37,457 nucleotides of DNA. Origin: a virus. A model generated the notes under the pieces. That model made no database searches. It was not told the origin of the DNA and saw only the letters and a program-made list of their open reading frames with translations. Position numbers and translations under genes: made by a program. The DNA lies in the IMG/VR virus record IMGVR_UViG_3300037485_000776, positions 1 to 37,457 of that record, one strand, 5' to 3'. Below are positions 1 to 37,457 of the stretch, piece by piece; positions within the stretch are counted from its first letter, which is position 1, and every line of letters starts with the position of its first letter.

Positions 1-127
1 TTTGATTCCTTGCGGCTTTATAAGCAGCAGCAACAGTTTCAAACTCAGGCGTACCTTGTTTGTCCTGATTTTCGACTATCCACTGAGCGTATTTTTCTGC
101 GCTCATTTTTTGCCCCTGTTCAAAATT
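1..127. repeat. Terminal direct repeat copy 1, identical to 37331..37457. Most likely an assembly overlap of a circular or circularly permuted genome.
   Basis: Direct comparison shows bases 1-127 equal 37331-37457. The repeat contains the 5' end (ATG at 106..104) of the 561-aa gene whose full copy starts at 37436. Confidence 0.9.
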
Positions 128-1602
128 TCATCAGCAGCATTAAATAATTCACTTGGTGGTGTAGCTTGATCGGGTCGTGAATTTTCCCCGCCTTGCAATG
201 CCGGGGGTTGATTTAGTTGCGGCATTCTATCTTTCGGCGGTTTTGCAAGTCCAAGACCAAATAACCTGTCCAAGTTTGCTAATGCTGACCTGTTAGCTTC
301 AATGCTTAATGTCGGGTCAGTCGCGGCCTGTAAGTAAAGCATCATTTCAGCATTACTGTTCATTTGCTGTGCGCTCATGCCTGTTGCTTCTTTTATCAGG
401 TTCATGAGTAAAGGTCTAGTTTGCGCTATTTCTTGCCGTTGTCTTTGGTTTTCTGTTCCAACAGCGCCACCAACAGCCTGCCCGACACCGCTAGAGCTTA
501 GTCTTGCCGCAATGTTTGATAAAGCGCCCTGCTGCGTGCTTGTTATGCCGCCGCCTTTTTCCAAAGCGTCATAACTGTTACTTAGTTGGTTGATAACTGT
601 GGATAATTGCTCTTTTGCTTGCGTTTTTGTTCTTTCTTTTTGCAAACTTGCCGCAGATTGCGGGTTGTATAAAGGCATTCCTTGCGCTTGAGATTGAGGC
701 AAAGTTATTGCTTCACCGTTTGGGCCAAGAACAGTGACATTCTTTTCTGGCTTATTTTCTGCTTGAATCTGCGACAATCTTACATTAGCCCAACCTCGTG
801 CGCTTGCGTCACGTTCTGACGGCGACATGCCAACAGCGAACCGCTGCCCTGCTTTAGGTGCCACCAGTTCAATAGCGCCACCAGTGTTAATTTTCATTGG
901 CGAGGTGTAGGCAGGCATAGGTGCGCCTACTGGCTGGCCAGCTTTATCTAGTTGCTGTATTAGCTTTTCACCGTTTGCGCCCGTTATTTCTACCGTTCGC
1001 GCTACCTCTGCCCGTCCAATGTTCGGGGCTTCATAGTAGCTTTTTACTAAATCAACAGGAACACCAGCGGCTATAGCTTTTTGCGGGTCTTTTGTGCTTT
1101 CCAAAATACTCAAATATCGCTGTCTGTCTTGTTCGGCTTGACGCTTTTCTGCGGCTTTTTGTGCAAATTGCATCGCACCCTGTTGGGCAAACTGACGCAT
1201 TGCAGCATCAGGCGAAGTGCTTAGTGCGCGAAACGCTGCGGGTATGTTTTGCGGTTGGGCGGGTTTAATCGCTTGCGGCATTGGGTTGCCTTCGTCGTCC
1301 ACTTGCGTTAGGTTTGGTATAACCTGCTCCGGTGTCCCTTGCATGTTTTCATTAAACCCACGCAAAGCATCGGCTACAGCTTGCTGTCGTGTAGTTTGTA
1401 GCTGTTTTAGCTCATCTTCTGCCATTTGTTGACCGCGAATACCACCAAAGCCACGCAGTCCAGCAGCTAAATACTCAAGCGCATGGGGCGCAACAAATCT
1501 ACCCCCCACCATTCTGCCTTGCGGGGCTTGCGCTTGGGCTTGTTCGCCGTAGCGTCTGCGTCGTGCGTCTATTAGCTGTTGTTCTAGGTCAAAGTCTCTC
1601 AT
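103..1602 (-). CDS. Putative internal virion / ejection protein (499 aa)
   Basis: Track ORF. Its TGA overlaps the ATG (ATGA at 103-106) of the 561-aa gene across the circular junction. Q/A/G-rich with no catalytic motif seen. It is one of three consecutive large genes between the tail-tube-like gene and the tail fibre, the usual slot for podovirus ejection proteins. Confidence 0.55.
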   Translation of the reverse strand: MRDFDLEQQLIDARRRRYGEQAQAQAPQGRMVGGRFVAPHALEYLAAGLRGFGGIRGQQMAEDELKQLQTTRQQAVADALRGFNENMQGTPEQVIPNLTQVDDEGNPMPQAIKPAQPQNIPAAFRALSTSPDAAMRQFAQQGAMQFAQKAAEKRQAEQDRQRYLSILESTKDPQKAIAAGVPVDLVKSYYEAPNIGRAEVARTVEITGANGEKLIQQLDKAGQPVGAPMPAYTSPMKINTGGAIELVAPKAGQRFAVGMSPSERDASARGWANVRLSQIQAENKPEKNVTVLGPNGEAITLPQSQAQGMPLYNPQSAASLQKERTKTQAKEQLSTVINQLSNSYDALEKGGGITSTQQGALSNIAARLSSSGVGQAVGGAVGTENQRQRQEIAQTRPLLMNLIKEATGMSAQQMNSNAEMMLYLQAATDPTLSIEANRSALANLDRLFGLGLAKPPKDRMPQLNQPPALQGGENSRPDQATPPSELFNAADEILNRGKK

Positions 1603-2657
1603 GAGAATAATCCCTTAAAGCCCTTAAACATTGAACCACCAGCACCAGGCAGTCCAGCAAGCCCCATCCCAATATTAAACAAACCACCAAACATCCCACT
1701 GCCTGCGGCTTGGTCAGCGTTGTATGCGTCCATTTGTGCTTTGTAGCCCATCTGTGCAGCGCCTAGCATATCAGGCCCTTGTGTGGTTGCCTGTTGTGCA
1801 TATGGCTGGAATTGCGGGGCTTGTACTTGGTTGCCAGCTCTTAAGGCGTTAATCAGGTTAAGCGGTCGGTCTTGTAAATAAGCCTGTTCTTGTAAGGCAG
1901 CAGCGCGGTTAGCCTGGTCAAGGTTTATGCCTTGTAATGCAGCCTGTAACCTCAAGTCGTTAGCTTGCTGGCCTTGTATTGCCATTTCACGCGAGAAAGC
2001 ATCTGAGCCTAGTCCAATGCCAGTGTTTGCCAGTCGTTGCCGCGCGGCCTCTTCTTGTGACTGTAGCTGTGGGTTAAGCCTGGCTAATAACGCTTCTTGC
2101 GCGGTCTGGCCTACGTCAATCGCTCGTTTTGGCAAAGCGCCAACGTCAAGCTCCGGGTTTTCAAATATCGAGCGTACACGGTCAAAGCCAAGGTTTGCCA
2201 CCTCACCATACTTACGGTTCAGGGCAAGTTGTTGGTCTAACGCGGCCTGTGCTTCGGGGGTAAGTTCGGTTGTCTGTTCCCATCCTGAATCTGGGTCGTA
2301 TTCCATGAAGTCTTGCAGCCTCGGCGCAATTCCTTGAAACTGTCCTTGTTGGCTTGCCGCACCTAATGAGCCTCCCTTTCTAAGCCTAACCCTTTCCTCT
2401 GTGCTTAAATTTTGCCAATCATTTTCAGTTTGCGAAGGAAAACGACTTTGATTATACGATTGCAATGCTTTGTTGTAAGCGTCGTAATTTATTTTGCCGC
2501 CAGTCTGGTTTTGCCGCCAAGTTAATCTTCCCCACGGCGTTATCTGGTTAGCGCGGTTTGCTCGAACTGCTGCGCGGGTAGCTTCTAAGTTACCTCGTGC
2601 GGTTTCTTTAGCGGCTGATTCGTAATCGGGTGCGGGGGGTGGGCTAGAGCTGCACAT
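1599..2657 (-). CDS. Putative internal virion / ejection protein (352 aa)
   Basis: Track ORF with a 4-nt overlap with the downstream gene. N/Q/A-rich with a Gly-rich hydrophobic C-terminus (GMFGGLFNIGMGLAGLPGAGG). The functional call is based on position. Confidence 0.5.
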   Translation of the reverse strand: MCSSSPPPAPDYESAAKETARGNLEATRAAVRANRANQITPWGRLTWRQNQTGGKINYDAYNKALQSYNQSRFPSQTENDWQNLSTEERVRLRKGGSLGAASQQGQFQGIAPRLQDFMEYDPDSGWEQTTELTPEAQAALDQQLALNRKYGEVANLGFDRVRSIFENPELDVGALPKRAIDVGQTAQEALLARLNPQLQSQEEAARQRLANTGIGLGSDAFSREMAIQGQQANDLRLQAALQGINLDQANRAAALQEQAYLQDRPLNLINALRAGNQVQAPQFQPYAQQATTQGPDMLGAAQMGYKAQMDAYNADQAAGSGMFGGLFNIGMGLAGLPGAGGSMFKGFKGLFS

Positions 2658-2659
2658 AT

Positions 2660-3121
2660 TTACCTCAATTCATAAACCATTTCGGTTGCCATATTCTTAA
2701 ACCCCATTCTTTGCCATAACTTGCTAACTCTTAAGTCAGTCACGGCTGTACAATAGGCTTTTTGAACGTCAAGTTTTTTTAGTTCAGCCAATACATGCTG
2801 CACTAATTTCTTTCCTATGCCATTCCGATGGTTTCGGGTAACGAATAACGCATCTTCTTTGGCTATTTTATCACCGTTATGCATATCATTGGTAATATAA
2901 ATCAAACAATATCCAACACATTCAGCGTCGTGTTTTACAATAAAAAACTTTAACCAGCCATCATTATTAAATTTGATGTACCTGTCTAGTTGCGGATTAA
3001 ATGGCGAAATTTTTATGCCATCTTTTTCTAATCGTTCTTTCATTTCTTGGTAATGCTCACTCGTCAATCGGCAAAAATCAGGCAAATTGTTTGCTATTTT
3101 TGCTTCATGAAAAGTGTACAT
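2660..3121 (-). CDS. GNAT-family N-acetyltransferase (153 aa)
   Basis: Acetyl-CoA loop-like motif RNHRNGIGKKLVQHV (R-x-x-G-x-G/A) in the expected place for a roughly 150-aa GNAT. Hand-counted G+C is 30-32% on lines 2881 and 2941 versus 55-57% on flanking lines 2581 and 3241. Confidence 0.7.
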   Translation of the reverse strand: MYTFHEAKIANNLPDFCRLTSEHYQEMKERLEKDGIKISPFNPQLDRYIKFNNDGWLKFFIVKHDAECVGYCLIYITNDMHNGDKIAKEDALFVTRNHRNGIGKKLVQHVLAELKKLDVQKAYCTAVTDLRVSKLWQRMGFKNMATEMVYELR

Positions 3122-3130
3122 AGTTAGCCT

Positions 3131-4654
3131 TTATAAAACAGAGTTGGACGACTGGAAGAGATAATCGACATTATTGAACCTAACTTCAGAGCCGTTATTC
3201 TGTACTTTCAACCTTAACGATGCACTATTTGCCACCGCGCCTACTGTATTCCATCCCGTAATCGGTCTTAACCCGCCGCCCCAAACCATCGACCCCCATA
3301 CCATCGAACTCCACACCATACCCGTAGGCGGCGTGTAATTCAGTGTACCTTGAGCGTCTTGGGCTAGGTAATCAGTGCTCAGTCCGTAAAGCACCGAAGG
3401 GCTGCCAGTCGTCAAAATGTACGGCCTGACCATCGTGAAATACTTATTGAAAGCTTTGTTGCCGAAGTAATTAAAGGCAGGTAAGCAGTCAGCTTGTATA
3501 GGTGTCGTGTTGTCTAAGTCGCCGACCCATGCCTTATAAACCCGTGTATTGTCTGCGTAGTACAGTCCAGTCGAGGCGTGTAGTAGTACGTTAGCGTTCC
3601 AGCCAACAAACTTTGTCCATGCGCCCGTGATCGTGTTTTGTGCGTACTGATAATTCCCGCCAGGGTTCGGTACGTTCAATAGCATCATGTTTGCGTCAGG
3701 GTATAAAGTCAGTTGCCAGCCAAACGACGAGCCATACGAGTTCGCTGCAATAGATACGCTATTCTGTATCTTGTCAGTCAGGGCTACTGTCCTATCGACA
3801 CTTGCCGACAAAAGACCGCGCCCCAACGGGAAAACACCTTCTGTGGTGTTGACTGCCAAGTCACCGCCGTACTTTTCAGCACATCGACGGCCTAAAGGCT
3901 TACCTAACTGAAACACGCCCACTATCGAAAAATCACCACCCGCTCCGGGATTGCTGCCTCTGTAAATCGCCACCTCACCCATCGTTGAAATAACGACGAA
4001 ATGGTCATCAGCACCCGCGCCAGCATCCACCGTCCATGTATAGCAGGCCATAATCGACCCGCCATCGCGGAAAATGGCGCTCATATCAAGCGTACCCACT
4101 GCCCCACCTACTTGGCCAACGGGCAGGAATACTACCTGCATGCTGTTTTTAACCACAAAATACAGGCGTGACTTAAACACGCACACATGCACCAGGTTAG
4201 TTGTCGTCACTCCGGTTATCGAGGGTGTTGACACTCCATCTATTGCCGTCCATGTCGTGCCGTTGTATAACTGGGGTCTGTCTTGTCCGTTCACTAGGTA
4301 CAGAAAAGACCCACCCGCAGTAGTCACGTTAGCGTGCTGCCATTGTGCTGAAGTCTGCCCGGTCACGACTGCCGCGCCAACCGCTCCGGCTGTAGTTACG
4401 TCGAAAATATCCGTACCCGCTGCGGCAAAAAGTTTTGCCCCGCCACTTGTCGGCAAATACTCTACTAACGTCTGCACCGGGTTAACAAAACCTGTCACAT
4501 GGTTAGTGCTGCCTTTTCTTACCCCCAAATAGGAAGGATACGGCCACCAGTTATCAAGTATGAGCGCATATTGCGGTTTCATATCAGCAATGCTGTCTCG
4601 GTCATTTAGACCGCCAACCGGGGCAGGTATTGAGGTGGCGCGTGCTGTTGCCAT
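3131..4654 (-). CDS. Putative tail tubular / nozzle-like structural protein (507 aa)
   Basis: The N-terminus IPAPVGGLNDRDSIADMKPQYALILDNW resembles, from memory, tail-tube proteins of epsilon15/BPP-1-like podoviruses. TAATG overlap with the upstream gene. Contains a MVWxS x3 pentapeptide repeat near the C-terminus. Confidence 0.45.
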   Translation of the reverse strand: MATARATSIPAPVGGLNDRDSIADMKPQYALILDNWWPYPSYLGVRKGSTNHVTGFVNPVQTLVEYLPTSGGAKLFAAAGTDIFDVTTAGAVGAAVVTGQTSAQWQHANVTTAGGSFLYLVNGQDRPQLYNGTTWTAIDGVSTPSITGVTTTNLVHVCVFKSRLYFVVKNSMQVVFLPVGQVGGAVGTLDMSAIFRDGGSIMACYTWTVDAGAGADDHFVVISTMGEVAIYRGSNPGAGGDFSIVGVFQLGKPLGRRCAEKYGGDLAVNTTEGVFPLGRGLLSASVDRTVALTDKIQNSVSIAANSYGSSFGWQLTLYPDANMMLLNVPNPGGNYQYAQNTITGAWTKFVGWNANVLLHASTGLYYADNTRVYKAWVGDLDNTTPIQADCLPAFNYFGNKAFNKYFTMVRPYILTTGSPSVLYGLSTDYLAQDAQGTLNYTPPTGMVWSSMVWGSMVWGGGLRPITGWNTVGAVANSASLRLKVQNNGSEVRFNNVDYLFQSSNSVL

Positions 4655-5799
4655 TATTTGACACCCATCAAGCCCATAGGCTGATTATTGCGCTCTAGTA
4701 TTCTAAGCAGTCTTTCTTCACCGGGGAATACGACAAAGTTTGATGTACCACCAGTAGCGCGTGAGCCTGCGTCTAAGTAGCGAATGCCAGGTATGCCTTG
4801 TGCGCGCAAATAAGCAGCTGCCGCCTCTGGCGTCATTCCTTTTCCTACTTCATCTCCAAAGCCGCTTTGCATGTATTGATGCAAACTTTGACCTGTTTTT
4901 TGTTTTGGGTCGTCATACCATTGTTTCGTTTCTTTATATCTAGCCAATGCATCTTTGTAAAATTGTGATTTTTTGATGGCTTTTTGTACGTCCGGCGCTT
5001 GTTGGCTTAACGGTTTATCCCAATCCAGCATACGGGCTATGGTTTCATCGGGTAGGTCTACTTTGTAGAGGTTGTCGCCTGTCATTGGCTCAAACGATAC
5101 CGCCTTTTTGTTTGCATCATAGAATTTAGCAAACTGGTCAATACTTTCTTTCGGCGTACCTGCGCTTTCAAAACGACGCAATGCCTCTTTTTTACTAACC
5201 TTATAAGGGCCAACCAAAGACCGTAGGGCAACCGCCTCAAAGTTTGGCAATGAATCAGGGTCAATATAATTCCCGCCAATCTTATACACATTTGTTTTAT
5301 CGCCCACAGCGCCTGCATATTGCTTGGCAACATCCGCGCTTTCTGCAAAATACATCCCATGCCCGTAAGCCTGAGCGCCTTCACCCGTTCCTATCTTGGA
5401 AGCATCAAACGCATCAAATTTATTCGGGCTACCGTGCCAGACTATCGCACCCCTCTGTCCACCATACCCCGGCGTGTTCAGGGTTCTAGGCATGGCTAGG
5501 TTTTCCAGTCCTTTGTTTGCTGCCGACGCTATCTGTGGGGCTTTTGCTGCCGCTATTATAGGCACTGTCATGCCCAAAAAATCACCCGCCATTTTCGGTA
5601 TTCCATCCTCAACAGGCACAGTCAAACCCATATTTTCCATCCATTGAGACCCACCTACAGGCGCTTGGGGAATGGGCATACCTACTTTGCGAAGTCCAGC
5701 GGCTATTAAGTCCACCGGGGCAGACACACCACTAGCCACGCTGTTTGATGCGCTTTGTACGGTATCGCGTAGGGCTTTAATAAGGGCTTTTTTGTCCAT
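4654..5799 (-). CDS. Virion-module protein with ADP-ribosyltransferase-like (ART-PolyVal-like) domain
   Basis: The track start (GTG 5835) overlaps the upstream gene by 34 nt; ATG 5799 avoids this. The blocks WHGSPNKFDAFDASKIGTGEGAQAYGHGMYFAE ... GIPGIRYLD ... NFVVFPGEE resemble the H-Y-E type ART domain of phage/ICE polyvalent proteins. This is from memory and was not searched. Confidence 0.45.
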   Translation of the reverse strand: MDKKALIKALRDTVQSASNSVASGVSAPVDLIAAGLRKVGMPIPQAPVGGSQWMENMGLTVPVEDGIPKMAGDFLGMTVPIIAAAKAPQIASAANKGLENLAMPRTLNTPGYGGQRGAIVWHGSPNKFDAFDASKIGTGEGAQAYGHGMYFAESADVAKQYAGAVGDKTNVYKIGGNYIDPDSLPNFEAVALRSLVGPYKVSKKEALRRFESAGTPKESIDQFAKFYDANKKAVSFEPMTGDNLYKVDLPDETIARMLDWDKPLSQQAPDVQKAIKKSQFYKDALARYKETKQWYDDPKQKTGQSLHQYMQSGFGDEVGKGMTPEAAAAYLRAQGIPGIRYLDAGSRATGGTSNFVVFPGEERLLRILERNNQPMGLMGVK

Positions 5800-5801
5800 G
5801 A

Positions 5802-6506
5802 CTAGCTCGGAAAGTTGCCGTCTTGTATGTTCCACTCAGTCAGCAATATATTGCGCGGCAGACCGCCGAGTGTAAGTTTTTGCGCTGATTTATCTTGAGC
5901 CTTAATCGTGTCAAGCATGGTTCTAAACTCTGCCAAGTCAAAGCTCGCATCCAGTCCTTTAGAGGCTTTCCACTGTACTTTTAGACCTAAAACCATCAGC
6001 GAATCGTCAAATATCGCTCGGTCGCTGTCGGCTGCGTAGGTTTTGCGAGTAACCCCGCCACCTGCATCAATCCAGTTTTTTGAAATGTAGTAAAAAGACA
6101 GGTTCAAATCACCCGTGGGCGGGTCAACCTCCAGGAAGTTGTTAGCAATTCTGAAGCGAAGGTTTGGACCATCGCTGATAATCGCTGATTTATAAATCTG
6201 CCATTCTTGAGTGGTCGCAGGACCAATCAGCGGCCATTGTGACGTTCTATCCCACTCTGTCTGGGGTATTTGTCTGCCCCAGTCACTCGGTAGGGCGTAT
6301 TGTGTTTGCCCCTGAACCGTAGTAAAGCTGTGTTCAGTATTCAACCTTTGCCACTCGTACTGACGGGAAAGGTCTCGCCCTAGCCGGTTGACCAAGGCAA
6401 GTAGTTGTATGATCTGCGGGTCATTGTTCCCGATAACCAATGTCGGGCGGCTTACACCCAGTTCACCAGTAACCTGCTGCACCAGCTCTAGCAGGGTGTA
6501 ATTCAT
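5802..6506 (-). CDS. Putative head-tail adaptor / tail-proximal structural protein (234 aa)
   Basis: Track ORF located between the capsid-accessory genes and tail genes. No motif recognised; the call is based on position. Confidence 0.4.
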   Translation of the reverse strand: MNYTLLELVQQVTGELGVSRPTLVIGNNDPQIIQLLALVNRLGRDLSRQYEWQRLNTEHSFTTVQGQTQYALPSDWGRQIPQTEWDRTSQWPLIGPATTQEWQIYKSAIISDGPNLRFRIANNFLEVDPPTGDLNLSFYYISKNWIDAGGGVTRKTYAADSDRAIFDDSLMVLGLKVQWKASKGLDASFDLAEFRTMLDTIKAQDKSAQKLTLGGLPRNILLTEWNIQDGNFPS

Positions 6507-6508
6507 AG

Positions 6509-7051
6509 TTAGCCCTCGACGGTTTCAGGTTCTTTGCGTGGTCTTCCGCGTTTCACTTCCGGGTTTTCTAACGAGGCTTTGAGCGCTTCAAATTCATTAC
6601 GTAATCGCTCGTTTTCAGCTTGTAGTGCGTTAATAGGCGCATTTCCTGCCGCTGCCGCTAGATAATCCCGCGCTTTCTTTCTCAATTCCACCCAGCCCAT
6701 GCCCATGCGCTGTAATGCGCCATCGTTCACTTCAGCCAGATTTTCTACTGTTCTAATACCAAAATACTCGGCTTCTTTGCATTGCGACTTTGTGATCTGC
6801 GGCCATTGACTTAAAACAGTGCCAATCACTTCCCCCGCCATGCCTGCCTCAAACTCGCGCCACTGTCGAGCATACCTCTGCTTGTAGTGTGCGTCTGCTT
6901 TAACTTCTAAAACATTCAAACGATCTCCGGGGTGTTGAATCCGAATAAATGGAATTTCTTTGTAAATCGGTCGGCCAGCTTTTTCACTTTCCGACTTCAA
7001 TTCAACAGATTCCATGAAAAACTCGACAAAACTAGATTGAGGATTGCTCAT
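6509..7051 (-). CDS. Hypothetical structural-module protein (180 aa)
   Basis: The track start at 7096 would read through a terminator hairpin. ATG 7051 has the SD GGAGAAG just upstream. C-terminal coiled coil (NALQAENERLRNEFEALKASL) and a basic KRGRPRK tail. Confidence 0.55.
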   Translation of the reverse strand: MSNPQSSFVEFFMESVELKSESEKAGRPIYKEIPFIRIQHPGDRLNVLEVKADAHYKQRYARQWREFEAGMAGEVIGTVLSQWPQITKSQCKEAEYFGIRTVENLAEVNDGALQRMGMGWVELRKKARDYLAAAAGNAPINALQAENERLRNEFEALKASLENPEVKRGRPRKEPETVEG

Positions 7052-7064
7052 ATCTTCTCCGCTC

Positions 7065-7091
7065 AAAATTAAACAGGGGCAAATGCCCCTG
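7065..7091 (-). terminator. Intrinsic terminator after the 118-aa gene
   Basis: Minus-sense CAGGGGC-ATTT-GCCCCTG (7074-7091) followed by TTTAATTTTG. Confidence 0.6.
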
Positions 7092-7096
7092 CCCAC

Positions 7097-7453
7097 TCAG
7101 TAAGTGACCCAGTTGGTACTATTACGCCCCAACAATCTCGCCTGACCACCAGCCGCAACAGAAAACGCGGCGTTAGCAGACAGTGCGTTAATAGCACCGC
7201 CAGTTGCCGGGTAAATGTTGACGGCGTTAGCGCCGAGGTTTTTAACAGTGACTTCTGCACCAGGTTCAGCCGGGGGCAAAATAACTCCGGTACTGGCTGC
7301 CGCTGTCGTTACTATGACATGAGCGCCAGTTACCAAAGTTGCCGTGCCTTGAGTTGAACCCGCAGCGGTCACGTTGTCCTGAATGTCGCCACACACCTGT
7401 TCGGTAAGTGCAGCAGCCATTCCGACACCCATACACCGTGAAGGGTAGCTCAT
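7097..7453 (-). CDS. Small G/A/T/V-rich protein downstream of the capsid gene (possible decoration or cement protein)
   Basis: 118-aa track ORF with beta-rich composition, followed by a terminator. The functional call is based on position. Confidence 0.4.
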   Translation of the reverse strand: MSYPSRCMGVGMAAALTEQVCGDIQDNVTAAGSTQGTATLVTGAHVIVTTAAASTGVILPPAEPGAEVTVKNLGANAVNIYPATGGAINALSANAAFSVAAGGQARLLGRNSTNWVTY

Positions 7454-7463
7454 ACGTTACTCC

Positions 7464-7766
7464 TTAGACAGACGCAGCAGAGAACCAGCCACGATCACCA
7501 GAAGCCATAGCAACCGCAGGTGAGCGGTAAGCACCGCCAGTTGCAGTCACTAGGAACGTGGTAGCGTTGACGGTACATACTGCTGTCGAAGCGGTAATGA
7601 CGGCGTTAGCTTGGCCATAAACATAGCGACGACCATCAGAGCCAAATACCTGAGTACCCAACTGCGGCGCGTCTTCAGCACCGGAAGCGGGGCCTACATC
7701 AGCGGCCAAGGTAATGGTATTCAAATCACACCCCGTAATCGGGGCTACGGAAAAAGGTGCAGCCAT
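7464..7766 (-). CDS. Small G/A/T/V-rich protein downstream of the capsid gene (possible decoration protein)
   Basis: 100-aa track ORF starting 15 nt after the capsid-gene terminator, with SD AAAGGA. Confidence 0.4.
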   Translation of the reverse strand: MAAPFSVAPITGCDLNTITLAADVGPASGAEDAPQLGTQVFGSDGRRYVYGQANAVITASTAVCTVNATTFLVTATGGAYRSPAVAMASGDRGWFSAASV

Positions 7767-7780
7767 TTTAGTATCCTTTC

Positions 7781-7801
7781 AAAAAAAGGGGCATAAGCCC
7801 C
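7781..7801 (-). terminator. Intrinsic terminator directly after the major capsid gene
   Basis: Minus-sense GGGGC-TTAT-GCCCC followed by T7, between the capsid stop (7807) and the next start (7766). Confidence 0.75.
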
Positions 7802-7806
7802 ATTTA

Positions 7807-8799
7807 TTAGTCAGTCAGAACGCCTTGGAAGCGAGGGCCAGAACTGGTCAAGTTACCTGCCCAACCAATCAGTCGAACCATTGAATCCTGGTTGACCGAC
7901 ATACGATCACCACCAATCGGCACAAAGTTACGGTCACGGTGCGGACGGAAAAACAGGTATTTAGTATTCAGGAAGTACATGCGGTTGGTGTTCAACTGAC
8001 CACCAATACCACCATCCAAGAATACATCGCAGTTAAAGCCAGCACCGAAGTATTTGAGGCTAGTGAAACCAGCACCCGCTGAACTCTCGCTAGAAATACG
8101 CTGAATGGCTTGCAAGCTTTCCAGATAGAAGCGGTAGTAGTTGTTACCTGCCACAATGATATCGGGACGGTCAGAACCACGCACTAACTGAACTGCAACT
8201 CGGTTCATGTACGATTGAATGTTAGCAGCCGAAGCAGCAGCACCGCCATCAGTCGTAGCATCAAACGCAATGTTGCGCCAGAACGAGAAGTTAATACGGT
8301 TGATACCCCCGTAAACGCCAGAACCAGGCGAAGCAGAAACAGCCAGAGCCAGACCAGTGATGTCCTTACCGCCGTTACCCGTACCGTCCGAGTAAATACC
8401 AGCAGAAATGTCGTTGATCAGTTGGGCTTCAGCAACCTGAATGCGGCCTTCTAACAAATCAATGATCTGTTCCTTGCCGCTGTTTTGCAGCATTTCGAGA
8501 CCAGACATAGAGACAGCAGCAGCGTATTGCTTAATGTCAAACTGAGCGGAGCTAATGGGGCTGTTCGGGGTAATGTCGAGCATGTCATACCCAGAATACG
8601 AGCCAGCGTTTTCAGTCGTGGGGTCGTTGTACATTACTTCCTGAAGAATGACGTTACCGCCAGAAAATAATTTCTGATTGCCGCGTTCTTTCAGTTTATA
8701 AAGTAATGGGTTGTTGTTGGTACAGTTATCAGCCAGCGTACCAGAGCGTGACTGAACAGTTGTTGCGACAATGTCGCTTAAATTGGCAAACGTAGCCAT
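7807..8799 (-). CDS. Major capsid protein (330 aa)
   Basis: Sits immediately after the scaffold-like gene, has SD AAAGGA and is followed by a strong terminator. Size and sequence are consistent with HK97-fold / P22-coat-like podovirus capsid proteins as I recall them. Confidence 0.75.
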   Translation of the reverse strand: MATFANLSDIVATTVQSRSGTLADNCTNNNPLLYKLKERGNQKLFSGGNVILQEVMYNDPTTENAGSYSGYDMLDITPNSPISSAQFDIKQYAAAVSMSGLEMLQNSGKEQIIDLLEGRIQVAEAQLINDISAGIYSDGTGNGGKDITGLALAVSASPGSGVYGGINRINFSFWRNIAFDATTDGGAAASAANIQSYMNRVAVQLVRGSDRPDIIVAGNNYYRFYLESLQAIQRISSESSAGAGFTSLKYFGAGFNCDVFLDGGIGGQLNTNRMYFLNTKYLFFRPHRDRNFVPIGGDRMSVNQDSMVRLIGWAGNLTSSGPRFQGVLTD

Positions 8800-8813
8800 G
8801 ACAATCCTTTCTG

Positions 8814-9803
8814 TTAAGAATCAAATTGCGCGGCGAGAATATCTCGCAGCGAACCTTTATTACCGGGCTGAACCCCAGAGGAAGCAGGACTAGAGCCTTT
8901 TACACTCACTGCGGCGGTTCTCGCCTTTTGAGCTTGGGCTTGTTCTAGTGCTTTTTTCTGAGCTTCGGCGCGTTGCTGATCTAACAGGGATTGCCTGATG
9001 TCGGGACGCATCCAGACAGCCATTTCATACGCTTCTTGTAAATCTTTGGCGCTGCCGGTTTCCAGCAGGGTAGCCATTTCATTACGCACTGCGTCAAAGT
9101 GCGGACGGTCAGGTGTAGCAAATGACGCTAACTGATCTTGCACCATTGCTTGTTCCTGTTGCCTAGCCTGATTTTGCCACATTTGTTGCTGATTACGCAA
9201 CACCTGTAGCTCGTTCATTAAATATTGAGTTTGCGGGTCAACTTGGGGCGGTTCTTGAACCTGATTTAAGTCGATGTTGTATTCTTTTGCCAGTTGAGCG
9301 AAATACTGCGCCTTTGTCACCGGGTCTGACGTTCTCAGCGTCATATCGGCACGCATTAAAGCGTTGATAGCGGTCGGCGCATCTACGCCTAAACTCTGTA
9401 AATGTTGCTGGTAAGGCGCTATTGCTGCGTCATAAGCCTTTGCGCGTTCAGAATGGCCTTTGAACTCTGAAACGCCCTTGTGAAAGTCAGATTCGCGTCG
9501 TTCGGCTTCTTGGGTAAGTATTTTGATTTCATCAGTCGTCAAAGTTTCCCCGCGGTCAGCCTTTAGGAAAGCTTCTTGTGCTGCGGGTTTCCAACTTGAC
9601 GGGGCTTTGCGCGGGGCGGGTTCTGGTGTTGGTTCCGGCGTGGCTTCTGGTTCTTTCTTGGCAAACTTGCCATCCTCTGACCTGGCTCTCGGTTCTTTAG
9701 TTTCTTCCGTGGTTACTTCGGGGGTAACTTCTGGCGCGGCTTCGGCCTCTGTCGTTTCGTGTTGTTCGAGTGCGCTTTCTAGGGCTTCGGCTATGGATGG
9801 CAT
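8814..9803 (-). CDS. Scaffolding protein (329 aa)
   Basis: Directly upstream of the capsid gene. Acidic, Pro-rich N-terminus (EPTPEPAP) followed by long Q/E/A-rich helical stretches. Composition and position are typical of a scaffold. Confidence 0.6.
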   Translation of the reverse strand: MPSIAEALESALEQHETTEAEAAPEVTPEVTTEETKEPRARSEDGKFAKKEPEATPEPTPEPAPRKAPSSWKPAAQEAFLKADRGETLTTDEIKILTQEAERRESDFHKGVSEFKGHSERAKAYDAAIAPYQQHLQSLGVDAPTAINALMRADMTLRTSDPVTKAQYFAQLAKEYNIDLNQVQEPPQVDPQTQYLMNELQVLRNQQQMWQNQARQQEQAMVQDQLASFATPDRPHFDAVRNEMATLLETGSAKDLQEAYEMAVWMRPDIRQSLLDQQRAEAQKKALEQAQAQKARTAAVSVKGSSPASSGVQPGNKGSLRDILAAQFDS

Positions 9804-9815
9804 AGTGGTTTCCTT

Positions 9816-10106
9816 TTAATAACCTTTTGAGTTCAATACTTCGGCAATAGTCCTACGCCGGGCTTCCCGGTCGTCTGTCCGTTGCTGTTTTTTCATGTGG
9901 TGGTCGATTTCGTTTCCGATTTCGATCAATCCGTGACGTTTCAAGTGTTCACGGTGCTGGCTTCGGCTGGTAATCATTTCGCCAGTTGCCTGACTTTGGT
10001 AAGGCTGAATGTCCGGCATTATCATCGGCGCGGAATATTCTCTGGAATAGAACTCTTCGGCGGGTATCAGTTCGCCGTTGTGCTGTATGTATCTTTGTCT
10101 GGGCAT
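9816..10106 (-). CDS. Hypothetical protein (96 aa)
   Basis: Track ORF, tightly packed with its neighbours. Block MPDIQPYQSQATGEMITSRSQHREHLKRHG. Confidence 0.6.
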   Translation of the reverse strand: MPRQRYIQHNGELIPAEEFYSREYSAPMIMPDIQPYQSQATGEMITSRSQHREHLKRHGLIEIGNEIDHHMKKQQRTDDREARRRTIAEVLNSKGY

Positions 10107-10110
10107 AGTC

Positions 10111-10674
10111 TTAGGCTATCAATAATAGGGTTTCTATATCTTCTTCCTCTTGCGCGATTCTAATCTGTTGTATTTTTATTGCAACAATTATTTGATTAGC
10201 GATGTTTTCTGCTAATTTTTCATTGATTTTGAGCGTTTCCGGCTGAATTGAGGCATATTTTGGCGAAACTGTTGCCGCCACTTCTATAGCTTGTTCTGGT
10301 TCTTCCTCAATGAACTCTATGACTTCTTCAATGTCCGGGGTTTTGGTTTCCCACTGTTTTGCCCATTTTTTACGCCAAAACTCGTAATAATGGCCTCCTC
10401 CGGTAGTCTGTTCTCCACCATTGACCGTGCCGCCATAGAATATCTGCGTATTGTTAAAGCGGACGGTTTGCGTTACTGTCTGCGTCCCGCCGCTTTGGGT
10501 TACTGTCCCGCCATAAAACGCATTGGCGTTATTAAACCGCGCCGTTTGCGTTAGTGTTTGCGTTCCTCCAGCCTGAGTAACAGTGCCACTATAAAAAGTC
10601 TGGGCATTGTTAAACCTTGCGGTTTGCGTTAAGGTTTGATTGCCAGTAGTCGGCTGGAAAAACAGCAGCAGCAT
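10111..10674 (-). CDS. Repeat-containing protein (187 aa): 3 x 26-aa N-terminal repeats plus an acidic C-terminal half
   Basis: Residues 11-88 are three tandem units, G(N/T)QT(L/V)TQT(A/V)RFNN..(F/I)FY(S/G)GTV. The C-terminal half is E/I-rich. TAATG overlap with the upstream ORF. Confidence 0.6.
   Translation of the reverse strand: MLLLFFQPTTGNQTLTQTARFNNAQTFYSGTVTQAGGTQTLTQTARFNNANAFYGGTVTQSGGTQTVTQTVRFNNTQIFYGGTVNGGEQTTGGGHYYEFWRKKWAKQWETKTPDIEEVIEFIEEEPEQAIEVAATVSPKYASIQPETLKINEKLAENIANQIIVAIKIQQIRIAQEEEDIETLLLIA
10411..10644 (-). repeat. Three diverged 78-nt tandem repeats, coding, within the 187-aa gene
   Basis: Seen both as 26-aa protein repeats and as a DNA-level repeat (..gtttgcgtta..gtttgcgtt..). 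Confidence 0.8.
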
Positions 10675-10838
10675 TAAATCAGGCTATTAAGTTGATTTAA
10701 TGTTGTTTGTGTGGTTGTAATTTCTGCGTCAATACGTTCGATCTGGCTAATGTCGCCAATTTCCGAAGCGGATGCACGCTGCACGGTCAAATGATTCAAC
10801 CGCTTTTCACACATATCAATTAAAAATTCGAGTGTCAT
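10674..10838 (-). CDS. Hypothetical small protein (54 aa)
   Basis: The track start at 10877 overlaps the 508-aa gene by 32 nt. ATG 10838 follows SD GAGGAA and lies just after that gene's stop. Confidence 0.5.
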   Translation of the reverse strand: MTLEFLIDMCEKRLNHLTVQRASASEIGDISQIERIDAEITTTQTTLNQLNSLI

Positions 10839-10845
10839 ATATTCC

Positions 10846-12372
10846 TCATGCAAAAATTGCAAATCCGGTAACGTCACCTAACGTCACCGCCGTGTTATTT
10901 GTCAGACCTTGACCGCCTGTAATCATTATTGTTATTGCAGTGGAGAATGCTGCGCCACCTTCAAAAGTAAATCTAATAGCTTGTCCCGCTTTAATACCGA
11001 CCTCAGACAATGCCGAAGTAGTACCAGGTGTGACGGATGCGGACGTAGCATTAAAAAGTTTCAGCCATCTATCTGATGCTGAAGTGTTTGTTATAACAAT
11101 ACCTATTAAACGTCCAGCCGTTCCTTTTAACTGCTGTGCTGCGGGTGTGGCTGGACAGTTCACATTAGTTAAAGTACCTGCGCCTGTCGCACTTGCGCGG
11201 TATTGCACCCCAAAGTCACCCGCCAGGTTAGAACCTGCTGCCAGTGAAAACGTACCACTCACCGGCTGCGCCGCAGGAAATACTACGGAAAGTGGTGCAG
11301 AAAAACCCTGCTGTCGAATTCCCGCTAAGTAAACAGGTGTATTTACAACATCTTCAACCGCTACAAAGCCCACTGTCCATGTTGTCGTGCTAGCTGGAGC
11401 CGTTGAACCGTTAAACGCCCATAAGTACATAAATAACTCGATTTCGTCATCGGGAATATTCACGTATCTATGACCGCGCACCACTACTGATGGTGTTGTA
11501 CTTGATGCGACTAATGCATCAGAAAAATAGATATTTCGACCATCAATTGCCGTCTGCGCCATGTGACCCGGCGAAGCAGTCGTGTTTATTGTCGCTGTCG
11601 TGTCGCCGCTGTTCCAGCCGTACCGTTGAGCATCAATCGCAGCGTTAGTGGCAGTCGTGCCTGAATACAACCACCGTACATAGTTCCAGCCAAATAGGTC
11701 AACCGTACATGAACCAGAGGCAGGCCAACCAGCGACGGTGAAAGTAATGGTATCAACCGACGGAATGGAAGCAATAGCGTACCTACCCGGCACACCGTTT
11801 GCCCCGCTAATAGCGCCGACAAACATAAACTGACCAACATTCGCCGTAGTGAATCCGTGCGCGGTAACTGCTACTGTGATGCTAGTTGCGCTGTTAATCG
11901 TACACGATGCGCCCTCGGCAATACGGTCGGCCAGCAGCACAGCAAAGTTGTTGTTGGCAATACGCTGGCTCAGTATAGTCTGGTGTCGCTTAATAAGTGC
12001 GCCGTTAAATGTAACGATAGAGCGTGCTAAAAATTCACTGTTTGCCGTTGTTCCTGTCGTCACCACCAAATTACCCGATTGCGAAACACCCATGCCAGCA
12101 CCGAGCCTGCGCTGCGTCATTTCCGGGCTATCAAGTGCCGAGGCACTTACTCGCGTAAAGCTCACCGACCATGTTTTTTGTGGTGTTGGACGAACAACAA
12201 TGCCAGCATCAGACGCATCGGCATTCGTATTTTTTACTCGTGCGGGAAGCGTTGAATCTTCTAAACCGTCAGTAATTTTGTAACGCTGGTAGTGCGCGTT
12301 ATTCGGTGCCGTGCCGATCTCGTCCGTTGCTATTGGCTCACCAGTACCGGGCAAAATTACGTTATTAGCCAT
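10846..12372 (-). CDS. Hypothetical large virion-module protein (508 aa)
   Basis: Track ORF, T/S/A/G-rich and beta-like. It lies between portal and scaffold, which is unusual. No motif recognised. Confidence 0.6.
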   Translation of the reverse strand: MANNVILPGTGEPIATDEIGTAPNNAHYQRYKITDGLEDSTLPARVKNTNADASDAGIVVRPTPQKTWSVSFTRVSASALDSPEMTQRRLGAGMGVSQSGNLVVTTGTTANSEFLARSIVTFNGALIKRHQTILSQRIANNNFAVLLADRIAEGASCTINSATSITVAVTAHGFTTANVGQFMFVGAISGANGVPGRYAIASIPSVDTITFTVAGWPASGSCTVDLFGWNYVRWLYSGTTATNAAIDAQRYGWNSGDTTATINTTASPGHMAQTAIDGRNIYFSDALVASSTTPSVVVRGHRYVNIPDDEIELFMYLWAFNGSTAPASTTTWTVGFVAVEDVVNTPVYLAGIRQQGFSAPLSVVFPAAQPVSGTFSLAAGSNLAGDFGVQYRASATGAGTLTNVNCPATPAAQQLKGTAGRLIGIVITNTSASDRWLKLFNATSASVTPGTTSALSEVGIKAGQAIRFTFEGGAAFSTAITIMITGGQGLTNNTAVTLGDVTGFAIFA

Positions 12373-12381
12373 TTTTTACCC

Positions 12382-12783
12382 TTATAGTGCAAAAATACCG
12401 GAAGCGTTGAATGAAGGCGTAATATCGCCGCCGTTAGGTGTAACGGGAAGCCCACTAAAACCACTGTCGATGTAAGAAATCAGTCTCGATGTTGCCGCCG
12501 TTCCGGTGTCGATATAAAAAACCAGTGCTTCTGCGCTGTTTCCGGTCACTGCGGTATAAGTCACGCCTGTGCCGTCAAAAACGCCGTCCGTAAACGTCTT
12601 GGAACCTACCGTTTGCGCGGTTCCGACCACACCCGTCAAACTTGTCAGAAACTCATGAGCGGCACTGTAGGTATAGACACCCGTATCTACTAACGCTACT
12701 TTAACGGTTCCAGTGTTAGCGTTGCTGTTGGCCGACTGTAACCACAGTGCTTCTTTATACTTTGGGTAAATTGCGTTAGGCAT
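12382..12783 (-). CDS. Hypothetical virion-module protein (133 aa)
   Basis: The track start is TTG 12786. ATG 12783 forms a TGATG overlap with the portal stop. Block VKVALVDTGVYTYSAAHEFL. Confidence 0.6.
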   Translation of the reverse strand: MPNAIYPKYKEALWLQSANSNANTGTVKVALVDTGVYTYSAAHEFLTSLTGVVGTAQTVGSKTFTDGVFDGTGVTYTAVTGNSAEALVFYIDTGTAATSRLISYIDSGFSGLPVTPNGGDITPSFNASGIFAL

Positions 12784-14960
12784 CAATCTTCCTCAATTTC
12801 AATTACGCCAATTGCTCTACCATCTTCGCCGCGTTGCAACAATTTGCGTCTCGGTTTGTTCATCTTGCCAACGGCTTCGGCAAGCATTTCGACGGCTTGC
12901 AATACTGCATTTTGTTGCATGTCAGCCATTTGTTTTACTTGCTCACCTACTTCACTCAATTTTTCCTCGCCAGCAATTTCGACTGATACGGCTGGCTTTT
13001 CAGATAAACTGCGCTGCATTTCGGCAATTTGTAGCTTGGTTTCTGCTTCAATCTGGGCTTTCATTTGCAAGCGTTGGGTTTCGGCTTCTTGTCTGACTTG
13101 CTCTCTAGCCGATTCGTATTCTTGGCGCATCTGTTCCAGTTCTTTAGCCTGTTGCGCCTTAAATTGCTCAATCTGTCCTTGCGTTTGTATTTTTGCCTGT
13201 TCTAGCTGCATCTTGCCCTGTTCAACCTGCATCATGGCCTCGGCTTTCATTTGCTCTGGGTCGGGCTGCGGTTGTTCAGGCGGTTTTGGTGCGTTAAGTT
13301 TTGCCATCGCTTCATCAAAGGCAGATTCCATCATTCTGCCGCCCTTGAATGCCCGAACGCCAAACATCAGCATTTCACCCATTAAAGGCGCGAGTTCCGG
13401 CACTTGTTGTGTAACGGGCAAGGCTCTATCCATGAACTGCCCCACCGCGCCCAGAAACTCAATCCGGCTTTGTTTTTCGGTGGCTTCGTCCATCTCTACC
13501 AGTGAATCAGAGGCAACCTCAATCCTAAACCCTCTGGCGGGCTCAGACTTCAACAACATAATGGCTTGCTCTACGTATTGAGCGTCCATTGTCCCCATGA
13601 TTCCAGACATCTCGACAAGGGTCTGTGGTGCGTAAAAATCGCACATAATCTGGGCTTTGATTCTCAGCACTTCCGAAGCAAACTGCGCCACTTCGGTTTG
13701 TCTTGGTTTTATTCTTAATGAAGCATACTGGCTTTTAATCTGTTGCGCGGCTGCGGTTTCCGAAGCTATCGTCGAACCGCGAATAATGTCAGATATTCCG
13801 GTAATCTCATACACTACCTGCTTCGCTTGCTCTCTGGCTGCGTAGCATTCTCTCAAAGCCTGGAGTACAGAATCCAGCGGCATGAAGTCAACAACACCTT
13901 TTAGACCGCCTTTTTCCGCAAAAGCTGCCCAAGTATCCACAGGTATCAACTGGTTATTCACACCCTCGCTTAACATCCTTTGTACACCCTGCTGGCTTGC
14001 GTCATAGACACCCACGACTTTAACCGCTTCGACTAACATTGCTATCCGGTTGGTTAGCATGTCAATCTCTTCGGCTTGGTCTTGATAAAGGCTGTAATCG
14101 GGTATGGGTACTAGGGTTTCAGTGGTTTGGGTAGCAAATAAAGGCTTGGGGCATGGCCAGAAATTATCTAAACCGAGTGGGTCGTCTTTAATGTCCAGCG
14201 TCTTAGAGTATCCCTCAGACACCCAGAAAACCTGTTTTGTCGTCTTGCTCCATATTTCCCAAACGACGGCTTTTTTCATGTCGTCCAGGCCTTCAACACC
14301 CATCTTTTCCATCTCATCTAGGCCAACAGGCTCGTGAGTTAATGGAACTTGCTTAAAATCCTCGCCAAATCGCTTAATCCCGTCATCTTGGCTCATGTAC
14401 ACCCGACGGGCGATCCATGTCACCTCATCCCAACATCGGGCGGGCGAATATCTCACATCTTTCCAGAAGACATAATCTACCGGGGTGCATTCGTATTTGT
14501 AGGGCGCGTTGGGCATGACCTGCGCCTCGCCGCCTTCAATACCGGGCAAAGCGTCAACGGGTTGGGCTAGTTCTTTTTCCTCGAAGCGCACCCACACCGT
14601 ACCGCGTCCCGGAAGCAGTCTGTCACTTATCGCCAGCTTCATCGCAGCGTCAAAGTCGCCCTTGTCAATTTCGTACTGTAAACAGCGTTCAATAATCACC
14701 GAAGCAGTACGTCCAACCGGGTCAGAATCCTTCCAGCGTCTCGACACTTCGGCTCTAGGGGTTTTTCCGTATAGGGCGGGTTTCAGGGTCTCAACGTTCG
14801 ACCAGAGTATATTAAACCTTTTACCGTAAGTCGTGAAGTTTTTGCGGTCGTCACGATAACGTCTGATTATCCTGTCGCCGCGCTCAATAAACTTTTCATC
14901 TTCGCGCTTGGCAAGTTTTAACTCGGCCAGCCATTTTGTGCTTGCGTCTATTGGGTTCAT
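12783..14960 (-). CDS. Portal protein (725 aa)
   Basis: Large ORF downstream of TerL. ATG 14960 (MNPIDAS) forms an ATGA overlap with the upstream 113-aa ORF; the track start at 15044 would overlap it. The roughly 170-aa C-terminal Q/E/K/A coiled coil resembles a P22-type portal barrel. Confidence 0.8.
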   Translation of the reverse strand: MNPIDASTKWLAELKLAKREDEKFIERGDRIIRRYRDDRKNFTTYGKRFNILWSNVETLKPALYGKTPRAEVSRRWKDSDPVGRTASVIIERCLQYEIDKGDFDAAMKLAISDRLLPGRGTVWVRFEEKELAQPVDALPGIEGGEAQVMPNAPYKYECTPVDYVFWKDVRYSPARCWDEVTWIARRVYMSQDDGIKRFGEDFKQVPLTHEPVGLDEMEKMGVEGLDDMKKAVVWEIWSKTTKQVFWVSEGYSKTLDIKDDPLGLDNFWPCPKPLFATQTTETLVPIPDYSLYQDQAEEIDMLTNRIAMLVEAVKVVGVYDASQQGVQRMLSEGVNNQLIPVDTWAAFAEKGGLKGVVDFMPLDSVLQALRECYAAREQAKQVVYEITGISDIIRGSTIASETAAAQQIKSQYASLRIKPRQTEVAQFASEVLRIKAQIMCDFYAPQTLVEMSGIMGTMDAQYVEQAIMLLKSEPARGFRIEVASDSLVEMDEATEKQSRIEFLGAVGQFMDRALPVTQQVPELAPLMGEMLMFGVRAFKGGRMMESAFDEAMAKLNAPKPPEQPQPDPEQMKAEAMMQVEQGKMQLEQAKIQTQGQIEQFKAQQAKELEQMRQEYESAREQVRQEAETQRLQMKAQIEAETKLQIAEMQRSLSEKPAVSVEIAGEEKLSEVGEQVKQMADMQQNAVLQAVEMLAEAVGKMNKPRRKLLQRGEDGRAIGVIEIEED

Positions 14961-15298
14961 GGGACTATGCTCACTCTTACCGCGCCATTCGCAACCATAG
15001 GCGTACCGTTTGAATATGTCGCCAGCGCTCCGGTAGATACGCACAAAGCGCCATCATTGGCTCTAGGAAGACCGTTAGACCACACCACATCAACAGGAAG
15101 CCCAGCAGTCGCATCAAAGTATCGAATCTGTCCTGCGTCTGTCATTAAAAGACCGTTAGCGTACTCATCACCACCTGTAGCAATAGCCCTGTTCAAATCT
15201 CCAGATAAAAGCACACCGTTCTGGAATGTGTCTGTCGGCTGAATAGCGCCAGTTCCTAATTGCACTACTTCGGTAGCTGATACTGTAAATATAGACAT
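14957..15298 (-). CDS. Hypothetical protein between TerL and portal (113 aa)
   Basis: Track ORF. Its start abuts the TerL stop (TAATG at 15298) and its stop overlaps the portal start. G/A/T/V-rich. Confidence 0.55.
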   Translation of the reverse strand: MSIFTVSATEVVQLGTGAIQPTDTFQNGVLLSGDLNRAIATGGDEYANGLLMTDAGQIRYFDATAGLPVDVVWSNGLPRANDGALCVSTGALATYSNGTPMVANGAVRVSIVP

Positions 15299-16659
15299 TA
15301 GTATCTTTCCTGTCGGCGTTTAACGTCTTGCCATAATTCATCTAGAGGTGCTGTAATTATGACACCGTTTTGTGCTTTTATGTTGAATTTTGCGGGTTTT
15401 TCGGGTTCTTTTGGTGTTAATTCCTGCATTATTTGAGCGCCGTAGGCAAAAGCATCCGCTGGATGGCTTGCCCAATTATGCAATGGTTCACGGCTAAAAA
15501 CCCCTAAATCTTCATTGTATGCGTACTCCCATGCTATCAACCCATCCATTCCAGCCTCGCACAATTCAGAGTTAAATTTGCATTTTGGAAGTACGGCGCG
15601 TGCTGCGCTGATCTGGTCTAGTTTTTTGGATTGAGGCACGATAGCGCATTTGTCAGTGCCGAAAGCTTGGGCAAATCGTTCGATTGTCGTGTGCTTGCTT
15701 TGAAAAGTCTTGGCTCGCGCATCATGAGGAAGCCACACACGTCCTAGCTTTCGGCCTGCACCGAGTTCAATAATCTTGTCACGGATTCGTGGTATCCAGT
15801 CGTCCGCATCCAAACCCGTATCGCCATCGTATGCCAGCACGCGAAAGCCTCCAAGTGTGCGCTGCCAATACCAGAAAGAAGCGGTATCCCTAAAACCAAG
15901 GTCACACGAAACCTCAATTCCTGCCCCGTCCGGGTCAAAATTTACATCGGGTGTTGCCCTTCCTTCTCGAATGGCTTGATTAACCCACCGAGCCAGAATC
16001 GCGCCCTGCGTTGCGCCATAAGCACCATTCCATATATGTTCGGCCTTATCTGGGTCTCGCTCAAAATCGTCAATCATTTCTTGACGAAGTTCATTAGGAA
16101 ACCAAGGATTATCGTTCCAGTTCACCGCTACAACAATGGCGTTATCTGGTTTCTTTTTCCTAAAAAACACATCCACTGGGTCGCTTTTGAATCTTGGGTT
16201 CCAGCTAAAAAGCATTTCAGAACCCGGCATTCGTATAGTTGGGCGTAACAAATCCAGGCTGTATTGGCTCAATGTTTGGGCTTCTTCGACCCAAGCGCGT
16301 TTATAACCTTCCAACGACTTTATCGAATCGGCTGTATGGTTTTGCATACCTTGGAAAGTGATAACACCAGCCCCGCGACGGCTGCGAATGGCCTTATCCA
16401 ACACCTCAAAATAATCACCAGCATTAAGTTTGACGATTTTTTGCTCTAGCAAACGCTTAACTGATTGCTCTATAGACTTTTGAATTTCACGTATGCAAAC
16501 TGTTGCATCATCCGGGTTAAGTATATGTTCTTCAATGATGTACTCACCGAAAAAGTGAGATTTTCCAGACCCCCTGCCACCCCATGCACCTTTGTATCTA
16601 GCTGGCTGCAATAATGAAACAGCCCACCGTGGCGTAGGAATATCAAGAACTGCGGTCAT
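15298..16659 (-). CDS. terL: Terminase large subunit
   Basis: 453 aa with Walker A GGRGSGKS near the N-terminus. The size and the position upstream of the portal gene fit. Overlaps the TerS-like gene by 17 nt. Confidence 0.9.
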   Translation of the reverse strand: MTAVLDIPTPRWAVSLLQPARYKGAWGGRGSGKSHFFGEYIIEEHILNPDDATVCIREIQKSIEQSVKRLLEQKIVKLNAGDYFEVLDKAIRSRRGAGVITFQGMQNHTADSIKSLEGYKRAWVEEAQTLSQYSLDLLRPTIRMPGSEMLFSWNPRFKSDPVDVFFRKKKPDNAIVVAVNWNDNPWFPNELRQEMIDDFERDPDKAEHIWNGAYGATQGAILARWVNQAIREGRATPDVNFDPDGAGIEVSCDLGFRDTASFWYWQRTLGGFRVLAYDGDTGLDADDWIPRIRDKIIELGAGRKLGRVWLPHDARAKTFQSKHTTIERFAQAFGTDKCAIVPQSKKLDQISAARAVLPKCKFNSELCEAGMDGLIAWEYAYNEDLGVFSREPLHNWASHPADAFAYGAQIMQELTPKEPEKPAKFNIKAQNGVIITAPLDELWQDVKRRQERY

Positions 16660-16996
16660 TCTTTGGGTCTACGATTGTTCTGCGTGTCTCTTGCACTTGA
16701 ACCGGACCGCCTTCAGCCCCGACAAGCTCAGTCCTTGCCAACTTGGGCGCGGCAAACTCAGCCAGCTTTGCGAGATTGTCCAACGCTTTCGCCGGGTCTG
16801 GCTTTATATCGTACTCTGGCATACCCTCGGCCACCTGTTTGAGCCACTTGGCAACGTTATCAGCATTGCCCTCCAACAGCTTGTTGATGGTTTCCCTGAA
16901 TTCCCTTGTGGCTTTGTTCGGTGTCCCGGCAGTTCTTCCTCCGGTCTTTGGTGTTCCTTTAGGCCGACCAAAGCCGGATTTCGGCTTAGTAGTCAT
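16643..16996 (-). CDS. terS: Putative terminase small subunit (117 aa)
   Basis: Basic N-terminus (KPKSGFGRPKGTPKTGGRTAGTPNK) and helical remainder. It is the first gene after the late promoter and lies immediately upstream of terL. Confidence 0.6.
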   Translation of the reverse strand: MTTKPKSGFGRPKGTPKTGGRTAGTPNKATREFRETINKLLEGNADNVAKWLKQVAEGMPEYDIKPDPAKALDNLAKLAEFAAPKLARTELVGAEGGPVQVQETRRTIVDPKNDRSS

Positions 16997-17026
16997 AATC
17001 TATCCATTTTTTACTATAGATAGATT
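16997..17026 (-). promoter_or_regulatory. Perfect 8-bp inverted repeat (AATCTATC / GATAGATT) between the late -10 box and the terS ATG: operator-like palindrome
   Basis: 16997-17004 pairs perfectly with 17019-17026. It begins 2 nt from the -10 box and ends at the start codon. terS has no SD. Confidence 0.5.
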
Positions 17027-17027
17027 T

Positions 17028-17055
17028 ATTCTACACAATTGCATTATTTTGGCAA
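17028..17055 (-). promoter_or_regulatory. Sigma70-like promoter for the late (structural) operon
   Basis: Minus-sense TTGCCA-16 nt-TAGAAT, preceded by the TTGTG shared with the other promoters. Confidence 0.55.
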
Positions 17056-17279
17056 CACTTATAAATAACGCGCATTAGTCTGCGCTTTGCTGTTTTTGGC
17101 TCCCACCAACCTGCATTTTTTGATTTCCCGCTGAAAACAATACTTTCCTGTTCGGTAAATGGTCTTAATACAAGTTCATGGTTTCCGTGCCTAGCCCGGT
17201 AATAGAATGGAACTCCGTTTATATGCCCTTCAAATTGATTAGGCATTTGTTCGCAGGTCATTTTTACGCTTATTTTCAT
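17031..17279 (-). CDS. Hypothetical protein, paralog B of a tandem pair (82 aa)
   Basis: ATG 17279 forms an ATGA overlap with the upstream paralog. The two share FEGHINGVPFYYRA(R/K)HGNHE(L/I)VLRPFTEQESIVFSG.SKNAGWW. Confidence 0.6.
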   Translation of the reverse strand: MKISVKMTCEQMPNQFEGHINGVPFYYRARHGNHELVLRPFTEQESIVFSGKSKNAGWWEPKTAKRRLMRVIYKCCQNNAIV

Positions 17280-17560
17280 TTTGCACTCCACCAACCTGCA
17301 TTTTTTGACTCCCCGCTGAAAACAATACTTTCCTGCTCAGTGAATGGTCTTAATACAATCTCATGGTTTCCATGTTTTGCACGATAATAGAATGGCACTC
17401 CGTTTATATGCCCCTCAAATTTACTTGCTCTTATGTATCTTTTGTATTGGCGGCTATCTAAAATTAGCGCATCGCAGTTAATTACCGGCCGTTTCTTAAA
17501 GTGACCACCTAGCCCGGCTAAATACAAAGCGTATCTACTGACGATGTATTTTCTTTTCAT
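17276..17560 (-). CDS. Hypothetical protein, paralog A of a tandem pair (94 aa)
   Basis: ATG 17560 forms an ATGA overlap with the 143-aa ORF. Roughly 150 nt of DNA are repeated with the downstream paralog. Confidence 0.6.
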   Translation of the reverse strand: MKRKYIVSRYALYLAGLGGHFKKRPVINCDALILDSRQYKRYIRASKFEGHINGVPFYYRAKHGNHEIVLRPFTEQESIVFSGESKNAGWWSAK

Positions 17561-17988
17561 TTTGCATTCCACTTTATCGGGTCGCCATCAATGTCAACAA
17601 CATAAACAGGCAGCGCCATTGTTTCCGCGTCTGCTTTTATTCGCTCTTTCCATACTCCTGGAATTTGTGCGTACTTTTCCCCCGTTATTGTCCGACATGG
17701 CTCTAGTTTTGGGTAGCTTTCTTTTGCAAGCAGTCTGTCCAGTTCTTTAGTCTCGCCCTGTTTGAAAAGTTTGTAAACTACTTCCAGCGGCCATTCTGGG
17801 TCGTCTGTTTTGTTCCAGCGTATTTGTAAATGCGCCCCAAACCACTCAACTGGCGCTAATCTTGGCCTGCAGTCGGTTAGTGTCATTTCCTCTGCCTTTT
17901 CGCATATAGCGCCGCATTCATCGCAAACGTAGCCAGTCCCGCTTCTTCCCCGCCATTCATGGCCTTTGTAAAGTATTGGCTTGTCCAT
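17557..17988 (-). CDS. Hypothetical protein (143 aa)
   Basis: Track ORF with the block YVCDECGAIC. No family recognised. Confidence 0.6.
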   Translation of the reverse strand: MDKPILYKGHEWRGRSGTGYVCDECGAICEKAEEMTLTDCRPRLAPVEWFGAHLQIRWNKTDDPEWPLEVVYKLFKQGETKELDRLLAKESYPKLEPCRTITGEKYAQIPGVWKERIKADAETMALPVYVVDIDGDPIKWNAK

Positions 17989-17998
17989 GTTAAACGCG

Positions 17999-18271
17999 CT
18001 ACTGCATATAGTTCGTCATGTACCACGACTGGGCGCTGCACTCACTCACAACGTCAGCCACATCGTCGTCCGATTGTCGCGGCATCTTGGCGGCCAGCTC
18101 CATACACTTTACAAACAGCGCCTCACGCGCAGCGCCTCTACGGCCTCTACGTGCGTCTTGTGCCAACTTGGCCACAGAAGCCTCCTCGGTCGGCGTAAAT
18201 GCGCCGTTTGTGCAGCCGGTTAGTGTTGCGGCCAGCGCCGCCATCAGTAGTGCTCTTATCGTCAAAATCAT
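17999..18271 (-). CDS. Small lipoprotein (90 aa)
   Basis: Signal peptide plus lipobox: MILTIRALLMAALAATLTG|C. SD GGAGA. Hand-counted G+C is 57-63% on lines 18061 and 18121 versus 43% on line 18481. Confidence 0.7.
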   Translation of the reverse strand: MILTIRALLMAALAATLTGCTNGAFTPTEEASVAKLAQDARRGRRGAAREALFVKCMELAAKMPRQSDDDVADVVSECSAQSWYMTNYMQ

Positions 18272-18337
18272 TGTAATCTCCTAATTTTTATATATCAAAA
18301 TATAAAGCTGTATAAGTTGGGGCTTATTACCCCGGAT

Positions 18338-18423
18338 GTCCGTAGCCCTATTCGTCAATAGGGTTCACCTGTAAATTCAGGCCATACGCTTTGCAGGCTA
18401 CTTTCGTAGCTCCTGTGCCGGAC
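18338..18423. ncRNA. Structured intergenic element: four-way-junction (cloverleaf-like) fold, unclassified
   Basis: Closing helix 18338-42/18419-23 encloses three hairpins: CCCTATT-cgtc-AATAGGG (18346-18363), ACCTG/CAGG(C) (18367-82) and GCTAC-tttc-GTAGC (18397-18410). A further GGGG-cttatta-CCCC hairpin lies at 18319-18333. No ORF in the region. Confidence 0.4.
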
Positions 18424-18444
18424 TGTTCACTAATACGATTATCT

Positions 18445-18630
18445 TTAATCTTTTTCCATGCCCAATAAATTTTTTATAGCCCACGTCCACTTTCCTGTTT
18501 TCAGTTTTGACAGAACAAACATGGTTAAAAGTGCGGCAACAGTTGCGTATAAAATACCAATTGCCATCATTCCGTTAAGTATGAAAAATACCCATGTTAG
18601 CCAATAAACAATCGGAATTGCTAAAAACAT
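18445..18630 (-). CDS. Small 2-TM membrane protein (61 aa)
   Basis: Two hydrophobic helices and a basic tail. Strong SD AAGGAGAG 5 nt upstream. Flanked on both sides by structured non-coding sequence. Confidence 0.6.
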   Translation of the reverse strand: MFLAIPIVYWLTWVFFILNGMMAIGILYATVAALLTMFVLSKLKTGKWTWAIKNLLGMEKD

Positions 18631-18656
18631 AATTCTCTCCTTAGTGAGTTGTTAAT

Positions 18657-19109
18657 CCCCGTCTTTCCGGGGTGTCATCTAGGTGCTGCATTTAGAACTG
18701 CCTAGCCAATTCGAGCAAACGAAAGCAGCGTCCGTTTTGTTAGCGGCGGGTGCTGATCTCCCGCATGTCTGCATTGCAAAGTCAGGTACGGGTCATCAAC
18801 CTAGCAGACAGAAGACTCTTTGACACCGTTTTTGCGTATCAGCCTACGCATTCACTAACAAGTCTAGGGTCTGCTCGCATAAAGCAGCGGATAAGAAGAA
18901 AGGATCAAACCGAAACAACGGCGCTAACCCGTTGCCAGACCCTAGACTTTTTAGCACTAACATTGAAGCGTGCCGGTGCTGAACTCCGGCTTGCCGATTT
19001 TCCCCGCATCGGTCGCATCGCGTGTACTTCCCGCCATGTTTCGCGGTTTTCTGGTCGCTCGCATCAGCCTGCGCATTCCGCTTCAATGTTAGTCCCCGTA
19101 CTTTCCGGA
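18657..19109. ncRNA. Large structured non-coding element (about 450 nt), unclassified; strand undetermined
   Basis: Perfect long-range helices at 18860-73/18936-49 (14 bp) and 18956-70/19079-93 (15 bp), at least eight further hairpins, and three paralogous hairpins with loop TGCTGA(T/A)CT. No SD-led ORF. Confidence 0.55.
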
Positions 19110-19110
19110 T

Positions 19111-19263
19111 TCAGTGCTTATTTTCCCTCATTTTTGCTATCTTATCCAACATTTCCCGCTTTTCCATTAAAGCTTTTGCTTTCTTTTCTGCTTCCGCTTT
19201 ACTCATTCCCGCGTCGTATTGAAGTATTGCTGCGCGTTCTTCAAATGCTTCGCGGTCAGTCAT
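19111..19263 (-). CDS. Hypothetical small protein (50 aa), MTDREAFEERAAILQYDAGMSKAEAE motif
   Basis: Below the track cutoff; hand-translated codon by codon. ATGA overlap with the upstream gene and a TGA stop at 19111. Confidence 0.6.
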   Translation of the reverse strand: MTDREAFEERAAILQYDAGMSKAEAEKKAKALMEKREMLDKIAKMRENKH

Positions 19264-19613
19264 TTTGTTTCCTTTAGTTTTTCTTCAAGTTTTGAGGCAA
19301 ATGTGTTCCAGTCACCCCCAAGTACGTCCATACCCGCTGAATGCCATGCTTCATATACTGCGTCAAAGAATAACCCTTGCCATTCGCGTCGCTCCTGCTC
19401 TGGCGGGGCGGTGTAGAGTCGTTGGTCAGTTTTGTCAGTCATTTCATTCTCTGTCAGCCCTTGCCATTCGCGCTCTGGCTGCGCTAGTCGTTCGCGTAGG
19501 TCATTAAAAGCGTGGTACTGAAGATAGCGCCACTCGGCTTTTGTCATGTCGTTTTTGCTATCCAACGCCACCATCGCTTGATACATTATTTCTCGGTCAG
19601 TTTTGTCAGTCAT
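19260..19613 (-). CDS. Hypothetical protein with internal duplication (117 aa)
   Basis: MTDKTD...REWQGL occurs twice. The 24-nt string GGTCAGTTTTGTCAGTCATTTCAT is present at 19425-48 and 19595-618, the latter spanning this gene's own start. Confidence 0.6.
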   Translation of the reverse strand: MTDKTDREIMYQAMVALDSKNDMTKAEWRYLQYHAFNDLRERLAQPEREWQGLTENEMTDKTDQRLYTAPPEQERREWQGLFFDAVYEAWHSAGMDVLGGDWNTFASKLEEKLKETK

Positions 19614-19918
19614 TTCATACCCTTTCCAATTTCAGCAGCAGCACGGAGAACCGCTCGGCGTGCGGCTTTTCTAGCACTGTGACCTAAAGGTTCGCTATAA
19701 ACCACCATGTCAAAACAAGCATTTGCGTATTGATCTGTAACCATTAACTCTATTTTTAGATCTACTGCCAGCCGAAACGCATCGCCATCGTCGTCGAGCG
19801 GGTTCCACTTAATGCCCGGAAGTACCTCCGCAAAACACCAAGGTTCAACATCGCCGTGCCATGTAATTTTAATTCCGACCGCCTTCGCAGCAAGTTCAAG
19901 CATTTTGCGGTCAGTCAT
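19610..19918 (-). CDS. Hypothetical protein, paralog pair member (102 aa)
   Basis: Shares LELAAKA.G......W.P...D.DAF.LA..LK with the upstream gene. ATGA overlaps on both sides. Confidence 0.6.
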   Translation of the reverse strand: MTDRKMLELAAKAVGIKITWHGDVEPWCFAEVLPGIKWNPLDDDGDAFRLAVDLKIELMVTDQYANACFDMVVYSEPLGHSARKAARRAVLRAAAEIGKGMK

Positions 19919-20247
19919 TTCATACCCCTCCCAATCTCAACCGCGGCGAGAAAAATTGCCTCTCTTGCAGCGGCTTCTATGTCAGTGTTACTGGAAGTTT
20001 CTACATGAACCGCTGGTTTCCCGAACCCATAGGCTGATGCCTCGTAGTCAGTGAAAGTACCGAAAGCGACTTGCAGTTTCAGTCTGGCGGCCAATTGAAA
20101 CGCATCGTTATTGTCGTGGCGCGGGTTCCACGGCCTCCAAGATTGAGGGCCGGTGCCTTCGTGAATGTGGAATATGCCCTGGTTGTCTAATTCGACTTCA
20201 TATCCCGCTGCCTTCGCAGCCAGTTCTAGCGGTTCGCGGTCATTCAT
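19915..20247 (-). CDS. Hypothetical protein, paralog pair member (110 aa)
   Basis: The track start is GTG 20253. ATG 20247 (MNDREPLELAAKAAG) is preferred. Confidence 0.6.
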   Translation of the reverse strand: MNDREPLELAAKAAGYEVELDNQGIFHIHEGTGPQSWRPWNPRHDNNDAFQLAARLKLQVAFGTFTDYEASAYGFGKPAVHVETSSNTDIEAAAREAIFLAAVEIGRGMK

Positions 20248-20321
20248 ACCCACCCCGCAGCGCTTACAAACTCATCCCAAGTTAGGGATACTTCTTTGTC
20301 TTCTAAAATGATTATGGTCAT
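20244..20321 (-). CDS. Possible micro-ORF (25 aa)
   Basis: Hand-translated as MTIIILEDKEVSLTWDEFVSAAGWV. SD GGAGA lies in the conserved junction motif, and the stop forms an ATGA overlap with the next gene. Confidence 0.35.
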   Translation of the reverse strand: MTIIILEDKEVSLTWDEFVSAAGWV

Positions 20322-20340
20322 TTTCATTCTCCTGTTTATT

Positions 20341-20589
20341 TCAACTGCTTTGCAGTCTTCCTTCCAATTTACCTGCCGAATACCCAGACAAATACAGTTT
20401 GAATAGTTCGTTCAAGCGACCGTTATCGTAGTAAGTTACAAATATTTTTTTTTCTTTTCCGCTTGGCATTTTTACAAATTGCTGTTCTGACCGCTCCACT
20501 TTACAACCGACATATATTTCATAATCATGAAGTTTTTTTTCAAAAGAATTGAGCACTTCATATATTTCTCCTGTTGTGTACATGTCCAT
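20341..20589 (-). CDS. Hypothetical protein (82 aa)
   Basis: Track ORF with the junction motif GGAGAATGAAATG upstream. Confidence 0.6.
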   Translation of the reverse strand: MDMYTTGEIYEVLNSFEKKLHDYEIYVGCKVERSEQQFVKMPSGKEKKIFVTYYDNGRLNELFKLYLSGYSAGKLEGRLQSS

Positions 20590-20602
20590 TTCATTCTCCT
20601 GT

Positions 20603-20624
20603 AGGGGCTTGCGCCCCTGTTTTT
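20603..20624 (+). terminator. Intrinsic-terminator-like hairpin oriented on the plus strand
   Basis: AGGGGC-ttgc-GCCCCT is followed by GTTTTT on the plus strand. In the minus sense the U-run is on the wrong side. Confidence 0.4.
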
Positions 20625-20656
20625 GGTATTAAAAAATCTTTATTGCTGGGTTGCAA

Positions 20657-20887
20657 TTATTTGAAATGATTGATGTTCCAGTCGTTATCCCACCATTCAA
20701 GCAAGTCAGGCAACAATGATATAGAACAGTTCACGCCGTCACCATCTTGTACACATTTAAAAATGTTGTCTCCAAAACCGATTAAAGAAAATCGGTTCCC
20801 GAACAATTCTTGCGCGACTGTTATGGCTTCATTTAGCTCAGAATCTGCGTCAAAAATAAAACTGTTGTTTTTTACAGTGATGCTCAT
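20657..20887 (-). CDS. Small acidic protein (76 aa)
   Basis: 12 D/E versus 4 K/R by hand count. It is the first gene after a duplicate of the early promoter. Confidence 0.6.
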   Translation of the reverse strand: MSITVKNNSFIFDADSELNEAITVAQELFGNRFSLIGFGDNIFKCVQDGDGVNCSISLLPDLLEWWDNDWNINHFK

Positions 20888-20935
20888 TTTTCATTCTCCT
20901 GGTGTTAATTAGCTTTATTGCTAACCATGTAGAGA

Positions 20936-20963
20936 ATTATACACACTCCAAAAGCCTATGCAA
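20936..20963 (-). promoter_or_regulatory. Sigma70-like promoter, near-duplicate of the early promoter
   Basis: Minus-sense TTGCAT-16 nt-TATAAT. The roughly 35-nt string GCTTGCATAGGCTTTTGGAGTGTGTATAAT closely matches 31629-31660. Confidence 0.6.
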
Positions 20964-21008
20964 GCCCTTTTATTCCACCATGTGAGAAAACACACATTGC
21001 AGCGTTTT

Positions 21009-21254
21009 TTAAAAGGGGATTGACGCGGTTATTATTTTTTTGCCATCCGCATGCGTTTCCCATCCGTCCGAAGTTAAGCCATAAATTTCGTGACAAAAAC
21101 AGCAAATAATTCTTGGCATTTTTTTTTCACCGCCTTTTACACGCCAATATTCAGCATAATCAGGCAACGTCCTAACGGGTATTTCAACCCCGCAAATATC
21201 ACAATTTTTTTCTTTTTTTGTTCGATGCAAACTTAAGCGATATGTCATATTCAC
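21009..21254 (-). CDS. Hypothetical Cys-rich protein (81 aa)
   Basis: CDICG ... CCFCHE suggests a zinc-ribbon-like protein. Confidence 0.55.
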   Translation of the reverse strand: MNMTYRLSLHRTKKEKNCDICGVEIPVRTLPDYAEYWRVKGGEKKMPRIICCFCHEIYGLTSDGWETHADGKKIITASIPF

Positions 21255-21276
21255 TCCTTTTTATACTACATTTACT

Positions 21277-21489
21277 TTATGTATTTTTTAGTTTGTTTTT
21301 TGCTTGTATTAATTTAATTCTGATTTTTGATATTTCTCTTCTTGTAAGCATTGCCAATTCTGGGTCATTAATGCACCAATCATGCTTCAAAAAAAGACCC
21401 CCGTTTTCAGACAATTTTTCCAGTCTTTTTATTCGCCAAATTAAAAAACCTTTTCTCAAATTGCCCTTAATAGTGTTAATAATACGCAT
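21277..21489 (-). CDS. Hypothetical basic protein (70 aa)
   Basis: Track ORF with a TAATG overlap with the resolvase gene stop. Confidence 0.5.
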   Translation of the reverse strand: MRIINTIKGNLRKGFLIWRIKRLEKLSENGGLFLKHDWCINDPELAMLTRREISKIRIKLIQAKNKLKNT

Positions 21490-21926
21490 TAACTTTTCCT
21501 TGTAAGACTATATAAATTACTTGCATAAAAAACCATTGCAGCGTCTCTTTCGTGTTGGTTGCTTTTTTTCTGCCAGCCAGTCAGCTTGTTAAAAGTCTCA
21601 GCGTCCAGTTTGCGTCCTTTGTGCTTCGGGCTTATTCCGTGGGCGTTTATCTTCATTTCCTCGCATAGGGCGCATATAAGACCGCATATAGCGTCAACTT
21701 GGCCGACATTCCGGGCTATCTTTATGCGTGCAGCTTGGCTAGTTCCCCGGCTCCAAACTGGCGAAGTCAAGCGCGAATCCTCGAATATCACGCTTGTAAC
21801 GGAAAAGCTAGGAAGCAGCGTTATTAGCTGTATTGGCGTCCAAGTGGTTAGCTTTGTAAGCTTTCCGTCCTCAAATATAGCTACGCCAGTGCTTGTACCG
21901 GGGTCAAGTCCGATTAGCATACTCAT
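21489..21926 (-). CDS. RuvC-like Holliday junction resolvase (145 aa)
   Basis: N-terminal IGLDPGTSTGVAI, central IFEDS and C-terminal NQHERDAAMV match the D-E-(H/D)-D layout of RuvC-fold resolvases. Confidence 0.6.
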   Translation of the reverse strand: MSMLIGLDPGTSTGVAIFEDGKLTKLTTWTPIQLITLLPSFSVTSVIFEDSRLTSPVWSRGTSQAARIKIARNVGQVDAICGLICALCEEMKINAHGISPKHKGRKLDAETFNKLTGWQKKSNQHERDAAMVFYASNLYSLTRKS

Positions 21927-22065
21927 TTATCAGCTTAGTCACGCCAGCGGAAAAGTTCCCGCCGCCGATCTTTTTCGCTTTTTCATGCGCTTTTTTTGAA
22001 ATGTAGATATTCACGCGCTTTGCGTCTTCAATTGTTTTTGGCTTGCCGATTTTTTTAGTGTCCAT
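21904..22065 (-). CDS. Ribbon-helix-helix-like small protein (53 aa), possibly translated from a leaderless mRNA
   Basis: Hand-translated as MDTKKIGKPKTIEDAKRVNIYISKKAHEKAKKIGGGNFSAGVTKLINEYANRT. The -10 box ends 6 nt before the ATG. Overlaps the resolvase start by 23 nt. Confidence 0.45.
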   Translation of the reverse strand: MDTKKIGKPKTIEDAKRVNIYISKKAHEKAKKIGGGNFSAGVTKLINEYANRT

Positions 22066-22071
22066 AATCTC

Positions 22072-22099
22072 ATTCTACACACTTACGCGGCAGGTTCAA
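22072..22099 (-). promoter_or_regulatory. Sigma70-like promoter
   Basis: Minus-sense TTGAAC-16 nt-TAGAAT, preceded by AAGTGTG as in the other promoters. Confidence 0.5.
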
Positions 22100-22167
22100 G
22101 CCTTTTGTCCCAGTCACACTCAAAAGAAAATGGAAGCCTGCCGAATATCTGCATTAGCTCGCGCTCC

Positions 22168-22389
22168 TTAGGGCTTAACGCGCAGCCTTTCGACATCTCT
22201 AAGCCAGCCCGATGACTTCGCACAGGCAAGAATGCTGGTTTTGACGCGTTCGGCAATGTCGCGCCCAAGTCGGGCTTCAATGTCTCGCAAGTAGTCCGCG
22301 ACTTTATCTCTTTCCCCATCATGAAAATTCTCGACGGCGCAGCAGAAGCGTTCAAAGGTTTCGGCGCGTTCATTCGTTTGCAGGCTCAT
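22168..22389 (-). CDS. Hypothetical helical protein (73 aa)
   Basis: Track ORF, preferred over the overlapping 96-aa frame on amino-acid composition. Confidence 0.5.
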   Translation of the reverse strand: MSLQTNERAETFERFCCAVENFHDGERDKVADYLRDIEARLGRDIAERVKTSILACAKSSGWLRDVERLRVKP

Positions 22390-22531
22390 TCAGGTATTCG
22401 ATTATTTGTTGTGCTGATATGATTGTTTGCGCTAAAAACAACAATGCAGCGTTTTTGTCTTTCATCATTAGCTCCGGCAATTTTCTGCCAGCTTCTTGTA
22501 TTTTTAGTACGTCTTCGCTGTAGTCTTTCAT
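22370..22531 (-). CDS. Hypothetical small protein (53 aa)
   Basis: Hand-translated as MKDYSEDVLKIQEAGRKLPELMMKDKNAALLFLAQTIISAQQIIEYLNEPANE. SD GGAG 8 nt upstream. Confidence 0.5.
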   Translation of the reverse strand: MKDYSEDVLKIQEAGRKLPELMMKDKNAALLFLAQTIISAQQIIEYLNEPANE

Positions 22532-22580
22532 TTAGTAAACTCCTGTCTTCTAAGATAAAGTAATAAGTGCTGCAATAGCT

Positions 22581-22670
22581 TTAAGCTTTGTAATAATCCA
22601 AAAGTAAACCAATAACGCAAACAAGAACAAGTAAAATCCAAGCAACGCCTTCAGCAGAAATTTTCATCAT
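22581..22670 (-). CDS. Possible hydrophobic micro-protein (29 aa, 1 TM)
   Basis: Hand-translated as MMKISAEGVAWILLVLVCVIGLLLDYYKA. SD AAGGA upstream. Confidence 0.4.
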   Translation of the reverse strand: MMKISAEGVAWILLVLVCVIGLLLDYYKA

Positions 22671-22689
22671 TTTTCCTTTTCACATAACA

Positions 22690-23010
22690 CTACGTTCCAG
22701 CGGATTCGCTACGCTCACCGCTGAACTCTGAGTTAGGGGTGTTACATGAATAAACCCGCTCTAGCAGTCCTGCTTCCACAGCAACTTCCTCAAGAAGTTC
22801 ACGCATTCCTCGCTGATTACCTTTTCCAAATCGAGCAGAATCAGTTTTTGCTATCTCATTTATTTGAAGTGGATGGCTATTTCGTTTCGCTTGATATTCT
22901 GAAAAACGACAAAAGCAAAAAAACGTGGCCGGTTCGCTTGCCAATTCAATTCGTCCTATCTGTAGGTCAGATTCGCGCTGAAGATGAGAAGAAAATTGGT
23001 TTTGTCGCAT
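22690..23010 (-). CDS. Hypothetical protein (106 aa) lying between the two 33-bp repeats
   Basis: ATG 23010 with SD GGAG 7 nt upstream. The 3' end reads through repeat copy 1, giving C-terminal FSGERSESAGT. An 88-aa plus-strand ORF covers the same DNA. The minus frame is preferred on its codon-position G+C pattern (GC3 lower than GC2) and on strand context. Confidence 0.4.
   Translation of the reverse strand: MRQNQFSSHLQRESDLQIGRIELASEPATFFCFCRFSEYQAKRNSHPLQINEIAKTDSARFGKGNQRGMRELLEEVAVEAGLLERVYSCNTPNSEFSGERSESAGT
22694..22726. repeat. 33-bp perfect direct repeat, copy 1 (self-complementary hairpin)
   Basis: GTTCCAGCGGATTCGCTACGCTCACCGCTGAAC, identical to 23031-23063. 9-bp stem with one bulged C and a 14-nt loop. 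Confidence 0.9.
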
Positions 23011-23020
23011 AGCCACACTC

Positions 23021-23380
23021 CTAACATTTAGTTCCAGCGGATTCGCTACGCTCACCGCTGAACACGGCCCGCATCGCTACGTCAATTGCGGCGTCTAGCG
23101 ACTCTTCCCGCCAGCATGAAATGCCTGCTGGGGTGTGCGGCCGACCCATTGCAACCCACAGGCCTTCGTCAGCCGGGCGCCTGCCGCGCAGCCATCGGTA
23201 TCGGATCGCGTCGGCTAGATCGGATGGGTGCGTGCTTTTGTCGGCTTGCTCGCACAGCTTCGCGCTCTCGGCCATAGCCGCATCCCATGCATGCCGCGCC
23301 ATCAACCTCGCGGCCCTTGCCGCATCGTCGATGTCGTTAAGATAGACCCCATGATTAGCGCACCAGTCGTCGAATGTCAT
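23021..23380 (-). CDS. Hypothetical protein with RYRWLR motif (119 aa), GC-rich island
   Basis: Track ORF. Hand-counted G+C is 62% and 70% on lines 23081 and 23141 versus 40-45% in the flanks. The C-terminus reads into repeat copy 2. Confidence 0.6.
   Translation of the reverse strand: MTFDDWCANHGVYLNDIDDAARAARLMARHAWDAAMAESAKLCEQADKSTHPSDLADAIRYRWLRGRRPADEGLWVAMGRPHTPAGISCWREESLDAAIDVAMRAVFSGERSESAGTKC
23031..23063. repeat. 33-bp perfect direct repeat, copy 2
   Basis: Identical to 22694-22726, 337 bp away. Confidence 0.9.
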
Positions 23381-23382
23381 CG

Positions 23383-23661
23383 TTACTCTCCTTTATTTTC
23401 GCTACTTTGACCACTAGAATCTGCCCATTTCACTTCTACAAGAAGCGGCTTTTTCCCAACGTTTTCGTACAAGTACCAATGATCTCCATGACGAAGTTCA
23501 TTGCTATCTAGTGTGGTGTGACCAACGACATGAAACTCTCGAAGAGGAAATTCACCTAGTTTGGATGGCGGGTTCATCAAAATACCTAAACGCCGCATTT
23601 CTTCAATTGCTTTTAATAGTTGTTGGTTTCCAAAATTTGTGAGCATAAGTTTTTTTTGCAT
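23383..23661 (-). CDS. Hypothetical protein (92 aa)
   Basis: Track ORF. Confidence 0.55.
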   Translation of the reverse strand: MQKKLMLTNFGNQQLLKAIEEMRRLGILMNPPSKLGEFPLREFHVVGHTTLDSNELRHGDHWYLYENVGKKPLLVEVKWADSSGQSSENKGE

Positions 23662-23663
23662 AT

Positions 23664-23825
23664 TTACTCTCCTTTATTTTCTACGTTAGGCACTATTACG
23701 CCGTGTCTTTCGCAAAACATAGTTTTATTTTTTTCATCAATTTGAAGCGCATTAAAACATTCTGGACATGCCAAAATAAAACCTTTGTTTATTTCTTCCA
23801 TTGCCTCTTGAAAGTTAATACTCAT
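23664..23825 (-). CDS. Hypothetical zinc-ribbon-like small protein (53 aa)
   Basis: Hand-translated as MSINFQEAMEEINKGFILACPECFNALQIDEKNKTMFCERHGVIVPNVENKGE. Confidence 0.5.
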   Translation of the reverse strand: MSINFQEAMEEINKGFILACPECFNALQIDEKNKTMFCERHGVIVPNVENKGE

Positions 23826-23828
23826 GTT

Positions 23829-24032
23829 TTACTCTCCTTTAGGTGGGTTTGGTATTGGCATCCAGTGGGTTACAGCCCCTGGAATCACGCTAGGGTTCCA
23901 AGGGTGCGTCCAATCCTCCGGCAGCTTCCCGGCTTTAATGTAAGCGCAGTTAATCGCGCCATCAACGTAAACCAATGCCCAAACCCCATCCTTCGGTGCA
24001 GTTTCTATAGGTTGCCATTCGCTCATTTTCAT
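23829..24032 (-). CDS. WxPIxTAPKDG-motif protein (DUF551-like), paralog 3 of the tandem trio (67 aa)
   Basis: MSEWQPIETAPKDG ... THWMPIPNPPKGE. Confidence 0.65.
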   Translation of the reverse strand: MKMSEWQPIETAPKDGVWALVYVDGAINCAYIKAGKLPEDWTHPWNPSVIPGAVTHWMPIPNPPKGE

Positions 24033-24232
24033 TCTCCTTTAGGTGGGTTTGGTAGTGGCCCCCAGTGGGTTAATGGCGTATTCTCAAAACCAAGCCCGTC
24101 TTGCGAACATTTGTCCACATACCAACCAAGAGCGCCGTCCCATTGCGCAATGACTATGCCTAGCAAACTTGGGTCAAATCCCAAAATTTTGCTTCCATCC
24201 TTCGGTGCAGTCTCTATTGGTTGCCAAGTCAT
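24029..24232 (-). CDS. WxPIxTAPKDG-motif protein, paralog 2 (67 aa)
   Basis: MTWQPIETAPKDG ... THWGPLPNPPKGE. ATGA overlaps on both sides. Confidence 0.65.
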   Translation of the reverse strand: MTWQPIETAPKDGSKILGFDPSLLGIVIAQWDGALGWYVDKCSQDGLGFENTPLTHWGPLPNPPKGE

Positions 24233-24543
24233 TTCATCTCTCCTGTAGGTAGGTTTGGTATTGGCATCCAGTGAGTTGGGTTTTTGTAGTTAAACCTCCA
24301 AGCCCCGTCTCGGTAAGAATAAGTCCAGTAACCAGTTGCGCGGAAACCATCCCAATGATTATTTGTGAACTTAGCGACAACGGGGCGGTCGTCACCGTCA
24401 ACTTTGTCTAAATAAGCGGGTTCGTTTATTTCGCCATTACTCAAAATAACCCGCTCCAAATAAGTAGATTCGTCTGTTTTTCCACCCCACACAATAACCC
24501 AAGTTCCATCCTTCGGTGCAGTTTTTATTGGTTGCCAAGTCAT
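24229..24543 (-). CDS. WxPIxTAPKDG-motif protein, paralog 1, long form (104 aa)
   Basis: MTWQPIKTAPKDGTWV ... DGDDRPVVAKF ... THWMPIPNLP. Resembles the 77-aa protein at 28960-29193. Confidence 0.65.
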   Translation of the reverse strand: MTWQPIKTAPKDGTWVIVWGGKTDESTYLERVILSNGEINEPAYLDKVDGDDRPVVAKFTNNHWDGFRATGYWTYSYRDGAWRFNYKNPTHWMPIPNLPTGEMK

Positions 24544-24740
24544 TTCATCTCTCCTTTGTTTTGAAGCATGTGTTGAATTGCGCTGCCGCGAAGCATGTAT
24601 TGAATTGCGCTACCGCTTTTCATCCAAGCATTTCTATCTTCTCTAAGTGTTTGCAATTCACGGCTAAACCAATTTAAAGCCTCAATCAGTTCTTCTCGTG
24701 AAAGCGTGTCAATTTCTTTTCCCTTCCATGTATGTATCAT
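24540..24740 (-). CDS. Hypothetical protein (66 aa) with a 27-nt internal tandem duplication
   Basis: SGSAIQYMLRGSAIQHML. It is the first gene after the promoter at 24765-24792. Confidence 0.55.
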   Translation of the reverse strand: MIHTWKGKEIDTLSREELIEALNWFSRELQTLREDRNAWMKSGSAIQYMLRGSAIQHMLQNKGEMK

Positions 24741-24764
24741 TTCACTCTCCTTTATTTTGTGTGT

Positions 24765-24792
24765 AGTTTACACAATAAAATGTAGCTGTCAA
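24765..24792 (-). promoter_or_regulatory. Sigma70-like promoter
   Basis: Minus-sense TTGACA-16 nt-TAAACT. The -35 box overlaps the stop of the 155-aa gene. Confidence 0.5.
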
Positions 24793-25256
24793 TCAAAAAC
24801 TATCCCATCAAATCCTAAATTGCGCGGTTTTTTGTTTTCTTGCTTCATGTACTCATCTTCAATCTGTTTCGACTTTGCGGTTAAATAAGCGTCAACTTTA
24901 TAAAGCCATTTCGCTGGCATTATTTTCCATTTTTCGTCCAAATCTGTCTTTTTTGGCATCAGCTCAGGGTAATGCTGTTTGAGTATAGGTTTGTAATGGT
25001 GCCAAGGAAAGGCTATACGCCCCACCATTGCTTTTCTAATGTCTGCCGATAGCTCCACTATATCCTTGCCATCTTCTTGCATCCAGCGCGTTATAGCCAT
25101 GCTTGCGTATGGCGCGCGTCCAAAGTGGCAATTACAGTACCAATGCTGGCCGTCAATGCTGTTACCGGCTGGCGCATCGCAGTTGTGAGCATTGCATCCT
25201 GTTGACTTTGGCTCGTCCTGTTCTTTTTTAACAGTCAATTCCTTGAACTTTTTCAT
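24789..25256 (-). CDS. Hypothetical Cys/His-rich protein downstream of the replication initiator (155 aa)
   Basis: GCNAHNCDAP ... HWYCNCHFG. ATGA overlap with the initiator gene. Confidence 0.55.
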   Translation of the reverse strand: MKKFKELTVKKEQDEPKSTGCNAHNCDAPAGNSIDGQHWYCNCHFGRAPYASMAITRWMQEDGKDIVELSADIRKAMVGRIAFPWHHYKPILKQHYPELMPKKTDLDEKWKIMPAKWLYKVDAYLTAKSKQIEDEYMKQENKKPRNLGFDGIVFD

Positions 25257-26014
25257 CTGTGATATTTCCCTTCTAAAACTTTGGCAAAGTTATTCGGCCT
25301 CATTAGCCATTCAAAATCAGCCCGGAACGGCACTTTCCCATTCCTGCCATCCGCACTACCAATCAAAAACTTGGATTCAGCCACTTTCAAAAAATACGAT
25401 TCAAAAAACTCAAGACCTTCGCTTTCCGTTTCCCAACTATCAGCCTGGCAGACTTCCCGCCATCGGCTTGCAGCATAAGCCTGTCGGGTTTTTGTCATTA
25501 CAGCCACTTGTGGGCAGGTTGGCAGCGCTTTGTGGTACAGATCAACTAACTTTTCAACAGGGCATCTTAAAGGTGCATCGCGTGAGCGATCACTAAGATA
25601 CGTAGTATCTTTATCTTTTATATTGGTTATTGGTTTATGGTTAGTGGTTAGGTGGCGGTTCGTGTCTTGTTCGTTCACGGTTCGTTCACGGTTCGTGCGC
25701 CTTTTTTCTTCCCGTTCTTTTGCTATTCTTGCGTTAGTGCTTGAATTTTCGTGATATTTATCAATTTCATCCTGTATTCTTGACTGAAAATACACACCGT
25801 TGTTTTCTGTAAAGAATTTTTCTAAAACAAACCGGACTGCCTCTTTTTCTTGGTCAGTTCTAGCCCAACACCAGTCATAAGCCTGTTCGATTGTCGGGAA
25901 TTGTTCACGGTCATAGCACGCATCCATCAGAAGCGTGTACGCTCCGTGCTCAAGCATGGAAAGCCTTCCAGCTTTTTTGTGGTAATCCCCGATGTTTCTT
26001 TTGAAGTAATGCAT
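25253..26014 (-). CDS. DUF1376 (YdaU-like) replication initiator-like protein (253 aa)
   Basis: The N-terminus MHYFKRNIGDYHKKAGRLSMLEHGAYTLLMDACYD matches the DUF1376 signature as I recall it from E. coli Rac YdaU. The middle of the gene carries iteron-like DNA repeats. Confidence 0.75.
   Translation of the reverse strand: MHYFKRNIGDYHKKAGRLSMLEHGAYTLLMDACYDREQFPTIEQAYDWCWARTDQEKEAVRFVLEKFFTENNGVYFQSRIQDEIDKYHENSSTNARIAKEREEKRRTNRERTVNEQDTNRHLTTNHKPITNIKDKDTTYLSDRSRDAPLRCPVEKLVDLYHKALPTCPQVAVMTKTRQAYAASRWREVCQADSWETESEGLEFFESYFLKVAESKFLIGSADGRNGKVPFRADFEWLMRPNNFAKVLEGKYHR
25624..25700. repeat. Iteron-like array inside the initiator gene: 4 x 7-mer TGGTTWN (25624-25651) followed by 4 x 11-mer KGTTCGTKNNN (25657-25700). 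Candidate replication origin.
   Basis: Unit starts at 25624, 25631, 25638 and 25645, then at 25657, 25668, 25679 and 25690, with exact 7- and 11-nt spacing. An AT-rich stretch and the palindrome AAGATAC-gta-GTATCTT (25595-25611) lie adjacent. Confidence 0.5.
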
Positions 26015-26148
26015 ACAATCCTCTTTGGTGGACGATCCCGTGTGGAAATTACCGGGAGCATTCGACTCGGTGGAGTCATTGAGGCGGCATCGAGACCGTC
26101 CCCAAAGAGAACTGTATCAATGCTCCATTTACGCTTTCCACGGCGTAA
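26015..26148 (-). promoter_or_regulatory. Structured 134-nt leader of the replication initiator gene, with interleaved helices (a pseudoknot or alternative folds) that include the SD
   Basis: Helix A is 26055-62/26119-26 (8 bp perfect). Helix B is 26021-28/26102-09 (8 bp perfect) and covers the SD (GAGG, complement at 26020-23). Local hairpins at 26064-77 and 26130-47. Confidence 0.45.
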
Positions 26149-26457
26149 TTAGATTTTATTCGTTTGCTTCAAAAATGCAAGTCCTTGCTTAGTAATCGCC
26201 CACACTCTCGCGGGTCGTCCTTTTATGCTCAACCTTGTCTCAGTAGTAACTCTGATAAGGTTTGTCATCTCCGGCAGTCGTCGGCTTATCTGGTACTTGT
26301 CTATCCAGCAATTCACTGCAATTTCGTCAGCAGTGCCATCTTTCATGTCGGCTAATGCCAGCAAAATAGCGCGGTAGTGGCAGGGCGCAAAGTTTGCCGC
26401 ATTCTCGCCAGCATCTTTACTCGTTGCCGGGTCTGTCTTTCTTGCTCTCATTTTCAT
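26149..26457 (-). CDS. Winged-helix DNA-binding protein (102 aa)
   Basis: RKTDPATSKDAG...ILLAL...GTADEIA......QISRRLPEM...LIRVT...GRPARVWAIT..G is a typical MarR-like wHTH pattern found next to phage replication genes. Confidence 0.6.
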   Translation of the reverse strand: MKMRARKTDPATSKDAGENAANFAPCHYRAILLALADMKDGTADEIAVNCWIDKYQISRRLPEMTNLIRVTTETRLSIKGRPARVWAITKQGLAFLKQTNKI

Positions 26458-26620
26458 CTCCTATGAAATAATCACATCCTTTTGCTGGAATCAAAAAAGC
26501 CTCAAAGTCACTCACTACTTGGTAACCAACAGGCCGCCAAGGTGAAGTGAACCGCAAGCATTTATTACGCTGTTCGCACTTTTTAGCCTCGCATCTCGCC
26601 ATGTCATAAGGTAATGTCAT
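26417..26620 (-). CDS. Hypothetical Cys-rich protein (67 aa)
   Basis: ATG 26620 has SD AGGAAGAG. The track start at 26704 and the ATG at 26683 are alternatives. MTLPYDMARCEAKKCEQRNKCLRF. Confidence 0.5.
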   Translation of the reverse strand: MTLPYDMARCEAKKCEQRNKCLRFTSPWRPVGYQVVSDFEAFLIPAKGCDYFIGDENESKKDRPGNE

Positions 26621-26679
26621 ATTCTCTTCCTGCAAATCGCTGTTAATTTTTTTCGGTGTGCGAATTAGTATGAAGCAAG

Positions 26680-26991
26680 TCATATTTGACCTTTGCACGG
26701 CCATGTAGCGCCAAACACTGCTACCACTATCACGTATGCGTCTAAGTGTCGATATTTTGGGTCTGTTTTTAGGTAGTTATGCACAACATCACGCGCTTGT
26801 CCGAAAGTAACTCCATCGGGGGAACAGTGGGCGGTTCCTCGCATAAGCTGGAAAATGCCCGTTATGTATCCTAAGGCATGCATTTTGAGCATATGTTCAC
26901 TGCTTTCAATGTTGTCCAGCAGTGTGTTTCCTGTCACTTGTGCGCTTGCAGTAGAGGCGGCAAACAGTAGGGCGGCTAGTAGCTTTTTCAT
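26680..26991 (-). CDS. Secreted Rap1a/Tai4-like protein (103 aa), related to T6SS amidase-effector immunity proteins
   Basis: Signal peptide MKKLLAALLFAASTASA|Q. The blocks GYITGIF...HCSPDGVTFGQARDVVHNYLKTDPKYRHLDAYVIVVAVFGATWPC match the Rap1a-domain pattern as I remember it. Confidence 0.55.
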   Translation of the reverse strand: MKKLLAALLFAASTASAQVTGNTLLDNIESSEHMLKMHALGYITGIFQLMRGTAHCSPDGVTFGQARDVVHNYLKTDPKYRHLDAYVIVVAVFGATWPCKGQI

Positions 26992-26992
26992 T

Positions 26993-27172
26993 TCACTTTT
27001 CCTTTATCGTTTCAATAAGAAGCCTGATGCCATTTGAACTGTCTAACGGTCTTTTGCCGTTTTCTTTTAAGTATTTCCTTCCCTGCTCGTCAATCCATAA
27101 CTTACCCGCTTGACGTATATTTATTGTCTGAGCCACGTTCAGGCGTTGTAGTGTTCCAGTGTGCGTGTACAT
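26993..27172 (-). CDS. Hypothetical protein (59 aa)
   Basis: Hand-translated as MYTHTGTLQRLNVAQTINIRQAGKLWIDEQGRKYLKENGKRPLDSSNGIRLLIETIKEK. TAATG overlap with the upstream gene. One residue below the track cutoff. Confidence 0.55.
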   Translation of the reverse strand: MYTHTGTLQRLNVAQTINIRQAGKLWIDEQGRKYLKENGKRPLDSSNGIRLLIETIKEK

Positions 27173-27459
27173 TAAATCACCTTTATCAGTTCACGTTCAA
27201 AAAGTTGAGCTATCGTCTTTCGGTGTGCTTCTTCCCATAAAAATTGTTTTTGGTGCTTGGTTAATGCCTTGCTTTGGTCAATATCAGCGTGACACCTGAA
27301 ACACAAAGCAGCTACCCTGTAATCATGCGCCTTTATCCCCGTACCTTTGCCGTCTCTGAGTTGGTTCGAGTGCGCTGCTACAACAGTGCCATCTTCCGCG
27401 CCGCAGTTTTGGCATGGCATTTCACGACAAGCCTCAAGTAGTTTTTTTGAGCGGTACAT
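27172..27459 (-). CDS. YbcO/DUF1364-family protein (putative nuclease)
   Basis: PCQNCGAEDGTVVAAHSN..RDGKGTGIKAHDYRVAALCFRCHADID aligns by eye with E. coli DLP12 YbcO (CQVRIPGVCNG..VLAHIR......GTGTKPPD..ACSACHDEID). The ATG at 27459 is preferred over the TTG at 27477. Confidence 0.7.
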   Translation of the reverse strand: MYRSKKLLEACREMPCQNCGAEDGTVVAAHSNQLRDGKGTGIKAHDYRVAALCFRCHADIDQSKALTKHQKQFLWEEAHRKTIAQLFERELIKVI

Positions 27460-27643
27460 AAATTTTCTCTTTAACAAGGTGGCCGTATTTTTGTGCTATT
27501 TCTTTATCAATTACTAATACATTTTCACCGTCCGGCGTTTTGAAGTAGTTACCTAAATCCACACACCTCCTTCCATCTTCCCGATTCGGGTCATCAACAA
27601 AAACCATGCAAATAACGCCAGTATTTATCAAACAATCATTCAT
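27434..27643 (-). CDS. Hypothetical protein (69 aa)
   Basis: Track ORF. Confidence 0.5.
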   Translation of the reverse strand: MNDCLINTGVICMVFVDDPNREDGRRCVDLGNYFKTPDGENVLVIDKEIAQKYGHLVKEKIYVPLKKTT

Positions 27644-28004
27644 TTTGTGCCTTCCATGCTTTTATGTATTCAATCAAATCTGTCATCTGCGACTTACTCA
27701 GGGTACTAGTACGCTGATACAAAACATCCATGCCCTGACCGTCCACGGCTTGAACATACAAAACCCCGCCTTGTTGAGTAGCTCGCATCCATGCCGCTGT
27801 AAGTAGCCGTTTCCATTGCTCTACTTCCAGCGTCATGTTGCACCATTTTTTATTTGCTGCCAGCTCCTGCAATTCAGCGTGTAAAAGCGCGTTTTGCTCA
27901 AGATTGCGCGTCGGTTCCGTCACTTTCACCACCCAACCATCAGGCGCTTGCCTAATGGCTTGGATGGCGTTTTCTCGTGCAGCCTGGTGGACTAACCTGA
28001 ACAT
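27636..28004 (-). CDS. ninB: NinB/Orf-family recombination mediator
   Basis: RENAIQAIRQAPDGWVVKVTEPTRNLEQNALLHAEL...WKRLLTAAW aligns by eye with lambda NinB (QQNAIHAVQQ..VVTIQERNRSLDQNRKLWACL..WKCVFTAAL). ATG 28004 forms a TGATG overlap with the erf stop. Confidence 0.8.
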   Translation of the reverse strand: MFRLVHQAARENAIQAIRQAPDGWVVKVTEPTRNLEQNALLHAELQELAANKKWCNMTLEVEQWKRLLTAAWMRATQQGGVLYVQAVDGQGMDVLYQRTSTLSKSQMTDLIEYIKAWKAQNE

Positions 28005-28705
28005 CACGGCACTAGCTCCGTCGCCATTTTCTTGGCTGCTATTATTTTCTTAATAGCGCTACGTTTCCCGCTGCTTACTTTTGACGATAAAGCCGCCATC
28101 TGGTCAGTGTCCAGCGTTTGCTTTGCTTTTGTGTATGCGTCAAATGCACCTTGGTCATCAGCGCCTTCTATTTCCATTGCAAAATCCAGAATTAGGGCGC
28201 GTTCCTGTTCGTCACACTTGTCAAAATAGTCCATGCCACCTACATTAGCGGGTATTTGCATTTTTTTTTCAGCGGGTTTTGGCTTGCTTGCAGCGTTACC
28301 ATCGTCATCTTCTGGCGCGATACCACTTGCCGCCATTAAGCTGTTGCGTCTAGCATAAGTCAGCGCCGAGGCATACCCCTGCGGGTCTTGTTTGCTTGCC
28401 GGAACTCGAAAAATCCCGCCGCTGATCTGTTCACCGCTTTCGTGTATAAATATGGTCTCAATCGCCACTCCGTTTTCGCACTCGTGGGTTTTTTGCATCA
28501 GGGCAAAGCCGTTTTTGTGCAAACTGTCAATTACAGCTTCGACGCAAGCGCTCAAATCAGCGTAACGGCTGCGAAAATGCGGGTTTGTGCTGGTTTTCAG
28601 TGCTGCGCCGAATCCAGCCTGGGCGCGTACAAATGCGGCTGATGCTTTCATGTCTAAATACTCCCGTTCTTTCATCACTGTTTCTAAAAATTCTTGTTGG
28701 CTCAT
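28004..28705 (-). CDS. erf: ERF-family single-strand annealing protein
   Basis: NPHFRSRYADLSACVEAVIDSL and DPQGYASALTYARRNSLMAASGI parallel P22 Erf (NSFGKYKYRSCEDILEGVKPLL and AQVTGATSSYARKYCLNGLFGI). ATG 28705 (MSQQEF) has SD GGAGA. The track start at 28888 is an upstream read-through. Confidence 0.8.
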   Translation of the reverse strand: MSQQEFLETVMKEREYLDMKASAAFVRAQAGFGAALKTSTNPHFRSRYADLSACVEAVIDSLHKNGFALMQKTHECENGVAIETIFIHESGEQISGGIFRVPASKQDPQGYASALTYARRNSLMAASGIAPEDDDGNAASKPKPAEKKMQIPANVGGMDYFDKCDEQERALILDFAMEIEGADDQGAFDAYTKAKQTLDTDQMAALSSKVSSGKRSAIKKIIAAKKMATELVP

Positions 28706-28706
28706 T

Positions 28707-28949
28707 TCATTCTCCTTTATGTGGTAGTTTTGGTATTGGCATCCAATAAGTAGGAATAAACTCCACAGAAAAATTTGATGCTTGGCTAGACCATCCACCT
28801 TGATTTGGCCAACTTCCCGAACACCATTTCGATATCGAAATGGTTTCTTTTCTATCGCTATATCCATAGCTCTCTGGTAAATACCCAAAAGTAAGTATCT
28901 GCTCGCCAGTAATTTTTGGAGCGGTTTCTATTGGTTTCCATTCACTCAT
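28707..28949 (-). CDS. WxPIxTAPK-motif protein, paralog 5 (80 aa)
   Basis: MSEWKPIETAPK ... TYWMPIPKLPHKGE. ATG 28949 carries the junction motif. The track start at 29045 is read-through. Confidence 0.6.
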   Translation of the reverse strand: MSEWKPIETAPKITGEQILTFGYLPESYGYSDRKETISISKWCSGSWPNQGGWSSQASNFSVEFIPTYWMPIPKLPHKGE

Positions 28950-28959
28950 TTCATTCTCC

Positions 28960-29193
28960 TTATTTAGGTAGTGGCATCCAATAGGTAGGTTTGTCGTAGA
29001 TTGAATTCCAGCCAGAATCCCAATATGCATAAGTCCAGTACCCATCCCAATAATCGGTCATAAACTTGGCGACAACGGGGCGGTCGTCACCGTCAATTTT
29101 TTCCCAAGAAAAAAAACCTTCTCTTGGTTTTCCACCTTTCAAAAGAACCCATGTACCATCTTTAGGTGCTGTTTTTATAGGCCGCCATTCCAC
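28960..29193 (-). CDS. WxPIxTAPKDG-motif protein, paralog 4 (77 aa)
   Basis: MEWRPIKTAPKDGTWV...DGDDRPVVAKF...YWTYAYWD...PTYWMPLPK. Confidence 0.6.
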   Translation of the reverse strand: MEWRPIKTAPKDGTWVLLKGGKPREGFFSWEKIDGDDRPVVAKFMTDYWDGYWTYAYWDSGWNSIYDKPTYWMPLPK

Positions 29194-29432
29194 TTGATTT
29201 CTCCTGTAGAAGTGGTCGGCGGAACCTGTTTGGCCTTTAACTCAACTTTTTTATATGTAGGCCGTATGGCTAGAATATCCAGTTCCAAATGGTTTACTAT
29301 TGCATCTACTACTTGATTTATTGGTATTGGTTGAGACATTAAGTAGTAACCTTTTGTCGGATATATAGATACGCTACTTTCTAGTGCATCTAACCGTTTT
29401 TTTAATTCAGCTATTTCTTTATTACTAAACAT
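29175..29432 (-). CDS. Hypothetical protein (85 aa)
   Basis: Track ORF with SD AAGGAGA. Confidence 0.55.
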   Translation of the reverse strand: MFSNKEIAELKKRLDALESSVSIYPTKGYYLMSQPIPINQVVDAIVNHLELDILAIRPTYKKVELKAKQVPPTTSTGEIKWNGGL

Positions 29433-29455
29433 GCTATTTCTCCTTTGTTAAAATT

Positions 29456-29596
29456 TCAATCATGCGCTAAGTTCAAACACACCCCACAGGCAAACCCACA
29501 CAGCCAAAACGCCCATGTATCAATAGAAATACCACCAGATGCTAATGAGATACCTAAAATGCCACCTAATAAACCTGCAAATATTGCTTTTCTCAT
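29456..29596 (-). CDS. Small membrane protein (46 aa, 2 TM)
   Basis: Hand-translated as MRKAIFAGLLGGILGISLASGGISIDTWAFWLCGFACGVCLNLAHD. Junction motif GGAGAATGAAATG. It is the first gene after the promoter at 29619-29646. Confidence 0.5.
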   Translation of the reverse strand: MRKAIFAGLLGGILGISLASGGISIDTWAFWLCGFACGVCLNLAHD

Positions 29597-29618
29597 TTCA
29601 TTCTCCTGTAAAACTATA

Positions 29619-29646
29619 ATTATACACACTTAATCTATTAAATCAA
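29619..29646 (-). promoter_or_regulatory. Sigma70-like promoter
   Basis: Minus-sense TTGATT-16 nt-TATAAT, with AAGTGTG preceding the -10 box. Confidence 0.5.
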
Positions 29647-29869
29647 CCTGCCCTTTCAAATATTTTTTTCGGTGTAGCTCCCAACGCACAATTGTTAATT
29701 GCTGCGAGATAATCCTCCGCTGTCTTTCCAAGTCGTCTATTGTTGCTTGTAATGCGTCGAGTTCAGCCCGGTCGCCGTCGGGCGCAAAAAAAGCAATACC
29801 GTTTTGCCAAGCTCGTCTAAATTTTGATGCTGGAAAGTACAGTTTGAAAAACTCTTTGATGTCAGTCAT
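29630..29869 (-). CDS. Hypothetical protein (79 aa)
   Basis: Track ORF. Confidence 0.55.
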   Translation of the reverse strand: MTDIKEFFKLYFPASKFRRAWQNGIAFFAPDGDRAELDALQATIDDLERQRRIISQQLTIVRWELHRKKYLKGQVDLID

Positions 29870-30122
29870 TTTTTACCCCAATACCATGCGCCAACTCTAT
29901 GGCGCGGACATCGTTCACCGCGTCTGTGGTGGTTACAGCCGACAAATTTAGCTCTGCAATCTGCTCATACGTCAGCGGTTTGAGCGTCTTATCTTTTGCT
30001 CCAGCAGCGTAGGCATTGTTAAAGAAGCGTTCAAGCGAGCCGTCAAGCCTAAACTGTATTGACCCGGTTCCCGTCATGGCTCCGGCTTCTTGCGCTATGC
30101 GAATAATGTCGTCTTTAGTCAT
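29862..30122 (-). CDS. Hypothetical protein (86 aa)
   Basis: Track ORF. Confidence 0.55.
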   Translation of the reverse strand: MTKDDIIRIAQEAGAMTGTGSIQFRLDGSLERFFNNAYAAGAKDKTLKPLTYEQIAELNLSAVTTTDAVNDVRAIELAHGIGVKND

Positions 30123-30254
30123 TTATGCCCCCAATGCCTGAAAAATAGCCTGCACTTGCTCATAAGTCAGGCCAAAAGAAAGAATTAGCAAAGCCGCAAA
30201 AGACACGCCAGCCAGACCCCAGGTTATGCACTCCATTACAATGCGTCCTATCAT
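30123..30254 (-). CDS. Small membrane protein (43 aa)
   Basis: Hand-translated as MIGRIVMECITWGLAGVSFAALLILSFGLTYEQVQAIFQALGA. ATGA overlap upstream, and its stop abuts the next ATG. Confidence 0.45.
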   Translation of the reverse strand: MIGRIVMECITWGLAGVSFAALLILSFGLTYEQVQAIFQALGA

Positions 30255-30430
30255 CTTGCTTCCTCTCGTATGCGTCTTGCTGTTTTTTGTTCAATGTAGC
30301 GCGCAAATAGCTCCAAGTCATCGTAATTAGTCAAATCCATTTCGCGCCATTCTTCAAACTTTCCGACTAGGGACTTACCACTCCAAGAAATAGCGCCCGT
30401 TTTTGTATGGAAAAACACTTTTGCTTTCAT
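30251..30430 (-). CDS. Hypothetical protein (59 aa)
   Basis: Hand-translated as MKAKVFFHTKTGAISWSGKSLVGKFEEWREMDLTNYDDLELFARYIEQKTARRIREEAR. ATGA overlaps on both sides. Confidence 0.5.
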   Translation of the reverse strand: MKAKVFFHTKTGAISWSGKSLVGKFEEWREMDLTNYDDLELFARYIEQKTARRIREEAR

Positions 30431-30687
30431 TTATAACTCCTTGCTAAAATGTTGAAATTAGGCTCGCCTATCATTTGAATATGCACGTACTGATCATCTA
30501 GCGTGTTAACGACCCCCGCTTGTATCAGCTCCCCACCATGCACCCTATGTTCAAAGGTGCTTTCGTCATTGTCATCGGTCACTTCGAGAGATAAATACAC
30601 CTCGTCTGTCGGCCTTAGTTCACCTTGCGCAATTGCTTTTTGAGCTTTGTCTGCGATTTCAATGAGGTGTCTAACTGTAAATATCAT
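30427..30687 (-). CDS. Hypothetical acidic protein (86 aa)
   Basis: Track ORF. Confidence 0.55.
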   Translation of the reverse strand: MIFTVRHLIEIADKAQKAIAQGELRPTDEVYLSLEVTDDNDESTFEHRVHGGELIQAGVVNTLDDQYVHIQMIGEPNFNILARSYK

Positions 30688-30971
30688 TTTTCACCCCTTG
30701 CTTTAGCGATCGCGGAATCGCTGCGATCTAGGCTTGCTTGCGGTAACGGGTGGTTGTACGCGGCGCAAAGTTCACGAACTATTGCCGCAAGCTCGATATT
30801 GCACTCGTAATTGTCAGGCGCGGCCGCGATCAGGTCGGCGTTGGCCATACCTTCGCCGTCCACCGTGTCAAGGTGCGCGATTCCTCCGTTATGTGAGTAA
30901 ACGTGAATGTATCTGGTGCGCTCTGCCCGAACTGTCCGAATCATCCACCGTCCCGGTGTGTATTTGCTCAT
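30684..30971 (-). CDS. Hypothetical protein with YTPGRW ... ANADLIAAAPD motif (95 aa)
   Basis: ATG 30971 with SD GAGAGG. The track start at 31007 overlaps the upstream gene. Confidence 0.55.
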   Translation of the reverse strand: MSKYTPGRWMIRTVRAERTRYIHVYSHNGGIAHLDTVDGEGMANADLIAAAPDNYECNIELAAIVRELCAAYNHPLPQASLDRSDSAIAKARGEK

Positions 30972-30981
30972 TTTTCGCCTC

Positions 30982-31185
30982 TCAATCTCTATCGCCTGCG
31001 TCTTCATGCCGACAAGAAAAAGCTAACCTTTCTAAGTAGTCTTCACGTTGTCGTCTTCTTGCTTTGCGTAGCGTCTCATCATCAATCTCAATTAGATTTT
31101 TGCCGTGCAACCAAACAATATATGAAGGCTCTATTTCTATCACCTCTTCTATTGTTTTACCTTTGAATTTTCCAAATTCAATCAT
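30982..31185 (-). CDS. DUF3820-like small protein (67 aa)
   Basis: FGKFKGKTIEEVIEIEPSYIVWL matches the FGK.KGK...E....P.Y..WL signature as recalled. Confidence 0.55.
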   Translation of the reverse strand: MIEFGKFKGKTIEEVIEIEPSYIVWLHGKNLIEIDDETLRKARRRQREDYLERLAFSCRHEDAGDRD

Positions 31186-31364
31186 TTCACCCTCAACTCT
31201 TCTAATCTTTCCCGCAGGCAGTCAGTTAAATACGGGTAACTGGTCGTGCCAGCATTGCCCTCTAAAATGACCGAAACCAGTGTTTCTATGCTGTAATTGC
31301 CGAAGCCAGCAATTTCTATGCGCTCGTCTTTGAAAATTACTGCGTATTTGAATATGCTATTCAT
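31182..31364 (-). CDS. Hypothetical protein (60 aa)
   Basis: Track ORF with ATGA overlap. Confidence 0.5.
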   Translation of the reverse strand: MNSIFKYAVIFKDERIEIAGFGNYSIETLVSVILEGNAGTTSYPYLTDCLRERLEELRVK

Positions 31365-31605
31365 GATTCCACCCGTTCCATGCGTGTATGCGCTCTTGTT
31401 CTGCTTCTATTTTTGGCTGCCAGTAGCCATAAACTAATGCTTCAAGCGCCGCCGCGACATTCTCCGCGCCAGTGCCGTTGTTGTGGTACTGTTTCATTGC
31501 TTTAAGTAAACGCTCGGCTATTGCCTTGCGCTCTGGTGTCATCTGGTCGAAAAAAATCATTTCGCCAGTGGCTTCTGCAACATTGTGTCCGGTGTATGGG
31601 TTCAT
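31357..31605 (-). CDS. First early gene, hypothetical (82 aa)
   Basis: Track ORF with SD AGGAGA, about 20 nt downstream of the early promoter. Confidence 0.6.
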   Translation of the reverse strand: MNPYTGHNVAEATGEMIFFDQMTPERKAIAERLLKAMKQYHNNGTGAENVAAALEALVYGYWQPKIEAEQERIHAWNGWNHE

Positions 31606-31628
31606 ATAATCTCCTGTGAATGATTAGT

Positions 31629-31656
31629 ATTATACACACTCACAAAGACTATGCAA
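31629..31656 (-). promoter_or_regulatory. Early promoter (sigma70-like)
   Basis: Minus-sense TTGCAT-16 nt-TATAAT, immediately downstream of the late-operon terminator. Near-duplicate at 20936-20963. Confidence 0.65.
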
Positions 31657-31671
31657 GCACTTTTTTGTGGT

Positions 31672-31698
31672 AAAAAAAAACCCGGCACTAGGCCGGGC
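31672..31698 (-). terminator. Intrinsic terminator ending the late operon
   Basis: Minus-sense CCCGGC-ctagt-GCCGGG followed by T9. Confidence 0.8.
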
Positions 31699-31735
31699 GA
31701 ATTGCTGGACAGGCCAGCCAGGAGATAAACAAACT

Positions 31736-31879
31736 TTATTTCTGATGCTCTTTTTGCTCTATTTTTTTGGCAATGTACTCGGCAAACAATAAGCATGACG
31801 TATAAGTAACATATTCTTTTTTTTCAGTATCATACCACTCAAAAAAATGCTCTGCTTCTTGTTTAATAAATTCTTTCAT
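31736..31879 (-). CDS. Hypothetical small protein (47 aa), last gene of the late operon
   Basis: Hand-translated as MKEFIKQEAEHFFEWYDTEKKEYVTYTSCLLFAEYIAKKIEQKEHQK. ATGA overlap with the holin-like gene. Confidence 0.5.
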   Translation of the reverse strand: MKEFIKQEAEHFFEWYDTEKKEYVTYTSCLLFAEYIAKKIEQKEHQK

Positions 31880-32412
31880 TTTGACTGGCCTCTACTGACA
31901 AACCAGTAACCTATCACCGCACTAGCCTGCCCGGTTATCCAAGCGAAAGCCTGCATTGCGGCTTCATACCGTTGCTGAATGCTCAGGGTTTCCCAGCCAG
32001 CCCCTAAGCGTTCGACTAATAGCCAGTTTAAGTATAGCGCCATGCCGACGAGCAACAGCGTCAGGCTAGGCCGTATCAAGCGCCTGAAAGCGTCCGTTAA
32101 TATCAACAACCACGCCCAACCTCCAGCGCTTTTAACTGTCTCAGCGTCCAAATTATCCGCTGCGTGCGCTTGTCCGATAGCCGTCATTCTGGCTGATTCT
32201 ATGCTTCCCTCTGCCTCTGCGACGGCTACCTGCAACCTGCCCTCGGCTTCGACTTTTGCTAGTTCCCTGTCTTCTTTTCTCAGCTCAAGCTCGTGCGCTT
32301 GGTCAAGTTTTTTGATCTCAATGTCGGCTTTTTTATTCAGGAAAGCAAATATGCCACCAATCAGACTACCGACCGTGCTTGACCCCAAAATCGCTAAAAT
32401 TGCACTTAACAT
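31876..32412 (-). CDS. Holin-like membrane protein (178 aa)
   Basis: N-terminal TM (ILGSSTVGSLIGGIFAFL), a charged helical linker and two or three C-terminal TMs. Sits in the lysis cassette. The layout resembles 3-TM (GTA-type) holins. Confidence 0.5.
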   Translation of the reverse strand: MLSAILAILGSSTVGSLIGGIFAFLNKKADIEIKKLDQAHELELRKEDRELAKVEAEGRLQVAVAEAEGSIESARMTAIGQAHAADNLDAETVKSAGGWAWLLILTDAFRRLIRPSLTLLLVGMALYLNWLLVERLGAGWETLSIQQRYEAAMQAFAWITGQASAVIGYWFVSRGQSK

Positions 32413-32831
32413 ACAACCTCCAAAGTAAACGGCTTACCGCCAGCCCAATCCATCAGCTTTCTAAGTGCAGGGCGTGAAACAAGCCCCGCTTTCTGCATGC
32501 GACCATCGGGTATCTTGATTGCGCCAAGTCTCTCGCACGGGGCTATACAGCCGTGCAATTGCGTGACCCATCCCTTATTCACATCCCCGGCAAGATTCGA
32601 CGCATGTATTAAAATATGGTCTCTGCCCGGTACATTTCTCACCCCGTAAACTCGCCCGAATCGTGGGCTATTGACTAGTGCGCATTCATATGTACCCACC
32701 GGAATGCAGCTTACCCGTCTTTGATTGTCTCGCCACGGCAACTCAACCGTGTGCAATGTGTTGCCGCCAAACAACAAACGTCCAAACGTACCTTGCTCTG
32801 TACTCTGTCCGCGTTTGAGCGTGACTATCAT
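32406..32831 (-). CDS. DUF5675-like protein (141 aa), candidate cell-wall hydrolase
   Basis: GTFGRL....TVELPWRDN.RRVSCIPVGTYEC....SPRFGRVY.VRNVPGRDHILIHASN......GCI matches the DUF5675 pattern as recalled. ATG 32831 forms an ATGA overlap; the track start is TTG 32843. Confidence 0.6.
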   Translation of the reverse strand: MIVTLKRGQSTEQGTFGRLLFGGNTLHTVELPWRDNQRRVSCIPVGTYECALVNSPRFGRVYGVRNVPGRDHILIHASNLAGDVNKGWVTQLHGCIAPCERLGAIKIPDGRMQKAGLVSRPALRKLMDWAGGKPFTLEVVC

Positions 32832-32986
32832 CTGTCGATGCAAGAAGCCACGAGTTTATACTCTTTCGGCATGTCTTTTAACAGCTTGGCTTTAGCCAGT
32901 TCGCAGGTTTGTTGTGACCCGTGAACAGTAACAACAGGTTGCGTCATGGTTCCAGCAATGATAAAAAAGCTGATTAGATAAGTCAT
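32828..32986 (-). CDS. Small protein with hydrophobic N-terminus (52 aa)
   Basis: Hand-translated as MTYLISFFIIAGTMTQPVVTVHGSQQTCELAKAKLLKDMPKEYKLVASCIDR. ATGA overlaps on both sides. No lipobox Cys. Confidence 0.5.
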   Translation of the reverse strand: MTYLISFFIIAGTMTQPVVTVHGSQQTCELAKAKLLKDMPKEYKLVASCIDR

Positions 32987-33252
32987 TTTTCTACCTTCAC
33001 CAATCTTTGCTCAATTTGCACAATTTTAGCGTCCATGATCTGGTCTTTAACTTTTAGTTCCATGAGTTCTTTTGACATGGCTTGTTGAGTTTGCATAACC
33101 TCTTTTCCTAATCTCACTGCACTTTCCAATTGCGTTTTAAGGTCGGATGCTTGCCATCCGGCATAAAAAAGAGAAGATGCCACCACCCCAAAACCGCCTA
33201 TTAGCCAGGTTATTGGCACCTCGTAGCGTACAGTTAATCTTTGCTGTTCCAT
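32983..33252 (-). CDS. i-spanin-like protein: N-terminal TM plus coiled coil (89 aa)
   Basis: TM WLIGGFGVVASSLFYAGW followed by a heptad-like helix. Located in the lysis cassette. Confidence 0.45.
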   Translation of the reverse strand: MEQQRLTVRYEVPITWLIGGFGVVASSLFYAGWQASDLKTQLESAVRLGKEVMQTQQAMSKELMELKVKDQIMDAKIVQIEQRLVKVEK

Positions 33253-33686
33253 AATTCCCTTTTCCCACCCAAAGAGTATTCTAAATCAGCAGGACTAGGC
33301 ACTTCTTTGAAAGCGTAACGCCAGCCGTTTGCATTCAAATCATCAACAACCATCTCAGAACAAATCACGCCCCCGGCATTACGGGTACTTTTCCCGAAAA
33401 GATGGTAAATAGGTCTCAGACCAAATAGTATGTAATCAATTACTCCGTATCTAGCCTCGTCAGTGTCAAGTTTGTGGTCAAGGTATTCAGACGTGATAGA
33501 TACGGGCGCTTCGATTAAAACGGTTTTTTTATTGTTGTAAATAGACCACAGTCTACGGCGACGTATCAAGTTCATATCCCAGAAATGCAACTCATTCGTA
33601 AAGCCGACGTGATAGCACGTAGAACCAGTGAAAATCTTGGTCAGCGTGCTACTGGGCTTTTTGCCATAGATAAAAGCGATCTTCAT
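33234..33686 (-). CDS. Permuted NlpC/P60 (YiiX/C92-like) peptidase candidate (150 aa)
   Basis: His block TGSTCYHVGF precedes Cys block GGVICSEMVVDDL, the permuted order seen in the YaeF/YiiX family. Confidence 0.45.
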   Translation of the reverse strand: MKIAFIYGKKPSSTLTKIFTGSTCYHVGFTNELHFWDMNLIRRRRLWSIYNNKKTVLIEAPVSITSEYLDHKLDTDEARYGVIDYILFGLRPIYHLFGKSTRNAGGVICSEMVVDDLNANGWRYAFKEVPSPADLEYSLGGKRELWNSKD

Positions 33687-34183
33687 TATTCACCGTACAC
33701 CGGCGGCCAACCGCCACTAAAGTCGTAGTTTGCCGGGTCTGCGCTTGCTTCCATAGCTGCTTTGTGCGCTTCCCCTGCCAGGAATATAGCCCGGTCACTT
33801 TGCGAAGCTGCCGTTAAAATCTGCAGTGCCAAAGCCCAAGTCATCTCAATAAATGAGCCGTCCATAGTTTTCCACATAATGCCTGGCGGTACTGAACCAT
33901 TCAAAACATTCAGCCCTAGCTGTTGGCCACGACTGATAAGATCAGAGTGGAACCATTTGCCGCCAGCCTGATACCCGCCAGACAATGTGCGCCTTTCGCG
34001 CTCGGCTTTGATAGCTTCCCATTTCGCTGCTTTGATTTCAGCTATCGCATCAGCCGGTTCCGGCGTGTTGCCTTCGGCAAGCCATTCCTGATAGGAAGCA
34101 TAATCAGTATTGGCTGGGTCAGCCGGAATAAAAGCGCCGTCAGTGGTTCGTAGAATGCTGGATGTGTTGGTTAGTTTGTACAT
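33686..34183 (-). CDS. DUF4376-like protein (tail-fibre-associated, 165 aa)
   Basis: Directly after the tail fibre gene. ..[14 protein letters not shown]...GG......WFHSD..SR.Q.. matches the pattern as recalled for DUF4376. Confidence 0.5.
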
Positions 34184-35647
34184 TTATAGCTCCGCAGTTA
34201 AAGACTCAATACGGTTAATTAACGTTGCATAACCAGTAGTTGTTGATTCTAAAGAGCAACTAGCTGATGTTGTTGTTAAACCTAGAACTAACCCAGAGTA
34301 AGTCGTGTCCGGCGCTCTTACGTTGTTTGATGTTCCCGCTGTAACAACAGCTCTTGTCGGCGTGGCTCTCATTGCTACAGGAAACAAAGTTAGAGCGCTA
34401 ATTCGTTGATTAGCAACTAATGCGTATCCCGCAAGTTCCCCTATCGTATGCACTTGGTAATACCGCTGACACAGCGCCAACTCTACACCTAGAGGCGTGT
34501 AGTCATAAGCAGTAGCAAACGCCCCCGGTTCCAATTTTAGCCGCCCAATAGTCCATGTTCCGCTAGTTTGTGCCCCAACACTTAATTCGACTTCTATTCC
34601 AGTTGTTGCCGCCGCTGGAACGCTAATTTGGGCGCTGTATCTTGTTAAGGTTCCGGTAACGGTAAATGTTCCAGTTCCTATTTGTGTTCGCGTGGGTGAG
34701 GCTAATGTACCAAACGTATTATTAGTATTTGCACGCCAAGCCGTCCAAGTAACTGTCGTCAATAAACTATTAGCCAAGTCAACCGATAAAGTCGCCGTAG
34801 TTCCCGCCAAATCTTGAGAATTTGCGGCTTCAATCCTTTGGGCAAAACCAATTTTTGTAACGCTGGCTGCGCCTGTAAATTGGTAATTAAACTGATTAGG
34901 CGCGGTTCCAGCAACCTGCTGACCTGTTACGTTAGCGCCAGTACAGTATCCGTAGAACCTGTCAATACAATACGCTAACGCTGCGCCAGCCGTGAAAGTT
35001 TGAGCCGCGCCAGAATTGCGTTGGTCAATCGCCATTGCGCCATTTATGATCTTATTTCTAAATCCAGCAAATTGCGTGCCATTAAGTGAAACTGCATTTA
35101 TACCGCCATCTGCCCTTTGATACCCTAATACTCGCCACCCGTTAGCAGGCGTTCCATTTGGTACTACAATTGCACTATCACCCGCAGCCGTGGTTATGTT
35201 TGCTCCACCGGGTAGTATCAAAGTAGTCGCGTTGTGGGTAAGGGTCAGTGCTCCGTCAAATCTAAGGTAACGTGGGCCGTTGTAGTTTGTCCCGAAACTT
35301 GTAATTGTCGTCGTTCCGGTAATGTTGAGCAATACCGTGTTTTGTGCGCCAATGTCCGTAGTGGCGGCACTTGCCAAGTTAGCGGGTTGTCCTTGGCTGA
35401 AAAGCTGTTCCCACCGTAGTGAATCACCCGTTCCAGACCCCGCCGCCAGTCCGGTTATTTTGTTGTTTCCAGCGTTCAGGTTTCCCGTTATTGGCGTTTG
35501 ACCGTCTGCACTCAAAGACTGGTTAAGTGCTGCGGCTACGTCATTGATTAGGTTTTGCCAGTCTACCGCTGTAGCAGAAACACCGTTAGTTGCCGGGTTC
35601 CAGCTATTTGTGAGTAGGTTATAGGTTCCACTGCCGTTACGTGCCAT
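34184..35647 (-). CDS. Tail fibre protein (487 aa)
   Basis: The N-terminus MARNGSGTYNLLTNSWNPATNGVSATAVDWQNLINDVAAALNQSLSADGQTPITGNLNAGNNKITGLAAG is the common conserved tail-fibre N-terminal module. The remainder is T/G/A-rich and beta-like. Confidence 0.7.
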   Translation of the reverse strand: MARNGSGTYNLLTNSWNPATNGVSATAVDWQNLINDVAAALNQSLSADGQTPITGNLNAGNNKITGLAAGSGTGDSLRWEQLFSQGQPANLASAATTDIGAQNTVLLNITGTTTITSFGTNYNGPRYLRFDGALTLTHNATTLILPGGANITTAAGDSAIVVPNGTPANGWRVLGYQRADGGINAVSLNGTQFAGFRNKIINGAMAIDQRNSGAAQTFTAGAALAYCIDRFYGYCTGANVTGQQVAGTAPNQFNYQFTGAASVTKIGFAQRIEAANSQDLAGTTATLSVDLANSLLTTVTWTAWRANTNNTFGTLASPTRTQIGTGTFTVTGTLTRYSAQISVPAAATTGIEVELSVGAQTSGTWTIGRLKLEPGAFATAYDYTPLGVELALCQRYYQVHTIGELAGYALVANQRISALTLFPVAMRATPTRAVVTAGTSNNVRAPDTTYSGLVLGLTTTSASCSLESTTTGYATLINRIESLTAEL

Positions 35648-35750
35648 CTTGCTTTCCTTTACAATACGCCTATGGATTTTATTGACTTTTTAATCATCAA
35701 GCTCATTTTCTTTGCCATTTGCGCTTTCATATATCAGTTTTGGCGTTCAT

Positions 35751-37436
35751 TTACTGGGCGGCAATAACGGGTGCGCTTAATTGACCAGCGCGTAAAAGGT
35801 CAATTAGTAATTGATTCGGAATATTGCCTGAACTTGGCGCTATTTGATTAGCAAGTGCATTTTGTGCGCCTTTTCTGAACATTAAAGACCTAGAAGCCGC
35901 TCCGGTAGCATAAGGAAGCGCCGCCAATGCAAGCCCCGGTACTCCAGCACCAAGGCCGCCAACAGTTCCAAGACCAATAGAACCCATAGCCCTGAGATTA
36001 TGCGCCGCAGGGCTTCCCATTTGTTGACCAGCTTGGTTTATAGAAGGAAAAGCACTTGCAAATCTTCCAACTGTTTCAAGTTCTCCAGATAAGGGTTTTC
36101 CTTTTTCGTAAATTCTGCCAAGTACCCTAGCGTTTACTGTACCCGTTGCCTCATTCAAAGCTCGTTCTACAGTGTAAGTTTTCGCAATTTGTTTTCTTGC
36201 TTCTCTAAGCGCCGGGATTAAATCTTCTTTGCCAGCTTGAGCAGCATAATTTTCAAGGTTATTTTCTAATGTATTAGCCATATCCCTGAAGTTTTTGGCT
36301 TTTAGCAAATCATCAGGGCTTGCCGATCTATTGTAAGCATTGAACCAGCCTTGAGCATCATTTCTGGCCTGTTTCAATAACTCTAAGTCAATTTTAGCTT
36401 GGTCGGATATAGACGCAACTTCTGCATACGCTTTTCCGGCTGTTGATCGTAGTTTTTCTAGCGTTCCTTTTGTTAAAGGCATATCATCAGGCAAACCCAA
36501 AGCGCTACGTGTTAATTTTTCCGTTATATCTTGATTTTTTACCGAAGCCAATTGTGATGTGGCTTGTTTTCCAGAAAAAGATTCAATTAGTGCATTTTTT
36601 GTTGATGGGTTTACTAAGTTAGGAGGAACAACATAACCAGCATCTATTGCAGCTTTTACAGTTTCACGCATTGGCAATTCACGTTCAAATTTTGCCAATT
36701 TTTCAGCATTTTTTGCGGCAGCTTTCTGCCCCAAATAAGAACCAGCCGCCCCTGTTGCCCTACTAACCACCGGAATAGCAGCACTAATAACCCCCGCCGT
36801 TCCCGCATCTTCGGGGTTAATCATTCCCCCCGCCAGTGCGCCAGTTGTTCCTGCCGCTCCTGCCCTCAAAGCTAAATTAGCGGCTTTTGCTCCAGTAGTA
36901 ACAGGGGCAGCACCAGTTGTCATGCCTGACGTTCTTAATGCGTTTATTAGAGCGGGAGCGCGTGAAGCCACACCGGGTATCATTCCAAGACCTTTGGCAA
37001 GCGCACTACCAGCGCCAGCGGTTCCCGCTATTTCAGTGCCTATTTTCCCGACTTGGAAAGCCGCTGATTCCGGGTCTGCGCCCATTGATCGCAAACCTTC
37101 TTCTATTGCTTGTCTGCGTTCAGGGTTTCCAATAGATTGAGTATTTCCCGCTAGCAAATCATAAGGGGTCAGCAATGTAGCGCCAATTGAGCCAGCACCA
37201 CGAACCGCCCCCGCCGCAAGGTTTGCTTTTTCAGCTACAGAACGTCGAGCATAATCAGCAACACCTTTGCCTAGTCTTTGTAATAGGCTAGGTTCTTGGG
37301 TTGCTTGTGGTGTTTGTGGAGCTTGTGGCGTTTGATTCCTTGCGGCTTTATAAGCAGCAGCAACAGTTTCAAACTCAGGCGTACCTTGTTTGTCCTGATT
37401 TTCGACTATCCACTGAGCGTATTTTTCTGCGCTCAT
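35751..37436 (-). CDS. Putative internal virion / ejection protein (561 aa)
   Basis: Track ORF. Its start overlaps the stop of the 499-aa gene across the circular junction. G/A-rich hydrophobic segments and a TPQ(A/T) microrepeat near the N-terminus. Confidence 0.55.
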   Translation of the reverse strand: MSAEKYAQWIVENQDKQGTPEFETVAAAYKAARNQTPQAPQTPQATQEPSLLQRLGKGVADYARRSVAEKANLAAGAVRGAGSIGATLLTPYDLLAGNTQSIGNPERRQAIEEGLRSMGADPESAAFQVGKIGTEIAGTAGAGSALAKGLGMIPGVASRAPALINALRTSGMTTGAAPVTTGAKAANLALRAGAAGTTGALAGGMINPEDAGTAGVISAAIPVVSRATGAAGSYLGQKAAAKNAEKLAKFERELPMRETVKAAIDAGYVVPPNLVNPSTKNALIESFSGKQATSQLASVKNQDITEKLTRSALGLPDDMPLTKGTLEKLRSTAGKAYAEVASISDQAKIDLELLKQARNDAQGWFNAYNRSASPDDLLKAKNFRDMANTLENNLENYAAQAGKEDLIPALREARKQIAKTYTVERALNEATGTVNARVLGRIYEKGKPLSGELETVGRFASAFPSINQAGQQMGSPAAHNLRAMGSIGLGTVGGLGAGVPGLALAALPYATGAASRSLMFRKGAQNALANQIAPSSGNIPNQLLIDLLRAGQLSAPVIAAQ

Positions 37437-37457
37437 TTTTTGCCCCTGTTCAAAATT
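37331..37457. repeat. Terminal direct repeat copy 2, identical to 1..127.
   Basis: Same 127-nt string as the window start. The unique genome length is therefore 37,330 bp. Confidence 0.9.

Follow-up and report, generated by a model that had tools for sequence, protein, structure and literature searches.

A tandem array of tRNA-shaped, kissing-loop RNA modules between the early and late genes of a podovirus-like phage

The non-coding gap and its genome setting

The window, meaning the whole stretch of DNA analysed here (37,457 nt; IMG/VR record IMGVR_UViG_3300037485_000776), is a podovirus-like phage genome of about 37 kb in which every gene, including all gene-chain ORFs of at least 100 aa, lies on the minus strand. 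Its nearest cultured phages share only about 40% TerL identity with it. We analysed the 480 nt at 18631-19110, an untranslated junction between early and late genes directly ahead of a holin-like gene. ERF and DUF1376 genes lie upstream, and the late genes after the junction are lysis-like, packaging and structural, with TerL, portal and major head downstream. The features of the gap and its borders are as follows, with P1 denoting the closing stem and P2 and P3 the hairpins of modules B and C.

19111-19263, minus strand: p50, the last early-region gene, conserved
19093-19109, minus strand: H-a, degenerate H hairpin (UCCG-GAAAGUA-CGGG), immediately after the p50 stop codon
18956-19093, minus strand: module B, family copy 1, matched by covariance model R1; folded alone, z=-4.7
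19079-19093/18956-18970, minus strand: P1 of module B, 15 bp
19075-19078, minus strand: linker of module B, GAAU
19060-19074, minus strand: P2 of module B, loop GGCUGA
18991-19059, minus strand: insert of module B
18972-18990, minus strand: P3 of module B, loop AGUUCAGCA
18855-18954, minus strand: module A, 19-bp closing stem with one mismatch; folded alone, z=-5.4
18737-18861, minus strand: module C, family copy 2, matched by covariance model R1
18853-18861/18737-18745, minus strand: P1 of module C, 9 bp including one U·G
18834-18849, minus strand: P2 of module C, GCGUA-GGCUGA-UACGC
18765-18833, minus strand: insert of module C
18746-18764, minus strand: P3 of module C, GCGGG-AGAUCAGCA-CCCGC
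18678-18736, minus strand: tail of module C, hairpin CUAGG...CCUAG at 18679-18705
18656-18677, minus strand: H-b (H'), canonical H with flanks, UGACA-CCCCG-GAAAGA-CGGGG-A
18631-18655, minus strand: leader and Shine-Dalgarno (AAGGAGAG, 18635-18642) of the first downstream gene
18445-18630, minus strand: p61, 61 aa
18272-18444, minus strand: module F, non-coding, multi-hairpin, conserved; fold z=-3.1

The array begins at the p50 stop codon in every relative. By eye p61 has two hydrophobic segments and a charged C-terminus, and it is called holin-like by inspection only, having no match in Pfam or PHROG. This gene acts as an exchangeable cassette, and among the relatives only the window and L083 have it. 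Module F (86-98% identity across 17 related contigs) closes the variable cassette region. No integrase was found among the proteins scanned, which were part of the ORFs, and no arginine-rich N-like gene adjoins the array.

As a preliminary description had claimed, the gap contains no ORF led by a Shine-Dalgarno. Two ORFs within it, of 80 aa on the minus strand and 175 aa on the plus strand, had no Pfam match, and both cross module junctions that are absent from L001, L004-L010, L022 and L085. No conserved ORF was present in the gap among relatives. The Rfam scan that the description had called for gave 0 matches at or above the gathering threshold in the whole window (Rfam 15), and the sole match below threshold was Hairpin ribozyme on the plus strand (17.5 bits, E=1.8). 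ARAGORN called 0 tRNA genes in the window and the Rfam tRNA model (RF00005) had no match at E<=10 in 18300-19400. Known ribozymes (HDV-like, theta, hammerhead, twister and others) were rejected because none could be fitted when threaded by eye, and the Rfam result was negative too. At the nucleotide level the gap had no match in phage, plasmid or E. coli collections, and relatives were reached through the flanking proteins and then through the motif pattern.

The gap is an array of separable modules

Compared with dinucleotide shuffles the 480 nt folded better on both strands (z=-2.7 for minus, z=-3.1 for plus). The two long helices originally reported, of 14 bp (18860-18873/18936-18949) and 15 bp (18956-18970/19079-19093), are present exactly as claimed. 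No other perfect inverted repeat in the window reaches 12 bp with a loop of up to 150 nt, and the rough chance expectation for a 14-mer is about 0.02 per window. The 14-bp helix extends to 19 bp with one mismatch (18855-18873/18936-18954). The repeated octamer (CACTAACA; minus strand UGUUAGUG) supplies outer pairs of the closing stems. Several of the hairpins already noted could be assigned to modules, namely P3 of module B (18972-76/18986-90) and of module C (18746-64), P2 of module C (18833-50), the H' hairpin (18657-72) and the tail hairpin (18679-18705). The first reading overlooked P2 of module B and the loop-loop pairing, and it also overlooked the RNA strand, which is minus. Its view of the gap as non-coding, highly structured and more than a simple terminator is supported.

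The proposal that the 480 nt form a single multi-domain RNA whose two junction domains are equivalent did not hold. The gap instead consists of at least five modules, separable and independently folding, ordered H–B–A–C–tail–H' on the minus strand. Phages with a 99%-identical terminase (TerL) vary in module order and copy number. The same slot in relatives holds tRNA-like cloverleaf or ORF cassettes. A reading of the sister-phage cloverleaf (L005, L083) as tRNA-Tyr was rejected: neither ARAGORN nor the Rfam tRNA model calls the element, and an anticodon loop is missing from the L083 copy. We retained the label tRNA-like only. At the position of H-a, sister phages carry the canonical form CCCCGGAAAG(N)ACGGGGA.

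Only one of the two proposed domains, 18956-19093 (module B), belongs to a recurrent family. The other, 18855-18954 (module A), is a different hairpin-like element outside that family, backed by folding energy and conservation only. Its closing stem encloses two hairpins, one of them 7 bp long and the other small, and a pyrimidine-rich single-stranded stretch; it is 92-97% conserved in 13 related contigs, where the variation is uninformative, and covariance model R1 gave no match to it. What had been listed as upstream hairpins contain a second family member, module C (18737-18861). Module C differs from module B by compensatory changes in both P2 and P3, and the two are paralogues; the internal duplication of about 225 nt that makes them so had escaped the first reading. 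The tail always accompanies C and H'. Its hairpin has a compensatory variant, CUAAG/CUUAG, in L005, L007 and L010, and neither the tail nor module A has covariation support.

A tRNA-shaped RNA family with a loop-loop kiss

Covariance model R1 was built from 58 unrelated copies, none of them from the present phage group, and matched module C at 18737-18861 (minus strand, 72 bits, E=7.2e-19) and module B at 18963-19086 (minus strand, 63.4 bits, E=2.2e-16). Modules B and C belong to a tRNA-shaped RNA family that is widespread among phages and prophages. The P2 pattern matched more than 120 unrelated viral contigs with identical architecture throughout. The closing stem, P1, has 7 bp or more and is followed by a linker of 3-4 nt ((G)AAU). 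Next come P2, a 5-bp hairpin with GGCUGA in its loop, and a hypervariable insert, 27-367 nt long. The last element is P3, again a 5-bp hairpin; its loop is AGAUCAGCA, and its 3' strand continues directly into the 3' strand of P1. A kiss of 5-6 Watson-Crick bp joins the P2 and P3 loops. Both modules of the window have the P1, linker and P2 loop of the family and a P3 loop of the form (A)UCAGC(A), and their kisses are GCUGAU/AUCAGC (6 bp) in C and GCUGA/UCAGC (5 bp) in B.

Compensatory changes were found in four helices, P1, P2, P3 and the kiss. In alignment A1 each of the 7 P1 pairs showed 3-5 pair types with almost no unpaired cells, and 4 of the 5 P3 pairs covaried, with observed values that none of 500 shuffles matched. 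Alignment A2, gathered via TerL and hence free of pattern bias, was 99.7% paired and contained double changes in 14 of 22 pairs. The kiss is compensated in two otherwise identical copies, which read GGCUGA/AUCAGU and GGCCGA/AUCGGU (L038/L035), and further variants are CGCCAA(U)/(A)UUGGC in L034 and GACUGA/AUCAGU in L057. Across the family compensatory changes affect 3 of the 5 counted kiss positions.

Non-canonical pairs were also biased. On the transcribed strand P1 pairs 1-7 contained 19 G·U against 3 A·C, and P3 contained G·U and no A·C; therefore the fold is that of an RNA of the coding strand. This decides between the two options left standing by the preliminary description, as the RNA is upheld and the DNA element is not. 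As a DNA-level element the array would consist of recombination or cassette-boundary sites of the integron attC or PeSL kind, or of an origin or packaging site, located as it is between genome modules. Cassettes bounded by A(C/T)TAACA (5') and TGTTAGTGAA (3') are shuffled among near-identical phages, and modules A (100 nt) and B (138 nt), which end CTAA(C/A)A...TGTTAG, match attC (imperfect palindromes of 57-141 bp, consensus RYYYAAC...GTTRRRY) in size and in terminal CTAAC/GTTAG. These CUAACA/UGUUAG ends are, however, the local form of a covarying P1 stem that has 80 different sequences outside the present phage group. Compensation in a loop-loop kiss would be meaningless for duplex DNA, the orientation always agrees with that of the downstream gene, and the scanned proteins include no integrase family. 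Together with the G·U bias this makes a DNA-level role quite improbable. The repeats may still act as recombination substrates, as a by-product.

Helix order and spacing mimic those of tRNA. P1 takes the place of the acceptor stem (7 bp), and P3, which stacks on P1, that of the T arm (5 bp). P2 stands for the D arm and the kiss for the elbow between D-loop and T-loop, and the insert occupies the position of anticodon arm and variable arm. The minimum length of P1 is sharply set at 7 bp (40 copies with 7 bp, 35 with 8 and 33 with 9), and about 17% of members, module B (15 bp) among them, have a P1 of 13-27 bp. Of 109 copies, 104 have no spacer between P3 and P1; in module B one nucleotide (A) separates them. 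The 3' tail is G-poor, with A (52%), C (46%) and C (46%) at successive positions; NCCA is a tendency rather than a rule.

The same layout of P1 and two kissing hairpins recalls the purine riboswitch aptamer, and a terminator or ribosome-binding site often comes next. A ligand-sensing, riboswitch-like element governing these downstream signals is nevertheless highly improbable, given the few junction nucleotides, the J2/3 position filled by an arbitrary insert of 27-367 nt, tandem copies inside tRNA arrays and downstream genes with no common function. In the copies inspected (mEp460, L116) no switching helix is apparent because the P1 3' strand and the terminator stem do not overlap.

The H hairpin

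A second hairpin, H, is also widespread; its loop, GAAAGA, is constant. Its 22-mer consensus was found in at least 119 IMG/VR contigs, and GACA precedes 89 of 122 copies. A tRNA begins 1-6 nt after H in 6 of 83 copies, and H also stands 1-6 nt before family members, other small hairpin modules or ribosome-binding sites. Its stem covaries (CUCCG/CGGAG, CCUCG/CGAGG, GAGGG/CCCUC). A sigma-70 promoter reading of H, in which TTGACA and a -10 would flank the hairpin as a 17-nt spacer, was rejected as a general explanation because tRNAs begin 1-6 nt after H and the stem covaries; no recognisable promoter accompanies H where it directly abuts a tRNA. A reading of H as a Racr-like CRISPR-repeat mimic, suggested by a resemblance to type I-E repeats, was dropped because H occurs singly, before tRNAs and ORFs, in many phages.

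Distribution and surroundings of the family

Described at first from this phage, the element is not restricted to it, and the core family is widespread across proteobacterial phages. It is carried by phage P1 and by Stx-converting and e14/mEp460-type prophages, was found in 852 of 5,426 complete E. coli genomes (about 15%), and occurs in prophages of alpha-, beta-, gamma- and deltaproteobacteria. It is unannotated in RefSeq E. coli genomes, and a literature search with the exact sequences of the family motif and of H found nothing. Rfam 15 gave no match for E. coli, P1 or Pseudomonas-type copies other than isrJ, which fell below threshold.

The family lies close to tRNAs. A same-strand tRNA was found within 300 nt of 15 of 144 copies, in several cases only 5-20 nt downstream, and this zone of up to 300 nt makes up about 7% of the sequence and contains 42% of the tRNAs. 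Phage P1 carries the motif after tRNA-Asn and tRNA-Thr. Downstream genes often begin 16-60 nt after P1. They are unrelated (by inspection of cluster representatives holin-like, RecT-like, LuxR-like or TerS-like), and a common downstream gene was ruled out.

The main rival to a processing role, which we hold to be unlikely, is that the motif acts in cis as an antitermination or anti-Rho leader, comparable to HK022 put or a nut site. The module, while nascent, would stay on RNA polymerase, either alone or together with NusB/NusE at an upstream boxA, and carry the polymerase past terminators and long untranslated stretches, here from early into late genes. The motif of mEp460- and e14-type prophages in E. 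coli is placed between a cI-like repressor and the early-left operon, a layout equal to PL-putL-tL1; inspection shows a likely operator/promoter upstream and a seemingly strong intrinsic terminator directly after it, although the consensus promoter scan found no promoter there and the terminator scan did not call the terminator. Pseudomonas-type copies are flanked by terminators on both sides and followed by a gene that is holin-like by inspection. Terminator-like sites lie within 120 nt downstream of 15.4% of copies compared to 2-4% of control windows, an enrichment of about 5-fold, and a boxA-like [TC]GCTCTT[TA] stands at a fixed -12 upstream of 15 of 143 copies against a background of 0.3%, confined to an enterobacterial subgroup. 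The motif often heads untranslated tRNA arrays, which are expected to be Rho-sensitive, and the window array precedes the late genes of a single-strand genome. However, 85% of copies have no nearby terminator, and sigma-70-type promoters upstream (3 of 143) are at the control level, leaving a generally promoter-proximal motif unsupported. By eye the window array has no GCTCTT boxA core upstream of B or C, and no terminator is predicted in or after it. An arbitrary insert and tandem copies are unexpected for a polymerase-docking RNA, and there is no kinship with put RNA in sequence or architecture.

The inserts bear on a further alternative, trans-acting stable RNAs, in which a tRNA-like frame would be the nuclease-resistant scaffold and the variable insert the active part, acting as a base-pairing regulator or as a decoy or sponge for a host factor such as a tRNA-directed defence nuclease. 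The frame is conserved while the insert is hypervariable, and inserts can hold other RNAs: one contains a hammerhead-like element (HH9, 28 bits, E=0.002, under the curated cut-off) and others have T-arm-like hairpins by inspection. An own terminator ends 15% of copies, and P3, P1' and terminator of Pseudomonas-type copies resemble the Hfq-binding sRNA isrJ (30 bits against a cut-off of 37). Copy number and content change rapidly between sister phages, as in an arms race, and sister-phage arrays include the tRNA-like cloverleaf with a GUA 'anticodon'. Against this, most copies have neither an own promoter nor an own terminator, no result implicates a defence system, and the idea overlaps the processing explanation, which already includes stable-RNA release. 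We consider it less probable than antitermination.

Proposed role as tRNA-like processing punctuation

The likeliest role would be a tRNA-like processing signal or stable-RNA cassette, to which we assign a probability of roughly 0.45. The array would be transcribed by read-through from the early genes within a polycistronic transcript, and its modules would fold co-transcriptionally into compact tRNA-shaped domains. Host tRNA-processing enzymes, RNase P first, could bind through the 12-bp acceptor/T-like stack and the elbow; recognition by RNase P we infer from geometry alone. Cuts at these 'punctuation marks' would part early from late mRNA and fix the 5' end of the downstream message, and cleavage would also free the modules as stable small RNAs, with the variable insert as freely exchangeable cargo. 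Recombination at the repeated H hairpins and at the CUAACA/UGUUAG stem ends may occur, and would account for the module shuffling among sister phages. The mechanism as a whole, with the array cut by host tRNA-processing machinery, is offered tentatively.

Several observations run against processing. RNase P acts poorly on a duplex that extends beyond position 7, which would suit RNase III better. The tRNA detectors miss the family RNAs, and their NCCA tail is no rule. Terminator enrichment and the fixed boxA-like site fit a role in transcription elongation at least equally well.

A wider and more doubtful proposal is that an undescribed tRNA-shaped class, in which a kiss replaces the elbow, and the GAAAGA hairpin might be RNA-only signals to a core host machine, either RNase P (mitochondria-like punctuation of polycistronic phage transcripts) or RNA polymerase (protein-free antitermination), with the insert as a cargo slot that possibly holds decoys against tRNA-directed immunity.

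If truly undescribed, the family would be among the more widespread orphan structured RNAs of phages, with support from compensatory changes that reaches all four helices, the tertiary kiss included. Since full genetics is available for E. coli phages that carry it, its function is directly testable. The family could explain how early and late genes are separated or coupled in N-less lambdoid prophages and single-strand podoviruses, and it offers a natural tRNA-like scaffold that tolerates inserts. Annotation would become possible for the 700-nt 'empty' gaps beside prophage repressors and for many phage tRNA regions.

Comparison with known systems

HK022 put RNA is about 70 nt long and V-shaped, with two stem-loops and a triplex, and unlike the present family it has no closing stem or kiss (PMC9378689). 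Membership of the same family was rejected on this difference in architecture and on a text-pattern search of the HK022 immunity region, in which the signature loop sequences were absent. The resemblance to put and nut sites lies in a promoter-distal leader position before terminators in N-less lambdoid prophages, in the boxA-like sequence upstream in one family subgroup, and in the boxB-like form of H (5-bp G/C stem, GAAA-rich loop). The window array shows no lambda-type nut site, consisting of boxA (CGCTCTTA / TGCTCTTT, searched by eye), boxB and an N-type protein.

Purine-riboswitch-type junctions share P1 and two hairpins with pairing loops; in the family there is no conserved ligand pocket, J2/3 holds a huge insert, and inspected copies show no evident expression platform. 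The Rfam orphans GOLLD, ROOL and Proteo-phage-1 are likewise phage-borne, often near tRNAs and of unknown function, and in L157 Proteo-phage-1 sits 120 nt upstream of a family member. Unlike them, the family forms modules of about 80-200 nt in arrays, and none of their models matches the window. The match of isrJ (RF01393; Salmonella island-encoded, Hfq-binding) to Pseudomonas-type copies covers P3, the P1 3' strand and the terminator. It consists mostly of terminator and CA-rich spacer and takes in at most half of the motif, and isrJ has no match in the window. The anti-sRNAs AgvB/AsxR were set aside as different from the family motif, being RNAs of 51-60 nt downstream of PR', and the Pas sRNA likewise proved irrelevant.

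Stable non-tRNA RNAs of phages include RNAs C and D of T4 (species 1 and 2), P1 c4 RNA and P4 CI RNA, which are small and structured, co-transcribed with tRNAs or leaders, and released by tRNA-processing enzymes. To our knowledge the function of T4 RNAs C and D is still unknown. The Rfam C4 model has no match to the family motif, and the family is far more widespread. In mitochondrial 'tRNA punctuation' structured RNA units mark boundaries in polycistronic transcripts, and in the PeSL cassettes of T4-type phages repeated stem-loops flank cassettes that are shuffled between related phages. The units described here differ in being tRNA mimics rather than tRNAs, and in that H abutting a tRNA carries no recognisable promoter.

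The same helix order is found in tRNA and tRNA-like structures (viral TLS, mascRNA, bacterial Y RNA YrlA in its tRNA-like domain, and tmRNA). Unlike tRNA, the family builds its elbow from a Watson-Crick kiss of 5-6 bp in place of a D-loop/T-loop interaction, has neither a T-loop nor a D-loop consensus, carries an arbitrary insert instead of the anticodon arm, sometimes extends P1 to 13-27 bp, and is undetected by ARAGORN and Rfam tRNA models. Like tRNA, it has a closing stem with a 7-bp minimum, a 5-bp hairpin stacked on it without spacer, a 2-3-nt linker, an A/C-rich 3' tail and an elbow made by contact between the loops of the first and last hairpins, and it is embedded in phage tRNA arrays.

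Genomic setting and folding of the gap

Every gene in the gene chain of the window lies on the minus strand. In the sense of transcription, the gap (18631-19110) is flanked as follows.

Features flanking the gap
Upstream, minus strand: ERF gene, DUF1376 gene and numerous small ORFs
Downstream, minus strand: 61-aa protein (p61) with two hydrophobic segments by eye
Downstream, 18272-18444, minus strand: module F, 173 nt, conserved and non-coding, with several hairpins, between p61 and the lipoprotein gene
Downstream, minus strand: putative lipoprotein (N-terminus inspected) and small ORFs
Downstream, 15298-16659, minus strand: terminase large subunit (TerL)
Downstream, minus strand: portal, major head protein, amidase and structural proteins

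Given this orientation, with early genes upstream and terminase and structural genes downstream, the gap forms the junction between early and late genes, with the minus strand the relevant one. Module F was found in 17 related contigs, where it ended the variable cassette region every time, and the region's best promoter-like site (TTGATA-17-TACAAT, 18298-18270, minus strand) was located at its end. The nearest cultured phages are phages of Proteobacteria of about 37-41 kb, one a named podovirus, with merely about 40% TerL identity. From the length of related contigs (about 37 kb), the window seems to span about one genome. Tail-fibre-like and structural genes were seen at both window ends (34184-37436; 103-1602) with early genes mid-window, and this layout together with the 37-kb relatives suggests a complete, circularly permuted genome. 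Two pairs of small genes, paralogous and adjacent within each pair (17031-17294/17276-17572 and 19610-19918/19915-20253), one sharing the motif FEGHINGVPFYYRA.HGNHE.VLRPFTEQESIVFSG and the other with both genes matching phrog_5086, suggest local duplications around the array.

The preliminary description had treated the gap as a candidate novel multi-domain structured RNA (or ssDNA element) containing two perfect helices. Both helices were present as described, one of 14 bp (18860-18873/18936-18949), which grows to 19 bp with one mismatch, and one of 15 bp (18956-18970/19079-19093). A scan of all 37,457 bases returned these two as the only perfect inverted repeats of ≥12 bp with loops of ≤150 nt. 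The 480-nt gap was more stable than shuffles on both strands (z=-2.7 and -3.1) and the two helix domains folded alone gave z=-4.7 and -5.4. Direct repeats at spacings of 225-226 nt (18746/18972; 18835/19060) and 437 nt (18650/19087) demonstrated that the gap is internally duplicated, a feature that had been overlooked. No Rfam family matched the window, with none in the gap at E≤10, in line with the earlier failure to place the element. No tRNAs were found in the window, and searches of the phage, plasmid and E. coli collections gave no nucleotide match to the gap. ORFs inside the gap matched no family, and the 80-aa and 175-aa ORFs span junctions found solely in the window and therefore cannot be conserved genes, which upholds the non-coding assignment.

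The gap is a mosaic array

For comparison, IMG/VR loci were obtained that encode proteins related to TerL and to the upstream 117-aa protein. Nine contigs carried pieces of the gap after the conserved 50-aa gene, with order and copy number differing even at 99% TerL identity.

Array order on the coding strand (letters are modules; L-numbers are loci of other viruses)
Window: H-B-A-C-H'-p61-F
L001: D-H-A-C-H-E-G-F
L005, L007: D-C1-H-A-C-H-(tRNA-like cloverleaf)-E-F
L022: H-A-C-H-B'-F
L085: D-C1'-H-B''-C-H-B'-F
L010, L004: an ORF cassette instead

The array was wholly missing from the more distant relatives L023 and L024. The 5' border of cassettes was a small G/C hairpin (H) with A(C/T)UAACA after it; the 3' border was UGUUAGUGAA. 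Modules A, tail, F, D and E were found in this phage group alone and lacked informative variation. In the sister-phage cloverleaf (86-95 nt; L005 2568-2653, L007 1328-1413, L083 7911-8005) the acceptor stem is 7 bp long, the 'anticodon' reads GUA, the T-like loop is UGCAAAU and an ACCA end is encoded; in L083 an extra hairpin takes the place of the anticodon loop. ARAGORN did not call this cloverleaf, nor did the tRNA model of Rfam.

Modules B and C belong to a covarying RNA family

Modules B and C have two hairpins in common, with conserved loops and compensated stems (B versus C: GCGCA/UGCG versus GCGUA/UACGC; GCCGG/CCGGC versus GCGGG/CCCGC). The first hairpin (P2), AATGCGYAGGCTGATRCG, was used as the family search pattern and matched more than 120 unrelated viral contigs, a lower bound. 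All shared one architecture: a variable closing stem (P1), G-AAU, the GGCUGA hairpin, an insert, a second hairpin (P3; GCCGG-AGAUCAGCA-CCGGC) and the closing-stem complement. Most family statistics come from copies found through this fixed pattern, so P2 conservation is overstated. Among 109 distinct copies with 80 distinct P1 sequences, P1 pairs 1-7 comprised 738 Watson-Crick, 19 G·U, 3 A·C and 3 other; the P3-P1 spacer was 0 in 104 and inserts were 27-367 nt long. P1 length had a sharp minimum at 7 bp. When 58 unrelated copies were aligned, all seven P1 pairs showed 3-5 pair types each with nearly no unpaired cells, and P3 covaried in 4/5 pairs; none of the shuffled and slid controls came near the observed covariation.

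A covariance model (R1) was built from the same 58 copies, none from the phage group of the window.

R1 matches in the window
18737-18861, minus strand: module C, E=7e-19
18963-19086, minus strand: within module B, E=2e-16
16967-17091, minus strand: weak match (14.8 bits, E=0.024) with a GCGCAGACUAAUGCGC hairpin, between an 87-aa ORF and a TerS-like gene; may be a decayed copy

R1 also matched 20 sites in TerL-retrieved relatives, every one on the TerL strand. The motif was upstream of TerL even in phages of just 60-75% TerL identity, so its position is syntenic.

The P2 and P3 loops are complementary (GCUGAU/AUCAGC). This loop-loop kiss was assessed in the TerL-retrieved set, which is free of search-pattern bias and small (16 distinct sequences). 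L038 paired GGCUGA with AUCAGU and its near-identical sister L035 GGCCGA with AUCGGU; further variants were CGCCAA(U) with (A)UUGGC in L034 and GACUGA with AUCAGU in L057. Two-sided changes occurred in 3/5 kiss pairs with 98.8% of cells paired, and the complete four-helix structure was 99.7% paired. G·U pairs outnumber A·C pairs, which assigns the fold to the transcribed strand and, with the kiss, argues for an RNA and not a DNA element.

H is a second widespread RNA element

The hairpin copy H' is at 18656-18677, minus strand (UGACA-CCCCG-GAAAGA-CGGGG-A). The pattern CCCCGGAAAGN(1-2)CGGGGA was found in at least 119 unrelated viral contigs, with GACA directly before it in 89/122 copies. By eye its stems covary around a constant GAAAGA loop (CUCCG/CGGAG, CCUCG/CGAGG, GAGGG/CCCUC). 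A tRNA begins 1-6 nt past H in 6/83 distinct copies; in the others H is followed by a family member, by a further small hairpin module, or by a ribosome-binding site plus start codon. From this recurrence and what follows it, H is a second widespread RNA element that marks where a cassette starts or where the one before it ends. It had no match in Rfam or the literature.

Distribution of the family

The enterobacterial version was present in 852 of 5,426 complete E. coli genomes; in none of the records listed did an annotated feature overlap the match. This version was also found in 92 phage records, P1, mEp460 and Stx-converting phages among them. It comes after tRNA-Asn and tRNA-Thr in phage P1. 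Prophages of the mEp460/e14 type have it in the roughly 700-nt gap between a cI-like repressor and the yfdP operon. By eye, a strong terminator-like hairpin (in mEp460 at roughly 2664-2706) and a T-run follow it there; the terminator scan did not call this site. A one-genome-per-species scan gave at least 120 matches, about 70 being expected by chance; at least 57, from alpha-, beta-, gamma- and deltaproteobacteria, had the full architecture, and the rest of those listed were chance matches inside coding genes. Rfam searches with E. coli, P1 and Pseudomonas-type copies returned only one sub-threshold isrJ match, owed chiefly to the terminator. Full-text literature search did not find the family sequences, which may be described outside the literature covered.

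A comparable RNA array appears to be present in phage P1 as well. In OP279344 (L232, 2430-2720) an acceptor-plus-T-arm-like element of about 64 nt was seen between tRNA-Thr and the motif, with repeated ACAACAGGTAAGGG junctions and the beginning of another P1-stem-like module overlapping the annotated 'plp'/hypothetical ORF. In L157 the Rfam orphan motif Proteo-phage-1 (3205-3282, minus strand, 76.8 bits) precedes a family member by about 120 nt, and an H-type hairpin (GAGGG-GAAAGA-CCCUC) separates the two; distinct orphan phage RNAs thus cluster.

Possible function

Genes downstream of family copies were mutually unrelated and frequently started 16-60 nt after P1, and consensus promoters were not enriched upstream. 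The 3' tail was biased to A-C-C with few G. The insert tolerated any content, a hammerhead-like element included; in L117 (3650-3848, minus strand) this read CUGAUGAG...CGAAAC...GUC (Rfam HH9, 28 bits, E=0.002, under the curated cut-off).

Terminator-like sites right after family copies were about five-fold enriched, yet in 15% of copies only. A boxA-like UGCUCUUU was fixed 12 nt ahead of the closing stem in 15/143 copies (background 0.3%), all from the enterobacterial subgroup (e.g. L233 2496-2510, L129, L175, L196). These terminator contexts, the boxA-like sequence and the repressor-gap context would suit a put/nut-like action upon elongating polymerase, which we consider the main alternative and rather unlikely.

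Same-strand tRNAs were about six-fold enriched near family copies, for the most part downstream, and array slots after H are taken by these modules as by tRNAs. Together with tRNA-like geometry, this slot usage leads us to favour, tentatively (probability about 0.4), tRNA mimicry aimed at the tRNA-processing machinery. That machinery would recognise the tRNA-shaped modules, the polycistronic transcript would be punctuated at them and they would be set free as stable RNAs. Long P1 stems, seen in about 17% of copies (module B among them), fit neatly with neither tRNA mimicry nor put/nut-like action and may be RNase III sites. The geometry agrees with that of tRNA at each point: the closing stem is 7 bp, a short linker leads from it to the first hairpin, another hairpin of 5 bp stacks on its 3' strand, contact between loops forms the elbow, and the anticodon position has a variable arm.

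Follow-up and report, generated by a model that had tools for sequence, protein, structure and literature searches.

What could read a hairpin loop that recurs almost unchanged within a region of a phage genome that seems to encode no protein? The window analysed here is the whole 37,457-nt stretch of IMG/VR record IMGVR_UViG_3300037485_000776, a complete 37.5-kb viral record with terminal repeats, all of whose long ORFs lie on the minus strand. A sequence-only reading of this DNA had described three paralogous hairpins with a common loop and compensatory stem changes, and had proposed that they are repeated recognition sites for a single protein or RNA partner, comparable in logic to boxB or coat-protein operators. 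Two of these hairpins, each a 5-bp stem with a 9-nt loop, do lie exactly at 18746–18764 and 18972–18990. A degenerate 19-nt pattern describing them has two matches in the window (still two with two mismatches allowed) and matched none of 100 dinucleotide-preserving shuffles; by chance, 0.38 copies of the bare 9-nt loop would be expected; there are three, one of which (at 8974) is unrelated. These hairpins are real, paralogous and selected as structure, as that reading had held. Their conserved loop probably has a different explanation from the one first offered: comparison across phages indicates that the region is an array of separately folding RNA modules on the minus strand, two of which (E0 and E2) belong to one widespread phage RNA family in which this hairpin (hairpin A) is locked to a second one (hairpin B).

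Two hairpins within a covarying module

A repeat scan revealed that the two hairpins recur with a period of 226 nt together with a second conserved block (18835–18853 and 19060–19078), and that each such pair lies inside an inverted repeat. Read on the RNA strand, the resulting module begins with P1 (7-bp core), continues through AAU, hairpin B, a variable insert, AA and hairpin A, and closes with P1′. Hairpin B, set off from P1 by the 3-nt AAU linker, has a 4–5-bp stem and a GGCUGA loop. Hairpin A has a 5-bp stem, a loop that reads AGAUCAGCA or AGUUCAGCA, and runs directly into the P1′ strand. The insert between hairpins B and A is of unrelated sequence and 8–162 nt in length; in its minimal form the whole module measures 67 nt (L140:6692–6759). 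Both window copies carry the AAU linker and a hairpin B with the GGCUGA loop, together with a GCUGA/UCAGC complementarity between the loops.

An exact-pattern scan of IMG/VR found the 19-nt hairpin A pattern in at least 120 viral contigs, with G+C contents of 37–68% and unrelated flanks, so the motif does recur in other phages, where it had been suggested to look for it. The 121 matches in these contigs and the window's own two give 123 pattern matches; in 99 of the 123 listed, the hairpin B motif lies within 200 nt (8–162 nt away), and in these 99 the outer sequences are mutually complementary though they differ between phages. Rather than free-standing sites of the boxB or coat-protein-operator type, the hairpins are one arm of a ~125–140-nt module found in very diverse phages.

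The pairing of this module is preserved while its sequence changes. Across 96 unique copies, pairs 1–7 of P1 are Watson–Crick in 92–96%, with up to four base-pair types per position; from pair 8 the pairing declines yet stays above random, indicating that many copies have a longer stem. In alignment A1 (64 sequences), 97% of cells are paired, and in 12 of the 17 pairs both partners vary. Across 500 shuffles not one reaches any of five measures, and sliding the partners by 1–3 columns drops pairing to 30–48%. RNAalifold, unaided, predicts the same three helices. The stem of hairpin B, like P1, covaries strongly in the family. For hairpin A, which the search pattern fixed, the apparent invariance is partly ascertainment and pair 3 is the one stem pair that can be judged; its swap between G:C and C:G, pointed out from the window alone, is a genuine compensatory change (C:G in 62 and G:C in 2 sequences of the 64-sequence alignment).

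The inserts behave differently from the scaffold around them. They fold in many different ways, a T-arm-like hairpin is present in only 4 of 96, and no 8-mer occurs in more than 5 of the 96; a search for antisense targets of the inserts within the phage returned none reaching 13 nt.

We built a covariance model of the module, R1, which detects two copies in the window (79 and 70 bits) and more than 130 in other phages. E0 and E2 are the only two credible matches in the window, the next best having an E value of 0.06. This weak match (16964–17097 on the minus strand, 12.5 bits; also at L003:5785–5918) contains a hairpin resembling B close to where the ORF upstream of the large terminase gene begins, and is probably a chance hit or a decayed copy.

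A probable loop–loop helix inside the module

The GCUGA of loop B is complementary, over 5 nt, to the UCAGC of loop A in the same module. Invariant loops cannot prove pairing and variants were therefore sought, among secondary copies found by R1 and by two scans in which hairpin B was fixed and one loop base varied. Compensated combinations were found as GUUGA/UCAAC in L291 and L303 (whose P1 stems differ), GGUGA/UCACC in L083 and UGGUG/CACCA in L068, and L138 shows a co-deletion, GCGA/UCGC, with one base lost on each side. Five more loop changes are wobble-compatible. Uncompensated changes place A at the second kissing base in L284, L285 and L306, U at the fourth kissing base in L308–L310, and A at the first kissing position in three loci; the kiss therefore tolerates mismatches or is lost in some copies. 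An A at the fourth kissing base of loop A always coincides with a U in loop B: 2 of the 4 copies with that U have it, against 0 of ~125 others (p ~7e-4, our own hypergeometric count). Judged by these co-changes, the predicted 5-bp loop–loop helix is a real family feature that tolerates some mismatches. It covers five of the nine bases of loop A and explains part of the loop's conservation.

The proposal that one partner accounts for the conserved loop consequently survives in part. An RNA partner exists; it is the loop of the second hairpin inside the same module, ~65–160 nt from hairpin A (18834–18849 for the first copy, 19059–19074 for the second), and not a molecule shared among the sites. 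Could the three loops still be repeated sites for one trans-acting protein or RNA that reads the loop, the stems serving only to present it? The loop of hairpin A, and even its stem, is almost invariant across phages of very different G+C, as such a reader would demand. The bases that are invariant outside the loop–loop helix (positions 1–3 and 9 of loop A, the AAU linker and the AA preceding hairpin A) are likewise constrained by more than pairing. A fixed external reader, however, gives no reason to expect a loop A that co-varies with loop B of its own module, and the compensatory A/B loop variants of other phages speak against three equivalent operator sites read by a shared factor. The third hairpin, moreover, has a different loop and a different putative partner, and in real elements hairpin A is never alone, P1 and hairpin B accompanying it. 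The carriers (P1, HK620, N4-like podophages, large Klebsiella myophages and Pseudomonas phages) have no obvious common phage protein, so that any factor must be host-derived. Recognition in trans is thus, to our judgement, quite unlikely as the explanation of the three loops. Within the module held together by its own loops, the invariant bases outside the helix leave room for a protein or tertiary contact, and a conserved host factor may also read the folded module.

The RNA strand

The hairpins had been read on the plus strand; several observations place the functional RNA on the minus strand instead. On the plus reading, each of the 15 non-Watson–Crick pairs of hairpin B would be A:C or C:A; only the minus reading turns them into G·U. 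Every tRNA gene within 1 kb of an element (15 of 15) is co-oriented with the RNA. Of the loci, 35 have their long ORFs mainly on the RNA strand and 9 mainly on the other, with 77 undecided. Mismatches in P1 alone do not discriminate between strands. All genes of the window are on its minus strand, in agreement with the RNA strand.

This asymmetry also bears on whether the 19–20-nt hairpin sequences act as DNA, as recombination linkers or single-stranded DNA structures for which RNA structure would be incidental. Close relatives do reshuffle modules and inserts exactly at the conserved scaffold sequences (below), but recombination at conserved blocks is more likely to follow from their conservation than to be what they are for. 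The compensatory changes in P1, hairpin B and the loop–loop helix keep pairing and not sequence, the G·U pairs of hairpin B exist on one strand only, and orientation relative to tRNA genes is strict. A role at the DNA level is accordingly extremely improbable, and we continue with the module as an RNA.

Architecture of the array

The two modules lie in an array (Table 1) whose fold has a z-score of −2.7 over 18631–19110; the large terminase gene is ~2 kb beyond it in the direction of transcription. On the RNA strand, 5′ to 3′, the order is a small hairpin, E2, E1, E0, a two-hairpin tail, a second small hairpin and the ribosome-binding site (RBS) of a 61-aa ORF.

Table 1. Features of the RNA array, in window coordinates
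Feature	Positions	Strand	Description	Basis
Whole RNA array	18631–19110	−	480 nt without credible ORFs	ORF map; flanked by two small minus-strand ORFs
Opening hairpin	19108–19094	−	Small hairpin opening the array; resembles the hairpin at 18657–18672	Direct repeat D2
Module E2	18956–19093	−	Complete scaffold module	Inverted repeat I2 (15 nt, 100% complementary); R1 match
Hairpin B of E2	19059–19074	−	Loop GGCUGA; predicted kissing GCUGA at 19068–19064	Direct repeat D4; covariance-model alignment; family covariation
Hairpin A of E2	18972–18990	−	RNA loop AGUUCAGCA; UCAGC at 18982–18978	Sequence and covariance-model alignment
Module E1	18855–18954	−	Long hairpin between E2 and E0; 19-bp stem, 62-nt top	Inverted repeat I1 (95% complementary)
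Module E0	18737–18861	−	Complete scaffold module	R1 match (78.7 bits, E = 2.5e-23)
Hairpin B of E0	18834–18849	−	Loop GGCUGA; GCUGA at 18843–18839	Repeat scan and covariance-model alignment
Hairpin A of E0	18746–18764	−	RNA loop AGAUCAGCA; UCAGC at 18756–18752	Sequence and covariance-model alignment
Tail hairpin 1	18717–18737	−	5-bp stem; 11-nt loop containing GCUGC (18729–18725)	Read from sequence
Tail hairpin 2	18679–18705	−	Third hairpin of the sequence-only reading; 5-bp stem; 17-nt loop ending GCAGCA; GCAGC at 18689–18685	Stem covaries in relatives
Closing hairpin	18657–18672	−	Small G+C hairpin closing the array; 5 bp, 6-nt loop; just before the RBS of the 61-aa ORF	Direct repeat D2; conserved in relatives

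The covariance-model match to E2 spans 18963–19086 (70.3 bits, E = 1.3e-20). P1 of E2 is extended, with 15 perfect base pairs (18956–18970 with 19079–19093) after one G/A mismatch, and one additional A precedes P1′. P1 of E0 has 7 bp, one being U·G (18853–18859 with 18739–18745), and near-identical copies of E0 occur in L005, L007 and L008. E1 is a module of a different kind from the scaffold modules E0 and E2. Its hairpin appears in both the MFE and centroid folds of either strand and is also present in relatives L003 and L008; its base competes with P1 of E0 for 18855–18859.

The third hairpin had been taken for the same loop with an insertion. It is present and its stem covaries, and the description of its loop is only loosely right: what it has in common with hairpin A is the 3′ end of the loop (GCAGCA versus UCAGCA, RNA strand). 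It is not a member of R1, which with filters off gives no match between 18631 and 18736; no P1 encloses it, and only the loop–loop logic is common with the family. Among ~28 related loci, pair 4 of its stem is G:C or A:U with no mixed forms, a change that probably reflects a single evolutionary event. In every one of these loci the module preceding the tail has a P1′ identical to, or one base off, that of E0, and tail hairpin 1 occurs as two lineage variants whose stems differ around the same loop core. The third hairpin is accordingly part of a 3′ tail of E0 that is specific to this lineage. The GCUGC of tail hairpin 1 (versus GCUGA in hairpin B) is complementary to the GCAGC of the third hairpin, so that the tail could form the same kind of kiss, the A-to-C change being matched by a U-to-G change; because neither loop varies among the ~28 loci, this is a kiss that we infer.

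An intrinsic terminator was considered and rejected for this region. A scan of 17900–19700 gave no terminator-like sites, and there is no U tract after the hairpin at 18657–18672 or after any of the three hairpins first described; such promoter-like sites as were found are weak. The 61-aa ORF directly after the array (18445–18630, minus strand) is very hydrophobic, is present in L005 and is absent from L003, L007 and L008. It has no Pfam or PHROG match, and the flanking proteins likewise have no informative Pfam or PHROG hits.

Reshuffling in related phages

At the DNA level, neither the region nor the 20 kb around it had a match among phage relatives, and related phages were retrieved via a neighbouring protein. 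In L004 a single block, 19110 to 18437, is missing in full, and with it the whole array and the 61-aa ORF. L005 has E0, the tail and the ORF, and is without E2 and E1. In L003, E1 is present and the E2 outer stem surrounds a different interior. Additional modules occur in L007 and L008, built on the same P1 and hairpins around other inserts. Given the single block lost from L004 and the different subsets held by the other relatives, the array behaves as an indel cassette.

Two further observations concern what else occupies these positions. At L003:4625–4900 and in L007 around 1819–1870, the E2 outer stem encloses an interior with two hairpins that the model does not match, which may be a divergent sister module. 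Right after the array of L008 (2566–2652, plus strand) lies an 87-nt class-II cloverleaf with anticodon GUA and a non-canonical T loop; the Rfam tRNA model scores it at 42.9 bits only under lax filters and ARAGORN makes no call. It probably represents an atypical, tRNA-Tyr-like phage gene occupying the same slot.

Distribution and genomic slots

Carriers of the module include P1, HK620, Stx2, N4-like and Klebsiella phages, and prophages of Pseudomonadota. A short BLAST probe matched 143 GenBank phage records and 236 of 5,426 complete E. coli genomes, and none of these matches is annotated as RNA. The two copies in phage P1 flank a 58-aa ORF and come just after tRNA-Asn and tRNA-Thr. The single HK620 copy sits between qut and the late terminator, where phages L and Sf6 carry tRNA genes (PMC8022706). 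Phage lambda gave no R1 match. HK022 (L356) has a weak, 19-bit match at 33581–33692 (plus strand), between a DnaB-like helicase gene and Q, which may be a degenerate copy.

In bacterial data limited to one genome per species, the exact string of hairpin A is found in many phyla, yet 111 of the 120 matches are without hairpin B; the remaining 9 are full elements, all in Pseudomonadota. Many of the cellular matches (L158–L277) are coding sequence, including that for the Walker-A region of sigma-54-dependent activators and for other conserved proteins of high-G+C genomes, and pattern-only hairpin searches consequently mislead outside phages.

These settings allow a further alternative to be weighed, that the array is a cis-acting leader governing how transcripts of the 61-aa ORF, and after it the packaging genes, are processed, stabilised or translated, and releases no free small RNAs. 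The array is inside a minus-strand operon in which a promoter or terminator of its own was not detected, its last hairpin abuts the RBS of the 61-aa ORF, and the HK620 copy is in a late leader, all as a leader would be placed. L003, L007 and L008 nonetheless keep modules without the 61-aa ORF, and L004 is without both. Elsewhere the modules sit among tRNA genes or before a terminator, positions typical of RNA genes, and their inserts are swapped like cargo. Since modules occur without a constant downstream gene, a purely cis-acting leader becomes less likely, and we consider it improbable.

Comparison with known RNAs

Searches of Rfam 15, at gathering thresholds and at E values up to 10, returned nothing relevant for the window or for consensus-like loci. 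A tRNA or tmRNA was rejected: ARAGORN reports no genes in the window and calls one of 96 elements, inside its insert, and the Rfam tRNA model is silent. In L138:523–744 (plus strand), ARAGORN calls a tRNA-Pro (CGG) within the 162-nt insert, where a tRNA-like unit would thus be nested in the scaffold.

The module nevertheless resembles the upper body of a tRNA (RF00005). Its 7-bp stem continues straight into a 5-bp hairpin, giving 12 bp comparable to acceptor plus T arm; beyond a short linker, another hairpin occupies the place of the D arm; and the loops touch, as at the elbow. Genomic slot and orientation also match those of phage tRNA genes. Unlike a tRNA, the module has no anticodon arm and has a hypervariable 8–162-nt insert in its stead, and its loops are not D or T loops and are joined by a 5-bp Watson–Crick helix. 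P1 commonly extends well past 7 bp and there is no conserved CCA-like 3′ end, which limits the likeness to the upper body. The T4 species 1 and 2 RNAs and T5 RNA1/RNA2 are tRNA-like stable RNAs in phage tRNA regions. The module is like them, by description only, in being a non-coding structured RNA among phage tRNA genes.

STnc100 (RF02076), a prophage sRNA of enterobacteria, is found in the same kind of RNA array. It was rejected as an identity for the module: the window has no match, and the match in phage P1 adjoins the modules without overlapping them. STnc100 is a neighbouring module type and not the same family. The P1 match (L156, 1823–1943, minus strand) is sub-threshold, at 33.9 bits against a cut-off of 47, and lies ~160 nt downstream of the second scaffold module; the RNA array of P1, which lies between the tRNA genes and tciA, thus seems to be a mixed one.

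Short conserved-loop hairpins repeated in one phage genome recall boxB and coat-protein operators. Whereas boxB has a GNRA-like pentaloop, a phage protein as reader and an accompanying boxA, the module has a 9-nt loop that would pair with another loop in cis. A boxB or nut site was rejected on loop size (9 and 17 nt here) and on the carriers, which are of unrelated regulatory types and without a common regulator. Purine-riboswitch three-way junctions and the SRP Alu domain offer a likeness in topology, with a closing stem, two side-by-side hairpins and kissing loops. In the riboswitch, however, the strand between the hairpins forms the ligand pocket, whereas in the module it is hypervariable in length and sequence; Rfam gave no match here either. 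The put RNA of HK022, an element of two hairpins lying shortly after the early promoters, acts in cis on RNA polymerase. The comparison with put is by position only, and the weak 19-bit R1 match in HK022 falls outside the early-promoter region.

A full-text literature search found no description of this fold. The module family may be included among the ~10,000 unnamed phage RNA candidates of Fremin et al. 2023 (PMC10690425).

A proposed scaffold RNA with exchangeable inserts

Our best guess is that the module is a stable scaffold RNA resembling the top half of a tRNA. P1 would stack on hairpin A to give a 12-bp helix like that of acceptor and T arm, hairpin B would take the place of the D arm, and the loop–loop helix would substitute for the tRNA elbow, with the insert leaving the body at the position of an anticodon arm. 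The array is probably co-transcribed with the minus-strand genes on either side and then processed into stable small RNAs, perhaps by cuts at long stems (E1 or an extended P1, for example). The role of the scaffold would be to stabilise and display its variable insert, and perhaps to engage a conserved host factor that handles tRNA.

How far this extends to function is more tentative. That the modules are excised from an operon transcript and persist as stable small RNAs, the scaffold protecting or presenting its cargo, possibly via a host factor that binds the tRNA elbow, is a reasonable possibility with somewhat less than an even chance of being right. A more ambitious version, which we regard as speculative and rather unlikely in full, would make the modules a new class of phage RNA gene. 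Here a tRNA-top-half mimic would act as a universal frame that recruits a host tRNA-handling machine (for example, RNase P or an elbow binder) to excise, stabilise or deliver exchangeable, cassette-swapped cargo, possibly decoys or guides in phage–host conflict.

The fold is common; it is unannotated in P1, HK620 and Stx2 phages, and absent from Rfam 15. The family explains many seemingly empty gaps in phage late leaders and tRNA clusters, and its conserved loop is explained, at least largely, by an internal RNA–RNA contact and not by a regulator's operator.
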